A stretch of DNA of 64,000 bases from Bacteroidota bacterium (GCA_013360915.1 JABWAT010000009.1:3337-67336); one strand, 5' to 3'; counted from the first letter of the stretch, positions 1 through 64,000 are shown. The notes: generated by a model from the letters alone, not told the origin. Program-made: numbers and translations.

Positions 1-214
1 AGTCGCGACAGAAATATATATGGTACCTGTTTTAAAATGGAAAGCGGAGAAAGGGCCAGAGCTGTTGCAATGACGGCAAACTCCTTTCAGGGAGAAAGTT
101 TCGCTGACATAACTTGCACAACTTTAGTACGAAGATTTTCAATTTTTCATGATTGATTGTGCTGTGAAAAAGAGTAGATGGTAAGGCTGTTGTTGTAGTG
201 AGAAGGATAAAGGC

Positions 215-931
215 GTGAAGGCTCCAAGTGATAAAATGATTTGTGGACATTGTAAGGTACCAATTTATGCCGATTGGCAATATGGTTCTGTAATGGAAAT
301 ATCACCATCTAATGGATCATCTGATTTGTTTGGCTTCGCAAAGGGTGCTCAAATAACTTATATGGTTTGTCCTGGATGTCTTTTACCAATAATAGGGATC
401 CGATTAAGTGCAGATGTTACCTATAATTATCCGGACAATTGTTTAGATCTGGTTAATCTGATCGGTTTCACAATTGTATATCCTGGATTGAATAGCAACT
501 TACAAATTGATAAATATGTGCCAAGGGAATTTCTTGAGGATTATTTAGAGGCGAAAGAAGTAGAAAGAAGTCCAAAAGCATGTGCAGCTCTGCTGCGACG
601 GCTCCTTCAATTAGTACTAAGGAAGCACTTTAAGATTGAAAAAAGGAATTTGGAACAGGAAATTGGGGCATTCATAAAAGAACAAAGTCCACCGTCCTAT
701 TTGGTAACCTCGCTTGATGCGATTCGGACTGTTGGAAATTTTGCAGCTCATCCCATAAAAAGTGAAAATGCGGATAAAATCATAGAAGTTGAGCCAGGCG
801 AGGTGGATTGGCTATTCGCTGGAATTGAATCATTATTTGATTTCGCCTTTATACAACCAGCAATTCTTGAAGAGCGAAAACGGCAAATAAACAATAAACT
901 TGAGAGTGTTGGCAAAGGACCCTTGAAGTGA
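215..931 (+). CDS. Zn-ribbon (CxxC...CxxC) plus DUF4145-like domain protein; first gene of the AT-rich defence-like operon
   Basis: N-terminal CGHC...CPGC cysteine pairs. The C-terminal stretch LLRRLLQLVLRKHF...IRTVGNFAAHP...DWLFAGIESLFDF matches the DUF4145 pattern (R..GN.aaH) that is found fused to HsdR and Res endonucleases. Its TGA stop overlaps the GTG start of the next ORF. GC is low. Confidence 0.5.
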   Translation: MKAPSDKMICGHCKVPIYADWQYGSVMEISPSNGSSDLFGFAKGAQITYMVCPGCLLPIIGIRLSADVTYNYPDNCLDLVNLIGFTIVYPGLNSNLQIDKYVPREFLEDYLEAKEVERSPKACAALLRRLLQLVLRKHFKIEKRNLEQEIGAFIKEQSPPSYLVTSLDAIRTVGNFAAHPIKSENADKIIEVEPGEVDWLFAGIESLFDFAFIQPAILEERKRQINNKLESVGKGPLK

Positions 932-1518
932 CCCCAATTTCAGATTTCCCAACTGATATACAAGAAAACTATGAGCTCCATGAGTGGAAACATTCTATTG
1001 CGATTCTGAAGAATGACTTTCCTGATGAGTGGAACGATATTATAGATTTATTACGGTCATTCAAATTGAAGCGCACTTATATTACTACTCCGGGTGGTCG
1101 AAAGTCGGAAGTGGCAAACTATATTGATAAGTTCTTAGGGGATAGAGGTTGGGTAGAAAAGCAATTTCAAACATCGGTAATTGTTGATAGTTCTCGTTTG
1201 GATTCGCCTACCCATAAAGTAGATTGTTATAAAAATAGAATTGCACTTGAATTGGAATGGAACAACAAGGATCCATTTTTCGATCGGGACCTAAATAATT
1301 TTCGTTTGCTATTTGATCTAAGAGCAATTAGTGTTGGGGTAATTATAACAAGATGCGATGAACTTCAGGACATCTTCGATTCTCTTGGGCGGGGAAGTAG
1401 TTATGGATCATCAACTACGCACATGTCAAAATTGTTACCGAGGATTGAAGGGGGCGGTGGATCCGGGTGCCCTATTTTAGTTGTGGGAATTACGAAAAAT
1501 GTTTATGAGGAAGATTAA
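928..1518 (+). CDS. Type II restriction endonuclease, BamHI/BglII-like PD-(D/E)xK fold
   Basis: VDCYKNRIALELEWNNK...LLFDLRAISVGVIITR aligns to the BamHI catalytic core IDVYKEF...GMEFETGN...IDLAIILMP, giving the D...ExE motif. The start is GTG in a GTGA overlap with the upstream stop. The gene lies immediately upstream of a DNA methyltransferase. Confidence 0.55.
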   Translation: MTPISDFPTDIQENYELHEWKHSIAILKNDFPDEWNDIIDLLRSFKLKRTYITTPGGRKSEVANYIDKFLGDRGWVEKQFQTSVIVDSSRLDSPTHKVDCYKNRIALELEWNNKDPFFDRDLNNFRLLFDLRAISVGVIITRCDELQDIFDSLGRGSSYGSSTTHMSKLLPRIEGGGGSGCPILVVGITKNVYEED

Positions 1519-1519
1519 G

Positions 1520-2155
1520 ATGACAGCTGCCGAGGATTTTGCTCGTTTTATTGGCGATAGAAAATTTAAAACGATTTTAGCCGACCCGCCATGGCAATTT
1601 GAAAATCGCACTGGTAAAGTGGCCCCAGAGCACAAGCGCCTATCACGATATCCAACTTTATCGCTTCAAGAAATCTGCGAGATCCCTGTACAACTCTCAG
1701 CAGAAACACCATCTCATTTATACCTCTGGGTTCCTAATGCATTGCTCCCTGATGGCTTAGAAGTAATGAAGGCATGGGGTTTCCAGTATAAAGCAAATAT
1801 TGTGTGGCATAAAATACGGAAAGACGGTGGACCTGATGGACGAGGTGTTGGCTTTTACTTTAGGAACACAACAGAATTAATCCTGTTTGGGATAAGGGGT
1901 AAAATGAGAACTCTCGACCCAGGTAGAAGTCAGGTTAATATCATTAAAACAATGAAACAAGAACACTCAAGAAAACCAGACGAGCAATATAAACTCATCC
2001 AAGATTGTAGTCCTGGTCCATATCTCGAACTGTTTGGTCGTGGTGGCAGAAAGGGTTGGACAACATGGGGAAATCAAGCTGAGGAATACCAAATAGAATG
2101 GAATACTTACACAAATAACAGTTTAAAGGCTCCTGTTTTAAAGAAAGTCCTTTGA
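1520..2155 (+). CDS. MT-A70 family N6-adenine DNA methyltransferase (DPPW motif)
   Basis: ILADPPWQF catalytic motif and an MT-A70-like length of about 210 aa. The ATG at 1520 lies 2 nt after the restriction endonuclease stop, and the ORF-track start at 1481 is an in-frame upstream alternative. The stop overlaps the next start in an ATGA. Confidence 0.7.
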   Translation: MTAAEDFARFIGDRKFKTILADPPWQFENRTGKVAPEHKRLSRYPTLSLQEICEIPVQLSAETPSHLYLWVPNALLPDGLEVMKAWGFQYKANIVWHKIRKDGGPDGRGVGFYFRNTTELILFGIRGKMRTLDPGRSQVNIIKTMKQEHSRKPDEQYKLIQDCSPGPYLELFGRGGRKGWTTWGNQAEEYQIEWNTYTNNSLKAPVLKKVL

Positions 2156-2817
2156 TGAAAAATGATAGTCTAAAATGGATCATTCCTTCATCAATCGCCC
2201 TTATTATTGGCTTGATTGTAATTTCTTTTGTTCTTCAAATAATTGGAGTTAAGACTGATGTACTTGGCCAAAATGGAGATTTTATTGGTGGTTTTCTAAA
2301 CCCAATATTATCACTTTTTGTATTAATTATCTTATACAGCGATTTAAGACTTTCACGCGAAGACCTATCGGTAACGGCAAAGGCAGCGCAGGATCAAGCA
2401 AATTATTTGATGCCAAAGGAAAAGATTATAGCCTATCCTTTCTGTAAGTTTATGGATAGTGGAAATGGAATTATATTTTACATAAAATTATCAAATATTG
2501 GCATGGTTGAAGTATATGATTTAACAATCAAATTAGAAGTGCATGATTTGTCAAGGGATTGGGGAAAAATCGAACTACCAAAAGATAGGGTTTACAACCC
2601 AAAGATTTTGGCCCCCAAACAGGAAATTTCTTATTTATTGTTTGAAAGTAGATCTTCAATAATATACTCTAAGGCATTTGAAGGCTCAGCGCTTCACACC
2701 AGTATTTACGTTGATATAGATTACTATCTTAGTCCTCTTGAAGAGGAGAAAAATAAGCGTTCGATTTCGTTTGAGTTTAATCTTCATGATATCAAGGGGG
2801 CATTCCCAATAATATAA
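2152..2817 (+). CDS. Hypothetical 2-TM membrane protein, fourth gene of the restriction-modification-like operon
   Basis: Two N-terminal hydrophobic helices and an AT-rich codon composition. It is translationally coupled to the methyltransferase through an ATGA overlap. No recognisable domain. Confidence 0.45.
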   Translation: MMKNDSLKWIIPSSIALIIGLIVISFVLQIIGVKTDVLGQNGDFIGGFLNPILSLFVLIILYSDLRLSREDLSVTAKAAQDQANYLMPKEKIIAYPFCKFMDSGNGIIFYIKLSNIGMVEVYDLTIKLEVHDLSRDWGKIELPKDRVYNPKILAPKQEISYLLFESRSSIIYSKAFEGSALHTSIYVDIDYYLSPLEEEKNKRSISFEFNLHDIKGAFPII

Positions 2818-2918
2818 TTCTCCACAACTTTTCCACACCCCTACTGAACGCTTGAACAGTAGTTGGTGATGGGTTACTTTCACTGCCCCCGATCAATCAT
2901 AAACGAAAAGAGGTAACA

Positions 2919-3194
2919 GTGAATAGTCCCCAAATCTATTCTGTTTTGCTGGGCCTCGACTACCCTGAGTTGGGTCTGGCAAAGGAAGACTTTGTAGTCT
3001 TCAAAGTAACCGATCAGTTCACCTCAGGTGACCTGGTCATTCTGCAAACTGAGAATCCCGTCGCTTTTGCCCGCTGGTCGCCGAAGTGTGGTCCGGTGGT
3101 GGGCAAAGTCGTCACGGTGTATCGGCGAGTCTCCAGGCGGCCGTATGCGCTTAAATACAGAGAGCACCCGGCTGTGAGGATGATTGAAGCATAA
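2919..3194 (+). CDS. Small hypothetical protein, possibly a truncated S24 (LexA/UmuD-like) peptidase C-terminal fragment
   Basis: GTG start with an AGAGG Shine-Dalgarno 8 nt upstream. GDLVIL...PVVGKVVTVYRRV resembles the last beta-strands of S24 peptidases but lacks the catalytic Ser region. It is GC-rich, unlike the island. Confidence 0.3.
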   Translation: MNSPQIYSVLLGLDYPELGLAKEDFVVFKVTDQFTSGDLVILQTENPVAFARWSPKCGPVVGKVVTVYRRVSRRPYALKYREHPAVRMIEA

Positions 3195-3234
3195 ACAAAA
3201 AAGGCCACCGTGTTTGCGGTAGCCTTTATTTTTG
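3195..3234. terminator. Bidirectional rho-independent terminator
   Basis: GGCCACCG-tgtttg-CGGTAGCC hairpin flanked by an A-run and a T-run. It closes both the + ORF and the minus-strand tRNA-Ser unit. Confidence 0.5.
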
Positions 3235-3287
3235 ACACCCATTCTGACACCAATCGCTCGTAAGTGATTGAAAATCAATGGACTTTG

Positions 3288-3378
3288 CGGAGGGGGAGAG
3301 ATTCGAACTCTCGGTAGCGCTTTACAACACTACGACGGTTTAGCAAACCGTTGCCTTAAGCCTCTCGGCCACCCCTCC
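3288..3378 (-). tRNA. tRNA-Ser (anticodon GCU)
   Basis: Reverse-complement folds as GGAGGGG acceptor, 3-bp D-stem, anticodon loop TTGCTAA, long variable arm, T-loop TTCGAAT. Confidence 0.85.
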
Positions 3379-3393
3379 GGAATAACAAAAAAC

Positions 3394-3454
3394 AGTCAGA
3401 GTGGCCTGGCAACGGTTTCGTTGCCTTAATCCGGTCCTGCCGGACACCCCTCTG
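3394..3454 (-). pseudogene. Degenerate partial copy of tRNA-Ser(GCU): 5' half with the D-arm replaced by a TCCGGCAGGACCGGA hairpin, no anticodon loop
   Basis: AGAGGGGTG...TTAAGGCAACG matches tRNA-Ser positions 1-31 and is flanked by the direct repeat GGAATAACAAAAAACA (3379-3394 and 3454-3469). It contains a GGCAACGAAACCGTTGCC hairpin. Confidence 0.4.
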
Positions 3455-3477
3455 GAATAACAAAAAACAAAATCTTG

Positions 3478-3560
3478 CGGAGAGCGAGGGACTCGAACCC
3501 CCAAGTGCGCAAACACGGCAGTTTTCAAGACTGCTGCCTTACCAATTAGGCTAGCTCTCC
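3478..3560 (-). tRNA. tRNA-Ser (anticodon UGA)
   Basis: GGAGAGC acceptor, anticodon loop CTTGAAA, 16-nt variable arm, T-loop TTCGAGT. Confidence 0.8.
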
Positions 3561-3616
3561 GAAACAGGACTGCAAAAATAGGCCTGTGATCGGATGTTGT
3601 CAAAAAAATCGGACGA

Positions 3617-4510
3617 TCAGCCTTTGCTCAACGCTTCAGCACCCGACACAATTTCAAGGATTTCCTTGGTAATAGCGGCCTGCCGTAACTGATTATACGT
3701 CAGAGTCAGCGATTTCAGTAACGCCTTCGCATTTTCGGTGGCCGTATCCATGGCAGCCATCCGTGCACCATGTTCTGATGCAATGGATTCAAGAAAAATC
3801 TGCATGAGCAGTTGGGACAGATACAAAGGTACCACCCCTTCAAGGACCGCATTTGGATCAGGCTCGAAAATGTAATCGGCCTGGAAAGAGCCGGAGGCAT
3901 CAATTCCTTCGAGCGCTTCCGTCCGGATGGGAAGAAACTGATGGGTGGTTACTTTTGGGGTGACCACATTCTTGAACTCATTCGAAATGACAATTATGCG
4001 GTCATAGGTACCATTTTGATAATTCTGTACCAGGAAATCTCTGACCGAGCGGATATCACTCAGAGTCAGGTGCCCAAAAATTCCAGACCGGTAAAAGGGA
4101 ATTTTAAAGGCTCTGCGTCTGAAAAAGTCATAACCCACGCGACCCAGGGGAATGATGTCGAGGTTACCTGTGGTGGCCCAGCTTTTCAGATCGGTCTGAA
4201 TCATTCGCTGGGCATTTTTAATCAGGTTGCTGTTAAAAGACCCGCAAAGCCCCCGGTCCGCTGAAATGACGACCAGTGCAACCCGGTTAATGGATTCGCG
4301 GTCGTTAATCAGTGGGTTCTCGCTCACCCGTTCATCCAAAACCAGTTTACCGAGGAGATGATGAACATTCAGCGAATACGGACGGGCGGCCATCATGCTT
4401 TCCTGGGCTTTCCGCAGTTTAGATGCCGCAACCATTTTCATGGCTTTGGTAATCTGCTGGGTATTTTTAACCCCTTTGATCCGTTGACGGATGTCCCGTA
4501 AGGTTGCCAT
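3617..4510 (-). CDS. atpG: F0F1 ATP synthase gamma subunit
   Basis: MATLRDIRQRIKGVKNTQQITKAMKMVAASKLRKAQ N-terminus and a C-terminal helix typical of AtpG. Confidence 0.95.
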   Translation of the reverse strand: MATLRDIRQRIKGVKNTQQITKAMKMVAASKLRKAQESMMAARPYSLNVHHLLGKLVLDERVSENPLINDRESINRVALVVISADRGLCGSFNSNLIKNAQRMIQTDLKSWATTGNLDIIPLGRVGYDFFRRRAFKIPFYRSGIFGHLTLSDIRSVRDFLVQNYQNGTYDRIIVISNEFKNVVTPKVTTHQFLPIRTEALEGIDASGSFQADYIFEPDPNAVLEGVVPLYLSQLLMQIFLESIASEHGARMAAMDTATENAKALLKSLTLTYNQLRQAAITKEILEIVSGAEALSKG

Positions 4511-4516
4511 GGCGGA

Positions 4517-6088
4517 TTATTTCAGCTTTCTCTTGAAGTTATCGATAAACTCACGACCGGCTTTCTTCAGATCGCCTGCAACCTGATCGGTCAGAGCACC
4601 CTTCTTCAGTCCGGAAAGCAGGTCAGAATGACTGGTCTCGAGGTGAGCCAGAAATTCTTCTTCAAACTGACGGAGTGAAGCCACAGGAATTTCATCGAGC
4701 AAGCCTTGTGTGGCCACGAAAATAATAGCGATTTGCTTTTCGACAGGTACGGGAGAAAACTGATCCTGTTTGAGAATTTCAACCAGACGCTCACCACGAC
4801 GCAACTGAGCCTGAGTGGCCGCATCCAGATCGGACCCGAATTTGGCAAATGCGGCCAGTTCACGGTATTGAGCCAGATCGAGTTTAAGCGTTCCGGCCAC
4901 CTTTTTCATGGTCTTAATCTGTGCAGATCCGCCCACACGGGACACCGAAATACCCACGTTAATGGCCGGACGGATACCCGAGTTGAACAGGTTCGATTCG
5001 AGGAAAATCTGACCATCTGTAATGGAAATCACGTTGGTCGGAATGTAAGCCGATACGTCACCGGCCTGTGTTTCAATAATGGGAAGAGCTGTCAGTGAAC
5101 CACCACCCTTGACCTGATCCTTCAGTGAATCGGGCAGGTCATTCATGGTCTTGACCAGTTCGTCATTTTCGATCACCTTGGCTGCACGTTCGAGTAACCG
5201 TGAGTGCAGGTAAAAAACGTCACCCGGGTAGGCTTCCCGTCCGGGAGGACGACGGAGCAGCAGAGACACCTGGCGGTAGGCCACAGCGTGCTTGGACAAG
5301 TCATCATAAATACACAACACGTGACGGCCTGTATCGCGGAAGTATTCGCCAATGGTGACACCAGCATACGGTGCAAGATAAATCAGTGGCGCAGGGTCAG
5401 CTGCGGAAGCATTCACCACAATGGTGTATTCCATGGCACCATACCGTTCCAGAGTGGCAACAATTTCTGCAACCGTGGAAGCCTTTTGAGCGATGGCCAC
5501 ATAGATACAGATAACACCGGTTCCCTTCTGGTTGATAATGGTATCGAGGGCAATGGCGGTTTTTCCGGTCTGACGGTCTCCGATAATCAGCTCACGCTGA
5601 CCGCGGCCAATGGGAATCATGGCATCAATGGCTTTAATCCCGGTCTGAAGGGGCTCTTTCACCGGTTGGCGGTAGATTACACCGGGAGCCTTGCGCTCAA
5701 TGGGCATCTGGACGGTTCCCTTTACCGGTCCTTTGCCGTCAATGGGTTCACCGAGCGGATTCAGTACCCGGCCGATCATGGCTTCACCAACCATCAGGGA
5801 GGAAATTTTCTTCGTCCGTTTAACCCGGTCGCCTTCTTTCACCTGCTCGGAGTTTCCGAAAATAACCACTCCGACGTTGTCTTCTTCCAGGTTAAGCACC
5901 ATTCCTGTGATGCCGCCATCGAATTCGACAAGCTCTCCGGCCATTACTTTACTGAGTCCGTAGACACGGGCGATACCATCACCCACCTGAAGAACGGTGC
6001 CAACGTCATAAACATCGGTTTCGGCCTGCAGGCTGAGCAATTCTTTTTTCAGGATTGCAGATATTTCATCTGGTCTGACTTCTGCCAT
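4517..6088 (-). CDS. atpA: F0F1 ATP synthase alpha subunit
   Basis: Walker A GDRQTGKT and highly conserved AtpA sequence over 523 aa. Confidence 0.97.
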
Positions 6089-6102
6089 GGGAGTTTCCCT
6101 TA

Positions 6103-6636
6103 TTAATTCAAAAGTTTGGTTTTGATTACTTCCAGCTGGTTTTTCAGGCTGGAATCATAAACAGTATCATGTATTCTGACCACGAGTCCGCCCTTGATGG
6201 ACGGATCGATGCGGGGAACAAGAATGACGGTTTTGCCGGTTTTTTCCGACAGGTGTTTTTTTAACCGTGTGGCTTGTTCCTGACTGAGCGGAATGGCGGT
6301 GGTTGTTTCGGCCCGGATGATTCCGTTGGTTTCATCAATCAGCTCGAGTGCCCGTGTGATGATTGCGGCAAGAAAGGGTTCTCTTTTGTGTTTGGCCAGC
6401 AGATTCAGGGCCTGAAGGGTCACTTCAGACAATCCGGGCACGGCCTTTGAGAGAACGGCTATCTTCTTTTCGGGTGACAGCATCGGATTGGCAATCATAT
6501 CCGCGACCGGATGATCCGGTTGCAGCAGAGGAGCCAGTTTCCCGAAGTCACTGGTCAGGGCCTCAATGGCCTTTTGTTCTTTTGTCGCTTCTACGATGGC
6601 TTTCGCGTAGCGTAAAGCGATGGAATAATCACTCAT
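6103..6636 (-). CDS. atpH: F0F1 ATP synthase delta (OSCP) subunit
   Basis: Size and OSCP-like sequence; lies between atpF and atpA. Confidence 0.85.
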
Positions 6637-6638
6637 GG

Positions 6639-7157
6639 TCAGTTTTTCGACATGGAGTCGATTTCTTTGGTGATCAATGATTTGTTTTTCTCATCGGTCA
6701 GATTGGAATCGATGACCTTTTCAGCAATCTGAATAATGATGCCAACCATTTCCGTTTTCAGATTGGTCACCATTGCATACCGGTCGCGTTCGATCTCGGC
6801 GCGGGCAGCTGCGATGAGTTTTTCTGTTTCTTCTTTGGTTTTGACCATGCCATCATGTCTGATCTTTTCGGCCGCCTGACGGGCATCCTTGATAATGGCA
6901 TCGGCCTTTTCATTGGCTTCTGCAAGAATCTGGTCGAAACGGGCCATGATTTTAGCTGCTTCTTCCTTGGATTCCTCGGCCTTCCGGATGGCCATGTCAA
7001 TCCGGCGTTCACGCTCCTCGAGCGCAGTGGTGATGGGTTTCCAGGCCAGCTTGTACAGCAGTCCGGAAACAATCAGAAAGGTGACCAGTACCCAGAAAAT
7101 GGTGCCGGTGTGCGGATCCAGCAGTCCGCCTTCCAGTAAGAATAATGCCAAAGTCAT
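6639..7157 (-). CDS. atpF: F0F1 ATP synthase B subunit
   Basis: Single N-terminal TM helix followed by a long charged coiled coil. Position in the operon. Confidence 0.8.
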   Translation of the reverse strand: MTLALFLLEGGLLDPHTGTIFWVLVTFLIVSGLLYKLAWKPITTALEERERRIDMAIRKAEESKEEAAKIMARFDQILAEANEKADAIIKDARQAAEKIRHDGMVKTKEETEKLIAAARAEIERDRYAMVTNLKTEMVGIIIQIAEKVIDSNLTDEKNKSLITKEIDSMSKN

Positions 7158-7250
7158 ACGTCAGTCCACTTGATCAGGTTAATGGGTAATCCGCCGGAGG
7201 AGTCGTTGTTAAACAGTTTCCCCTGACCGGCGGTTCAACGCCAGGTAGAA

Positions 7251-7481
7251 TCACTTGAAGATGAGCAGGAACCCGATCACCTCGGCAATCAGGGCAACCC
7301 CTTCAATCAGCGCAGCGAACAGAATGGCTGTACCGCGCAGAGAGCCGGCGAGTTCGGGCTGACGGGCACTGGCTTCCATAGCAGAGGCGGCCAGTTTACC
7401 GATACCGATACCGGCACCGATAGCGGCCAGACCAGCTCCGATGCCTGCGCCCAAGTAAGCTCCAAATAATCCAGTTTCCAT
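7251..7481 (-). CDS. atpE: F0F1 ATP synthase C subunit
   Basis: GAGIGAG...AASAMEASARQPE...LIEGVALIA hairpin proteolipid. Confidence 0.9.
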   Translation of the reverse strand: METGLFGAYLGAGIGAGLAAIGAGIGIGKLAASAMEASARQPELAGSLRGTAILFAALIEGVALIAEVIGFLLIFK

Positions 7482-7514
7482 TTGAGACCTCCAGTTGTAA
7501 GTAGTGTTGAGTAA

Positions 7515-8438
7515 TTAGTGATGCGGGGCAGGTTCTTCCACTGCCATTCCGATAAAGGCTGCTGAGAGCAGGGTGAAAACATAGGCCTGGATCAGACAGA
7601 CCAGTACTTTGATCATATAAATGAAAACGGCCAGCAGGATGGCAATGGGTGCTACTGCATAGGTGCCGATGATAAAGATCAGACCGATAAAAGTAAGAAT
7701 GACGAGGTGACCACCACTCATGTTGGCAAATAACCGCACTGCCAGAGCAAACGGTTTGGTGAACATGCCCAGAATTTCAACCGGGACCATGATCGGATAC
7801 AGGGCCAGCGGGACATGTGGTGTGAAGATGTGCTGCCAGTAAGTTTTCTTTGCACTGAAATGAATAATAAAAAAGGTGCAGAGGGCCAGAGCGGCGGTCA
7901 CATTGATATCGCCGGTGATGGCGGCGCCATAGGGCATCAGTCCCATGTAATTCGATACCAGAATGAAGAAGAATACCGACAGCAGATAGGGCATGAATTT
8001 CTTGTAGGCATGTTCCCCGATCATGGGAATGGCGATGTCGTTCCTGATAAACTCCACCAGAAGTTCCATCAGGTTGCCCAGGCCTTTCGGAGCAAAATAC
8101 CCATCGGGTCTTTTCCGGTAAGCTGCTCCGGCTGTAATTCCCAGAATGAGGACGATCAGCGAATTCAGCCACAGAAACACAGAATGCTTGGTGGGTGATA
8201 AATCCAGTTCAAACGAACCAATCCGGATTGGTTCCCAGGTCGGAAGGTGGATGGTGGTAAAGGGTTCGAGGTCAATGGTTTTTCCGTTGACCACGTGGTG
8301 CATGATAAAGTCGGTCTTGTTTCCGCCTTCGCCTCCGCCAGCCAGTGCTGGTGTGGAGTTGGCGACCAGCAATGAGATCGCCATCAGGAATAGGAAAAAT
8401 GGTGTTTTCATGGTTGTGTCTGCCGGTATAAAAACCAA
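7515..8438 (-). CDS. atpB: F0F1 ATP synthase A subunit (probable true start MKTPFF at 8411)
   Basis: Conserved AtpB C-terminal helices (LAVRLFANMSGGH). Starting at 8411 gives an ATGA overlap with the upstream gene. Confidence 0.9.
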   Translation of the reverse strand: MVFIPADTTMKTPFFLFLMAISLLVANSTPALAGGGEGGNKTDFIMHHVVNGKTIDLEPFTTIHLPTWEPIRIGSFELDLSPTKHSVFLWLNSLIVLILGITAGAAYRKRPDGYFAPKGLGNLMELLVEFIRNDIAIPMIGEHAYKKFMPYLLSVFFFILVSNYMGLMPYGAAITGDINVTAALALCTFFIIHFSAKKTYWQHIFTPHVPLALYPIMVPVEILGMFTKPFALAVRLFANMSGGHLVILTFIGLIFIIGTYAVAPIAILLAVFIYMIKVLVCLIQAYVFTLLSAAFIGMAVEEPAPHH

Positions 8439-8767
8439 ACGTCAATGGTTGTGTAGGCACAATAAAAGCCGATGAGCGACAGTCCGGATGCCATCAGACT
8501 TAACTGTCCGTTTTTTGCAATTATAATAAGAACGAGAGCGACTACCATCATTTTAACCAGCAATCCGATGCTGATCAGGGCGATGGTGCCCTGCATCCCC
8601 GATTTTCTGATCACCAGCCACCCGGCGAGCCCGTTCAGCAGGGCCAGTCCGCCCATGACCAGGTTTCCGGTCAGAAGCTCTGATTGATAGTCCGGCAGAA
8701 GCAAGCCGGGGAGTAAGCCAGCACCTGCAATGATTGCCAATGCAAGCAGAAACCGTTTCAGCGTCAT
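8408..8767 (-). CDS. atpI: ATP synthase protein I-like membrane protein
   Basis: Small 4-TM protein immediately upstream of atpB; assignment rests on position and size. Confidence 0.4.
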   Translation of the reverse strand: MTLKRFLLALAIIAGAGLLPGLLLPDYQSELLTGNLVMGGLALLNGLAGWLVIRKSGMQGTIALISIGLLVKMMVVALVLIIIAKNGQLSLMASGLSLIGFYCAYTTIDVWFLYRQTQP

Positions 8768-9000
8768 TGATCCCCAAACCGCTTTTTAATGATTCGTTTC
8801 AGATTGGCCCAGGCCGAATACATTCCACCAAGAAATCCGATGATGGTAAATGCAAAGGGCGTTCCGGCGAGGGTATCGATCAGATACCCGATCAGGCCGA
8901 AGGCCAGCAGATTGATGACGATCTGAGAACTGATTTCTCCGTAAAAAGCCAGATCTTTTGCCAGATCGGACCGGTCATTTTTTGGTTTCGGGTCCTGCAT
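8764..9000 (-). CDS. atpZ: AtpZ family (putative F0F1-ATPase-associated membrane protein)
   Basis: 78 aa, 2 TM helices, YGEISSQIV...LIG motif resembling PF09527. First gene of the atp operon. Confidence 0.5.
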   Translation of the reverse strand: MQDPKPKNDRSDLAKDLAFYGEISSQIVINLLAFGLIGYLIDTLAGTPFAFTIIGFLGGMYSAWANLKRIIKKRFGDQ

Positions 9001-9349
9001 GAGTTCCCGGTTGTGTCATTGAACAGGTTCCGTCGAAGGAGGCCCCTTCTTCAATAATCAGCTTTTTAGTGAACAGATCACCCTGAAATACCGATGTGGA
9101 TTCCAGCACGGTTCTTTCGGATATCACGACCTTACCGGTGATTTTCCCGCCGGAAACGAGGGATTTTGATTCAATATTGCCGCTGATCTCTCCTGAAGGT
9201 CCCAGCAAGAGGCCGCCGTCGGCTTTCAGGTCCCCGTTCAGTTTGCCATCAAGTCTGATATTGCCCTTGCTGGTAATGGTTCCCACGATGGTGGTGCTCA
9301 CATTGATCCAGTTTCCGTCTGCAGGATGTCCGTTGGTTGTTTTCGACAT
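8975..9349 (-). CDS. Bactofilin family cytoskeletal protein
   Basis: Repetitive beta-helix pattern (IVGTITSKGNIRLDGKLNGDLKADGGLLLGPSGEISGNIESKSLVSGGKITGKVVIS) typical of DUF583 (CcmA family). Confidence 0.75.
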   Translation of the reverse strand: MSKTTNGHPADGNWINVSTTIVGTITSKGNIRLDGKLNGDLKADGGLLLGPSGEISGNIESKSLVSGGKITGKVVISERTVLESTSVFQGDLFTKKLIIEEGASFDGTCSMTQPGTHAGPETKK

Positions 9350-9352
9350 AAT

Positions 9353-10249
9353 TTAAAACCGCGATAAATAATCCAGAGGGTTCAGATAATTTCCATTGTG
9401 CCAGAGTTCAACATGCAAATGCGGCCCGGTGGTGTACTCGCCGGTATTTCCGCTCAGTGCAATGAACTCACCGGTGGTGATGGCGCTTCCATGCTGAACC
9501 ATCACCGAACTGAGATGTTTATAGACCGATACAAATCCGGATACATGCTGAACAACCACTGTATAACCCGTTTTCAGGGTCCAGTCAACAAACACGACTT
9601 TTCCGGAGGCCATGGCTGAAACCGGTGTTCCCGATTTCACCGCAATATCGAGCCCGAAATGACTGACTCCCGGTTGAACGCCTCTGGTAATGATTCCCTT
9701 GACCGGGGCACTCAGAATGAGCCCACCCAAAGACAGGGGAATGGCCTGTGAGGCATAGGAATCCGTCAGAGCGGACAGGTCTTCTTCTGCGTAGGAGGAG
9801 GCTTCCTCCAATCCGAATCCGATGGGAGACAATGCTTCATCAGCCTGCTCAACCACCGGTGCCCCTTCAGCCACCAGTCCATCCTGTTTCGGAACGGCGC
9901 GGGTGGTGGTATCGAGACTGTCGGTTTTCATCAGATTCTGAAACCTGGCAAAGTAATCAGACCGGACGGCGATCGCCTTGCTCAGGGAGTCCATCCGCCG
10001 GGCATTGTCAATCACATCCCGCTGATAGGTTCCCGAATCAACCGCTCCCGGTGCCAGCCCGACCAGCGGTGTGAATAAAATCAGAGAGGCGCCTGCTCCT
10101 GCAAAAAGTAAAAGAACAACCACAATTCCGGTGATCAGCCAGTTCTTTGACAGTCGGAACCGAACCGGCTCGCGGGTGATGTCATGGCTGTGATAGACCA
10201 GAACCTGATAGCTGTCAGGCAGCCGCTTTTTAGTTTTGACAGACCCCAT
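9353..10249 (-). CDS. M23 (LytM-like) metalloendopeptidase with N-terminal membrane anchor
   Basis: HFGLDIA (HxxxD) and HLHVELWHNGNYLNPLDY (HxH) motifs. Confidence 0.85.
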   Translation of the reverse strand: MGSVKTKKRLPDSYQVLVYHSHDITREPVRFRLSKNWLITGIVVVLLLFAGAGASLILFTPLVGLAPGAVDSGTYQRDVIDNARRMDSLSKAIAVRSDYFARFQNLMKTDSLDTTTRAVPKQDGLVAEGAPVVEQADEALSPIGFGLEEASSYAEEDLSALTDSYASQAIPLSLGGLILSAPVKGIITRGVQPGVSHFGLDIAVKSGTPVSAMASGKVVFVDWTLKTGYTVVVQHVSGFVSVYKHLSSVMVQHGSAITTGEFIALSGNTGEYTTGPHLHVELWHNGNYLNPLDYLSRF

Positions 10250-10552
10250 TCCGTCCCAGATTTCAAGACTCGCAAGATACTTTTACGGGCAGGGCTTGTC
10301 AATTTAATCCGGCTGCAAAAACACAACACAAAATCAAATTTGGTCCTTCTGGCATTTGGGAGAATTTCCTGCGAAGGACAGTGGAACCAAAGTCGTGTTT
10401 TGTTTCACGAAAGGGTGTTTGGGTCCGGCAATTTTGTCAGAAAGTTGAAGGTCCGGAACCCGGGTAAGGGCCGAATGGCAGAAAACCCGCTTGAAAATCA
10501 GATTGGCACAGCCTTTGTGAGTAAACGCGATGGTTTTAATTTAACATATTGA

Positions 10553-12475
<1,923 letters not shown>

Positions 12476-12500
12476 TCCGGTCTGACAATGGCGGATTGAA

Positions 12501-12532
12501 CCCCGGCAGGAGCACCTGCCGGGGTTTTTTGT
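12501..12532 (+). terminator. Rho-independent terminator of dnaK
   Basis: CCCCGGCAGG-agca-CCTGCCGGGG followed by TTTTTTG. Confidence 0.7.
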
Positions 12533-12694
12533 TTAAAGCCGGCTGACATGACTGCGTGGGCGCAGACAAAGCGTCGGCCTCCTGCTGCCGGGGTTGTCAG
12601 GTCTGCTGACAGGGTGTTAGCCGGTGTCTGACGGAATGATTCCGGCACAGCACTTGTACAAAGAGGGAAAAAAGACATTGAAGGAGATGAAACA

Positions 12695-15328
12695 ATGAAT
12701 ACAGACCGTCTGACGGTTAAAGTTCAGGAATCCCTGCAAAATGCAATCAGGCTGGCTTCCTCCATGAATCAGCAGGTGATTGAGCCGGAACATGTGTATC
12801 TGGGGTGTGCTGAGGACCCCGAGGGGGTTCTGACCGCGGTCATCAGTAAAATTTCTGGTCAACCGGATCTGTTGCTGAACCGGGTACGTGAAGCAGCCGA
12901 ACGGCTTCCCCGGGTGTCGGGTGCAAGTATTCAGCAGCCGTACCTGAGCAATCAGACCGGAAAACTGTTTGACAAGGCCCAGAAAATGGCGGATGACATG
13001 AAAGATGATTTCATCTCAACCGAGCATGTCCTGATTGCCATGACCGATCTTCCCGGGCAGTTAAAGGAAATACTCGCTTCTTTTGGTGTGAAAAAGGACA
13101 CCATTCTGGCGGTTCTGAAGGAAATCAGAGGCAACCAGCGGGTGACCGATGCCGGTGCTGAATCGAGGTATCAGGCACTCAGGCGATTTGCCCGTGATTT
13201 AAACGAAATGGCCCGGAAACACAAACTTGATCCGGTGATTGGCCGTGATGACGAAATCCGTCGCGTGCTTCAGATTCTTTCCCGGCGTACGAAGAACAAC
13301 CCGGTCCTGATCGGAGAACCCGGGGTGGGAAAAACCGCCATTGCTGAAGGATTGGCTCACCGGATTGTCACCGGAGATGTTCCTGAGGGTCTGAAAGACA
13401 AGCGTGTATTTGCACTTGATATGGGGGCCCTGATTGCCGGCGCAAAATACCGGGGTGAATTCGAGGACCGGCTGAAGGCCGTCATTAAGGAAGTGGTTGA
13501 GTCGGATGGCGAATACATTCTCTTTATCGATGAAATCCACACGCTGGTTGGTGCCGGATCTGCAGAAGGGGCCATGGATGCCGCGAATATTCTGAAACCG
13601 GCTCTGGCCCGTGGCGAATTACGGGCCGTTGGTGCCACCACTCTGGATGAATACCGCAAGCACATCGAAAAAGATGCCGCGCTTGAACGCCGGTTTCAGC
13701 CGGTTCTGGTCGGGGAGCCCTCTCTGGAAGAATCGGTTTCGATTCTGCGGGGACTGAAGGAAAAATATGAAGTTCATCACGGGGTGAGAATTACCGACTC
13801 GGCTATTGTTGCAGCAGTTGAGCTCTCTGACCGGTATATCTCTGATCGGTTTCTGCCCGATAAGGCCATCGATCTGGTCGATGAAGCTGCCAGTCGTTTA
13901 CGGATGGAAATCGATTCCATGCCGGAAGAACTGGATATCATCGAACGGCAGATCCGGCAACTGGAAATCGAACTGGAAGGAATCAAACGCGAAAAGGATT
14001 CTTCCAACACGGTCAAGGAAGACCAGATCCGGAAGGAACTTGCCCGTCTTGGCGAGGAGCGGTCGGCTCTGCGGGCGCATTGGCTCCGGGAAAAGGAATT
14101 GATCCAGAAGATCAGAGAAATCAAATCGGCCATGGATACGGCCCGGACACAGGCCGAGCAGCATGAACGGGATGGCAATTTCGGAAAGGTGGCTGAAATC
14201 AGGTATGGAACCCTGACGGCCCTTGAAAAAGATCTTAAATCGGTCAATGAACTGCTGGCGGCCCATCAGGTCAGCCTGAAAATGCTGAAGGAAGAAGTAG
14301 AAGCCGATGACATTGCGGGCATTGTGTCGCGATGGACAGGAATTCCGGTTACCCGCATGCTTGAATCGGAGCGGCAGAAATTGTTGCACATGGAAGAACG
14401 TCTGGCTAACCGGGTGGTGGGTCAGCGGGAAGCTGTTGAAGCTGTCTCTGCAGCGGTACGCAGATCGCGTGCGGGCTTACAGGATGAAAATCGTCCCATC
14501 GGGTCGTTCATTTTTATGGGAACCACCGGCGTGGGTAAAACCGAGCTGGCCCGGGCACTTGCCGAATTCATGTTTGATGATGAAGGTGCGCTGATCCGAC
14601 TCGACATGAGTGAGTACATGGAGAAGCATTCTGTATCGAGGTTGATCGGGGCCCCTCCGGGCTATGTCGGATACGATGAAGGTGGCCAGCTGACCGAGGC
14701 TGTCCGGAGAAAACCCTACTCGGTGGTTTTACTCGATGAAATCGAAAAAGCCCATCCCGATGTATTTAATGTGCTACTGCAGTTGCTCGATGATGGCAGG
14801 CTGACCGATAACCAGGGCCGGACCGTCAATTTTAAAAACACCATCATTATCATGACATCAAATCTGGGATCAGCCATTATTCAGGATGATCTGGCGAACC
14901 TGACCGGAATGAACCGTCAGGCGGTGCTGGAACAAGTGCGGGAGAAACTGCTTCAGCAGTTAAAAATGACGCTTCGTCCGGAATTCCTGAACCGCATCGA
15001 TGAAATCATTGTTTTTCATCCGCTTTCACGCGACGAGGTTAAGGGGATTGTCAGTATTCAGTTCCGGCGGATTCAGGCACTGGCTCTGAAGGCGGGTATC
15101 CGGCTTGAAATTGCTCCGGAGGCGGTGGCTCGTCTGGCCGATCTTGGATACGATCCGCAGTTTGGTGCCCGGCCGTTAAAAAGGTTGCTTCAGAAACATC
15201 TGGTCAATCCGCTGTCAGAAAAAATATTGAGCGGACTGGTTCAGGCAGGTGACTCTCTCGAGGTCATCCGGCATGGAGATGGATTTGATTTTGCGAAGGT
15301 GGAGTACGTGGGAACCGACCCGGTTTAA
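12695..15328 (+). CDS. clpB: ATP-dependent chaperone ClpB
   Basis: Two AAA+ modules ([17 protein letters not shown]) and a middle coiled coil, 877 aa. AGGAG Shine-Dalgarno 9 nt upstream. Confidence 0.97.
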
Positions 15329-15334
15329 TCCGGG

Positions 15335-16303
15335 TCAGGCTTTCAGTTTCCGGTAGTACATTTCTGACATGGGCACCGGAATCTGATGGTCGTGGGCCAG
15401 AGCCAGCAGTTCTCCCAGATAGGCTTCCAGTTCATGGGGTTTGCCCGACAGGTAGTCCCGCTGGAACGACGTTGTTGACTCTGCAGGGGATTTCATGGCA
15501 ATTTCATAGGACTTTTCGGCAGCATTTTCGGGTAACCTGATGCCGCAGGCTTTGGCCACATACCGGATTTCTTCCATGATTGCAATGTAGGCCTCGGATG
15601 TTTTTGGCGTTTTGAGCACCTCGCCGATGGTCATGTCATGGGCCGCGGCCACCACACTGAGTGCCCCGATAAACTGAAACTTCAACCATTTATACTTGAG
15701 CGGATCTTCGGTCAGGACCACATCGAAACCCGGTTCCTTCAGATAATCCCGGATTCCTTCCAGTTTCGGATGGCTGGTTCCCTGTAGTCCGAAAATGATT
15801 TTCTGTGCATCTCCCTGGCGGATCACGACTCCCGGTTGTTTGATTTCTGCGATCACATAAACCAAACCATCACAGATGATTCCTGATTTACAGGCTGCAC
15901 GTATTTTTTCTGTATTTCCCAATCCGTTCTGAACAGGAATGACCACCGTATCGGGTCCGCAGATGGGATGAAGCAATGGGAGAACGGATTCGAGGCTGTA
16001 ACTTTTTACGGCAAGAATGACCAGGTCTGCCTTTCCGAGATGATCGGTGGAACTGATGACGATATCGGGATGGACCACTCGCTGGTCGCCGTCTGAAATA
16101 ATCCGAAGACCGTGCTGACGGATGGCATTCAGTTGGTCTCCTCTGGAGATAAAACAGACTTCATGACCCGGCTGGCCGGTGTAGTGAAGCGATAAAAGAC
16201 CGCCAAAGTAGCCACCAACGCCACCAATGCCGATGATCACCGTTTTCATCCGGACCTCCCTGACTGCGATTGATTGGGTAAAAAGATAATCGTTTTTATT
16301 CAC
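15335..16303 (-). CDS. 2-dehydropantoate 2-reductase (PanE/ApbA) family oxidoreductase (probable start MKTVIIG at 16249)
   Basis: IIGIGGVGGYFGGLL Rossmann motif and a ketopantoate-reductase-like C-terminus. Confidence 0.7.
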   Translation of the reverse strand: MNKNDYLFTQSIAVREVRMKTVIIGIGGVGGYFGGLLSLHYTGQPGHEVCFISRGDQLNAIRQHGLRIISDGDQRVVHPDIVISSTDHLGKADLVILAVKSYSLESVLPLLHPICGPDTVVIPVQNGLGNTEKIRAACKSGIICDGLVYVIAEIKQPGVVIRQGDAQKIIFGLQGTSHPKLEGIRDYLKEPGFDVVLTEDPLKYKWLKFQFIGALSVVAAAHDMTIGEVLKTPKTSEAYIAIMEEIRYVAKACGIRLPENAAEKSYEIAMKSPAESTTSFQRDYLSGKPHELEAYLGELLALAHDHQIPVPMSEMYYRKLKA

Positions 16304-16413
16304 AGAATGAACAGGTTCCCGACCGATTCATTTGTAAATTCGTCACGGATTGGTGAAACCAGTTGATTCACCGCTGCGTACGCGGGTTCTTTTACCATTT
16401 TCTGGAGTCGATA

Positions 16414-19338
16414 ATGAAGGCTTTGTCAGCCGTTTTTCTTTTAATGCTGTCTGTGACGGGATTTGCCCAGCGGTCCGATTACTTTCAGCAGGAAGCATCC
16501 TATATCATCCGGGCCGAGTTGTCACCCGACACCCGTCAGCTCAAAGGATTGGTTACCTTCACTTATACCAATCATTCTCCCGATCCGCTGGATGTGATCT
16601 GGTTTCACCTGTATCCCAATGCCTTTAAAGACGAATCGACTCCCTTTGCCCGTCAGATGCGGGAAATGAAACGGTGGGGGTTTACCGAAAGTCAGCCCGA
16701 TGATAAAGGGTGGATCGATGCCAGTTTCTTTCACGGATCGACCAAGCTGACCACTGAAGAAAAGCCCGATGCCATTGATGAGGTGAAAGTCTATCTTCCC
16801 ACATCCCTGAAAACCGGCGATTCCATCACCCTGACCATTCCGTTTGATGTGAAAATTCCAAAGGTATTTTCCCGGCTTGGCACCGAAAACAATCATTTTG
16901 GAATGACACAGTGGTATCCCAAGGTGGTGGTGTATGACCAAGATGGCTGGCATCCCGATTCCTATCTGGATTATGGTGAATTTTACGGGGAATTTTCTTC
17001 CTTTGATGTCACTCTGACCGTTCCCGGCTCCTTTACCATTGATGCAACCGGCATGCTTCAGGACAATCCTTCTGAACAGGCCCGGATTGATTCCCTGATC
17101 AGCCGTTATCAAACCTACAAGGCGCTCACAACCGATGGGGACCGTCAGGCCTTTATTCTGCAATTCAAACAGGATGTGCTAAAAGCAAAGGAGGCCGGTG
17201 GTACCAAGTCGCTGAGGTTCGTTGCAAAAAAGGTTCCGGATTTTGCCTGGTTTGCCGGTGAGGATTTTCTGGTGGATTCGGCCAGGACTTCCACAGGCGT
17301 GCTCAGTTATGCGCTGATTCAGCCAGCTAATGCCGATTCCTGGCGACATGCGGCCCGGTTTGCCAGCGAGGCGGTGGACCATTACAGCCGGATGGTCGGA
17401 CCCTATCCGTATCCCAAGGCGAGTGTGGTCGATGGCGCTTTGGATGCGGGCGGCGGAATGGAATATCCGATGATTACTGTCATCAGTTCAGGAAATCCGG
17501 AAGGATTGAATCTGCTCGATCAGGTTATAACCCATGAAGTGGGTCATAACTGGTTCCAGAGCATTCTGGGATCGAATGAACGGGCCCATGCCTGGATGGA
17601 TGAAGGAATCAATTCCTATTACGAAGGCCGCACCATGGATGCAAAGTATGGGGCTGACCGATCCTTTTTGTCTGATCCGTCCAAATTAGGTCCTTTCAGC
17701 CTGATTCTTCGTCCGGTTGGAAGTCATGAACTGAACCTTCACTCGCTGAACATGCTCGTACACAAGAATCAGGATTTGCCCAATAACCTTCCAGCCAGTG
17801 ATTATATCTACAATGGGAACATGGTGGTTCATTACCAGAAGGGTGCGCTCATGATGGCTGCACTGGAATCTTATCTGGGCCGTGAAAAATTTGATAAAGC
17901 CATGCAGGCGTATTTTCAGACCTGGAAATTCAGGCATCCCGGTCCCGATGACTTAATCGCAGTGGTGGAACAGTCGGTGGGCGAAGACCTGAACTGGTTT
18001 TTTGATCCGTGGCTGAACAGTACGTCCTATCCTGATTTTTATGTGATTTCGAAGGAAACCATCCAGACCGCAGAGGGATTCCGGACCGATATAACGGTTG
18101 GAAATAAAGGTGATTTATTCATGCCGGTTCCGGTTCAGCTGGTAACTGCTGCGGGTGATACCTTGTTTCAAACCGTTTTTCCAAAACCGGAAGGAACGAT
18201 CAGTTTTACTCATCGCGATCAGGTGGCCTCTGTCCGGCTGAATCCAGGAAACCGGATTTATGAACTGGACTTCACCAACAACGGCCAGGGTTTTCAGATC
18301 AATGTGAATTTTCTGGCAGCCGTTCCCAGTCTGGATGCCTATGACATCAACCTGTTTCCTGTCATGGATTATAACACGGTGGATGGGGTTCAGCTTGGGG
18401 CGGGTTATTGGGGCGGAAATCTGCTGACGGGAGACAAACTGACCCTGGTGACTGTATACAAGGGTCTTTCTACCGGAGAACCCGGTTACCGGTTTTTCTT
18501 CAGTGACCGGATTCCCCGGAAGCTGCTTGATTATATCGACTGGGGCGGTACTTTCTATGATCAGCAGGGTTTCCGCAAACAGGAAGTTTTTATCAGGGGA
18601 ACTGCTGGTTTCCGGTACTATGAATCCTCGGCGGAACTGTCGGTCGGACGGTATCTGAATGATGATATCCGGTATGTGAATCCATTACTGATTCAGGATG
18701 TGGACTATCAGACCGTCAATCTGACGTTGAAGGCAAAGAATTCGACCCGGGCCTATGCGTCCTCATTCCGGTCCACCATCAGTTCGAGTTTTGAAGTGAA
18801 CGAAGGAGATCCGCTTTTTACCCGGGTTGATGCCGAGTTCGGATACCGGTTCCGGTGGGAAAGCCGGTCTTATGCTGCCATCCGGTTGTATGCAGGCTCT
18901 GCTTTCGGAACCATTCCCCTGCAGGAAGGCTTTTTCCCCGGCGGATCAGCGGATCCCCGCCGCGAGGCCTTTCTGATCCCCATGAAAGGATCGGTTTCTC
19001 TGCTTGATAATCTGTCACCGGGAGATGGACTGTTCATGCCGGGATATGCTGTTTATGGTCAGAAGGGTCTGCAGGTTGGTAAGGCTGGTTTTGCAGTCAA
19101 ACTGACCCTGCAAAAATCGGGATGGATGTTTTTTACCGATGCAGGGCAGGTGTATAAGGAACGGAAAAATTTCGGATCGGGGTCGCTGCTGTATGATGCC
19201 GGACTCGGATATCAGTTAGGGCCGATTGAACTGTTGTTCCCGGTTTGGGTATCCGATCCGCCGAAAGGCGACGATCCGACTGATTTCAGGTTTGTTCTGA
19301 AGTATAATCTGACCGATATCCTCGATCAGAGTTTCTGA
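16414..19338 (+). CDS. M1-family (aminopeptidase N-like) zinc metallopeptidase fused to a C-terminal Omp85/surface-antigen-type beta-barrel
   Basis: Signal peptide MKALSAVFLLMLSVTGFA, then HEVGHNWF...WMDEGINSYYE (HExxH plus E). The C-terminal roughly 350 aa show the Omp85 pattern (FPGGSADPRREAF...GWMFFTDAGQVYKE...GLGYQLGPIELLFPVWV...FRFVLKYNLTDI...F). GGAG Shine-Dalgarno upstream. Confidence 0.65.
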   Translation: MKALSAVFLLMLSVTGFAQRSDYFQQEASYIIRAELSPDTRQLKGLVTFTYTNHSPDPLDVIWFHLYPNAFKDESTPFARQMREMKRWGFTESQPDDKGWIDASFFHGSTKLTTEEKPDAIDEVKVYLPTSLKTGDSITLTIPFDVKIPKVFSRLGTENNHFGMTQWYPKVVVYDQDGWHPDSYLDYGEFYGEFSSFDVTLTVPGSFTIDATGMLQDNPSEQARIDSLISRYQTYKALTTDGDRQAFILQFKQDVLKAKEAGGTKSLRFVAKKVPDFAWFAGEDFLVDSARTSTGVLSYALIQPANADSWRHAARFASEAVDHYSRMVGPYPYPKASVVDGALDAGGGMEYPMITVISSGNPEGLNLLDQVITHEVGHNWFQSILGSNERAHAWMDEGINSYYEGRTMDAKYGADRSFLSDPSKLGPFSLILRPVGSHELNLHSLNMLVHKNQDLPNNLPASDYIYNGNMVVHYQKGALMMAALESYLGREKFDKAMQAYFQTWKFRHPGPDDLIAVVEQSVGEDLNWFFDPWLNSTSYPDFYVISKETIQTAEGFRTDITVGNKGDLFMPVPVQLVTAAGDTLFQTVFPKPEGTISFTHRDQVASVRLNPGNRIYELDFTNNGQGFQINVNFLAAVPSLDAYDINLFPVMDYNTVDGVQLGAGYWGGNLLTGDKLTLVTVYKGLSTGEPGYRFFFSDRIPRKLLDYIDWGGTFYDQQGFRKQEVFIRGTAGFRYYESSAELSVGRYLNDDIRYVNPLLIQDVDYQTVNLTLKAKNSTRAYASSFRSTISSSFEVNEGDPLFTRVDAEFGYRFRWESRSYAAIRLYAGSAFGTIPLQEGFFPGGSADPRREAFLIPMKGSVSLLDNLSPGDGLFMPGYAVYGQKGLQVGKAGFAVKLTLQKSGWMFFTDAGQVYKERKNFGSGSLLYDAGLGYQLGPIELLFPVWVSDPPKGDDPTDFRFVLKYNLTDILDQSF

Positions 19339-19364
19339 GGAAAGCCACGACTCAATCATGAAAG

Positions 19365-19390
19365 AGGGACTAAACGGTCCCTTTTTCTTT
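19365..19390 (+). terminator. Rho-independent terminator after the M1/Omp85 gene
   Basis: AGGGAC-taaacg-GTCCCT followed by TTTTCTTT. Confidence 0.6.
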
Positions 19391-19506
19391 AAGCGCAATT
19401 TAATCTCCCCCGGAATGACAGTGAGAAGAGTTACCCTGCTTCAGGCGTATCTTTGTCCCGGTCCGGCCCGGAATGAACCGGTGAAGCCGACCCCGAAGGA
19501 GACTTC

Positions 19507-20514
19507 ATGATCAACCGTCCTGATTGGCTGCATAAGCTGAAACCCTACCTGAAATCGAGTACGCCACGAGCCATTTTTCAATTATTGAATACGGTGGTTC
19601 CCTATGTCGGACTGATGGCTCTGATGGTCTGGATGCTCAACTCAGATATTTCCTGGTGGTGGATTTTGCCCATCTGCCTGCCTGCCGCCGGTCTGCTGGT
19701 GCGGATTTTTATCATTTTTCACGACTGCACCCATAATTCATTTTTCTCGAGTAAACGTGCCAATGAAATTGTAGGGCATATTACAGGCACCATGGTTTTC
19801 ACTGGTTTTTCTGACTGGCAGCATACCCATGCCGTTCACCATAAAAATGTGGGCGATCTGGATAAACGGGGAACCGGTGGCGATATCTGGACCATGACGG
19901 TTACTGAGTACAAGGCCTCTTCCTTTCTGACAAAGGTCTGGTACCGGATCTACCGCAATCCGTTGTTTCTGTTCCTGATTGTTCCCTCGGTTTTGTTTCT
20001 GGTTATTCAACGTTTCCCCGATACGACCATGGGAACCCGCAAAATCGGCAGTCTCATGCTGACCAATGCGGTGATTGCCGGTGTTCTGATTCTCTCCTGG
20101 TTTACCATCGGATTGGGAACCTATCTGGCCGTTCAGGTTCCGGTGATGGCAATTGCCGGCACCATGGGAATCTGGTTGTTCTACGTTCAGCATCAGTATG
20201 AGAATGTGTACTGGTCCCGGTCACAGGGCTGGAATCCGTTCGAAGCAGCGCTTGAAGGAAGTTCTTTTTACAAGTTACCGGCTGTGCTCCGCTGGTTCAC
20301 CGGCAACATTGGTTACCATCACATTCATCACATGAATCCGGCCATTCCCAACTACTACCTGAAAAAATGTTACGAAAGCATTGATGAACTGCGCAAGGTG
20401 GAGCCTCTGACCATCAGCCGCAGCCTGAAGTCTCTGTTCCTGCATCTGTACGATGAACAATCGAAGCGGATGGTCACTTTCTGGCAGGCCCGGAAGCTGG
20501 CTGGGAGCGTTTAA
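19507..20514 (+). CDS. Membrane fatty-acid desaturase
   Basis: Three histidine boxes (HDCTH, HAVHHK, HHIHHM) and four TM segments. Confidence 0.85.
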   Translation: MINRPDWLHKLKPYLKSSTPRAIFQLLNTVVPYVGLMALMVWMLNSDISWWWILPICLPAAGLLVRIFIIFHDCTHNSFFSSKRANEIVGHITGTMVFTGFSDWQHTHAVHHKNVGDLDKRGTGGDIWTMTVTEYKASSFLTKVWYRIYRNPLFLFLIVPSVLFLVIQRFPDTTMGTRKIGSLMLTNAVIAGVLILSWFTIGLGTYLAVQVPVMAIAGTMGIWLFYVQHQYENVYWSRSQGWNPFEAALEGSSFYKLPAVLRWFTGNIGYHHIHHMNPAIPNYYLKKCYESIDELRKVEPLTISRSLKSLFLHLYDEQSKRMVTFWQARKLAGSV

Positions 20515-20516
20515 TA

Positions 20517-20565
20517 CAGGAGTCAGGAGACAGGAGTCAGGAGTCAGCAGCCAGAATTCAGAATT
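20517..20565. repeat. Heptamer tandem repeat (CAGGAGT)4-(CAGCAGC)-(CAGAATT)2 immediately 3' of the desaturase stop
   Basis: Seven consecutive CAGNNNN units read directly from the sequence. Confidence 0.9.
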
Positions 20566-20903
20566 TCGCCTCCTCCGCCGGAGAGGGAAGGGGTGAGGGT
20601 CTGTTGAATTTTTGCTTTGAAATACCCGCCCCCTTCGAGAGCCCCAGGGCCCGGGTATTTCTGTTCTCTGATATCTGCTTTCTGATCACTTGAAAAACCC
20701 CAATAGTCATTCCGGCTCGGCACGTCCGGCACTGGCGAACAGGCCGGGATGACATTGTTTGGGTGGGTTTTACTGGACTCTGTTTCCGGTCCCCAAGCAG
20801 CACTTTCCCGACTTCATCGGGGGTACACTTTTAGCTTAGTGACCAAGCCGATGGACTGATCTCTTGTATTTTCTTTTAACTTTTAACCCGTAACTCTTAA
20901 CTG

Positions 20904-20931
20904 AAAAAACCCTTCCCCGATTTAATCGGGG
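20904..20931 (-). terminator. Putative terminator of the Gfo/Idh gene
   Basis: Perfect palindrome CCCCGAT-tta-ATCGGGG followed (on the minus strand) by AAGGG and TTTTTT. Confidence 0.4.
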
Positions 20932-20990
20932 CAAGCGGAATCACTCAGGGTCCGGGTTTTTCGAAAACCTCGGGGTACGGGTTTTTCCCA

Positions 20991-21018
20991 TCACCATTCA
21001 CCACTCACCATTCACCAC
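20991..21018. repeat. Heptamer tandem repeat (TCACCAY)4 abutting the Gfo/Idh stop codon
   Basis: tcaccat tcaccac tcaccat tcaccac read directly. On the minus strand this places TGA in successive frames. Confidence 0.9.
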
Positions 21019-22053
21019 TCAGACCGTCAGTGGCAGGTTCACAAACCGTTTATCGCGGGCGCTGATGTAAATGGCTTCGATCAGTTCGAGGGATTTTCGG
21101 CCTTCACGGCCATCGGTGTGGGCATCGATGCCACGAAGCAGGGAATCGGCTACGTTTTTATAATAGCCCAGATGTCCGAATCCGTACACCGATTCAACTT
21201 TGTAGCTGGCCGTTTCGACGACTTTGTCATCGTCATCATACTGGTCAAATTCCCAATGTTTGATGTCGTTTACGGCAATTCCGCCGATTCTTACCGTTCC
21301 CCGTTCACCAATAACGGTGATGGACCCTTCCAGATTCTTTGGCCAGGTGAGCATGGTAACCGTCATGCTTCCAATGGCTCCGTTACGGAACCGGATGACG
21401 GCAGCGCCGGTGTCTTCGGCCTCGATTTTACGGGCGAGAGTTCCGGTGATGGCACAAACCGACTCGGGTGGCCCGATCAGCCAGGTGATGAGATCGACAT
21501 AGTGGCTGGCCTGATTCAGAAAAGCACCGCCATCAAATTCCCAGGTTCCCCTCCATTTGGCCGCATCGTAGTACGATTGGGGTCTGGCCCAGAACACATT
21601 GACTTCCACGGTAAAAATCCGTCCGAACCGGCCTTTATCAATGGCTCTGCGAAGGAGCTGAATGGTCGAATTCAACCGGTTCTGTTTCACCACAAATAAC
21701 CGCACACCCTGTTCATCGCAGGTTCTGATCAGATCATCGGCATCCTTCAGACGGGTGGCCATGGGCTTTTCAGACAGCACGTGAATGTGTTTCTTTGCTG
21801 CCTTGATTCCCTGTGCGGCATGAAGTCCCGAGGGTGTGCACAGGGTGATCAGATCGGGCTTTTCTTTTTCGAGCAGGTCGTCATAGGAGGCATATCCCTT
21901 TGCTCCGGTAATCTCCACTGCTTTGGAAAGGTTTTCAGAAACCGTGTCGCAAACCGCGGTGATCCGGTAATCATCGGGCAATTTCATCAGCGCTTCGATG
22001 TGTTTTTCTGCAATACGTCCGCAGCCAACAAGGGCAATGTTAACTTTCTTCAT
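21019..22053 (-). CDS. Gfo/Idh/MocA family NAD(P)-dependent oxidoreductase
   Basis: VNIALVGCGRIAEKH N-terminal Rossmann motif and the family's C-terminal alpha/beta domain. Confidence 0.85.
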   Translation of the reverse strand: MKKVNIALVGCGRIAEKHIEALMKLPDDYRITAVCDTVSENLSKAVEITGAKGYASYDDLLEKEKPDLITLCTPSGLHAAQGIKAAKKHIHVLSEKPMATRLKDADDLIRTCDEQGVRLFVVKQNRLNSTIQLLRRAIDKGRFGRIFTVEVNVFWARPQSYYDAAKWRGTWEFDGGAFLNQASHYVDLITWLIGPPESVCAITGTLARKIEAEDTGAAVIRFRNGAIGSMTVTMLTWPKNLEGSITVIGERGTVRIGGIAVNDIKHWEFDQYDDDDKVVETASYKVESVYGFGHLGYYKNVADSLLRGIDAHTDGREGRKSLELIEAIYISARDKRFVNLPLTV

Positions 22054-23344
22054 GGTGATGGTCCTGTTGATGAATCATGGTTTTGATCCGGAGAGCAAGT
22101 TGTCTGGTCAGACTGCGCCGGGTAAAGGCGGTGAGAACCGGCTGTTTTTCCAGATCGGCAAATGGAGGCAAAATGAATCCCTCACCGAGATTGACCGCCC
22201 GTCCGGTCTGACTGAGCAGATCCCAGGCATCGCCGGGGACGGGGCCCGAGAACAAAATGGGACGACCGGTTCCGAGATACTCGAACAGTTTTCCGGTGAG
22301 TACATGGGTATTGCCGGGCTCGTCATTGATAACCAGGAGCAGAGCATGACAAGTGTACAATTCCTGTATTGCCTGATCGTGAGGCAAATAGCCCTTCCTG
22401 ATCAGATAGGGCCCCAGACCTGCCTTTTCAAACCGGTCGATGACCGACCCATCCTCGTTGCCAATCAGTTTCAGCCGGAACCGATCTGCCATTGCTGGTG
22501 ATTGTGTGACCATGGAGGCGAATAACGTAGCCACAGTTTCCCAGTTTCTGACCGGATACATGTTTCCCACATAGCCAACCACCCATAAATCGGCTGGTGG
22601 TTTGGGCGGAGTGGCCGGCAACTCGGCATCATCATATCCGTTTGGAATAACGGTGATGGGTGTATCTGTAAGAGCGGCAAAGGCCGTTTTCATGGATTTG
22701 GAAACAACCACCACTTCATCTGCTTCGTTGAGAACGGCCGATTCCAGCCGGCGGTGTTTCCGGTCGGCCCAGCGGGTAAGCGGAAATTTCGAATAATAAT
22801 CGATACCGGTCCACGGATCCCTGAAATCGGCCAGCCAGGGAAGTCCGGTTCGTTTTTTGAGATTCCGGCCAATCAGATGGGTACTGTGGGGCGGACCTGT
22901 TGTCACGATCGCCCGGATTCCATGTTTTTTAATGATATCCAGGCCGGCTGGGATGGCCGTCCATTTCCATAGAAACCGGGCATCGGGGATGAAAAGATTG
23001 CCGCGGATCCATAGCGCCAGTTTTTCCTTCCAGGATGGGGTGGAAGATTTTTCCTTTTTTACAAAAGCGACGCCGAAGGAGTCGGACTGTTTCATACCGG
23101 TAAAGCGTTTATAAAACCGGTAAGGTTCAACAATGGGGGTCTGGTAGACTGGCAAGTCATCGGCCACATCCGACATCAGAGACAGGTCGGTGTTTGGATA
23201 CTCACCATTCCGGACCGTTAGCACAACGGGTTGAATGTGGTGGTCGGTCAGGTACTTGCAGAATTTGAGAATCCGCTGCACGCCCGGTCCGCCGGCCGGG
23301 GGAAAATAGTACGTGACAATCAGAACCGGAATGCGATCAGGCAT
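22040..23344 (-). CDS. Glycosyltransferase (GT4/GT-B type)
   Basis: IVTYYFPPAGGPGVQRI N-terminus and a GT-B C-terminal E-x7-E-like region. Overlaps the upstream YfhO gene. Confidence 0.7.
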   Translation of the reverse strand: MPDRIPVLIVTYYFPPAGGPGVQRILKFCKYLTDHHIQPVVLTVRNGEYPNTDLSLMSDVADDLPVYQTPIVEPYRFYKRFTGMKQSDSFGVAFVKKEKSSTPSWKEKLALWIRGNLFIPDARFLWKWTAIPAGLDIIKKHGIRAIVTTGPPHSTHLIGRNLKKRTGLPWLADFRDPWTGIDYYSKFPLTRWADRKHRRLESAVLNEADEVVVVSKSMKTAFAALTDTPITVIPNGYDDAELPATPPKPPADLWVVGYVGNMYPVRNWETVATLFASMVTQSPAMADRFRLKLIGNEDGSVIDRFEKAGLGPYLIRKGYLPHDQAIQELYTCHALLLVINDEPGNTHVLTGKLFEYLGTGRPILFSGPVPGDAWDLLSQTGRAVNLGEGFILPPFADLEKQPVLTAFTRRSLTRQLALRIKTMIHQQDHHHEES

Positions 23345-25784
23345 CCTTCCGCTTTCTGACTAAGAGGAAACCCCAGAGGAGAAGTCCACCATACAGAATG
23401 GCCGTCCCGATCCATCCGGCGGTCAGACTGGCAGTCACTGCGGGTGGGTCAAAGGTCAGTACCAGTTCATGGGATCCTGCCGGAATTTCCACACCGCGGA
23501 ACGCATGGTTGGTCTGATAAAGGGGAATCTCTTTCCCGTCCAGTGTGGCCCGCCAGCCAGATGGGTACCAGATTTCAGACAGAAACAGAAACGAAGAAAC
23601 CGGGGTACTGACCTGCCAGGCCAGTTCATGATGCTCTCGTTTTACCTGCCGGATGGTGGCAGACGAATCCCAGGAAAGATCGGCTGATGGTTGGTACCCG
23701 GCGACGAAACTGAGTTGTTCCGGGTCCCAGCCATCTCGGTTCATTTCGCGCACGTGCAGGGTCGGATCATCCAGCCGGTTGACTTTTTTTACGAAAAAGG
23801 CTTTTCCGCCAAAGGTGGTGGTTTCCATCACGCTTTGCTTGCCGGCCGGATCGACAAAAGAAGGAAGCAGCGTTCCGATGGGCTGGTTGATGGCCTGAGG
23901 TATAACCAGATATTTTACCCCAAAGGCTTTCAGCGTTCCGGAGTTGAAGGGAATGGGACCGGTGCTGACCGACAGACTGCTGTCGATCAGATTCTGGAAT
24001 ACGGCCAGTTTGGCACCATGATAGCCACCAATGGATTGGTGATAGTAGTTAAACCGGGTGGACTGATACAGATTCCCGACGGGATAAATACGGAAGTCTG
24101 TGGTGTCTTCAAGCAGGAACCGGTCCACTGGCGACTGAGGAAACCCAGCCGAGAATTGCCTTTTCGAAACCATGACCTCTTTTGACACATACTGACTGTT
24201 GTACGTCCACAGATCGGTGAGAAGCAGCAGAAACAGTCCGAATCCGACCATGCCGGCTTTCAGTCGGCTGGTGGCAGCCAGCCAGACCAGGCCAATGGCC
24301 ACCACATTCAGAATCAGGAATTTCCAGATGGAGTCGGTGGTGAGTGCAGACCGTTCCCCTTTCAGGTAGTCGAGTGTGCGTGCGTCATATTGCTGAGCCT
24401 CTTCGGGGCGAATGAATCCCATTGATCCGGAAACGATCAGCAGGACCACGCCAAAGCCGATCACCAGGCCGGAGAGTAGGTAAAACCGTTTCAGGAGTTC
24501 ATCGGTGCGCCGGTTGGCTGCGATGGCTTTCAGAAATCCCTGTACACCGAGAACAGCCAGAACGGGGATTGTGAGACTCAGGATCACCAGAATCATGCTG
24601 GGAGTCCGGAACTTATTGTAGAAGGGCAGGGCATTCAGTGCAAGATCGGCCAGGAAAGGAAAGTTGGAACCCATGGCTAGTAACCAGGTCACACCGGTCA
24701 CGATCCATAACATAAGCACGGTGCGGGTGAGTGGAACCAGAAAAGTGAGTCCGGCCAGGAACAGAAGTATGGCACCCAGGTATTGAGGACCTTCGGTGAA
24801 GGGCATCTGCCACCAGTAATAAGGAGAGTGTCCGCCAAAGAAGTCGGCCACAAAAAAGGTGACCGATTCGACCCAATCGAAGGACCATGCCAGTGCATAA
24901 TCACGGGTCAGTCCGGCCGCACCCGAGGCAAGGGTTCCTGCCCGGATGGTATATTGGGAGTAGTCGGCATTGATCAGATAGGGAAATGCAATGGTCATCA
25001 CAGCAATGAGCCCCCCGGCGGCGGCCCAGCCAATGGTTTGCAGCATGGGTTTAATTCGTCCGTTTCTGATTTCATCAACCAGCCAGAACAGACCCCAGAT
25101 CAGCAGAACGATCAGGGTATAATAAGTGATTTGCGGGTGGTTGGCCCGGAGTTGGAGAGACAGCCCCAAAGCAAGAGCCAGGCCGCCTTTCCATCCTCCC
25201 GACCGGATGAGAAAGTCAAAGGCCAGCAGAATCCAGGGCAGGTAAGCAATGGCCTGAAATTTGGTGTTGTGACCGACTTTAAGAATGATGATAAAGTAGG
25301 TGGAAAGCTGAAAGGCAACTGCTGCCATGGCCGACAGCCATTCATTATCGGTAAACCGGCGGCTGAAAAGGAAAGCGCCAATTCCCATGAATACCAGATA
25401 AACCACCCGCCAATCGGAAATCAGACCGAGCGATGACAGAATTATGGAATCGAAACCAGGAATGGGGTTTGGCAGTGAAATCATATAGCCCGGCATTCCG
25501 CCGAAGACGTTCGGAGTCCAGAGCGGCAGGGATCCGGTTGCTTCGTGATAGTCGACCAGGGCTTTGGCGGTTCCCAGCCATTGCTGTGTATCTGAGGCAG
25601 GAAAGGTTTTTCCCTGAAAAAGCAGTGGGGCCATGAACAGGACCGGCACCAGAACGATCGAGGCAAGAGACAGGATAAGGGGCCAGTTTACAGAAGATCC
25701 GGTGGGAACCTGGGCCGTTCCGATGGTTTGTGTTTTGGATTTCATGAAGAGGGTCCGGTTAATTGGGTTTGATGGCTCTTGCAA
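23337..25784 (-). CDS. YfhO-family polytopic membrane glycosyltransferase-like protein
   Basis: 815 aa with 12 or more TM segments, an N-terminal LPLWTPNVFGGMP motif like YfhO, and a large C-terminal extracytoplasmic domain. Confidence 0.6.
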   Translation of the reverse strand: MQEPSNPINRTLFMKSKTQTIGTAQVPTGSSVNWPLILSLASIVLVPVLFMAPLLFQGKTFPASDTQQWLGTAKALVDYHEATGSLPLWTPNVFGGMPGYMISLPNPIPGFDSIILSSLGLISDWRVVYLVFMGIGAFLFSRRFTDNEWLSAMAAVAFQLSTYFIIILKVGHNTKFQAIAYLPWILLAFDFLIRSGGWKGGLALALGLSLQLRANHPQITYYTLIVLLIWGLFWLVDEIRNGRIKPMLQTIGWAAAGGLIAVMTIAFPYLINADYSQYTIRAGTLASGAAGLTRDYALAWSFDWVESVTFFVADFFGGHSPYYWWQMPFTEGPQYLGAILLFLAGLTFLVPLTRTVLMLWIVTGVTWLLAMGSNFPFLADLALNALPFYNKFRTPSMILVILSLTIPVLAVLGVQGFLKAIAANRRTDELLKRFYLLSGLVIGFGVVLLIVSGSMGFIRPEEAQQYDARTLDYLKGERSALTTDSIWKFLILNVVAIGLVWLAATSRLKAGMVGFGLFLLLLTDLWTYNSQYVSKEVMVSKRQFSAGFPQSPVDRFLLEDTTDFRIYPVGNLYQSTRFNYYHQSIGGYHGAKLAVFQNLIDSSLSVSTGPIPFNSGTLKAFGVKYLVIPQAINQPIGTLLPSFVDPAGKQSVMETTTFGGKAFFVKKVNRLDDPTLHVREMNRDGWDPEQLSFVAGYQPSADLSWDSSATIRQVKREHHELAWQVSTPVSSFLFLSEIWYPSGWRATLDGKEIPLYQTNHAFRGVEIPAGSHELVLTFDPPAVTASLTAGWIGTAILYGGLLLWGFLLVRKRKDA

Positions 25785-26583
25785 TAAGTCCGGTTCCGCG
25801 TTTCCAGCGAACCATCATATCGGCCTGATGCAGGAGTAAAATGGGAATGAGGGTGATCAGAAAATAAAAGGGAAGCAGAAGAACAAGGGCCATAGACAGA
25901 TTCAGAAGCATCATGGGCCATTTAACTGCCAGTTTCCAGGCGAAGGAACCAAAGGCTCCATAGGTATACCGTATATCGGCAACCACCAGGCCGGCGGTTT
26001 CAAGTTTTTCCTTCAGGTCTGTGATGGAGTAACCATCGCGGGCGTGTTCATCGATAAAACCGTGTACACCCTGATGCTCATGATCGTGATCGTGGTGGTG
26101 ATCAGATCCTCCCTGATCGCTGGGGGTTGAAATCACGACCTCGCCGCCCGGGGAAAGAGACCGGGCAAAGTTTGAAAAGACCGCACGGTCATTTTCGATG
26201 TGTTCAATCACATCGACACACAGAATCAGGTCATAGGAATCCTGACTGGTATACGTGGTCAGATCCTGAACAGACGGATTGATATTCAGATTTAACCGGC
26301 CGGCGAAATCGCTGAGGGCACTCACATGGGCCGGATTCAGATCCACACTATCAATGGTGGCTCCGGGAAAGCGGGTGGACATCAGATAGCTGTACTGCCC
26401 GAAACCACAGCCGGCATCGAGGATCCGGGCAGGTTTCTTATCGGGAAACAGCCGGAAAAGGACCGAGCGGACGTACCATTCTCTGAGAAACAGCACACGA
26501 AGCACTTTGAAAAACAGGATTTTAAGAACCGGTTGGTTCCTGATAAAGTCAGACAGGCGTTGTTTGATTGGATCGTATTGCAT
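25759..26583 (-). CDS. Class I SAM-dependent methyltransferase with C-terminal membrane anchor
   Basis: ILDAGCGFGQYS motif I. The C-terminal 50 aa are hydrophobic. Overlaps the YfhO start by 26 nt. Confidence 0.7.
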   Translation of the reverse strand: MQYDPIKQRLSDFIRNQPVLKILFFKVLRVLFLREWYVRSVLFRLFPDKKPARILDAGCGFGQYSYLMSTRFPGATIDSVDLNPAHVSALSDFAGRLNLNINPSVQDLTTYTSQDSYDLILCVDVIEHIENDRAVFSNFARSLSPGGEVVISTPSDQGGSDHHHDHDHEHQGVHGFIDEHARDGYSITDLKEKLETAGLVVADIRYTYGAFGSFAWKLAVKWPMMLLNLSMALVLLLPFYFLITLIPILLLHQADMMVRWKRGTGLIARAIKPN

Positions 26584-26585
26584 AC

Positions 26586-27521
26586 TTACAGATTTACCGT
26601 TTCCCGAATGGCGTATTGATCGGATCGGGTGAAGACCTTGGTGATCATTTCACCCAGAAATCCGGTCGAGATGAATTGAATACCCAGAATGGTCAGCAAA
26701 ATACCAAGAAAGAGAACCGGGCGTTTTGAAATGGCGATTTCACCCTGAAACCAGCCAATGGTCAGCCAGAGGTTGATGGCGAGTCCGGCAAGCAGAAAAA
26801 CCAGTCCCCAGCCACCGAAGAAGTGAAGCGGGCGGCGCATATACCGGCTGATGAACAGGACGGTGGCCAGATCGAGAAATCCTTTAAAAAACCGGTCCAT
26901 TCCGAATTTGGATTTTCCAAAAGGTCTGGGGTGATGTACCACGGGTATTTCGGCGACTTTAAATCCGCTCAGGTGAGCCAAGGCAGGCACATACCGGTGC
27001 AGTTCACCGTAGATTTCAACTGTTTTCACAACTTCATTCCGGTAGATTTTAAATCCGCAGTTGTAGTCGTGAAGTTTCAGTCCGATAAGTCTGCTGGTCA
27101 CTGCATTAAACAGTTTGCTGGGCAGTGTTTTCGAAACCGGGTCATGGCGGACTTTCTTCCAGCCGGAAACGAGATCGAGCTGGTCCTCTTCCAGTTTTTT
27201 TACCAGATTCGGGATCTCGGCCGGATCGTCCTGCAGGTCGGCATCCATGGTAATCACATATTTACCGGTGGCTTCCCGGAAGCCGACATTCAGCGCTGCA
27301 CTTTTACCATAATTCTTCCTGAAACGGATGACTTTTACGCGGGGATCCTGAGCGGCCATACCGGCCAGAACCGGAAAAGACTGGTCTGTGCTTCCATCAT
27401 CGATAAAAAGAATATCGTAATCCAACCCGGCATCGGAGCAGGCTTTCCCGATTTTTTCTCTGAGGGGTATCAGTGACTCCTCTTCATTGTACAGCGGTAT
27501 GACGATCGTCAGGGTTGGCAA
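26586..27521 (-). CDS. GT2 polyprenol-phosphate glycosyltransferase (GtrB/DPM1/ArnC-like)
   Basis: IVIPLYNEEESL...DILFIDDGSTD...DADLQDDP and two C-terminal TM helices. Confidence 0.85.
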   Translation of the reverse strand: MPTLTIVIPLYNEEESLIPLREKIGKACSDAGLDYDILFIDDGSTDQSFPVLAGMAAQDPRVKVIRFRKNYGKSAALNVGFREATGKYVITMDADLQDDPAEIPNLVKKLEEDQLDLVSGWKKVRHDPVSKTLPSKLFNAVTSRLIGLKLHDYNCGFKIYRNEVVKTVEIYGELHRYVPALAHLSGFKVAEIPVVHHPRPFGKSKFGMDRFFKGFLDLATVLFISRYMRRPLHFFGGWGLVFLLAGLAINLWLTIGWFQGEIAISKRPVLFLGILLTILGIQFISTGFLGEMITKVFTRSDQYAIRETVNL

Positions 27522-27573
27522 TTGCTTGCTCCGTAAATAAAAGGCATAAAATTAACGAAAAGAGGACCGTAAA

Positions 27574-28341
27574 TCACGACAGGAAACATTCTGCCGGGTA
27601 AGTGACTTCAACCAATGTCAATCCATGGGCCTTGGCGGCTGGGCCGGCGGCCTGACGGTTGCGGGCATCGAGCAGTTTACTAAGCGATTCCGGGTGTTCT
27701 CCCCGTCGGATGAGATCCAGTTGGGTTCCTACCAGAGCCCGTACCATTCCATATAAAAACCGGTTGGCTCTGATGGAGAAAATCAGACGGGAGTCCTCGG
27801 TTTTCCAGTCACACTCCAGAATACGGCATCTTTTATGATCGGCTTCATCGGCTGCCCTGCAAAAGCTGCTGAAATCGGTGGCCTGTCTGATCAGACTGGC
27901 CATTTCTCTGAGCTGATCAGGTTTCAGAGGATAGGGGTAAAACCATTCCTTGTGACGGTTCAGCGGAGAGGGTCTGGTGTTGAGTGTATAGTGGTACAAC
28001 CGGCTGGTGGCAGAGAAACGGGCGTGAAAATCGGGTCTGACCGGTCTGGCTTCCCAAATGGCCACCGGATGGTCGCCGGCTATTCCATTGATCCCTCTGA
28101 TCAGGCGTCCGGTATCGGTTCCTTCTGGCAGGTCGGCGTGAAAACATTGGCCGGTAGCATGAACACCGGTATCGGTGCGGCCGCTGCCATGGATCCGGAA
28201 GTCAGGATCGTGGAGAAATTGTCTGAAGGCCGACTCCAGTACACTCTGTACCGTTACCGGTGCTTTTTCGGGTGCCTGTAATTGCCAGCCGTTGAATCCG
28301 GCGCCATTGTATTCACAAAAAAAGGCAAACCGCTGCGTCAC
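27574..28341 (-). CDS. truA: tRNA pseudouridine(38-40) synthase
   Basis: FCEYNGAGFNGWQLQ...RTDTGVHA catalytic Asp motif. Confidence 0.9.
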   Translation of the reverse strand: MTQRFAFFCEYNGAGFNGWQLQAPEKAPVTVQSVLESAFRQFLHDPDFRIHGSGRTDTGVHATGQCFHADLPEGTDTGRLIRGINGIAGDHPVAIWEARPVRPDFHARFSATSRLYHYTLNTRPSPLNRHKEWFYPYPLKPDQLREMASLIRQATDFSSFCRAADEADHKRCRILECDWKTEDSRLIFSIRANRFLYGMVRALVGTQLDLIRRGEHPESLSKLLDARNRQAAGPAAKAHGLTLVEVTYPAECFLS

Positions 28342-29009
28342 CAGGATAACCGGAGTTGAAAATCGATCCCGGAACCAATCCTGCCGGTAAACGGATCGGC
28401 AGGCATCGCGAGAAAATCCAAATCAGAGTCCGCTTGAGAGGTGGTTACAGGTTTTCCGGATGTACGGATCAGACGTAGCACATTGAAGGCGCTGATGGCG
28501 TGGTTTATCACGATGGCACCGACCACAAACTGAACCGAATAGTTCAGTTCATCCGCTTTCTGGCGGTTGCGCCGGAAGGTGGACCGGTCGCTATCCGATT
28601 TCCATTCCCAGGCATAGGCAGGATCATTCTCGGGAAACTGGTCTGAAGGCGTCCGCTGCAGTCGCATGGCCGAATTATACTCAGAGACCGATCGGTAGTT
28701 ACCGAGTGCCAGCAGGAATTTTCTCGTTCTGGTTTGACCGGAAATACCCGCATTCTCGCCCGCATAGGTGATGGCTTTATCCAAAGTAATGTCAGAATAC
28801 TCATTCAGAGACCAGGCGCCGAGAATCAAGGCGGCTTCAGTCAGAAGGAGATAACGTGTGTGGGAAGGGTAACCCAGCATGTATTCGCCAGAGCCCGGTA
28901 CCAGCAATGACCAGGCCATGTAGCGATAGGGCTTTTCCGGGTTGGTTTGGGCGGGCAGCGTGGCCGTGCCCGTCAGCGACAGAACAATTAGGATAATCAG
29001 GGGTTTCAT
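28338..29009 (-). CDS. Hypothetical secreted or outer-membrane protein
   Basis: Signal peptide and no recognisable domain. 4-nt overlaps with both neighbours. Confidence 0.4.
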   Translation of the reverse strand: MKPLIILIVLSLTGTATLPAQTNPEKPYRYMAWSLLVPGSGEYMLGYPSHTRYLLLTEAALILGAWSLNEYSDITLDKAITYAGENAGISGQTRTRKFLLALGNYRSVSEYNSAMRLQRTPSDQFPENDPAYAWEWKSDSDRSTFRRNRQKADELNYSVQFVVGAIVINHAISAFNVLRLIRTSGKPVTTSQADSDLDFLAMPADPFTGRIGSGIDFQLRLSW

Positions 29010-31246
29010 CGTTGTTTCCAGCGTTTCGACATGGCAAGCAGGAATCCGCCGAGTGTAAGCAGGGTTCCGATCCAGACCAGAATAATCATGGGTTTTACAG
29101 AGGCCTGCACCACCAGCGTTTCCGGACGGGCAGTTTTTAACTGATTCTCACCGATGGTCAGGGAAGCAATGACCTGTGCCTGTTCAGGAATGACCTCGCG
29201 CGGAGCCAGAATCACACCGGGTGCCGGACTGACAGGAGTTACCGATACCATGCGGTCTTTGCCGATTTTATACAAGGAACGGAGGGTGTCGGTCTGGTTG
29301 GCCGTTTTATAGAGAAAGACCATGTTGAACCGGATATCGGTCGGATCCATGGAAACCTGTTCGAAGCCAGAGAAAATGATTTTGCCGGTTCCGATATCAA
29401 TGGAGGATTGTTTGCCGAACCGAAGGGCCGATAAATCCTTGTTGCCGATGGCGGGTTCCACCGTGATGGGTTCAAAATACACATCATAAGTGGGCCTTAG
29501 CAGAATATCGGGACTCTTCATCCAGGCCTGGGAGTAGGTGGAATAATACATGATCGGGGCCAGGTCCCAGTCGTTGCCTTCGCGGGTTACTTTAAGTTTA
29601 AAGGCCTCTTTTCCATCCGACAGGGTATCTCCGGTCCAGGTGACTGAATATCCGAAAACATCGCTTGTTTCATTCAGGGGAAGGGAAACGGTTACCGTGG
29701 AATCATACTTTCCGCTGGTGATGAATCCGATCAGCATAATCCCGATTCCGATATGGGCCAGCGAACCGCCGGCCAGTTTCGGATTTCCGAGAACCACCCG
29801 GAGTCCGATTTGCAGGTTGGCGGAAATTGCAAAAACGGCCGAAACGCCCAGGGCCAGCATGTGAAAATGAGTCATTCCCAGAAGGTAAAGGATGGGTGCG
29901 GACACCAGACCGATACCTGCCGGGATGAGAAGCTGTTTAATAACCTGTTTCCGGTCGGTGCCAGTAAACCATAACAGCTGACCAATACCCATCAGCAGGG
30001 CCAGTACCACGGCCACCGGAAGCATTAATTGGTTGTACCCGGCTGCATCAACTGTCTTTGCTTCGCCGAACCATTGGCTGATGACCGGCCAGGACGTTCC
30101 GATGATAATACCAATGGCCATCAGTGTCAGGATCAGTGATCCGGAAATCATGGCAAATTCCCGCGAGAAAATTTCATTGGACCAGGTGGGAGAGGGAAGG
30201 CGTTTCCACCGGGCAATCATCAGCCCTGCTGCCAGCAGAACGAAAGCCACAATGAACAGCAAAAGCTGATTATACAATCCCAGGCTGCTGAAAGAATGCA
30301 CGCTGAAGTCGGCAAGAACACCACTTCTGGTCAGAAACGTGCTGTAAACGACCATGATAAACGCAAACAGAGCGGTAAACAGGGTAAACCGTTTCAATGT
30401 CCCGGTTTTTCTTTGAACCAGCATTGTATGAATGCAGGCCACCAGTGCCAGCCACGGTACCAGCGATCCGTTTTCGACCGGATCCCAGGCCCAATAACCT
30501 CCCCATCCGAGGGTTTCATAGGCCCAGTATCCGCCCATCATGATGCCAAGACCGAGAGAGAACACAGCCCACAAGGTCCATGGAAGAGCCGGGCGGATCC
30601 ATTCATCATACCGTTCACGCCAGAGGGCGGCAATGGCAAAGGCAAAAGGAACCAGGGCAGATGCAAATCCGGTAAACAGAACCGGGGGGTGAATGGTCAT
30701 CCAATAGTTTTGCAGGAGCGGATTCAGACCCCGTCCGTCGGGTGGAATGAATCCATCGGGTACCTGACCGGGATAGGCCTCGTAAATGGTTTTGAACGGA
30801 TTGGATCCGATGGTGGTTTCTCCGACCCAGATTCCGGCGATCATGGAAAAGATAAAAGACAAAGCCAGTGAAAAGACCATCAGGACCACAGGTTCATAGT
30901 CCTTGGCCGAGTAAATCAGGAATACACCCAGAATGCTGAGGAAAAAGACCCACAGAAGAAACGATCCTTCCTGACCGGCCCACAAGGTCGAAAACAGATA
31001 ATCGGCTGGCAGATCCCGTGAACTGTAGGAGTAAACGTAGTTGTACTGGAACTGATGGTCGAAAATCAGCCAGGCCAGAATAGAGATGATGGCCACAGCC
31101 AACACCGACCCGGTGATGAAACTGAACCGGCCGGCCCAACGCCATGGATCGGTGGTTAATCCTTCCTTCCGGGCAGACATGAAATAGAAAATGGTGGAGA
31201 GGATGAATGCCACCAAAGCAAAAATGACAAGGCCTTTGTATATCAT
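29006..31246 (-). CDS. ccmF: Cytochrome c-type biogenesis protein CcmF (haem lyase)
   Basis: WGGYWAWDPVENGSLVPWL WWD motif and 13 or more TM helices. Confidence 0.85.
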   Translation of the reverse strand: MIYKGLVIFALVAFILSTIFYFMSARKEGLTTDPWRWAGRFSFITGSVLAVAIISILAWLIFDHQFQYNYVYSYSSRDLPADYLFSTLWAGQEGSFLLWVFFLSILGVFLIYSAKDYEPVVLMVFSLALSFIFSMIAGIWVGETTIGSNPFKTIYEAYPGQVPDGFIPPDGRGLNPLLQNYWMTIHPPVLFTGFASALVPFAFAIAALWRERYDEWIRPALPWTLWAVFSLGLGIMMGGYWAYETLGWGGYWAWDPVENGSLVPWLALVACIHTMLVQRKTGTLKRFTLFTALFAFIMVVYSTFLTRSGVLADFSVHSFSSLGLYNQLLLFIVAFVLLAAGLMIARWKRLPSPTWSNEIFSREFAMISGSLILTLMAIGIIIGTSWPVISQWFGEAKTVDAAGYNQLMLPVAVVLALLMGIGQLLWFTGTDRKQVIKQLLIPAGIGLVSAPILYLLGMTHFHMLALGVSAVFAISANLQIGLRVVLGNPKLAGGSLAHIGIGIMLIGFITSGKYDSTVTVSLPLNETSDVFGYSVTWTGDTLSDGKEAFKLKVTREGNDWDLAPIMYYSTYSQAWMKSPDILLRPTYDVYFEPITVEPAIGNKDLSALRFGKQSSIDIGTGKIIFSGFEQVSMDPTDIRFNMVFLYKTANQTDTLRSLYKIGKDRMVSVTPVSPAPGVILAPREVIPEQAQVIASLTIGENQLKTARPETLVVQASVKPMIILVWIGTLLTLGGFLLAMSKRWKQR

Positions 31247-31324
31247 AACCGTGCGAAGTTAAGTAAACGGAAGTTGGGAGTTAAATAAACGGGCCGGAGA
31301 GACAGAAATTTGCCTGACTGCACC

Positions 31325-31717
31325 TTAGCTGCCGAATTGCTGACCGTCGGCCTGTTCTGACTGGTATTTACTCGGACATTTTACCAGAATGCGGTCGGAA
31401 CGAAATACCGTTCCATCCAGGCTGCCCCGGACCACCACGCTGGTGGCATGTTCGAAATTATTGGGTTTTGCTCCGCTGAAAATCACCTGGCACGATTTTC
31501 CTGATTCGTCGGTCAGCCAGAAAGTAAATGTGTTGGTCTCAGAATTGTAATCCGATTCACGGTTCTGATCCCAGGTCCCCTTGATCTGAACTTTTCCCCA
31601 CGAGGTTTCAGCCCCGGTAAAATCGGTATAGGGGTTTACATTTTCGCGGAACGCATAGACTCCATAAACCGTGAAGGCCACAATCAGGGCCAGACCTGCC
31701 ACCAGTTTTTTATTCAT
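31325..31717 (-). CDS. ccmE: Haem chaperone CcmE, variant with CxxxY instead of HxxxY
   Basis: N-terminal anchor and TFTFWLTDESG (FxLTD), with a C-terminal ILVKCPSKYQ aligned to E. coli ILAKHDENY. Confidence 0.75.
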   Translation of the reverse strand: MNKKLVAGLALIVAFTVYGVYAFRENVNPYTDFTGAETSWGKVQIKGTWDQNRESDYNSETNTFTFWLTDESGKSCQVIFSGAKPNNFEHATSVVVRGSLDGTVFRSDRILVKCPSKYQSEQADGQQFGS

Positions 31718-31836
31718 TGATCAGACTCCACGGTTTTCTTTTCAAGGGCCTTTACTTTTCTGTCTAACCGCCAGAGAAAGAAAAAAATGCCTGACCAGAT
31801 GACCAATAAAACCAGTGCAACGACCATTCGATCCAT
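31714..31836 (-). CDS. ccmD: Haem exporter protein CcmD (40 aa, single TM)
   Basis: Hand translation of the minus strand gives MDRMVVALVLLVIWSGIFFFLWRLDRKVKALEKKTVESDQ. The stop overlaps the ccmE start in an ATGA. This ORF is absent from the ORF track because it is under 60 aa. Confidence 0.5.
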   Translation of the reverse strand: MDRMVVALVLLVIWSGIFFFLWRLDRKVKALEKKTVESDQ

Positions 31837-31839
31837 GTT

Positions 31840-32514
31840 CTATCCGTTGATGTGCCGGGCAATCCGTGCCAGGCGGTACCGAAGATTATATAACCAGTAT
31901 GCTAATACGCCAAATCCGATAAAGGAACTGTACAGAAGAATCCGGATGGACAATTCGATCCCGCTAACAACCGGATTGTTGGCGCCATCATCTTCGGGGG
32001 CGCCGGGATGCAGACCGGGCAGCAGTCTGGGGATGACAAAGACAAGAAACGGCATGACCAGAAAGGAAAACAGATTATAACCAGCCGAGAGCTTTGCCTT
32101 TCTGTGCGGATCATCCACCGATAACCGCAGAACAAAGTAGGCAGCATAGATGAGAAGGAGACCCAGAAACAGCGTTTGTTTCGGATCCCAGTTCCAATAG
32201 ACACCCCAGGTAAAGTCGGCCCAGATGGCACCGGTAATGATGGTGGTGATACCAAAAAGCATCCCGACGGAAGCAGCCGATTCAGCCTTGAGGTCATCGT
32301 TCAGGTTGCCTGATTTCAGGAACCGGTAACTGTTCCAGAAGCTGATCACAAGCATAAAGATCATCGTGAAAGCCTGCGGTACGTGGAAATAAATATTCCG
32401 TGCGGTTTCACCGAGAACCGGGAGTTTGGGTATTGGCATCAGCCAGCCGATCACAAGTATGGCTGCCATCCAGACGGCCAGACTCCATTTCAGCCAAGTG
32501 GGCAAGGGACGCAT
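31840..32514 (-). CDS. ccmC: Haem exporter protein CcmC
   Basis: WGVYWNWDPKQT WWD motif and 6 TM helices. Confidence 0.85.
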   Translation of the reverse strand: MRPLPTWLKWSLAVWMAAILVIGWLMPIPKLPVLGETARNIYFHVPQAFTMIFMLVISFWNSYRFLKSGNLNDDLKAESAASVGMLFGITTIITGAIWADFTWGVYWNWDPKQTLFLGLLLIYAAYFVLRLSVDDPHRKAKLSAGYNLFSFLVMPFLVFVIPRLLPGLHPGAPEDDGANNPVVSGIELSIRILLYSSFIGFGVLAYWLYNLRYRLARIARHING

Positions 32515-32515
32515 A

Positions 32516-33184
32516 TCAGTTCCAGATCCAGTCGAAAAGTAAAAGACTTCCGGTGATCATTACCCCGGTGTAAGCCAGGATGACCCCGGCAGGTTCAAAA
32601 ATACGATCGGGAGACCCGGCACCGAGACACAGCCGTGTAAATTGTACCAGCACCATAATGAGAGGAATCAGAACAGGGACCGCCAACACCGGAAATAATG
32701 TTCCCCGTGCATCGGAAAGCGCCACCAGCGCAGAGAGAAAAGTGGTGGCAGAGGTGATGGCCACCGATCCTGCTATCAAACCAGGAAGGAACCAGTCCCA
32801 TCGGACTACCGGTGGATTGAAGAAGAACAGGAAGAGCAAGAGAATCAGAAAGGAGACCGATACAGCCATTCCGACATTAAACAGAAACTTCGAGAGGAAA
32901 ATCTGGGAAGGACGTGCCAGAAAAGTAAGAAAATCGAGCGTTCCCTGATCAGATTCTGCCACAAACGACCGCGAAAGACCCACCATTGACGAGAAAAACA
33001 ACCCCAGCCACATAAGCGAGAAGAACATGACCGGTGACAAGTCCGCTCCTCCGGTGGAAAAGGCAATCAGCGCGACCAGAATCACCACAAACAGGGCCAG
33101 ACCATTCAGGGCCACCCTGCTTCGGATTTCCTGACGGAATTCCTTTCTGAGCAAGGTTATAACCGGCATCCAAAAAACCATCAT
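32516..33184 (-). CDS. ccmB: Haem exporter permease CcmB
   Basis: 6-TM ABC-2 permease of CcmB size sitting upstream of ccmC. Confidence 0.75.
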   Translation of the reverse strand: MMVFWMPVITLLRKEFRQEIRSRVALNGLALFVVILVALIAFSTGGADLSPVMFFSLMWLGLFFSSMVGLSRSFVAESDQGTLDFLTFLARPSQIFLSKFLFNVGMAVSVSFLILLLFLFFFNPPVVRWDWFLPGLIAGSVAITSATTFLSALVALSDARGTLFPVLAVPVLIPLIMVLVQFTRLCLGAGSPDRIFEPAGVILAYTGVMITGSLLLFDWIWN

Positions 33185-33233
33185 TGCACAAAAATCCTGA
33201 AAATGGACCGGAAGGTCAATGTTTGATCAGTGA

Positions 33234-34298
33234 TTACCGGAGTTCAGGTGTGGCCCCTTTTCCTTCACGGAAACGGATGGAGCGTGCAATGACTTCCATT
33301 TCTCTGACAAAATCGGCTTTGGACTGAAATTTGGGAGCCAGTACAGAGCCATTGAACATGTAAATCCGGTTCAGTGAGTCGTTGTAGAACGTATAATTGA
33401 CAAAGGGTCCGCCCAGCGAATAATCATTCATTCTCCAGAGCCCGCGGGTTTCAACGCCATAAAACCCGTTGAAACTGATTTCTTTTTGAGACAAGGCGCG
33501 GCGGTCTGTCTCGGCATAGGTGCTGTCTTCGGCGGTAATCTGTACTTTCAGAACCGAATCCTGAATATCCATGAGTCTGGAAAAAGTGGGAAAGGCGGGA
33601 GTTGGGGCATCCCACCAATGAATCCAGAACCAGCGGTCCAGATCGGGCTGAATGCGCTTCAGATAAACAAAATTGGGTCCGACCGAATCATGAATAACCA
33701 CGTAATCGTGCTGGATGCGTGGGGTAAAACCCACCCGTTCGAGTAATCGTTCTTCCAGGTCGGGCTGGGAGTGTCGCCGGAACATGTGGTGGTAAGCCCG
33801 TTTCAGAGTGAAATCGGTCCATCCGAAGGTAATAGCCGCGCTGTCTTTCATGATGGTCTGACCCATGGCATCCTTGGAAGGGGCAATCACAAACATGACC
33901 TGCTGGCCGTTCCGCCATTTATTCCGGACGGTGAAAGTGGTTTGTTCTCCTTTTGCAACCAGGTTTTTAACATCATCACTCAGCAGAGAAAGCGCCAGAC
34001 GGGAGGCAAAGGAGGTGTCATCGGCAGAGGCCAGGAAGAGCAGATAGGCCCGTTGCTTCAGCGGTTCAAACTGCCTTGCATCCTGCCATTCTTCTTCCAG
34101 CATGGATTCGGGACGTGGGACGGCCAGAACTTCCCTGAAAACCGTTCGCTGCAGGTAGGGCTTCGCTTCCTGATAAACTGAAGAATCTGCAAAAACCACA
34201 ATCCGGCCTTCGGGACCAATGGCCATGGGCTTATAGTCACTGCAGGCAGAGAGAAGGGCCAACAGGAACAGAACGACGGCCAGACGGGGAAAGCGCAT
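33234..34298 (-). CDS. Hypothetical lipoprotein
   Basis: LLSAC lipobox and no recognisable domain. Confidence 0.4.
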   Translation of the reverse strand: MRFPRLAVVLFLLALLSACSDYKPMAIGPEGRIVVFADSSVYQEAKPYLQRTVFREVLAVPRPESMLEEEWQDARQFEPLKQRAYLLFLASADDTSFASRLALSLLSDDVKNLVAKGEQTTFTVRNKWRNGQQVMFVIAPSKDAMGQTIMKDSAAITFGWTDFTLKRAYHHMFRRHSQPDLEERLLERVGFTPRIQHDYVVIHDSVGPNFVYLKRIQPDLDRWFWIHWWDAPTPAFPTFSRLMDIQDSVLKVQITAEDSTYAETDRRALSQKEISFNGFYGVETRGLWRMNDYSLGGPFVNYTFYNDSLNRIYMFNGSVLAPKFQSKADFVREMEVIARSIRFREGKGATPELR

Positions 34299-34299
34299 G

Positions 34300-34920
34300 T
34301 CAGACTCCTGCTAAAAATAAAAGGGTCATCAACACCGATGAGCCAACCGGGATGGTCAGGTTGTCATCGATGGAAAATGGCAGCAATTCAATCAGGGTTG
34401 CTGCCAGGGCGCCGGCAATTTTTAACGGCCAGCTGAGGTCGGTGATAAAGAGGGCCACTATCATGCTGGCAGCGAAAAAGGCAAAACTGCCTTCCCAGGT
34501 TTTCTGAAGGTTGCCAATGGGATGTTTGCCAAATTTTTTTCCGATCAATGCGGCTGAGGCATCCCCCACAATCAGCATGGAGAAGGAGTAGATGGCAATC
34601 TCCTTATCGAAGAATCCGAAAACGATGATGCCGGCAAGGATGACATAGGTGGCACCCGAAAAGGCTCTTTTTTCCGAACTGAGTTCATGATGTCTCATCA
34701 TAAAACCAAAAAACCGTTCGATAAACAGGCGGGTTTCTGCATTTCTGAACCGGAGGTATTCCACCACCAGACCGATGATGAGCAGGGGAATCAGGATAGC
34801 CAGAATGCCTTCCTTCTCAAGCCAGATGGCATAGAGAACCGGATAGATCAGTGAGGAGAGATGAATGGCTTTCCGCCAGATTTCGGGAGTGTAGCCCGTT
34901 GCAGTCATGGGTGCGTTCAT
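34300..34920 (-). CDS. CTP_transf_1 superfamily membrane protein (dolichol/phytol-kinase or CdsA-like)
   Basis: 6 TM helices and a RKAIHLSS motif near the N-terminus. Confidence 0.4.
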   Translation of the reverse strand: MNAPMTATGYTPEIWRKAIHLSSLIYPVLYAIWLEKEGILAILIPLLIIGLVVEYLRFRNAETRLFIERFFGFMMRHHELSSEKRAFSGATYVILAGIIVFGFFDKEIAIYSFSMLIVGDASAALIGKKFGKHPIGNLQKTWEGSFAFFAASMIVALFITDLSWPLKIAGALAATLIELLPFSIDDNLTIPVGSSVLMTLLFLAGV

Positions 34921-36833
34921 GTTGTGGACTGGTGCCGTTTAATAATCTGGTCAATGTCATCGCCGGTAATGGTTTCGCGCACGAGCAGGGTTTCTGCAAC
35001 TTCGTGAAGGACCGCGATGTGATCCCGGAGTAACTTTTCTGCCCGGTCTTCGGAGTTCCTGATCAGGCGAAGAATTTCCTGATCGATCTCAACGGCAGTT
35101 TTTTCGGAAAAGTTCTTCTGATAGCCAAAATCACGTCCGAGGAACACTTCCCGGTCCTGAGAGCCATAGGAAACGGGACCGAGCTGATCACTCATCCCGA
35201 ATTCGCAGATCATTTTCCGGGCCAGATTGGTGGCCTGTTCAATGTCGTTTGAGGCACCGGTCGAATAATCACCAAAGATAATCTTTTCGGATACCCGGCC
35301 GCCGAGAATGAAACAAATACGTGCAAGCAATTCCTGTCTGGAATAGGAATACTTGTCTTCGGTGGGCAGGTAGGTGGTTACCCCGAGTGCACGGCCTCTG
35401 GGAATAATGGTCACTTTATGAACCGGGTCTGCAAATTCAACATACCGGGCCACCAGCGCATGACCTGCTTCGTGATAGGCGGTGATTTTCTTTTCGCGTT
35501 CATTCATCACCACACTTTTCCGTTCAACACCAGTCAGGATTTTATCCTTGGCCCGTTCGAAATGAATCATGGAGACTTCATCGCAATTATCGCGGGCAGC
35601 AATCAGTACCGCTTCATTCACCAGATTGGCAAGATCGGCTCCCGACATACCCGGTGTGACCCGGGCTAGTAATTCCAGATCGACATCTTTCCCCAGGGGG
35701 ATTTTCCGCGAATGGACTCTCAGGATTCCTTCACGGCCTTTTACATCCGGCCGGTCCACCACCACCTGTCGGTCAAACCGACCCGGCCGCAGCAGGGCAG
35801 TATCAAGAATGTCGGGCCGGTTGGTGGCGGCAATCAGAATCACATTGGTCCGCTCATCAAATCCGTCCAGTTCAACCAGAAGGGCGTTCAGTGTTTGTTC
35901 GCGTTCGTCATGTCCGCCCCCAAGGCCAGCACCCCGTTGCCTTCCGACGGCATCGAGTTCATCAATGAAAATGATACTCGGGGCATGTTTCTTGCCTTGT
36001 TCAAATACATCGCGAACGCGGCTGGCTCCCACTCCCACAAACATTTCGACGAAATCGGCTCCGCTCAGCGAGAAAAAGGGAACACCGGCTTCACCTGCAA
36101 TGGCCCGGGCCAGAAGGGTTTTTCCGGTTCCGGGAGGGCCAAGCAGCAGCACGCCTTTCGGAATTTTTCCGCCTAAGCGGGTGAATTTTTCGGGAGTCTT
36201 GAGAAAATCAACAATTTCACGCAACTCTTCCTTGGCCTCTTCACACCCGGCCACATCTTTAAAGGTGACCTGAGGTTCACCTTCAAGTTGAAGTTTGGCC
36301 CTGCTTTTTCCGAAGTTAAAGACGTTTTTTTCCCCTCTCGGATTGGCAGAGGCCTGCATGCGTCGCATGAAAAACAGGTAGATAAGAATCAGCAGAATCC
36401 AGGGTGCCGAGGTGATGAGAATGAAGGTCCAGTCGTAACCAGGTTTTGAAATGGTCACCCGGACACCCTTCGACACCAGCAAACGGGAAAAAGATTCATC
36501 GGCAGCGGGAATGGTTGTCTGAAACCGGTTAAACTTGAGTGTTTTTCCATCGGTGAGCAGCAACGGCTCTTCCATGGCCAGTTTACCGGTCACGAGGGCC
36601 GAATTGGATTCCTGAGTGATATTGACTTCGGTGATCTGCCCCAGATCGAGCAGGCGCACAAACTCGTTGTAGGGAATATCGGGATTGTGATAGGTATCGC
36701 CCCTGAACAGCCGTTGTCCCACCAGGAACAAAACGATGATGATCAAACCTGAAACGAGGATCCAGGTCGATGTACGTGCAGATCTGGCTGGTGGTTCGCC
36801 GGAAGGACGCTGAGGGGTCGGGGGCTGACTCAT
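34917..36833 (-). CDS. ftsH: ATP-dependent zinc metalloprotease FtsH
   Basis: GPPGTGKT Walker A, SRH region and HEAGHA zinc motif. Confidence 0.97.
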
Positions 36834-36842
36834 TGAATGCGT

Positions 36843-37442
36843 TTACTCTTTCTGATCAGGACTGAGAATATAGACTTCCTTCAGGTTTCGGGCCTTCTGA
36901 GCGTAATCCAGACCGTAACCGATGACAAACCATTTCGGAATTTCGAAGGCGGTGTAATCGATGGGGAAGTCGATGGTGGAAACTTCGGGTTTGTGTAAGA
37001 ACGTTGCAATACGCAGACTGGCTGGCCGGTGACTGAGAATCAGATTTCTGATAAAGGTCATGGAAAGACCCGAATCGATCACATCCTCAACGATGATGAC
37101 ATCGCGGTTTTCGAGGTTTGCGCTGAAATCCTTAACCACGCTGACCGATCCGGAACTGATTTTCCGGTCGCCATAGCTGGAAAGTTTCATAAAATCCATT
37201 TCACAATCGCCATCAAATTCCCGCATCAGATCAGCCATGAAAATGTATGCACCATTCAGAACACCCATAAAGATGGGCACCTTGCCTGCATAGTCGTTTT
37301 TAAGTTGTGTTCCGATTTGGACGACGCGCTGCCTGATTTGTTCTTCAGACAGCAGCAAGTCGAACCACTCTCCGTTGACCTTTACCCGACGGACCGGGGG
37401 ACCAGACGGAGGCGTATCCAGTTGTTTGTGTGAGATGTCCAT
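36843..37442 (-). CDS. hpt: Hypoxanthine phosphoribosyltransferase
   Basis: VIIVEDVIDSGLSM PRPP-binding motif. The 5' end overlaps the tilS 3' end by about 60 nt. Confidence 0.9.
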   Translation of the reverse strand: MDISHKQLDTPPSGPPVRRVKVNGEWFDLLLSEEQIRQRVVQIGTQLKNDYAGKVPIFMGVLNGAYIFMADLMREFDGDCEMDFMKLSSYGDRKISSGSVSVVKDFSANLENRDVIIVEDVIDSGLSMTFIRNLILSHRPASLRIATFLHKPEVSTIDFPIDYTAFEIPKWFVIGYGLDYAQKARNLKEVYILSPDQKE

Positions 37443-38692
37443 TTTACCTGCTCTGAAATTGCTAAACCGGCCACCCAGATAATTTTTCCACTCCGGTCAC
37501 GGATGACCGGAATGGTATCGCGCTGCCAGACCGGTACTTTCCGGTTAATTAAAAAATCACTCAATCCGATTTCCCTGTCGAAGCCGAGAGGCTGAAACCG
37601 GTCACCTGCACGTCGGAAAGTGACCTTCAGGGGGTGAAACAAACGGTCGGCATCAAGTACCGGGGTATCATCATTCCCACTCAGCCGGTCTGTTTCCCCA
37701 ACGGGTTCAGTTACCAGATCCTGCTGATCGCCAAACCGGGGACGGAAAAATATGATGAAGGAATCCCGTTTTTTCCAGCGGATTCCATCCGGTAATCCAG
37801 GTTTGGTCGTATCGGAGGCCCGCAGCCAACGGAGCAACCATCCCGGTCCGGGTTGGGATGCCCACCGGGTGTGAAATTCCTCACCGATGAGGACCGATAA
37901 CAGAAAATCATTATAGACCGAATTTCCCGTAATATCAATTTTAAACCCGTTGGGAACCTCACTGATCCACTCGGATCGGCCCGATTCGGCCAGATTATGT
38001 AAAAGCAGCTGGCATTCCTGTGTCTGTGAACTGAGGGTCTCAAGCGAGGGAATCCAACGATCGGGAAAGAGCGACTCAAGCAGCGGAATCAGACTCCGGC
38101 GGATGCGGTTTCTGGTGTAATCATCGGTCTGATTCGAGGAATCCTCTGCCCATGTTAATCGTTGCCTGATTGCAAAGGAAAGTATCTCGGACCTGCTGAC
38201 GGACCGGAGCGGTCTGAGCCGGTTTTGATCGGTCACGGGAATTGGGGCCAGATTCGAAAGAGAAGGTCCGGTGAACAGGCGGTAAAGCAGGGTTTCAATG
38301 GCATCATCCCGATGGTGGGCCGTGACCAGCCAGTCAAGGTTTTCCTCTGCGGCAATCTGATTCAGCAGCCGGTACCTTTCCTCCCGGGCGCTGGCCTGAA
38401 AGTTGCCAGCAGTTGAGGGTTGAGTCCACCGGAAGCCATGAAATATAAATTGAGCACCTTCCGCTGCGTTTCTGACCAGAGCCTCCTCCTGCTCATTCTC
38501 GCCGGGTCGTGTCAGATGATTCAGGTGAAAGACATGGATGACCGATTGCGGATGATCAACTGCCCACAACCGGAAACATTCAAGCAGGACCATGCTGTCC
38601 ACCCCGCCCGAAACAGAAAGTATGGCCCGTAGAGAGTCTGAACCGGGAAGACTCTGAAGAACAGAGCAGAAGGATTGATAAGCCAGATGCAT
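37382..38692 (-). CDS. tilS: tRNA(Ile)-lysidine synthetase (real start MHLAYQ at 38692; the ORF-track extension to 38944 runs through tRNA genes)
   Basis: SGGVDSMVLL PP-loop and a conserved TilS C-terminal domain. Confidence 0.85.
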   Translation of the reverse strand: MHLAYQSFCSVLQSLPGSDSLRAILSVSGGVDSMVLLECFRLWAVDHPQSVIHVFHLNHLTRPGENEQEEALVRNAAEGAQFIFHGFRWTQPSTAGNFQASAREERYRLLNQIAAEENLDWLVTAHHRDDAIETLLYRLFTGPSLSNLAPIPVTDQNRLRPLRSVSRSEILSFAIRQRLTWAEDSSNQTDDYTRNRIRRSLIPLLESLFPDRWIPSLETLSSQTQECQLLLHNLAESGRSEWISEVPNGFKIDITGNSVYNDFLLSVLIGEEFHTRWASQPGPGWLLRWLRASDTTKPGLPDGIRWKKRDSFIIFFRPRFGDQQDLVTEPVGETDRLSGNDDTPVLDADRLFHPLKVTFRRAGDRFQPLGFDREIGLSDFLINRKVPVWQRDTIPVIRDRSGKIIWVAGLAISEQVKWTSHTNNWIRLRLVPRSVG

Positions 38693-38770
38693 GTGTGAAG
38701 ATGGAAAAGCAGACCGAACGGTGCAACTTTGGCCGGACAAGAAACAAGGCGGATTCTGAGTCTGATTCTG

Positions 38771-38845
38771 TACCGAAGGAGGGATTCGGACCCCCGACAC
38801 ATGGATGATAATTCCATTGTACGGCCGCTGCCGGACTACTTCGGA
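38771..38845 (-). pseudogene. tRNA-like element copy 1: tRNA(CAU) paralog with hairpin-replaced D-arm and further decay (anticodon loop ATTATCA, T-loop TCCGAAT)
   Basis: Acceptor, anticodon and T arms align to the canonical copy at 39062-39135. The D-arm is replaced by GTCCGGCAGCGGCCGTAC. Confidence 0.5.
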
Positions 38846-38865
38846 GTAAGAGCGAGAGTGGCCAA

Positions 38866-38896
38866 ATAAAAAAGGCGGAATCTGGTCCGCCTTTTT
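38866..38896 (-). terminator. Terminator GGCGGA-atctgg-TCCGCC with flanking A and T runs, between tRNA-like copies 2 and 1
   Basis: Perfect 6-bp GC stem followed by a U-run on the minus strand. Confidence 0.6.
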
Positions 38897-38914
38897 GAGA
38901 GTCCGTTTTTTTTG

Positions 38915-38989
38915 TACCGAAGGAGGGATTCGAACCCCCGACACATGGATTATGATTCCATTGTCCGGCCGCTGCCGGACTACTTCGGA
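38915..38989 (-). ncRNA. tRNA-like element copy 2: identical to tRNA(CAU) except G1 to T and a D-arm replaced by a perfect 7-bp hairpin GTCCGGC-agcg-GCCGGAC
   Basis: A base-by-base comparison with the 39062-39135 tRNA finds the acceptor 3' strand, U8, A9, the anticodon arm (loop ATCATAA, anticodon CAU), the variable loop and the T-arm all identical. Confidence 0.5.
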
Positions 38990-39012
38990 CTAATAACGGG
39001 CAGGCAGTTGTC

Positions 39013-39045
39013 AAAAAAAAAGGCGGAATCTGATCCGCCTTTTTT
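39013..39045 (-). terminator. Terminator GGCGGA-atctga-TCCGCC between tRNA(CAU) and tRNA-like copy 2
   Basis: Hairpin flanked by A9 and T6 runs. Confidence 0.6.
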
Positions 39046-39061
39046 GTGAGTCTGCTTTCTG

Positions 39062-39135
39062 TACCGAAGGAGGGATTCGAACCCCCGACACATGGATTAT
39101 GATTCCATTGCTCTAACCGACTGAGCTACTTCGGC
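39062..39135 (-). tRNA. tRNA with CAU anticodon, canonical cloverleaf (elongator Met, or tRNA-Ile2 substrate of TilS)
   Basis: GCCGAAG acceptor, D-arm GCTCAGTCGGTTAGAGC, anticodon loop ATCATAA, T-loop TTCGAAT. Confidence 0.85.
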
Positions 39136-39172
39136 AAAAGAAAAATGGAATCGGTCAGATTCCATTTTTTTT
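39136..39172 (-). terminator. Terminator TGGAATC-ggtca-GATTCCA after tRNA-fMet
   Basis: Perfect 7-bp stem with a T8 run. Confidence 0.6.
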
Positions 39173-39173
39173 G

Positions 39174-39246
<73 letters not shown>

Positions 39247-39300
39247 ATCATTTAAGGGACTGCAAAGATGTGGTATCTGCGCGACAATGTCAAGCCGCGA

Positions 39301-40296
39301 TTACTGTCCTGCAGTCTGTTGGCCGACCGGATCGAACCGGGTGACCGATTGGCTGACCGGCGGAACAGTCTGCAAAAACCGGAACATGGCCGTCAGATCT
39401 GCTTCGGTCATGCTGGCATACATCACCCAGGGCATGACGGTCTGAAACTGGCCTTCAGCGACGGTGTGTGGTTGATAAGAACTATCGGCATAAGCCTTGA
39501 ACCGGCTGACAAACTGTGAAGCGGTCCAGGTGCCAATCCCTGTTTTTTTATCAGAAGTCAGGTTTGCAGACCGGACAGTACCCGATGGCATCGGGAAGGC
39601 CCGCCCGCCTGCCAGATACATGCCGGGAAGGGGCGCCCCTTTATCATCAACCGGTGTATGACAATCGGTGCAGGCTGCTGCGTTGAACAGGTACTCACCC
39701 ATGGCCAGCGTATCGGTGGCAGGGGGAAGCGGAGAAGGGGTTCCTTCCGCCGGAAGTGTTCTCAGAATCAGATTAAACGGAAAATCACTTGACGATGCCG
39801 GTACCTTATTTTCAATGGAGGGAAGGGTACGCAAATAGGCGATGATAGAATAAATGTCCTCCTGATCCATCTTTCCATAGGCATGGAAGGGCATGACCGG
39901 GAAAATCGGTTCCCCGTCCTTTTTTACTCCGGCTGTCAGTGCCCTGTAAATATCTCCGTCGGACCATTCACCAATGCCTGCAGGTGTGATGTTAGGAGCA
40001 TAGTAGTCGCCGGGAAATCCCATGGCTTTGGTAAAGGCTTCTCCACCTTTACCCAATGATCCGGGTTCCAATGGTCCCGAAAATTTCGTCCAGTCGCGGG
40101 TTGAATGACAATCCATACAAACGGAGACGGAATTGGCCAGATACTCGCCCCGCTTCACCCGTTCGGGAGTCACTTCCACTGTCAGTTCAGGAGAAGGACC
40201 AACGGCAGGAAAGAAAAGGAATAAACTTCCGATGGCCCCGGCAATCAGCACCACCAGAGCAACCACCACATACAAAATCACTTTTTTCATGTTCAC
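39301..40296 (-). CDS. Membrane-anchored di-haem c-type cytochrome
   Basis: N-terminal TM helix and two CxxCH motifs (CMDCHS, CTDCHT). Confidence 0.7.
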   Translation of the reverse strand: MNMKKVILYVVVALVVLIAGAIGSLFLFFPAVGPSPELTVEVTPERVKRGEYLANSVSVCMDCHSTRDWTKFSGPLEPGSLGKGGEAFTKAMGFPGDYYAPNITPAGIGEWSDGDIYRALTAGVKKDGEPIFPVMPFHAYGKMDQEDIYSIIAYLRTLPSIENKVPASSSDFPFNLILRTLPAEGTPSPLPPATDTLAMGEYLFNAAACTDCHTPVDDKGAPLPGMYLAGGRAFPMPSGTVRSANLTSDKKTGIGTWTASQFVSRFKAYADSSYQPHTVAEGQFQTVMPWVMYASMTEADLTAMFRFLQTVPPVSQSVTRFDPVGQQTAGQ

Positions 40297-40412
40297 TCCA
40301 CTGCATTTTTTTTGGGTGAACCAAAGATTAGAAAAAGATTAGAAAATGTAAACTGATTGTAGACTTTTTGGTTAATTTTTCTGCGGATCGGAGGAAAAAA
40401 ACCGGAATGGAA

Positions 40413-40464
40413 GTAAAAAAAGGGAGGAGCGGGTTCCGGTTGAATCGGAACGTCACCCCTCCCT
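40413..40464 (-). terminator. Strong rho-independent terminator of the amylase gene
   Basis: Extended hairpin GGGAGG...GTTCCG-gttgaat-CGGAAC...CCCTCCC followed by T7 on the minus strand. Confidence 0.7.
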
Positions 40465-40502
40465 TTACAGATCAGAAGGAAGGCAAAGTCAGGTTCTGCG
40501 GG

Positions 40503-43481
40503 TTATTTGTTAAAGATCATCCGCCGTGACTGAATGGTTCCCTGAGTTTCCAGCCGGACCACATACAAACCGCTGCTCAGTCCGCGAGCATCGAACCGTC
40601 GGGTCACCATACCGGCTTGGAATAGTCCGTCGGCCAGGACGGTGATTTCCTGCCCAAGAGCATTGAATATCGTCAGACGTGCATATCCGCCCTGTGGCAA
40701 CCAGAAGGAAACCACGGTGGATGGATTGAACGGATTCGGGTAATTCTCATACAGTTCCGGTTTAAACGCGGTTTGGGGTTCTTCATCCACTGAAACAGGG
40801 GTATCACCCAAAGAGTTGTACCAGGCCCCATTGTAGTACCAGCCATCGCTTCCGCTGCGGCTCAGGTCTGAGGATTGCTTGCCGGCGCCGTCGTTGAAAA
40901 CAATACTGGCCGAATTGGCACCGGTAAAGGTGTACTTATACCAATTGTTACCAATGCTGGTCATGTCGACTCCCGGCCAGGTGGTGGTAGCTCCGCTTGA
41001 CACGTTCCAGAAGTAGATTTTTACTCCCGCCCAATCGGCCGGTTTGTAAAGGTAGATATCCATGTCTGGATCCTGAGGTCCGCCGGTATCGGGTTTTGAG
41101 TCATACCAGGCCCCGTTGTAAAACCATCCTTCCGACCCGGAGCGGGTCAGATCGGCCGTTTGCTTGCCTGCTCCGTCATTGAAGACAATGCTGGCCGAGG
41201 TGGCTCCGGTAAACGTATGCTTATACCAGTTTTCACCTTCAGAAACCATGTCGACCCCTGGCCAGGTGCTGGTTGCATTGGCCACATTCCAGAAGTGAAT
41301 TTTTACGCCGGACCAGTCCTCGGGTTTGTAAAAGTGAACGGTCAGGTTGGATCCGCCACCCCCGCCGGTAATGGTGTAATGCCAGTCCTGATTGCTGTTG
41401 TTGTCCCAGGTTCCCGACCCGTTATTGAAAACGAAGTCGAGTGTGCCGGTGGCCGTTTGAGGAACATTGACTGTAACAGTCCACGTGCCATCCTGCTTTT
41501 TCGTCATGGGCGAGGTGGTGGTGGTGCCGGTCCAGGAGTTGAAGGACCAGTACAGGTTAACCACCGTGTTGTCATTCAGAAATCCGTCATAAGTAATGGT
41601 TACCGGCTGACCCGCTTTGACCGGATCTGGACTGACTGTAACTTTTCCTCCCGGATTTCCGCCGCCGCCGCCATCTGAGGAGGATTGGAAAAATCCGGTG
41701 CCGAGTTCGCCGATCCGTCCCGGTCCGTTATGGACATAGATGCCGGCTGAAGAGGGGGAAACTTTGAAGCTGAGTGTTCCGCCGGTGACTTCAATTTCAT
41801 GCCCGGTAACCGCATCGCGGTAGGTGCCGTTTTTCTTCAGTCCGGTAAAGGTAAAGGTGACCGGTCCGTCTTTTGCCAATCCAACCGCCACATAACTGTC
41901 GCCCGATTCGCGTACATAACCAACCCCATTGCCGTGGTCGCCGCCTGCCCAGGTCCACGATCCTTTTTGCAACGCTGGAATGGCCTTCCGCATATCGTTG
42001 AGTTTCTTAAGGTGCTTGTAGAGTTTGTTGGTTGGGGCATTATTCATGGCTGTTCCGTAATAAGCCCGTCCGGTACGGTCAAGGGATTTTTCTATATCGG
42101 CAGACTCGTGGATGTCTGCATAAGCCCCTTTCATAAACTGCATTTCGGTTCCGTAATAGATAATCGGAATGCCACGCCAGGTAAACATGAAATTCATGGC
42201 AGCAGCCAGGTTTTCTGCGGATCCGCCGTAACGACGGTTCCAGTCGTTGTTTGGACCGAAATCATGATTATCCAGCCAGAGCATATTCGTGGAAGGATCT
42301 GCATACAGATGATCATAGCGCGCTGCACTTTTTACACCCGAAAAGGCACCGCCTTCTTCAAAGACATTGTGAAAAGTGGCCTGAGCATAAAAATCGATGA
42401 CGGCCATTCCCGAGTTTGCACTTGAACCCGGTGCTCCCCGCCAGGTGTACCAGTGCGGATTGATCTCTTCAACCGGGTGTAATTCGTGGCGCTTCTGAGC
42501 CACTTCACCAAATACAAACAGATCGGGGTTGATCTTTTTCCATTCATCCAGAAAATACAGGACCGATGCGCGGTCCATGTGTTTGATGGTATCCCATCGG
42601 AAGGCGTCCACACCCATGTCAATAAAGGTTTTATAGGCTGCCACCAGATAATCCCGGACCGCCTGGCTTTCTGTATTCAGGTCGGGAGTATCACCAGCCA
42701 ATGCCCGGTTGTACAGGTTTTCGGTGTCGTCATAACCCTGGGCAAATCCGTTTCCTGAGTGGTGATACCAGATGGGATCGCTGGTATCAACATAGGATTC
42801 TTTCGATGGCCAGTTGTGAGCGGCCAGATTCGCATTGTAGGGTGACGGCATTTTTGCCAGATTAGCACGGCTCCAGATTTTGTTGTCATCGGGGTTGGGT
42901 GTCAATCCGTCATATTCCCAGTTTGGATTATCCTGCAGGGTGTTTCCGTTTTTGTCTTTGCCCCAGGGCTGGTTGGGATCGGTGTTGTATTTGATTTCCG
43001 CTTGTCCCTTGATGCCGAAACGACCTGAGTGATTGGTGACCACATCGAGAACGAGTTTCATGCCTTTTGCGTGAACCGAATCGAGAAGGGTTTTAAACGT
43101 GACGCCCTCCGATTCGTATCGGGGATCGACTTTGGTAAAGTCCCAGGCGTGGTATCCATGATAGTCCAGTGGTCCGCGGTTCTGCACCACCGGGGTGATC
43201 CAGATGGCCGTGAATCCCATGTTCTTAATAAAATCGAGTTTATCGATCAGACCCTTGAAATCGCCTCGCCAGGTGACATCGTTCGGATCGGTGATTTGTC
43301 TTCCCGGATTGGTGGGGTCATAGGAACACCATTCGGTTGGCCGGTTGTTCGTGGGATCTCCGTCATAAAACCGGGTGGTCATCAGGAAGTAAATGGTTTC
43401 TTCACGGAAATCGGTCTGAGCATGGGCTGTTAAAATGGCCGCCAACAGAAAAGCCGGAACCAGAAGTCGTTTTAATTGCAT
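40503..43481 (-). CDS. Secreted GH13 alpha-amylase with two tandem starch-binding-like (CBM25/26-like) repeats and a T9SS C-terminal sorting domain
   Basis: GH13 catalytic regions (DVVTNH, GVDAFRWDTIKHM, EVAQ, LDNHD). Two repeats of about 85 aa (WPGVDM...NWYK.TFTGA.SASIVFNDGAGKQ). The C-terminal LYVVRLETQGTIQSRRMIFNK is a type IX secretion sorting-domain-like tail. Confidence 0.85.
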   Translation of the reverse strand: MQLKRLLVPAFLLAAILTAHAQTDFREETIYFLMTTRFYDGDPTNNRPTEWCSYDPTNPGRQITDPNDVTWRGDFKGLIDKLDFIKNMGFTAIWITPVVQNRGPLDYHGYHAWDFTKVDPRYESEGVTFKTLLDSVHAKGMKLVLDVVTNHSGRFGIKGQAEIKYNTDPNQPWGKDKNGNTLQDNPNWEYDGLTPNPDDNKIWSRANLAKMPSPYNANLAAHNWPSKESYVDTSDPIWYHHSGNGFAQGYDDTENLYNRALAGDTPDLNTESQAVRDYLVAAYKTFIDMGVDAFRWDTIKHMDRASVLYFLDEWKKINPDLFVFGEVAQKRHELHPVEEINPHWYTWRGAPGSSANSGMAVIDFYAQATFHNVFEEGGAFSGVKSAARYDHLYADPSTNMLWLDNHDFGPNNDWNRRYGGSAENLAAAMNFMFTWRGIPIIYYGTEMQFMKGAYADIHESADIEKSLDRTGRAYYGTAMNNAPTNKLYKHLKKLNDMRKAIPALQKGSWTWAGGDHGNGVGYVRESGDSYVAVGLAKDGPVTFTFTGLKKNGTYRDAVTGHEIEVTGGTLSFKVSPSSAGIYVHNGPGRIGELGTGFFQSSSDGGGGGNPGGKVTVSPDPVKAGQPVTITYDGFLNDNTVVNLYWSFNSWTGTTTTSPMTKKQDGTWTVTVNVPQTATGTLDFVFNNGSGTWDNNSNQDWHYTITGGGGGSNLTVHFYKPEDWSGVKIHFWNVANATSTWPGVDMVSEGENWYKHTFTGATSASIVFNDGAGKQTADLTRSGSEGWFYNGAWYDSKPDTGGPQDPDMDIYLYKPADWAGVKIYFWNVSSGATTTWPGVDMTSIGNNWYKYTFTGANSASIVFNDGAGKQSSDLSRSGSDGWYYNGAWYNSLGDTPVSVDEEPQTAFKPELYENYPNPFNPSTVVSFWLPQGGYARLTIFNALGQEITVLADGLFQAGMVTRRFDARGLSSGLYVVRLETQGTIQSRRMIFNK

Positions 43482-43702
43482 GGTTGTCTCACTTAATTGT
43501 TATACAGAGTCAACAAAGTTCCTGGAATTGTAAAATCAAGTCAATAAAAGGGCTTTTATCGGATGATGACGATCACTGGAAACCGCTGATTTCTGATCTT
43601 TCTCATCCACATTTAATGATTGGGAACCTGACGACGGGTGAGAAGGGTTGAAAGTCGGTCAGTTATTTTACCATTGTACTTTTCATAGCCGGGGTCTTTA
43701 AA

Positions 43703-44785
43703 ATGGAACTCACTACCATCCTTCTGTTCATTGTTGGTCTGGTATTGCTTGTTACGGGTGCCGACATCCTCGTCAAAGGGGCTTCCCGGCTGGCACGGGT
43801 GATCGGGTTATCGCCGCTGATTATCGGACTGACCGTGGTGGCTTACGGGACCAGTGCCCCGGAAGTGGCTGTCAGTACGGCCTCGGTTTTTAATGGTCAG
43901 CCCGATATCGCCATTGGGAATGTGGTCGGCAGCAACATCGCCAACATTCTGCTCATTTTGGGTATCAGTGCGTTAATCGCCCCTTTGGTGGTTTCCCGCC
44001 AATTGATCATTCTCGATGTTCCGATCATGATCGGGCTTTCCCTGTTGGTTTTGCTGATCAGTCTGGATGGCTTTATCGGATTCTGGGATGGTTTTCTCTT
44101 TGTGGGCATGCTGGTGGCCTATACCATTTTTCTGGTAAAAAAGGACCAGACGATAACGACCGAGCCTGAAACCATGGAGATTGAGTTACCCGATTCCAGA
44201 ACGTTCCGTCACATTCTCTTTATCGTGAGTGGACTGGCGCTCCTGATTCTCGGTTCGGACTGGATGGTGGATGGGGCGGTTTATATTGCCCGGCTGGCTG
44301 GGTTAAGCGAACTGATTATCGGACTCACGATTGTGGCCGTTGGGACCTCTCTTCCAGAAATTGCCACTTCCATTCTGGCGACCATCCGCGGACAGCGTGA
44401 CATTGCTGTCGGGAATGTAATCGGAAGCAATATTTTCAATATCCTCGGGGTTCTCGGCATTTCTGCCCTTTTCAGCGGATCCGGATTGCCCGTTGCCAAT
44501 TCCCTCATCACCTTCGATCTGCCCATTATGCTGGCCGTGGCCGTGGCCTGTATGCCTATTTTTCTTCACGGGCACCTGATTGACCGGTTTGAGGGCGGGT
44601 TGTTTTTGTTCTATTACATAGCCTATGCCACCTATCTGGTCCTTCAGGCCTCGTCTCACGATGCGCTTCCGGCCTTCAGTGCCACCATGATTTGGTTTTT
44701 ACTCCCGGTAACGGTCATTACCATCATCCTGATTGCCTGGAGAGCCTTCCATCAGGGTGATTTTGACCGGCTGCGCGACATGTGA
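43703..44785 (+). CDS. Ca2+/Na+ antiporter (CaCA/YrbG family)
   Basis: Two alpha-repeat regions (GTSAPE / GTSLPE) across 10 TM helices. Confidence 0.85.
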   Translation: MELTTILLFIVGLVLLVTGADILVKGASRLARVIGLSPLIIGLTVVAYGTSAPEVAVSTASVFNGQPDIAIGNVVGSNIANILLILGISALIAPLVVSRQLIILDVPIMIGLSLLVLLISLDGFIGFWDGFLFVGMLVAYTIFLVKKDQTITTEPETMEIELPDSRTFRHILFIVSGLALLILGSDWMVDGAVYIARLAGLSELIIGLTIVAVGTSLPEIATSILATIRGQRDIAVGNVIGSNIFNILGVLGISALFSGSGLPVANSLITFDLPIMLAVAVACMPIFLHGHLIDRFEGGLFLFYYIAYATYLVLQASSHDALPAFSATMIWFLLPVTVITIILIAWRAFHQGDFDRLRDM

Positions 44786-45316
44786 TTAAAGCGTTACCCG
44801 CCTGAATCTGAATGACTCTTCGTAAGATGAGCCATCCTTTTTCTTCATGGCCAGATAGAAAATCAAGTGATCTTTCGTACCGAAGTCGATGGTCAGTCCG
44901 GAAAAATAACAGGTGTTGTTTTCCATCCGGATAAATGAAAACCGGGTGGTCTCTTCTTTGGGTTCCCAGGTGGCCCCATCGGGTGATACATGCTTGATCC
45001 GCATCTGAGTAACACCATCCCACGTGCCGAGTTGCATGTGCTCGGTGAATATCAGTGTGTCGGCAACCACCAGTCTGAATAAGCCGGTCATCTGCCCGCC
45101 CGATGCTGGCAGCCACAACTCCTCAACCAATCCACCTAAAGCTTCACCCTTCCAGTAGCCGGTAAGGTGGTGAAGAGAATCCAGCACAATCTGGTTTCCT
45201 TTCACCCCAGGTTCCAGTTTCAGGGTGTGTTCCGTGTGTTTGTTCTGACCCCAGGCAGCCAAACTGCCAAACAGAAAAATGACTGTCATCCATATCATCC
45301 GCATACCATCCCTCAT
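44786..45316 (-). CDS. Hypothetical secreted protein
   Basis: Signal peptide and no recognisable domain. Confidence 0.35.
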   Translation of the reverse strand: MRDGMRMIWMTVIFLFGSLAAWGQNKHTEHTLKLEPGVKGNQIVLDSLHHLTGYWKGEALGGLVEELWLPASGGQMTGLFRLVVADTLIFTEHMQLGTWDGVTQMRIKHVSPDGATWEPKEETTRFSFIRMENNTCYFSGLTIDFGTKDHLIFYLAMKKKDGSSYEESFRFRRVTL

Positions 45317-45320
45317 CGAT

Positions 45321-45632
45321 TTACCAACGCCTCCACCAGGAAAAAGCCAGCACCCCGGAAGCCACCAGAGAAAGCACCATCCACATGATTTCAGTCAGAC
45401 GCGGCGGGAAAAGCGGATTGAATACCAATCCAATTACCGCGAACCACATGATCGGCCAGATGTTATGACGGTTTCCGGTTGAAAGCAGATTTAGAAAACA
45501 AACCACAGTAACGACCAGTCGGGTGAGGGTCGAAAATTCATCCGGTACCGGAAAAAGGGATATCAGAAGAAATCCCGCGCCAACCAGCCGGGTGTGCATG
45601 ATTTGTCGTCGTTGAGCCGGAGTCAGGTGCAT
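45321..45632 (-). CDS. Hypothetical small membrane protein
   Basis: Three hydrophobic helices. Confidence 0.3.
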   Translation of the reverse strand: MHLTPAQRRQIMHTRLVGAGFLLISLFPVPDEFSTLTRLVVTVVCFLNLLSTGNRHNIWPIMWFAVIGLVFNPLFPPRLTEIMWMVLSLVASGVLAFSWWRRW

Positions 45633-45755
45633 GATTTTCCGTTTTTTGTGATGAAGATAGCGGAAGTAGGTGTTCTTAAGAAAATATAAACCTGATTTGA
45701 ATCCGCCTGAATAGCTGATGTTTTATTTTTGACTGTCAATCAAAAAGGACCAGGT

Positions 45756-47867
45756 ATGAATCGCTTCTTTTTGCTGACGGCATCCCTTCTGATGTTATCA
45801 GCCTGTCAACCCAATCAAACCGATATGAACAAGAACAATCCATTTTTTGCAGAATGGACCACTCCGCACGGAGTTCCGCCATTTCAGGATATCAAACCAG
45901 AGCATTACCTGCCGGCTTTTGAAGCAGGAATGGCCGAACAATTGGATGAAATGAATACCATCGCATCCCGTTCTGAGGCACCAACCTTTGAAAATACCAT
46001 TGAGGCCATGGAGAAATCCGGGCAGTTGCTCCGGAAGGTTTCCGGTGTGTTTTTTAACATTACCGGGGTGCTGAAAACCGATACCCTCTCGGCCATTGAA
46101 GTGGAAATCAGTCCGAAACTGTCGGCTCATAATGATAACATTCTCCTCAATCCGGAATTGTTTAAAAGGATAAAAACCCTATATGATTCCCGGGAGACAT
46201 TGGGTCTGACTACGGAACAGAAAAAAGTACTTGAAAACAAGTATCGTGAATTTGCACGGAACGGTGCCAATCTGGCTCCTGCCGACCAGGATACCCTCAG
46301 AAAGATTAACGAACAACTGGCCATGCTGGGTGTGAAGTTTGGCAACAATGTTCAGAAGGAAGACAATAATTACCAGATTGAACTCGATTCCACCGATCTG
46401 GCTGGTTTGCCTCCCGACATCAGGAAGGCGGGTGAGGAAGCAGCGAAAGAGCGCAACCTGGCTGGAAAATATGTCTACACCATTCATCGTCCTTCCATGT
46501 ATCCGTTCCTGACCTATTCGACCCGCCGGGATCTTCGTGAGAAGTTATACCAGGGTTACATTATGCGGGGCAACAATAACAATGAGTACGACAACAAGGA
46601 AATCCTGCGTGAGATTGTCAATCTCCGGTTGAGAAGGGCTAATTTGCTCGGGTACCCGACCCATGCAGCCTATGTTCTTGAAGACCGGATGGCAGGAAAT
46701 GCCGATCGGGTGTATGGCTTGCTGAATCAGGTGTGGCCATCGGCATTGAAACAGGCAAAAAGCGAGTTGGCTGCCATGCAGACACTTGCACGGAAGGAAG
46801 GCGTAAAGGGCGAATTGCAATCCTGGGACTGGTGGTATTATGCCGAGCAGATTAAGCAGAAAATGTATAACCTGAATGAAGAAGAAATACGTCCGTACCT
46901 GAAGGTGGATAATGTGATCAACGGAACCTTCATTCTGGCCAATAAACTGTGGGGAGTGACCTTCGAAGAAGTGAAAAACCTGCCTACCTACCATCCGGAT
47001 GTCCGGACGTATCTGGTTAAAAATGAAAAAGGGGAACTGATCGGAATCTACCTTTCCGACTGGTACTACCGCAATACCAAACGATTTGGTGCCTGGATGA
47101 ATAACATCCGTGATCAGAGCAACATACAGGGTAACCGGGTTATTCCGATTGTGGTAAACGTTGGTAATTTCACCAAACCAACGGCGGATAAACCGGCATT
47201 ATTAAGTGTGGATGATGCCAATACCTTATTCCATGAATTCGGGCATGCGGTTCATGGGTTACTGAGCGATTGTGTTTATCCTTCTATTTCCGGGACCTCC
47301 ACCCCGCGTGATTTTGTTGAATTTCCATCTCAGGTTCTCGAGAACTGGGTTTTTGAACCAGAGATGCTGAAACTTTACGCAACTCACTATCAGACCGGTG
47401 AAGTCATGCCGGCTGGTCTGATCGAGAAAATCAAAAAGGCCAAACAATTCAATCAGGGATTTATCACCACTGAATATGTGGCCGCTGCTATTCTCGATAT
47501 GGACTATCATACACGGACCACGCCCCTGACCGGCGATGTGATTGCATTTGAAAAAGCATCCCTTGACCGGATCGGTCTGATTCCTCAAATCGTCAGCCGG
47601 TACCGCAGCACCTATTACAACCACATTTTCAGTGATCCGATCGGTTATTCTTCGGGTTACTACAGCTATATGTGGAGCGAAGTACTGGATGCGGATGCCT
47701 GGACCGCATTTGAAGCACGGGGCATATTCGATCAGACAACTGCTCAGTCGTATCGGAATAACATATTAGCAGTGGGCGGCACCCGCGATGCCATGGAGAT
47801 GTACAAAGCTTTCATGGGAAGGGAACCCAAAATAGATGCTTTGCTGAAACGGCGTGGATTGAACTAA
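45756..47867 (+). CDS. dcp: M3-family peptidyl-dipeptidase/oligopeptidase (Dcp-like) lipoprotein
   Basis: HEFGHAVH HExxH motif, a lipoprotein signal (LSAC) and an AAGGA Shine-Dalgarno upstream. Confidence 0.8.
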   Translation: MNRFFLLTASLLMLSACQPNQTDMNKNNPFFAEWTTPHGVPPFQDIKPEHYLPAFEAGMAEQLDEMNTIASRSEAPTFENTIEAMEKSGQLLRKVSGVFFNITGVLKTDTLSAIEVEISPKLSAHNDNILLNPELFKRIKTLYDSRETLGLTTEQKKVLENKYREFARNGANLAPADQDTLRKINEQLAMLGVKFGNNVQKEDNNYQIELDSTDLAGLPPDIRKAGEEAAKERNLAGKYVYTIHRPSMYPFLTYSTRRDLREKLYQGYIMRGNNNNEYDNKEILREIVNLRLRRANLLGYPTHAAYVLEDRMAGNADRVYGLLNQVWPSALKQAKSELAAMQTLARKEGVKGELQSWDWWYYAEQIKQKMYNLNEEEIRPYLKVDNVINGTFILANKLWGVTFEEVKNLPTYHPDVRTYLVKNEKGELIGIYLSDWYYRNTKRFGAWMNNIRDQSNIQGNRVIPIVVNVGNFTKPTADKPALLSVDDANTLFHEFGHAVHGLLSDCVYPSISGTSTPRDFVEFPSQVLENWVFEPEMLKLYATHYQTGEVMPAGLIEKIKKAKQFNQGFITTEYVAAAILDMDYHTRTTPLTGDVIAFEKASLDRIGLIPQIVSRYRSTYYNHIFSDPIGYSSGYYSYMWSEVLDADAWTAFEARGIFDQTTAQSYRNNILAVGGTRDAMEMYKAFMGREPKIDALLKRRGLN

Positions 47868-47897
47868 AAAAAAGGGGCCCGGAAGGCCCCTTTTTTA
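47866..47897. terminator. Bidirectional terminator
   Basis: A8-GGGGCC-cggaa-GGCCCC-T6. The stop of the minus-strand gene lies in the T-run. Confidence 0.7.
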
Positions 47898-48833
47898 TTC
47901 CCATTCCCAACTGATTCCAGTTGCAAGCCTGGTATGTTCTGCCGGCGACCCCGAAGGACGACTGGTCCAGGTTGGGACCAGGGCAGTGGCATACCACCGC
48001 AGAGATTGGTAGTAAATCTTCATGGTCGCCTGCAGAAACAGGGTTGAGGACCCGGTTCCTTTTACTCTTGAACCCGAGTCGGCGTCGGCACCGGCTTTCT
48101 CGAACCGAAGTCCGGTCATGCCAACAGCGGCAAGACTAAGGGAATTATTCCGCCAGAGATCATGTGCAACTGATGCAGCGGTGGTAAGAGAAGAACCCAC
48201 CTGATAGTCATCCCGGTTTTTAGTGGAATACTTCAAGTACCAATCGCTGGCAACCGTCCAGGTATCCCACTGATCAATCCAGAGCAGGGAAGCCAGCAAA
48301 TCGGTGCTTCCGGATCCAATCTGCAGGTCCATGGGAAGCCGTTGACCCGATCCATCTTTTAAGTGATTGTTTCCGGTTGGCAATTCAAGTCCGCCTCCCA
48401 CAATCAGATAGCGGTACCATCCGCCTGAAGCCGGATTACTGATAACATATTTGGTCATAATTCCCATGTCACCCACCCATCGGGAGGTGGTGATTCCATC
48501 CGAGTCGAGGCGGTTGGCCTGCCAGGGCAGATTGGCCTGAACCATCCAGGAGGGAGACAAATGCCATAAAATGGTAAGGTCAAGAGTCTGTCGTGATTCC
48601 TGATAACCGGTTGCAGTGGTTCCGTGTCCGCCATGAGCAATTTTCGAAAAACCGGTCGATGGAGAACCTGCAACAGCATCCAGTTCGGAATGCTGTACCA
48701 GCCAATTCAGAGCAATGAGGTTTTTTCCGGTGTAATGCGGATTGACCCCGTTCAGATTATTGCAGAAATCACACGAAAAGCCTGCGATTGGTAACCCTGT
48801 AAGAAAAAGGAGAAGCAGAAAAATGCGGATCAT
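47895..48833 (-). CDS. Hypothetical outer-membrane beta-barrel-like protein
   Basis: Signal peptide, alternating amphipathic strands and an aromatic C-terminus (SWEWE). Confidence 0.35.
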   Translation of the reverse strand: MIRIFLLLLFLTGLPIAGFSCDFCNNLNGVNPHYTGKNLIALNWLVQHSELDAVAGSPSTGFSKIAHGGHGTTATGYQESRQTLDLTILWHLSPSWMVQANLPWQANRLDSDGITTSRWVGDMGIMTKYVISNPASGGWYRYLIVGGGLELPTGNNHLKDGSGQRLPMDLQIGSGSTDLLASLLWIDQWDTWTVASDWYLKYSTKNRDDYQVGSSLTTAASVAHDLWRNNSLSLAAVGMTGLRFEKAGADADSGSRVKGTGSSTLFLQATMKIYYQSLRWYATALVPTWTSRPSGSPAEHTRLATGISWEWE

Positions 48834-48861
48834 AAGCGGTTATAGAAAAAAGTTTCCCGTA

Positions 48862-49878
48862 TCAATCGGGCGGTTGTAAGTTAGGTTGATTGGTGAAGCT
48901 GGTATCGGTTAGTGACTCCAGAAAGGCAACCAGATCGGCCATTTCATCCTCCTTCAGCCCCAATGGACGCATGAGGATATCAGCATTCGGATGGTGCTTG
49001 CCTCCGCTGTTATAATGGCGGACCACCTCTTCAAGCGTACCGATGCTTCCGTCGTGCATGTACGGAGCCGTCAGAGCGACATTCCGTAACGTGGGTGTTT
49101 TGAATTTTCCGATATCTTCATCGCGTGAGGTCAGCAGATACCTGCCCGGGTCTGAATACACAGCAGCAAGGCTGTTGTTGTGAAAGTCATTATCGGTAAA
49201 ATTGAATCCGACATGGCAATGGAAACAGTCTCCCGATTCACCGAAAAACACATCGAAGCCTCGTTTGGCGGAGGCTGTCATCTGGTTGGGTTCCCCTCGG
49301 TTCCATTTGTCGAATTCCGAATTCCCGCTGATCAGAAACCGTTCAAAAGTGGCAATGGACTTGGTAATTCGTTCCAGTGTGACTTCGCGACTTCCGAAGG
49401 CTTCTTCGAACTGTGGCGGATAGACCGGATTCATGGCAATCCGCATCACCAATGTATCGGGATGGATGTTAAATTCAACCGGATTGACAATGGGTGCGAG
49501 CGCCTGTTTTTCCAGAGTCGGTACGCCGCCTTCCCACAGGTAACTATCCAGATAGGCCGTGTTGGTGAGGCCCGGGGCATTCCGGGTTCCCGTCAGGCCA
49601 TGAAAACCGGTGCTGACGGCTTTTCCGCCATCGGCAAAACCTGCGGCTGGCTGGTGGCAGCTTCCACAGGAAACCGAATAATCTTTTGCAAAGGCCTTGT
49701 CGAAAAATAACTGCCTTCCCAGTTCAAATTTTTCCTGTGTAAGCAGATTGTCACCCGGAACCGGAACAGGCGGAAAGTTACGGGGAACCGATGGGGAGGC
49801 CGGTGTCGGCCCCCCCTCTTCGGTTTCGACGCCACATGCAGTGAGAAGTATGAGCAAGACGAAAAGTCGCGGCCACAT
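48862..49878 (-). CDS. Di-haem cytochrome c peroxidase (CCP/MauG family)
   Basis: Two CxxCH motifs (CGSCHQ, CFHCHV) in a CCP-like framework. Confidence 0.85.
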   Translation of the reverse strand: MWPRLFVLLILLTACGVETEEGGPTPASPSVPRNFPPVPVPGDNLLTQEKFELGRQLFFDKAFAKDYSVSCGSCHQPAAGFADGGKAVSTGFHGLTGTRNAPGLTNTAYLDSYLWEGGVPTLEKQALAPIVNPVEFNIHPDTLVMRIAMNPVYPPQFEEAFGSREVTLERITKSIATFERFLISGNSEFDKWNRGEPNQMTASAKRGFDVFFGESGDCFHCHVGFNFTDNDFHNNSLAAVYSDPGRYLLTSRDEDIGKFKTPTLRNVALTAPYMHDGSIGTLEEVVRHYNSGGKHHPNADILMRPLGLKEDEMADLVAFLESLTDTSFTNQPNLQPPD

Positions 49879-50672
49879 TATAACTTCCGGCTGAATAAGC
49901 TTTTACTGTTCAGAAAGATCCGGTCAGCCAGATTGGCCGGTCCAACATGATGAATCCGCTCGGTCGTGTTCATTTTCGGGCTCAGTTTGTTGGCCGGATT
50001 TATTCCGGCGTTAAAAAGCTTCGAGTAATCGACGAGCACATCAAACGTAGAAGTCTTACCAGCCTCCACTACAAAGGTGGTTTTGGTCCCTGTGAATGAA
50101 GCCAATGAAACGGGTAGTTTCCGCGTGTCTTCACCCACATGGTAGGAAATGGAAATGGACTTTCCGACCGAATCAACCGTGCCTTCAATTTTGTGGAAAA
50201 TATAGCCAGGATTCCACGACCAGTACATGCCGGAAGCAGTTCCCAGCGGCGATGTTTGGGTGGATGCATCCTTGTGGTTTTCTGAGTAGGGAATCCCAAC
50301 CGAGAATTTCACTCCACGATAGATTCCTGGCTTTCCTTCCAGTTCAACGGTTACTTTCCCGTTGGTACCCGATTGGCTGAAATCAACCATGAAAATGCCA
50401 TCTGCCGCATGATCTGTTCCGAATGAATCGACCAAAGCGATTTCCGAGATGTAAAATTTCAGGGTTGAAAAGGAAACAGTATCACCTGCACCGGTCACAT
50501 ACTTTGTTCCCAGTTGAAGTTCAGAGGAACCAAACATGGCATCAAAGGTCAGGTTGACGTGAGTATGAACATGATCATCATCATCGTCTTCTGATTCTGT
50601 GGAGGAATCACAGGAAACGATTAACGATGAAATCAGAAAAATGGACAGAAAGGTATAAATGGGTTTTTTCAT
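49878..50672 (-). CDS. Lipoprotein with an acidic/His-rich N-terminus (DDDDDHVHTH), partner of the peroxidase
   Basis: Lipobox (IVSC). Real start MKKPIY at 50672. The start overlaps the CCP gene. Confidence 0.4.
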   Translation of the reverse strand: MKKPIYTFLSIFLISSLIVSCDSSTESEDDDDDHVHTHVNLTFDAMFGSSELQLGTKYVTGAGDTVSFSTLKFYISEIALVDSFGTDHAADGIFMVDFSQSGTNGKVTVELEGKPGIYRGVKFSVGIPYSENHKDASTQTSPLGTASGMYWSWNPGYIFHKIEGTVDSVGKSISISYHVGEDTRKLPVSLASFTGTKTTFVVEAGKTSTFDVLVDYSKLFNAGINPANKLSPKMNTTERIHHVGPANLADRIFLNSKSLFSRKL

Positions 50673-50784
50673 ATGTGTTAAAAAAAATAGGTGAAATCCG
50701 GACCAAATACCCGGAAATGAAGGGTGTTCGAATTCCGGCACCATTGGTGCGGAATGTCATTCTGTTCAGAGATTGAGTGAAAGA

Positions 50785-51174
50785 TCAGGCGTGATCGGGA
50801 GGAGGGGATTCCGGAGAAACCGTACGACGAAGTAACCTTGAAATTAAATAAAGCGGAATTGTGCTTTGCTTCTCGCTAAACCGGTTTGAAGGAGAAATCA
50901 GGAGTATAACCGGATCGGTCTTGTCCTTGATTTTAAAATCCTGTTTACTGCTGATGGGTCTTGCCGGTTCGGATTGTGTTTCTTTTTCAATTTGTTTGCT
51001 CAGGTAACACTTTCCATTACACTCAACCACCACTTTCTCACAGACTGTTTCGCTGATTTCCTTCTGGTTAAACGAAAACCAGAAGGTCAGCCAGGCAACG
51101 GAATTGATCTGAATGAACAGAACCAATATTGTCAGGACCGCAGTCAGACGTGTATGAAATTGAAGACCTTGCAT
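50785..51174 (-). CDS. Hypothetical membrane-anchored protein
   Basis: ORF with N-terminal hydrophobic helix; weak support. Confidence 0.25.
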   Translation of the reverse strand: MQGLQFHTRLTAVLTILVLFIQINSVAWLTFWFSFNQKEISETVCEKVVVECNGKCYLSKQIEKETQSEPARPISSKQDFKIKDKTDPVILLISPSNRFSEKQSTIPLYLISRLLRRTVSPESPPPDHA

Positions 51175-51280
51175 AACCGAAAATAGCTTGTCGGATGATT
51201 GAAACTCAATAAGGGTGTCAACCCAGTTCCGAAAAGGGTGAACTGGTAAACAGGGTTGGACGACCTTTAAACCACATCTT

Positions 51281-52894
51281 CTACCTGATCAGAATCACCT
51301 GACGGCTTTGAACAGACATTCCATCCGATACACGGATCAAATAGGGTCCGCTGGCCAGGCCATTTGCATTTAGCCGGAGGGTTATTGTCTGACCTGTTCT
51401 GACCGGGCCGTTCTGAAGAATCAGACATTCCCGACCGAGAACATCAAAAACACGGGCATCCAGCCAGGACCCGGCCGGAGTTGCGGTAATCAGCGTCTGG
51501 CCGTTGAAGGGATTTGGCCAGGCCTCACTCACCTGAAGACCGGTTGGAACCAGTGGGTCCTGTTCGACTCCTACACCCGTTCCCGGCAGGTTTTGGTTCA
51601 GCCAGTTCCACCGATCCCGATACCAGGTTTTCAAAGCCTGTAATTCGTTGGCGTAATTGCCGCGGACAGCCGGATTTGGCCACACCCATTCATTTAGAAT
51701 GGGCCAGCGTGTGAAGTTTGAATCAATGGCTGTTCCAAGCAGACTGACCTGACCATCCAGCCATTGGTCGACCGAATCTGGATGAAGGGCCTGATTCTTA
51801 ACTTCATGCCACCGGGTTTTTACCTGATTCTGAAAGGCCGGATCGGCATGCATCATCCTGAACCAGAAAGGAGGCTGAAAACCATCGCCCTCGCTGAATT
51901 GAGAGGAAATCAGTCCATGGGTTTCCCAACCGTTGTAATAATCGGCATTACCAAGGCCGATATCGAAATCCCAGATGGGTCCTGCTTTGAGCTTTCCATT
52001 GCTTTTCGAATCGCGCTCTTTATACAAAAAGACGCTTAATCGAAAGGCATCGACATTTTTGGCAATTTCATTTAAAATGAAATAATCGGTAAACGTTGGG
52101 ACATCGAGGTATTTCGGATAGCCTTTTTCAGGGTCGGTCTTGTAGAGGTAACCGGCATTGGCCTCAAAGATTCTCATCCAGTTTTTCATGTAGACCCGTT
52201 GCTGATAAACCAGGTTTTCCGGTTTCGGGTAGACAAACTGATAGGGAACCCGCTGCCAGGCATTGGTAAACGGTGGAAGCAGGGAATACCAGTCATCGAA
52301 TCCATCATCAATCCGGTCGATCTGCAGCAGATACCCGCCGGTAACAGCATCTCCGGTTGTGTCTGCCGCCCCAAGTTTGGTAATGTTAACGCGGTTTTTT
52401 CCACGTTTCACCCGGTCCATGAACACGTACACCCCATGATACTTGCCATTAAGTACCACCTCTGCAAAGGCAGTACGCGCTGCCCACCGTCCGATTGAGT
52501 TGCTGAGATGATACATCAGATTGTTCCGAAGCATGGTCTTGTCACTGTATGGCGAATACATGACCCAGTCTGCATCCTTTGGCATGCCGAAGAAACTGAC
52601 CTCCAGTTCCTCGCCATTGGCATCACGGGTTTCCACCGACCAGGATTTCTTAGGGAACATCTGTGAGGAATTTCCCCTGACTTCTATCCCGATATTTCCC
52701 GTCCAGTAAAGAGAGCCATCGGCATTGTTAACCGTCATCGTGGCCGGAATTTTTGGTTCGTCCGGGATGGTCTGACCATTGGTGTTGATGTGGATAACCG
52801 GCAATCCGCCCGAAGGGGATTGTGAAAAAACCGGTTGGAAGAATAGAAAAATGGCCAAACCGGTAAGTCGGGTGGCAAATGGGAGCGTTTTCAT
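51281..52894 (-). CDS. CotH-family (atypical kinase-like) secreted protein with T9SS C-terminal sorting domain
   Basis: Signal peptide, a central region resembling CotH (NGKYHGVYVFMDRVKRGKNRV), and a C-terminal YLIRVSDGMSVQSRQVILIR sorting-domain-like tail. Confidence 0.55.
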   Translation of the reverse strand: MKTLPFATRLTGLAIFLFFQPVFSQSPSGGLPVIHINTNGQTIPDEPKIPATMTVNNADGSLYWTGNIGIEVRGNSSQMFPKKSWSVETRDANGEELEVSFFGMPKDADWVMYSPYSDKTMLRNNLMYHLSNSIGRWAARTAFAEVVLNGKYHGVYVFMDRVKRGKNRVNITKLGAADTTGDAVTGGYLLQIDRIDDGFDDWYSLLPPFTNAWQRVPYQFVYPKPENLVYQQRVYMKNWMRIFEANAGYLYKTDPEKGYPKYLDVPTFTDYFILNEIAKNVDAFRLSVFLYKERDSKSNGKLKAGPIWDFDIGLGNADYYNGWETHGLISSQFSEGDGFQPPFWFRMMHADPAFQNQVKTRWHEVKNQALHPDSVDQWLDGQVSLLGTAIDSNFTRWPILNEWVWPNPAVRGNYANELQALKTWYRDRWNWLNQNLPGTGVGVEQDPLVPTGLQVSEAWPNPFNGQTLITATPAGSWLDARVFDVLGRECLILQNGPVRTGQTITLRLNANGLASGPYLIRVSDGMSVQSRQVILIR

Positions 52895-52943
52895 GGCAAA
52901 AATCCGTTCAGAAAGCGATTGAAATGTCTGAATTGCAATATAC

Positions 52944-52996
52944 GGAATTCAGAATTCAGAATTCAGTAGCCAGTAGCCAGTAGCCAGTAGCCAGCC
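52944..52996. repeat. Heptamer tandem repeat (CAGAATT)2-3 then (CAGTAGC)4, between the stop of the PD40 lipoprotein gene and the start of the CotH gene
   Basis: Read directly from the sequence. It shares the CAGAATT unit with the locus at 20552-20565. Confidence 0.9.
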
Positions 52997-53032
52997 TATC
53001 AAAACAATTTCAACGATTGAAGGGTTTTCCTG

Positions 53033-53968
53033 TTACTTTTCAACAAAAACGGGTGCCTGGTTGTATTGGAAAACGGAGTCCTGCAGGATACGGAATTCAC
53101 CGGTTTCCCAGTTTTGGATACCAAGCATGAAAAACTTTTTCTCATAATCATAGATATCCATCACCAGCCATTTGCCATCCGGACTCCAGTCATGCCAGCC
53201 TTCATTTTCTGCATTTTTAGTGAGTTTCCATTGTTTTTTACCATCTGGGGTAATGGCAAATAAACTGGCTTTTCCCTGCTGGTTCGAGTGGTAGGAAATG
53301 AAATGATCGGTCGGATGCCACCGCGGTGGTCCGGCACGGTAGGCGTGAGGAGCAGCAGTGGTATCGGTCTTTGGATAGGTTGTCAGTTGGGTAATGGGTC
53401 CGCCGTCCGCATCCATCAGATACAGTTCCTCATGCATGGACCGGTCCCTCTTATTCGGTTTATATGCAAATACCAGTGTCGATCCGTTTGGCGAAAAGCA
53501 CGGATCTCTGAACATGGCTGTGGTATCGGTGGTTATTTGTCTGAATTGGCCTGTCCGGGTATCTATGATGAACAATTGGTACCGGATTTCCCGTCCGATG
53601 CGACCAGCCACCACCAATTCATCCCCATTCTTCCTGGCATCCATCCATGAATCTTCAAGTCTCAGATCCGACACACGTCTGATGTGGTTTCCGTGTGCAT
53701 CAGTCTCATACAGGAAATAATTCCGGTAAGCAGTGTCTCTGTCGCTGATGAAGAAAAGCCGGTTTCCTTCAGCCATGTACGTCCAGGCCACATCGGGGTG
53801 TCGGGTGATGTTTTTCCGATCAGAGCCATCCGGATTCATGGTAAATACGTCGTAATCATCTTTTTCGCCATTGACCAGCACGTTGTAGGCAATGCGGTAG
53901 GATGGGTTCACCCCAGAACAGGCGGTCAGCACGGTGGAGAGAAAAAGCAACAGATAAAGTTGTTTCAT
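53033..53968 (-). CDS. TolB-like/PD40 beta-propeller repeat lipoprotein
   Basis: Lipobox (LTAC) and repeated DG/WSPDG-type propeller blades. Confidence 0.55.
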   Translation of the reverse strand: MKQLYLLLFLSTVLTACSGVNPSYRIAYNVLVNGEKDDYDVFTMNPDGSDRKNITRHPDVAWTYMAEGNRLFFISDRDTAYRNYFLYETDAHGNHIRRVSDLRLEDSWMDARKNGDELVVAGRIGREIRYQLFIIDTRTGQFRQITTDTTAMFRDPCFSPNGSTLVFAYKPNKRDRSMHEELYLMDADGGPITQLTTYPKTDTTAAPHAYRAGPPRWHPTDHFISYHSNQQGKASLFAITPDGKKQWKLTKNAENEGWHDWSPDGKWLVMDIYDYEKKFFMLGIQNWETGEFRILQDSVFQYNQAPVFVEK

Positions 53969-54318
53969 TGCCTTAGTTCCTTGATTGTAACGGATAGAAA
54001 GGGAAGACCATTTGCTTAAACGCTGAAAAAGAAAAATTTTGTTTAATCAGAAGCAACTTTGTCAACCTGAACTGTACATTTTTCCGGCGTCGTTTCGAAT
54101 GAAAAATGCAAGGGATTCCTGATCGATTGGTTTTTATAAGTGACCATTAAACCCTGATTTAATTTCGAGCAAAACTGCAGAAAAAATCACACATCTTACC
54201 GATTCCCCTCAGGTCTTCTTCGTAATTTCCGAATCCCCCACCAAGTGGTGCCAGAAATCAGGTCAGTGAGAGTCCCATTTACCCTGAAGAAGCCAGGGAA
54301 GGTGGTCTCTTAAGCATT

Positions 54319-57300
54319 TTACATATTCCGGCGATACTGCCCGCCCACCTCATAAAGCGCCTGTGAAATCTGCCCGAGAGAACAAACCTTGACGGTTTCC
54401 ATCAGTTCGGCAAACAGGTTACCCCCGGAAACTGCCACCGTTTTTAACCGCTCGAGAGCGGGCCCGGCCAGATGACGGTTTCGTTGGTGAAAAGCTTCCA
54501 GATTGCCGATCTGCTGCTGCTTTTCAGCATCGGTGGAACGGATCAGTTCCAGTGATTCATACACGGGCGGTTGCGGATTCAGAAAGGTGTTCACTCCCAC
54601 AATGGGAAGTTCACCTGAATGTTTCAGGTGTTCATAATACATCGATTCTTCCTGAATTTTTCCGCGCTGATACATGGTTTCCATGGCTCCAAGCACCCCG
54701 CCCCGGTCAGAAATCCGACGGAATTCTGCCAGAACAGCTTCTTCGACCAGGTTGGTCAGTTCATCAATAATAAAGGCACCCTGCAGCGGATTTTCATTTT
54801 TGGCCAGACCAAGTTCCCGGTTGATAATCAGCTGAATGGCCATGGCGCGCCGTACCGATTCTTCAGTGGGCGTGGTGATGGCTTCGTCGTAGGCATTGGT
54901 GTGAAGGGAATTGCAATTGTCGTAAATGGCATACAAGGCTTGTAACGTGGTGCGTATGTCGTTAAAATCAATTTCCTGTGCATGAAGCGAACGTCCGGAG
55001 GTCTGAATGTGGTATTTCAGTTTCTGACTGCGTTCATTGGCTCCATACCGCCGTTTCATGGCTGTGGCCCATATCCGTCGGGCCACCCGGCCGATCACTG
55101 CATATTCCGGATCAATTCCGTTAGAAAAGAAAAAGGAAAGGTTGGGGGCAAAATCATCAATTTTCATTCCCCTGCTCAGGTAGTACTCCACATAAGTGAA
55201 TCCGTTTGCAAGTGTGAAAGCCAGTTGAGAAATCGGATTGGCACCCGCCTCGGCAATGTGATAGCCTGAAATGGAAACGGAATAATAATTCCGCACCTGA
55301 TTTCTGATGAAATAATCCTGAATATCCCCCATCATCCGAAGGGCAAATTCGGTGGAAAAAATACAGGTATTTTGTGCCTGATCTTCCTTCAGAATATCGG
55401 CCTGAACCGTACCCCGTACCGATGCCAATGTGTCACGTCTGATCTTTTCGTACAATTGAGGAGGAATCACCGCGTCTCCCGACAAGCCCAGCAACGCCAG
55501 ACCCAACCCTTGATTTCCTTCCGGAAGACCTCCTTCATAAACCGGAACCGGAAGACCGGCTTCACAATACCGGTCGGCAATCAGTTTTTGGGTGTCTCGA
55601 AGTGTACCCGATTGATGGATATACTTTTCCACCTGTTGATCAATGGCCGCATTCAGGAAGAAGGCCAGCATCATGGGAGCCGGTCCGTTAATGGTCATGG
55701 ATACCGAGGTGGTTGGCGCGCACAGATCAAATCCGGAGTATAATTTTTTGGCATCATCCACGGTACAGACCGAAACTCCACTGTTCCCGATTTTTCCGAA
55801 AATATCAGGGCGGCGTGCGGGATCCTCTCCGTACAGAGTCACCGAATCGAACGCGGTGGAAAGACGGGCAGCCGGTTGACCCTTGCTGACATAGTGGAAA
55901 CGACGGTTGGTTCGTTCCGGGGTGCCTTCTCCGGCAAACATCCGCGTGGGGTCTTCGCTTTTGCGCTTATACTCAAATACACCTGCAGTAAAGGGGAATT
56001 TTCCCGGGACATTTTCGAGAAGTTGCCAACGAAGCAAATCACCCCAGTCACTCCAGGAGGGAAGGGACACTTTCGGAATTTTGACGTGAGACAGAGAACG
56101 TGTGAAATTATCGACTTCGATCCGCTGACCCCGCACCTCATAATGGTGAATGTCATCCCGGTAATCATGAAGGGTTTGCTCCCAGGTTCTGATCAGGTCG
56201 CGGCTGTCACTGGTCAGCTCAAGAATGGCTTCCTGATACCGTTGGCGGAGGGTTTCAATCGCCGGATCATCCGAAAAAAGATCATCCTTGTCATACAGAT
56301 CACCCGGAAGGGGAACCTGACTTCCCAGATGCTTTAGCACCTGATGACAGGCACCTGCCAGGCTGGCTGCTTCTGACTGAACACCTGCATAAGCCTTGTA
56401 AGAAGACACCGAATCGGCAATTTCGGCCAGATAGCGGGTCCGGTCGGGCGGAATGATAATCTGTTTTCTGGGATCGCGCTGATCGGGTGAACCGGGGACT
56501 TCAAATTGGGTTCCGGTTTTCCGGTTCAGGGTAAGCAGAAGATTGTCGAAAAGCCAGTTGGTTCCCGTGTCGTTAAACTGACTGGCAATGGTGGGAAATA
56601 CCGGCATATCGTCGGGTGACTCTGACCAGCGGTTATGATTTCGCTGAACGGTTTTCCTGATGTCACGCAAGGCATCTTCAGCCCCTCGTTTTTCGAATTT
56701 GTTCAGTACAATCAGATCGGCCAGATCCAGCATGTCAATTTTTTCAAGCTGACTGGCTGCCCCGTATTCCGGCGTCATCACGTAAACCGATACATCCACC
56801 AGATCGGTGATGGAACTATCTGACTGACCAATTCCGGCGGTTTCTACAATAACCAGATTAAATCCGGCCAGTTTGCAAAGCTGAATGGATTCCTTCAGTG
56901 CCTTGCTGGTGGCCTGGTTGGCTGCACGGGTGGCAAGGGAACGCATAAACACCCGGCCGTTGTAAATGGCATTCATCCGGATGCGGTCACCCAGAAGCGC
57001 CCCACCGGTTTTTCGCTTGGAAGGATCCACCGATAAAATGGCAATCCGCATGGATGGAAACCGCATACAGAACCGGCGGATCAGTTCATCAGTCAGTGAT
57101 GATTTTCCGGCACCGCCGGTTCCGGTGATTCCCACGACCGGAATGGTAACAGGCGGTTGAAAAGCATGAAGGATGTCGCTGACTTTGTGATAAGCATCTC
57201 CATCTGGCTGATCGATTCCTGATTCGAGCAGGGTAATTGTTCGGGCAAGGGAAATGATCTCATCGGTCGAGGTGGGTAATCCGGTGATACCGGGACTTTC

Positions 57301-57744
57301 AAGCGTGGAGAAATCGGTTTTTTCCAGCATGTCATTGATCATGCCCTGCAATCCCATCTCCCTTCCGTCCTCCGGAGAGTAAATCCGGGTTACTCCGGCA
57401 TCCATCAATTCCCTGATTTCACCGGGGACAATTACACCGCCGCCACCACCGAACACGCGAATGTGACCGGCTCCCCGTTCCTGAAGAAGACTGATCATGT
57501 ATTTGAAGTATTCCAGATGCCCGCCCTGATAGGAAGAAATGGCAATTCCCTGAACGTCTTCCATGATGGCCGTTTCGACAATCTCTGAAACACTTCGGTT
57601 GTGGCCAAGGTGAATCACTTCAGCTCCGGAGGCTTGGAGAATCCGGCGCATAATATTGATGGAAGCATCGTGTCCGTCGAATAGCGAGGCTGCGGTTACG
57701 AAACGGATTTTATGCCTGGTTCTGAGGGGTGTCTGTGTGCTCAT
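54319..57744 (-). CDS. icmF: Fused isobutyryl-CoA mutase IcmF (B12-binding domain, MeaB-like G-protein, mutase catalytic domain); real start MSTQTPLRT at 57744
   Basis: N-terminal B12-binding Rossmann domain (FDGHDAS...ISSYQGGH), a central P-loop GTPase ([12 protein letters not shown]) and a C-terminal methylmalonyl-CoA-mutase-like TIM barrel, about 1140 aa in all. Confidence 0.85.
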
Positions 57745-57912
57745 GGTTTTCGAAAAAATGAATGGTTCCGGCAGTGGTCCTGCTGCCGGCAGTGGTCGTT
57801 CTGATTGTTGACTGCGATGGAGCAAAGATAAGCGGGTCGGCCGGATTTGGGAAAAACATGACTTCCTCACCGGATTCGTCCTGTTTTTAATCCTGCTGCA
57901 TTATTCGTTTTT

Positions 57913-59364
57913 TTGCAGGGAATGAAGACTTCTCCTTTTTCCCCCATTACCAACCGGCTCTGGCAAAGTGGCTCCCAATGTAAACGTCTGTTGTGGTATA
58001 AACAACGGGGTCTGAAGGAATCAATTCCTCCCCGGCCCGATTGGCGGACCAGTGTAGCCAAGCATCAGGTTCACGAAGTGGCCCGTCGTTTATTTCCCGG
58101 GGGGCGTTTTGCCGCCAGAGGGGAATCCCTGCGGAATGAAGGGACCTGGTTTGATGTCTGGCTGGAAAGCGACCGTTATGCCTGCCGGGCCGATATTCTG
58201 GTCCTGAAGGACAAGAACAAGCGGACAGTTGATTTGTACCGGGTCAAATCGGCCACCCGGCTTTATGACCGTTACCTCGATGATGTCGCTTTTCAGACGG
58301 TTTGTCTCAGGGCTGCGGGTTTTGTCCCTGACCGGCAGTTCATTATTCACATCAATCCGGCCGCCGACCGACCCGATCCGGATGTTCTGTTTGTGATCTC
58401 TGAGGTGACAGACCGGCTCAACGGACGATTGAGATCCATACCAGCAAAGGCCGCCGCCCTTCGCCGGTTACTTCGTCAGGAAAAGGAACCTGGCCGACGT
58501 CCCGGGTATCATTGCATGGAATGCGGATTCCGTTCACAATGCTGGCCGGATGAGGTGACTGAACCGGTTTTCTGGCTGCCGGCTCTGAATGATGACCAGC
58601 AGCAAATCATCCGGAACCGTGAGTGGCTCGATATCCGTCAGTTGCCCGACTCGTTCCCGGTCAATCAACGACAGGCTCTGATCAGGGAAGTGCATCAAAA
58701 CCGTCAACCGTTTATTCACCACACGCTGCTTACCGATTCGCTGAGTCAGTTGCGCCAGCCCCTGGCTTTTCTGGATTTTGAGGCAGACAATCCGCCTGTG
58801 CCACGATTTCAGGGAATGAAGCCTTTTGGCCAGATTCCATATCAGTTCAGTCTGCTGCTTCACGATGAATCCGGGCAGATGTCTGGCATTGATTATCTGC
58901 ATCGGGATGGATCAGACCCAAGACCGGGTTTACTGGAAAGATTGAGTGTGCTGAGAAATCACCAGGGCAGCATTGTGGTGTACAATCATCAGTTCGAAAG
59001 GCAGATTCTGTCCTTGCTGGCAGCCTGGTCGCCCGATGATGCCGGCTGGCTTGCCGGGGCGGCTTCCCGGTTGTGGGATTTGCAGGAGGTGGTTCAGCAT
59101 GGGGTGTACCTTCCCGGCTTTCAGGGAAAGTACTCACTGAAGCAGGTCCTGAACGCATTGTATCCCCGGTTCAGTTACGGCACCTTGACTGTTCAATCCG
59201 GTCTGGATTCTCAGTATTTATGGAATCATCTGATTGTGAACGGTGGTTCCGAGACCGATTGGCAGGCTCTGCTCGATTATTGCCGGCGCGATACCGAAGG
59301 AATGGTGCTGGTTCTGGGAAAACTGAGAGAATGGGTTCAAGGAACCGGAAATCAACCCGATTAA
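57913..59364 (+). CDS. Cas4/RecB-like PD-(D/E)xK nuclease domain (CxxCx5C cluster) fused to a large C-terminal domain of unknown function (DUF2779-like)
   Basis: CRADILV...VDLYRVKS nuclease-like motifs, a YHCMECGFRSQCW cysteine cluster and a roughly 270 aa C-terminal domain. Confidence 0.45.
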   Translation: MQGMKTSPFSPITNRLWQSGSQCKRLLWYKQRGLKESIPPRPDWRTSVAKHQVHEVARRLFPGGRFAARGESLRNEGTWFDVWLESDRYACRADILVLKDKNKRTVDLYRVKSATRLYDRYLDDVAFQTVCLRAAGFVPDRQFIIHINPAADRPDPDVLFVISEVTDRLNGRLRSIPAKAAALRRLLRQEKEPGRRPGYHCMECGFRSQCWPDEVTEPVFWLPALNDDQQQIIRNREWLDIRQLPDSFPVNQRQALIREVHQNRQPFIHHTLLTDSLSQLRQPLAFLDFEADNPPVPRFQGMKPFGQIPYQFSLLLHDESGQMSGIDYLHRDGSDPRPGLLERLSVLRNHQGSIVVYNHQFERQILSLLAAWSPDDAGWLAGAASRLWDLQEVVQHGVYLPGFQGKYSLKQVLNALYPRFSYGTLTVQSGLDSQYLWNHLIVNGGSETDWQALLDYCRRDTEGMVLVLGKLREWVQGTGNQPD

Positions 59365-59451
59365 CCGGACTGATTCGAGGAGTTTATCTGGAAGGGACCC
59401 TGACATGAAAGACCTGCGGCTGATCTGATTCTGCAGGCAGGTGGCGGGTAT

Positions 59452-60198
59452 TCAAAAACTCAATTTTTTTTCTGCTGCAAGGGCAGCCCCGATGATTCCG
59501 GCCTGGTTCTGAAGTTTCGCAAGCAGAAGCGGGGCCCGTGTGTGTAAGTGTTTGAAAAATTTGTCTTCCTTCTTGCTGATTCCGCCACCCACAATGATCA
59601 GGTCGGGCCACAGCAGGGCTTCCATTTGGGCCAGATAGACGTTAAAACGGCTTGCCCAGGCAGCCCATGAAAGGTCCTTGTTTTTCCGGGTGGCATCAGA
59701 CGCATATTTCTCGCCGGTCACGCCGTTTTTCAGAAAAATATGGCCGAGTTCCAGATTAGGGACGATCTGCCCGTTCACAAAAAGCACGGCTCCGATTCCC
59801 GTTCCCACCGTCAGTATCAGAACGGTTCCTTTCTGGCCGGCTCCATGTCCGAAGGACATTTCTGCAAGACCGGCTGCATCGGCATCATTTAAAACGGTAA
59901 CCGGCTGACCGGTCACCTGAGAAAACAGATCACGTGCATTGGTCTGAATCCATGACCGGTGGATGTTTGCGGCCGTCATGGCCACACCATGATGAACCAC
60001 CGATGGAAATCCGACTCCGATCGGACCGGAATATTTCAATGATTTTGTCAGTTCTGATATGGTTTTGGCCACAGAATCAGGGGTGGATGGACTGGGTGTG
60101 ACCAGACGAAGCCGCTCGGTCAGCAGATCGCCGGTGGTGGTTTCAACGATGGCCCCTTTGATGCCGGATCCGCCGACATCGACTCCCAGAATCTTCAT
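59452..60198 (-). CDS. ROK-family glucokinase (polyphosphate/ATP glucokinase-like)
   Basis: ILGVDVGGSGIKGAIV N-terminal ATPase motif and ROK-like length (248 aa). Confidence 0.7.
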   Translation of the reverse strand: MKILGVDVGGSGIKGAIVETTTGDLLTERLRLVTPSPSTPDSVAKTISELTKSLKYSGPIGVGFPSVVHHGVAMTAANIHRSWIQTNARDLFSQVTGQPVTVLNDADAAGLAEMSFGHGAGQKGTVLILTVGTGIGAVLFVNGQIVPNLELGHIFLKNGVTGEKYASDATRKNKDLSWAAWASRFNVYLAQMEALLWPDLIIVGGGISKKEDKFFKHLHTRAPLLLAKLQNQAGIIGAALAAEKKLSF

Positions 60199-60336
60199 TC
60201 TGCACCCCGATTAAGTGATTTTCACTGCAATAAACGAGGTTTATTCAAATAATTCAAACGGAATATCTCTATATTTACCGGCCGGACCTTCCGGTCCGTC
60301 TAAACCAGTGTATTTCAGAAACGTCAGGGAGAAACT

Positions 60337-60672
60337 ATGAAAATTGGTGAACGTTTTCACGGTGATGTCGCCGTGATTAAAATTTCTGGCAATCTGATGA
60401 GTGGTCCCGAATCGGGAGAGCTGCATCAGGCAGTAAAAAATGTCATTGAAAAAGGCTACCTGAAGGTGGTGATTGACCTGAGTGAAGTTAAGTGGATGAA
60501 CAGTTCGGGAATCGGCGCCCTGATGGCATCCTACAGTTCACTGGCCGCCAAAAACGGAAAAATCCGTCTGGTCGGTGTTACCGAGAAAATCGAAAGCCTG
60601 CTGGTGGTGACGCGCCTGATCAAAACATTCGATACCTTCAAAATGGTAGAAGACGCATTGGTCGGATTCTGA
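60337..60672 (+). CDS. STAS-domain anti-sigma-factor antagonist (SpoIIAA-like)
   Basis: 111 aa with VIDLSEVKWMNSSGIGAL, including a conserved phosphorylatable Ser region. Confidence 0.8.
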   Translation: MKIGERFHGDVAVIKISGNLMSGPESGELHQAVKNVIEKGYLKVVIDLSEVKWMNSSGIGALMASYSSLAAKNGKIRLVGVTEKIESLLVVTRLIKTFDTFKMVEDALVGF

Positions 60673-60678
60673 ATACAG

Positions 60679-60719
60679 GTAACAGTACCGGCTGAGGAGT
60701 CGGTACTGTTACTATTTGT
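60679..60719 (+). terminator. Putative terminator (12-bp perfect stem GTAACAGTACCG/CGGTACTGTTAC)
   Basis: Hairpin followed by a weak T-rich tract. Confidence 0.4.
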
Positions 60720-60905
60720 AAACGCTTTTACCATTTGTAAACGCCTCATTCCCATCCTCCACTCCTTCCGGTGCCCTTCCGGGTGACAAAGTCATCACAG
60801 AGGTGTCTGATCAATCTTTTCCTGAATCTTTCCTGTGTGGCACAGGATTTGTCATTAATGACTTATTTGCAGATCAAAACATGACTATTAACCGACGGAA
60901 AAACC

Positions 60906-61736
60906 ATGGCGACTCTCGATTGGGAACAACTAAAAATGGCTCACCTCGTATGGCGGATCAATTTCCGGTCCATGCTAAGCGGCGGGTCTGGAAAACTGGA
61001 AAGCATTCAGGTCAAAGACCATACACAGTGCGAAATGGGCAAGTGGTTACATGGGGAAGGCATGGCCAAGTATGCTTCCAACCCCATGTTTATGGATCTG
61101 GTGGCCTATCATAAGGGTTTCCATGAAATGGCAGCCAAAGCCTATGGTCATTACATTTCGAAAGAAACCCATGAGGCCAATGAATGTCTGGCAAAGATCA
61201 CCGATCACTCCAACACACTCATGGAAATCATTGATCAATTTAAAGTGATTGCCAGTCCTTCATTGGCTTCACCCTCTTCTCCCGAACCCGCAGATCTGGC
61301 CATTGAATGGAAAAAAGAATATGAAATCGGAGTCAGCCAGATCGATGAACAGCATAAGTCTCTGGTGAATGTGATCAATCGTCTGTGGCTGGCCATTAAA
61401 AACAGAAATGCCACTCATGAAATTGCCGAGATAATCCATACACTGGAAGACTATACCCGGGTTCATTTTGCGGCCGAAGAAGTTATGCTCGAAACAGTGG
61501 GTTATTCCGATCTTGCCGGACATAAGAAAAAACATGCCGAGTTTATTGCCTACCTTTCCGACTACCGGAAACAGGCTGCTGCCGGTTCAAAGGACTTTAT
61601 GGGGTTGTATGAGTACCTCGGAAAATGGCTGATCAGTCATATTCAGAAGTCGGACCGGAACTATATGGATGAAATCAACAGGAAGAAAACCCCGGTGGAA
61701 ACCGGATTTTTTGCCAAAATATTTAAGAAAATCTGA
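60906..61736 (+). CDS. CZB (chemoreceptor zinc-binding) domain plus bacteriohemerythrin-domain protein
   Basis: AHLVW...CEMGKW...YHKGFHE matches the CZB signature Hxx[WFYL]...Cx[LM]GxW...HxxxH. The C-terminal half (WKKEYEIGVSQIDEQHKSLVNVINRL, then H/E/D ligands) matches hemerythrin. Confidence 0.6.
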   Translation: MATLDWEQLKMAHLVWRINFRSMLSGGSGKLESIQVKDHTQCEMGKWLHGEGMAKYASNPMFMDLVAYHKGFHEMAAKAYGHYISKETHEANECLAKITDHSNTLMEIIDQFKVIASPSLASPSSPEPADLAIEWKKEYEIGVSQIDEQHKSLVNVINRLWLAIKNRNATHEIAEIIHTLEDYTRVHFAAEEVMLETVGYSDLAGHKKKHAEFIAYLSDYRKQAAAGSKDFMGLYEYLGKWLISHIQKSDRNYMDEINRKKTPVETGFFAKIFKKI

Positions 61737-61747
61737 TAGAAAATTTT

Positions 61748-62713
61748 ATGAAAAACGAAAAAAAATCCACCTCATTGGTTGTACTGTTTATTGATGATGA
61801 ACCTACCCAGCATCTGGTGATGGATAAAGTGCTGAGTCCGTTGGGCGTAATGGTTATTCATGCCAACAGTGTGCAGGAAGGGGTCGATAAACTGAAAACG
61901 GTTCAGGTAAACCTGATTCTGACCGATATTCACATGGAAGGGATGGATGGACTTTCGTTTCTGGCGGTTCTGAAAAAAGACAGGAAACTGAACAAAATTC
62001 CGGTGGTCGTGATAACTGGCGATACCTCGAGTGAAAAATCGAAACTGGCCTACGATCAGGGTGCAGTTGGGTTTGTGACCAAACCTGTCCAGCAGGATGA
62101 CATGGCCCATCTGGTACGCACTTTCGCAGCTTTTGGTGATATTTATGAAACCACTGAGGATACCGACGAATTTTACCTTCGCAAAAAACATAAACTCACG
62201 ACCACGCTGGCAAAGGATTCGCTGGAGCGGAATTTACCAAAAGCCATGGCCAACTACCTGAACGGACTGAAGGACATTTACGATTTTTCCGTGATTGGGT
62301 ACTATGAAAAGCAGGCCGATGGTTCCTTTGGACTGGCCAGTGAAGTCGGTGATATCCTTCTGATGGAGGATCTCAGAAAGGTCAATCCTTCCGACTATTC
62401 ACAGGTTGCCCGCATGCTCAGTGAAGCAGATGAGGTGTTCAGTAATGACTTATTGCGTACCCCATCACCCCTTTTAAAGGTATGGGCCAATCATTACAGT
62501 CTGGTGAGTGAAGTATTGCTCCCGTTTTTCCGGGTTGATGACCGCGCGTTTGCCGTGGGTGCCGGCAGCAACCGGAAAAATCTTGCAATCACCGGGTTTT
62601 TCTGGGGATTCCGGAGCAGCCTTTTTACCACCCGTGAAGCCGATTTTATCAAACGGCTGTCCGATCAGGCCAATCCGATTCTGTATTCCCTGCTCAGCGC
62701 CTCCAAGCGTTAA
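61748..62713 (+). CDS. Response regulator: REC domain plus a C-terminal output domain of unknown type (GAF-like?)
   Basis: DDEP...D(I)HMEGMDG...K receiver motifs. Confidence 0.7.
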   Translation: MKNEKKSTSLVVLFIDDEPTQHLVMDKVLSPLGVMVIHANSVQEGVDKLKTVQVNLILTDIHMEGMDGLSFLAVLKKDRKLNKIPVVVITGDTSSEKSKLAYDQGAVGFVTKPVQQDDMAHLVRTFAAFGDIYETTEDTDEFYLRKKHKLTTTLAKDSLERNLPKAMANYLNGLKDIYDFSVIGYYEKQADGSFGLASEVGDILLMEDLRKVNPSDYSQVARMLSEADEVFSNDLLRTPSPLLKVWANHYSLVSEVLLPFFRVDDRAFAVGAGSNRKNLAITGFFWGFRSSLFTTREADFIKRLSDQANPILYSLLSASKR

Positions 62714-62846
62714 TTCTTCATTAGAAACAACCCGGTCCCATGGTTTCACCTGCCGCTTATGGGGACTATTTGGTATTTTATGGACGGAACGATTGCATCT
62801 GACCAATGTAATCACCCGTTTTTGACCAAATAATCAGAGGTAAACC

Positions 62847-64000
62847 ATGGACCGCCGCAAAGTGATCATCATGGGGGCCGCCGGGCGCGACTTCCATAAT
62901 TTCAACACCCTTTTCCGTCAGAATAAATCAATCGAAGTGGTGGCATTTACTGCCACCCAGATTCCCAATATCGACGACCGGAAATACCCGGCTGAACTGG
63001 CCGGTCCCTTATACCCAGAGGGTATTCCCATTTTTCCCGAGGAAGATCTTGAAAAACTGATCCGGAAATTTAAAGCCGATGAGGTGGTTTTCAGTTATTC
63101 CGATGTGAATTACCAGTATGTCATGTCACGGGCTTCGAAAGTGAATGCAGCCGGTGCCGATTTCCGGTTCGCCGGCGGAACACCCACCATGATCAAATCG
63201 AAAAAACCGGTGATTGCCGTTTGTGCGGTCCGCACCGGATGCGGAAAAAGCCAGACGACCCGCCGGGTCAGTGAAATTCTGAAATCGATGGGTAAAAAAG
63301 TGGTGGCCATCCGCCATCCAATGCCATACGGAGACCTGGTTGCTCAGAAGGTTCAGCGGTTTGCTGCTTTAAAGGATCTGGATAAACACCAGTGTACCAT
63401 CGAAGAACGCGAAGAATATGAACCTCATATCATGACCGGAACCATCATTTATTCCGGTGTGGATTATGAAGCCATTCTGCGGGAAGCAGAAAAAGAAGCC
63501 GATGTGATTTTGTGGGATGGCGGAAACAACGATCTGCCATTCTATCAACCCGACCTTCACATCGTGGTAACCGACCCGCTGCGCACCGGTGATGAATTGT
63601 TTTATTACCCGGGCGAAACCAATCTGCGTATGGCCGATGTGGTGGTAATAAATAAAATTGATTCGGCCAATTTTGACAACATTGAAGAATTGCGGATGAA
63701 CATCCGTTCCGTGAATCCGGATGCCATCGTTATCGATGCCGCTTCCCCGGTTACTGTAGAAGACCCGAAGATTATCCGTGGTAAACGGGTGTTGGTGGTC
63801 GAAGACGGTCCGACACTGACCCACGGCGAAATGGAATTTGGGGCCGGTGTGATTGCCGCCAGGAAATACGGGGCCTCTGCCATTATTGATCCGCGTCCGT
63901 TTGTGGTTGGTGAAATTGCAGCCACGTTTAAGAAATACCCCGGTATCGGAGAGGTGTTGCCTGCCATGGGCTATGGCGATAAACAGATCCGTGATCTCGA
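62847..64000 (+). CDS. P-loop NTPase family protein (cyclic-2,3-diphosphoglycerate-synthetase-like), 3'-truncated by the window end
   Basis: An open frame from the ATG at 62847 to the window edge. Walker A-like AVRTGCGKSQT. Confidence 0.35.
   Translation, partial: MDRRKVIIMGAAGRDFHNFNTLFRQNKSIEVVAFTATQIPNIDDRKYPAELAGPLYPEGIPIFPEEDLEKLIRKFKADEVVFSYSDVNYQYVMSRASKVNAAGADFRFAGGTPTMIKSKKPVIAVCAVRTGCGKSQTTRRVSEILKSMGKKVVAIRHPMPYGDLVAQKVQRFAALKDLDKHQCTIEEREEYEPHIMTGTIIYSGVDYEAILREAEKEADVILWDGGNNDLPFYQPDLHIVVTDPLRTGDELFYYPGETNLRMADVVVINKIDSANFDNIEELRMNIRSVNPDAIVIDAASPVTVEDPKIIRGKRVLVVEDGPTLTHGEMEFGAGVIAARKYGASAIIDPRPFVVGEIAATFKKYPGIGEVLPAMGYGDKQIRDL

Follow-up and report, generated by a model that had tools for sequence, protein, structure and literature searches.

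An AT-rich string of defence-type genes beside two tRNA-Ser genes of a Bacteroidota bacterium is probably a mosaic island of independent modules

Results

The window analysed here, a stretch of 64,000 nucleotides from a Bacteroidota bacterium, begins with AT-rich genes on the + strand, among them the four complete ORFs 215-931 (ORF1), 928-1518 (ORF2), 1520-2155 (ORF3) and 2155-2817 (ORF4). An earlier description of this DNA (the sequence-only reading) had called the first ~2.8 kb much more AT-rich than the rest and horizontally acquired, and both statements were borne out. The GC content is 0.385 for ORF1, 0.386 for the restriction endonuclease (REase) gene ORF2, 0.417 for the methyltransferase (MTase) gene ORF3 and 0.332 for ORF4, that is 33-42%, against 0.507 (50.7%) in the remaining window (3201-64000), where 700-nt windows varied with a standard deviation of 0.025 and none of the 601 had a GC content of 0.40 or less. 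The AT-richness of the island is real and far exceeds local variation. The GC step is sharp and adjoins two tRNA-Ser genes, which argues for horizontal acquisition. The view of the block as a four-gene unit did not hold: a fifth AT-rich gene of the same strand, coding for a SIR2-like protein (GC 0.349), is cut by the left edge of the window. The gene calls were identical on 18 independent metagenome contigs, and identical five-gene contigs were present in at least 10 sequencing runs.

The genes had been thought to overlap by 4 nt at each junction. This was found between ORF1 and ORF2 (GTGA, 928-931), the only GTGA junction of the block, but not at the other two. The stop codon of ORF2 (TAA, 1516-1518) and the called ATG of ORF3 at 1520 are separated by a 1-nt gap; there is a long form of ORF3 (1481-2155), and in-frame alternative ATGs at 1499 and 1505 overlap ORF2, neither of them forming an ATGA with the ORF2 stop. 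The stop codon of ORF3 (TGA, 2153-2155) overlaps the ATG of ORF4 at 2155 by 1 nt, or forms a TTGA with the alternative ORF4 start, TTG at 2152. Because of the GTGA overlap, the 1-nt gap and the 1-nt overlap, the modules are physically linked in their expression at this locus. The terminator and promoter scan, whose coverage does not extend to Bacteroidota promoters, revealed on the + strand between 156 and 3194 no site comparable to the hairpin at 3200-3227 described below. The tight packing and the lack of an internal terminator suggest that the modules are probably co-transcribed. Rfam searches of the island, the leader of the downstream small ORF and the rest of the window detected only tRNAs. 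No att-like direct repeats were found at the island ends, where the sole end-to-end repeat was the similarity between two paralogous small ORFs.

On its right the AT-rich block ends at the leader of one of these small ORFs (2818-2918, + strand), which has an intermediate GC content of 0.446. It is conserved with positions 7434-7536 of L091, a related genome, and in blastn the segment 2818-3037 was 66% identical to L091 7434-7655. The small ORF itself (2919-3194, + strand) codes for 91 amino acids, has a host-like GC content of 0.529 and gave no family hit in the searches. In L090 and L091, homologues of it stand in front of ORF4-like genes, and a paralogue upstream of the SIR2-like gene ends 6 nt before the start of that gene. 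Behind the small ORF the terminator scan detected a strong hairpin (3200-3227; 11 bp, 6 G-C pairs, T-rich on both sides), which, of the sites that follow the + strand genes, is the only one that convincingly resembles an intrinsic terminator. Then follow, all on the - strand, a tRNA-Ser (GCU) gene whose 3' end faces the island (3287-3378), a tRNA-Ser (UGA) gene (3477-3560), and atpG and atpA, 61% and 86% identical, respectively, to L091 genes annotated ATP-synt. This arrangement points to a variable hotspot by the tRNA-Ser and atp genes, with copies of the conserved small ORF on either side.

ORF1 (215-931, + strand) codes for a zinc ribbon and a DUF4145 domain, as the sequence-only reading had stated. 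The N-terminal Cys4 zinc ribbon has the form CxxC...CxxC (C10, C13, C52 and C55). Profile searches matched DUF4145 (PF13643; E 1.9e-12, 47.5 bits, cutoff 23.1) and the PADLOC model PD-T7-4 (PDLC04109; E 1.1e-15, 55.7 bits), the latter partially, over profile positions 60-162 of 211. In the PDB, ORF1 matched 9y9c (RAZR) with an E value of 5e-6 as a single sequence and of 4.7e-16 as a family profile. RAZR is a ring-activated zinc-finger RNase of E. coli, which assembles around phage portal or Gp77 rings, cleaves ssRNA and produces an abortive-infection phenotype (Nature 2026, PMC13017515). It is encoded by a single gene that protects from its own promoter, and its residues R146 and H154 are essential (PMC13017515). 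The R-x7-H motif of ORF1 (RTVGNFAAH), previously suspected to be HEPN-related, aligns on RIVGNQAVH of RAZR, with R171 and H179 at the positions of the catalytic pair R146/H154. Among 33 homologues of ORF1 the four cysteines, R171 and H179 are invariant, and variability is highest in the segment separating the two Cys pairs; the sensor domain of RAZR is likewise reported as variable (PMC13017515). M8 is invariant as well, most homologues beginning with it, and the true start of ORF1 is probably the ATG at 236.

ORF1 resembles RAZR in its size class (~220-240 aa), in the succession of N-terminal Cys4 zinc ribbon, conserved linker and DUF4145 HEPN domain with R-x7-H, and in that its family appears to stand alone in genomes; a CPHC equivalent to an ORF1 Cys pair is present in 9y9c. 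The similarity to E. coli RAZR is nevertheless remote: the alignable part comprises the linker and the HEPN core (9y9c residues 55-155), and the zinc-ribbon domain gave no significant alignment to RAZR-Ec. ORF1 also differs from RAZR in its host, a Bacteroidota metagenome-assembled genome, and in the overlap of its stop codon with the first codon of a REase gene. Judged by these features, ORF1 is a RAZR/PD-T7-4-type protein with putative RNase activity and a putative 24-mer assembly. The abortive-infection type that had been assigned to it agrees with this classification, RAZR being a proven abortive-infection RNase.

ORF2 (928-1518, + strand) codes for a Type II REase of the BglII/BstYI family. 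It matched PF09195 with an E value of 1.7e-46 over profile positions 3-163 of 163, and the acidic motif D-X8-E-X-E (VDCYKNRIALELE) could be read from the translation. There are at least 8000 relatives, the best of them 71-79% identical and some named 'BglII/BstYI family type II restriction endonuclease'. A phmmer search of the PDB returned no BglII or BstYI chain, only spurious UvsW matches with E > 0.1; the family assignment rests on Pfam. The term 'BamHI-like', used before for this REase, is correct at the level of fold or superfamily, but the Pfam family is that of BglII (PF09195) and not BamHI's own. The description of ORF3 (1520-2155, + strand) as an MT-A70 methyltransferase was confirmed: it codes for a permuted MT-A70-type DNA MTase with a DPPW motif, which matched Pfam MT-A70 (E 4.7e-28), PADLOC MTase_II (E 5.9e-90) and, in the PDB, MT-A70 and METTL3 structures. 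The MT-A70 clade has been linked to the MTases of BglII systems (PMC4738411).

REase and MTase genes were adjacent in all 80 related loci, and in 76 of these the MTase gene came immediately after the REase gene in the same orientation. The two proteins are 57-81% identical to those of cassettes from many phyla. DNA homology to related cassettes is confined to 943-2122, within the restriction-modification (R-M) pair, and the upstream neighbours of the related cassettes examined were unrelated housekeeping genes. The full-length PF09195 match, the acidic motif and the R-then-M order are as in BglII/BstYI-family R-M systems with an MT-A70 MTase; unlike related systems, this cassette has a further defence-type gene on each side. 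No gene for a controller (C) protein was visible. On these features the pair ORF2-ORF3 is a Type II R-M system of the ordinary, self-contained sort, the MTase being the predicted cognate of the REase. Palindrome avoidance was also considered as a guide to the recognition site and was abandoned: in 61 kb of host sequence AGATCT, GGATCC, RGATCY and TGATCA were not depleted, nor was any other hexamer containing GATC, and nothing could be assigned to the REase. What avoidance there was in the window consisted of a general avoidance of CTAG and a few absent palindromes.

ORF4 (2155-2817, + strand) codes for a membrane protein of 220 aa, which belongs to a rare subfamily (~7 clusters at 50% identity). 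The protein, for which a structure prediction was made, begins with a hairpin of two transmembrane (TM) helices that carries the AbiC/AbiP-type motif GQNGDFIGGFLNP; a long helix comes next, and the C-terminal part (~ residues 90-210) is an Ig-like β-sandwich. As the sequence-only reading had noted, this 2-TM protein lacks a known domain: there was no direct Pfam or PADLOC hit, including putAbiC (PF16872). When profiles were compared by hhalign, the N-terminal module matched that of putAbiC/AbiC/AbiP-type proteins with 99.4% probability (E 2e-21, 83 columns), both alignments being drawn from ORF4 hits. With AbiC/AbiP (PF16872; lactococcal Abi membrane proteins) it has in common WG.FGD(F/Y).GG.LNP..S followed by a long polar helix, and with AbiC the two TM helices; the motif GD(F/Y)xGGxLNP is invariant. 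Unlike AbiC/AbiP, ORF4 is devoid of the family's defining part, the α-helical putAbiC domain outside the membrane. The putAbiC model maps to the C-terminal region of the relatives, and in AbiP this extra-membrane domain binds nucleic acid, whereas ORF4 has the Ig-like β-sandwich in its place. Both genes flanking the R-M pair are thus of defence type, as had been supposed, ORF1 being of the RAZR kind and ORF4 sharing its membrane module with AbiC/AbiP.

Other searches with ORF4 were negative. A word-seeded homologue search returned ORF4 itself only, tblastn against plasmids returned nothing, and a search of viral folds (BFVD) gave only TM scores up to 0.38, to generic membrane or β proteins. 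A Kir/KirBac channel was rejected as a candidate: the two TM helices have neither a pore helix or loop nor a selectivity filter between them, and equal scores were obtained with generic Ig-like folds. Five contexts of the subfamily were informative, and two of the five were defence neighbourhoods. An ORF4-like gene directly follows N6_N4_Mtase and ResIII genes, an R-M-like pair (L093-L096), another lies by AAA_15-RloB and HNH genes in an integrase element, and a third occupies the same tRNA-Ser/atp position in L091, where RAZR-like and R-M genes are missing. ORF4 has the lowest GC content of the island genes and its counterpart in L091 is also AT-rich; ORF4 therefore behaves as acquired DNA. 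It is the only really uncharacterised part of the island and most likely acts alone as a candidate membrane-level anti-phage factor.

The SIR2-like gene, whose 3' end occupies positions 1-156 (+ strand), codes for 314 aa and lies at 101-1045 of L001, position 890 of which is position 1 of the window. GAGAS, TFNYD and IIHVYG motifs are readable in the protein, like the GAGxS Rossmann start, the NYD and the His-x-(Y/H)-Gly of SIR2_2 defence proteins, and it has weak matches to SIR2_2 and to PADLOC SIR2 models. Its score against Pfam SIR2_2 (PF13289) was 22.2 bits (cutoff 24.5), and that of a homologue in L130, 25.4 bits, was above the cutoff. Relatives on plasmids carry the annotation 'SIR2 family protein'. 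Relatives lie near restriction or mobile genes, and in L130 one directly follows an R-M cassette of the same kind. SIR2 effectors that may serve for comparison are Thoeris ThsA, DSR and SIR2-HerA; unlike the named SIR2 systems, the protein of this island has 314 aa only, no recognised sensor or partner domain and a score under the Pfam cutoff, and it could not be assigned to any of them. It is presumably a stand-alone NAD-consuming effector with a putative anti-phage role. A two-gene system formed with the RAZR-like gene was dismissed, a SIR2-like relative being present in none of 80 RAZR-like loci.

Co-occurrence was surveyed from both sides. Among 80 loci of close REase relatives the MT-A70 partner was found in all, a RAZR-like gene in none and an ORF4-like gene in none; the survey reached more than 800 bp upstream in 56 loci and more than 800 bp downstream in 45. 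Conversely, relatives of the REase, MTase, ORF4 or SIR2-like protein of the window were not found within ±8 kb of the RAZR-like gene in any of 80 loci, contrary to the idea of conserved neighbourhoods joining this gene to R-M genes, and a census of its neighbours in 80 genomes showed them to be heterogeneous, with no recurrent partner or R-M family. Neither 80-locus survey contained a second occurrence of the whole combination. The proposal that an R-M system is hard-wired here to an Abi or membrane effector is not supported, in view of the reciprocal absence (0/80 and 0/80), of the DNA homology stopping at the pair and of ORF4-like genes occurring alone, one of them at the same hotspot in L091. 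Since an ORF4-like gene follows the R-M-like pair in L093-L096 and a SIR2-like gene follows the cassette in L130, a loose recurrent association with R-M does exist.

Discussion

The AT-rich string is probably a mosaic, a defence island whose modules are independent, and not a composite system. Each module occurs elsewhere without the others, which argues for a typical defence island and against a new hard-wired system. The locus would be a small horizontally acquired island beside the two tRNA-Ser genes and the atp operon, carrying independent modules on one strand. The SIR2-like protein would act on its own, presumably by consuming NAD. By analogy with RAZR, the zinc ribbon of ORF1 may sense a ring-shaped phage structural protein, for example the portal, and ORF1 may polymerise round the ring, upon which its HEPN RNase (R171/H179) would cut cellular RNAs and bring about abortive infection. 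The BglII/BstYI-family REase would cut unmethylated sites, with the MT-A70 adenine methylase (DPPW) protecting the host. ORF4 appears to reuse the 2-TM module of AbiC/AbiP together with an Ig-like β-sandwich, which is probably cytoplasmic. Tight packing and the lack of an internal terminator would result in shared expression, not in a shared mechanism.

That ORF1 with its Zn ribbon and HEPN domain, the R-M pair and the 2-TM protein ORF4 make up one obligate machine appears highly improbable, and so does its more detailed form, in which the RNase or the membrane protein would be the effector when restriction senses a phage or fails against it. The same-strand, tightly packed genes, the GTGA between ORF1 and the REase gene and the lack of an internal terminator speak for such a machine, and DUF4145 has been listed as 'in operon with R-M' and as fused to REase and helicase modules (Anantharaman et al. 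2013). These points are outweighed by the zero co-occurrence in 80 R-M loci and in 80 ORF1-like loci, by cassette homology that ends exactly at the R-M borders, by protection through RAZR alone from its own promoter (PMC13017515), and by the related genome L091, whose ORF4-like gene occupies this hotspot unaccompanied by the others. It is similarly very unlikely that selection holds the SIR2-like, RAZR-like, R-M and ORF4 genes together as an integrated multi-layer unit, or that within such a unit the RNase and ORF4 are suicide effectors held in reserve, with their dosage or activation governed by the R-M pair. If this were true, membrane Abi effectors with an Ig-like sensor domain would form a new class, to which ORF4 would belong. 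Functional interplay in this lineage is possible; evolutionary linkage was not seen in the loci compared.

A co-regulated operon, in which the mechanisms are independent, one transcript is kept by selection and synergy may arise, is rather unlikely, as is the division of labour that would go with it, restriction being the first line, abortive infection the back-up and the addictive R-M system the element that stabilises the island. The common strand, the minimal spacing, the single terminator after the small ORF, the defence-type nature of every module and the identical five-gene contigs from at least 10 sequencing runs would suit such an operon, but there is no sign that the arrangement predates this lineage, and no second occurrence was found. 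There is, finally, a minor but appreciable chance that ORF4 is not a defence protein but a resident membrane protein of the hotspot (for superinfection exclusion, of the envelope or channel-like) beside which cassettes have landed. This is opposed by its GC content, the lowest in the island (0.332), and its AT-rich L091 counterpart, by the N-terminal module common to AbiC/AbiP-type proteins (99.4% probability in hhalign), by the two defence neighbourhoods among the five informative contexts, and by the lack of a pore-loop or selectivity-filter sequence. An island of independent modules, ORF4 included, is the reading that we prefer.

The locus illustrates how a compact, overlapping, AT-rich string of defence genes can mimic a new composite system, while reciprocal synteny resolves it into autonomous modules, as is normal for defence islands. 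ORF4 defines a rare subfamily in which the AbiC/AbiP membrane module is joined to an Ig-like domain. With ORF1, the RAZR architecture is extended to a distinct and widespread clade, found in many phyla, in which the catalytic residues and zinc ligands are all conserved.

Layout and composition of the AT-rich block

Four co-directional ORFs on the + strand open the window: ORF1 (215-931), ORF2 (928-1518, the REase), ORF3 (1520-2155, the MTase) and ORF4 (2155-2817, with an alternative TTG start at 2152). The same structure was obtained in independent gene calls on 18 short metagenome contigs encoding identical proteins. As noted from the sequence alone, the genes are strongly AT-rich, with GC contents of 0.385, 0.386, 0.417 and 0.332, respectively, against 0.507 in the other 61 kb, where none of 601 700-nt windows was at or below 0.40 (sd 0.025). 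Of the 4-nt overlaps proposed for all three junctions, the one between ORF1 and ORF2 (GTGA, 928-931) was found, and the other two were not. ORF2 ends with TAA at 1516-1518 and the called ATG of ORF3 is at 1520, whereas the TGA of ORF3 (2153-2155) and the ATG of ORF4 (2155) have one base in common; this junction becomes TTGA if ORF4 starts at TTG 2152.

The unit is not limited to the four genes originally described. The left edge of the window cuts a fifth, equally AT-rich gene of the same strand (+), which ends at window position 156 and is complete on the metagenome contig L001. It encodes a SIR2-like protein of 314 aa (GC 0.349) and starts 6 nt past the stop codon of a small ORF of normal GC content. 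Thus, the AT-rich block extends from the SIR2-like start to the ORF4 stop (approximately 3.6 kb, five genes). It is bordered on either side by sequence of 51-53% GC, and two tRNA-Ser genes and atpG/atpA come after it on the opposite strand. The only convincing hairpin with a T-tract on this stretch is at 3200-3227, past a small ORF (2919-3194); none was detected between any of the five AT-rich genes. A promoter scan, whose models do not cover Bacteroidota promoters, gave counts equal to the shuffled expectation. The island genes probably share one transcription unit.

The left ends of four contigs from several sequencing runs (L001, L003, L005 and L006) fall within ~50 nt of one another, ~100 nt ahead of the SIR2-like gene; the right end of L001 corresponds to window 3181, and no such contig exceeds 4.1 kb. 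The clustered breaks suggest that the island is present in some strains and absent from others, or that its borders contain a repeat. Elsewhere, the window contains a three-tRNA cluster (38915-39246, - strand) and two mildly AT-rich spots (50300-51200 and 61100-62000, GC about 0.42-0.44) whose genes look ordinary: one set comprises a cytochrome-c-peroxidase-like gene with a lipoprotein and a small membrane ORF beside it, the other a response regulator and a hemerythrin-like protein. These spots are unconnected with the defence island.

ORF1 is a RAZR-type protein

The DUF4145 similarity suggested for ORF1 was borne out by profile search (Pfam, E = 1.9e-12). ORF1 also matched the PADLOC model PD-T7-4 (E = 1.1e-15) and the PDB entry 9y9c ('DUF4145 domain-containing protein', 24 chains; E = 5e-6); with a profile of 33 homologues the latter match, over the linker and the HEPN core, improved to E = 4.7e-16. 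Characterisation of PD-T7-4 showed it to be RAZR, an RNase combining a zinc finger with a HEPN domain, which builds a 24-mer on the portal or Gp77 rings of phages, cuts ssRNA and makes infection abortive; it acts as a single gene, R146 and H154 are essential, and the zinc-finger domain is the variable determinant of specificity (PMC13017515). The proposed R-x7-H motif of ORF1 (RTVGNFAAH) aligns with RIVGNQAVH of RAZR. The original call of this HEPN motif has thereby gained experimental meaning. Across the aligned family, C10, C13, C52, C55, R171 and H179 are all invariant, and the most variable segment lies between the Cys pairs. Because M8 is also invariant and is the first residue in most homologues, ATG 236 is the likelier start of ORF1.

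Relatives of ORF1 were collected from 80 genomic loci (Bacteroidota, Cyanobacteria, Chloroflexota, Acidobacteriota, Planctomycetota, Firmicutes, Proteobacteria and one archaeon). Relatives of the REase, the MTase, ORF4 or the SIR2-like protein were present within ±8 kb in none of them. A Pfam census of the immediate neighbours (66 upstream and 76 downstream ORFs) did not reveal any partner that recurs, nor any R-M family in the families listed; the sole repeats were Ro60/TROVE (4) and RtcB (2), and single defence-type neighbours included DarT, Schlafen-AlbA_2 and CHAT. Such heterogeneity is consistent with a stand-alone system. DUF4145 has been described as occurring 'in operon with R-M' (PMC3710099), a statement that refers to DUF4145 at large, HsdR/Res-type fusions included, and not to the zinc-ribbon clade of ORF1. 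The Ro60/TROVE gene lies immediately upstream of the RAZR-like gene in L010, L011, L012 and L057 (Chryseobacterium, Flavobacteriales; ~6190-7880), and RtcB is found upstream in another two loci. Genes for RNA repair or quality control beside a defence RNase could be meaningful, e.g. as damage control or antagonism.

ORF2 and ORF3 form an autonomous R-M cassette

Along its entire length, ORF2 matched the Pfam BglII endonuclease family (E = 1.7e-46); it contains D-X8-E-X-E. ORF3 is an MT-A70 enzyme (Pfam) with a DPPW motif, matching PADLOC MTase_II (E = 5.9e-90) and, in the PDB, MT-A70 and METTL3. The MT-A70 clade has been placed by Iyer et al. within a prokaryotic radiation that takes in BglII-system methylases (PMC4738411). 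Relatives of the REase are very numerous (at least 8000 matches, part of them named BglII/BstYI family), and the best of them, 71-79% identical, come from unrelated phyla.

All 80 metagenome loci examined that carry a relative of the REase (57-78% identical) also encode an MT-A70 homologue, in 76 cases immediately downstream on the same strand. RAZR-like and ORF4-like genes were found in none of the 80, and a SIR2-like gene in one. More than 800 bp of flank was available upstream of the pair in 56 and downstream in 45 of these loci; the upstream genes examined were unrelated housekeeping genes. Since DNA homology to related cassettes is confined to window 943-2122 and the pair occurs together in all 80 loci, the mobile unit is exactly R plus M.

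Palindrome avoidance gave no recognition site for the REase, GATC-containing hexamers not being depleted. CTAG, by contrast, shows a strong deficit in window 3201-64000, with 3 sites where 17.4 were expected, and several hexamer palindromes are absent where ~15 would be expected from base composition; ACGCGT and TACGTA are also below a Markov expectation of 2.6. This shortage could stem from a general avoidance of CTAG or from additional R-M systems of this genome.

In the metagenome contig L130 (2168-4427 for cassette and gene together), the single SIR2-like gene of the R-M survey is immediately past the same BglII/MT-A70 cassette. Its product (25% identity over 283 aa) scores above the SIR2_2 cutoff; the SIR2-like protein of the island, with the motifs GAGAS, TFNYD and IIHVYG, is near threshold (22.2 bits, cutoff 24.5). 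Relatives on Rhizobium plasmids bear the annotation 'SIR2 family protein', and on plasmid At of Agrobacterium fabrum C58 (L180, 4986-8268) a gene annotated 'restriction endonuclease' is found two genes downstream of a relative. A loose SIR2-like/R-M association is possible.

ORF4 and its hotspot

ORF4, described as a 2-TM protein without known domain, indeed matched nothing in Pfam, PADLOC or NCBIfam, and the sole hit of a word-seeded search was ORF4 itself, from an MAG that NCBI labels Bacteroidetes bacterium. Exhaustive phmmer against 1.84 billion representatives detected 54 weak relatives, most over residues ~5-90 only, sharing WG.FGD(F/Y).GG.LNP..S. Among 52 aligned sequences (ORF4 and 51 relatives) 18 matched Pfam putAbiC, 11 PADLOC AbiC and 8 AbiP, the putAbiC model falling on a C-terminal region absent from ORF4. 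ORF4 clusters with six proteins (211-245 aa) having a β-rich domain with an (E/S)NIG...Y motif in place of this region. Profile-profile comparison of this subfamily with the putAbiC-type proteins gave 99.4% probability (E = 2e-21) over the N-terminal 83 columns only, a partly circular result because both sets were taken from ORF4 matches. AbiC and AbiP are lactococcal membrane Abi proteins without assigned mechanism; unlike ORF4, AbiP has a domain through which it binds nucleic acid (PMC13064643).

In a related genome (L091; AtpA 86%, AtpG 61% identical) the small ORF is followed by the ORF4-like gene, tmRNA, tRNA-Ser(GCU), tRNA-Ser(UGA) and the atp operon. The location corresponds to the hotspot of the window, and no RAZR-like, R-M or SIR2-like gene is present. 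The tmRNA gene (8738-9084, - strand) has its 3' end toward the variable genes; the tmRNA 3' end is a classic island-integration site. No tmRNA was found in window 1-8000. The small ORF (77-99 aa, normal GC content, no family match), with a conserved leader of ~100 nt, recurs at the hotspot (window 2818-3194, L001 1-94, L091 7434-7770, L090 333-632). One copy stops 6 nt short of the SIR2-like gene, and a second is located past ORF4; in L090 and L091 it immediately precedes the ORF4-like gene. As the AT-rich cassettes stop exactly at the leader start, small ORF and leader may mark cassette boundaries, or be a regulator.

Other ORF4-like genes follow, on the same strand, a 1061-aa N6_N4_Mtase and a 1016-aa ResIII/DEAD helicase (L093-L096, e.g. 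L093 1318-10354); two unknown proteins (197 and 346 aa) come next, and this could be an uncharacterised multi-gene defence locus. In L097/L098 the gene is inside an integrase-bearing element near AAA_15-RloB and HNH genes, and in L092 and L181 it is amid housekeeping genes or adjoins an IS110 transposase. ORF4-like genes thus live in variable, often defence-rich DNA, independently of this R-M cassette and of RAZR.

A probable mosaic defence island

At the level of domains the sequence-only reading was good. Its proposal of an R-M system hard-wired to an Abi or membrane effector fails in both directions of the synteny comparison, the 80 R-M loci and the 80 ORF1-family loci. The best explanation of the AT-rich block is a mosaic defence island, in which a RAZR-type RNase and a selfish Type II R-M cassette would stand beside a SIR2-like gene and an AbiC/P-related membrane protein, and which would have been acquired horizontally at the tRNA-Ser/atp hotspot. 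Apart from the ORF4 subfamily and the hotspot with its flanking small ORFs, its components belong to known kinds.
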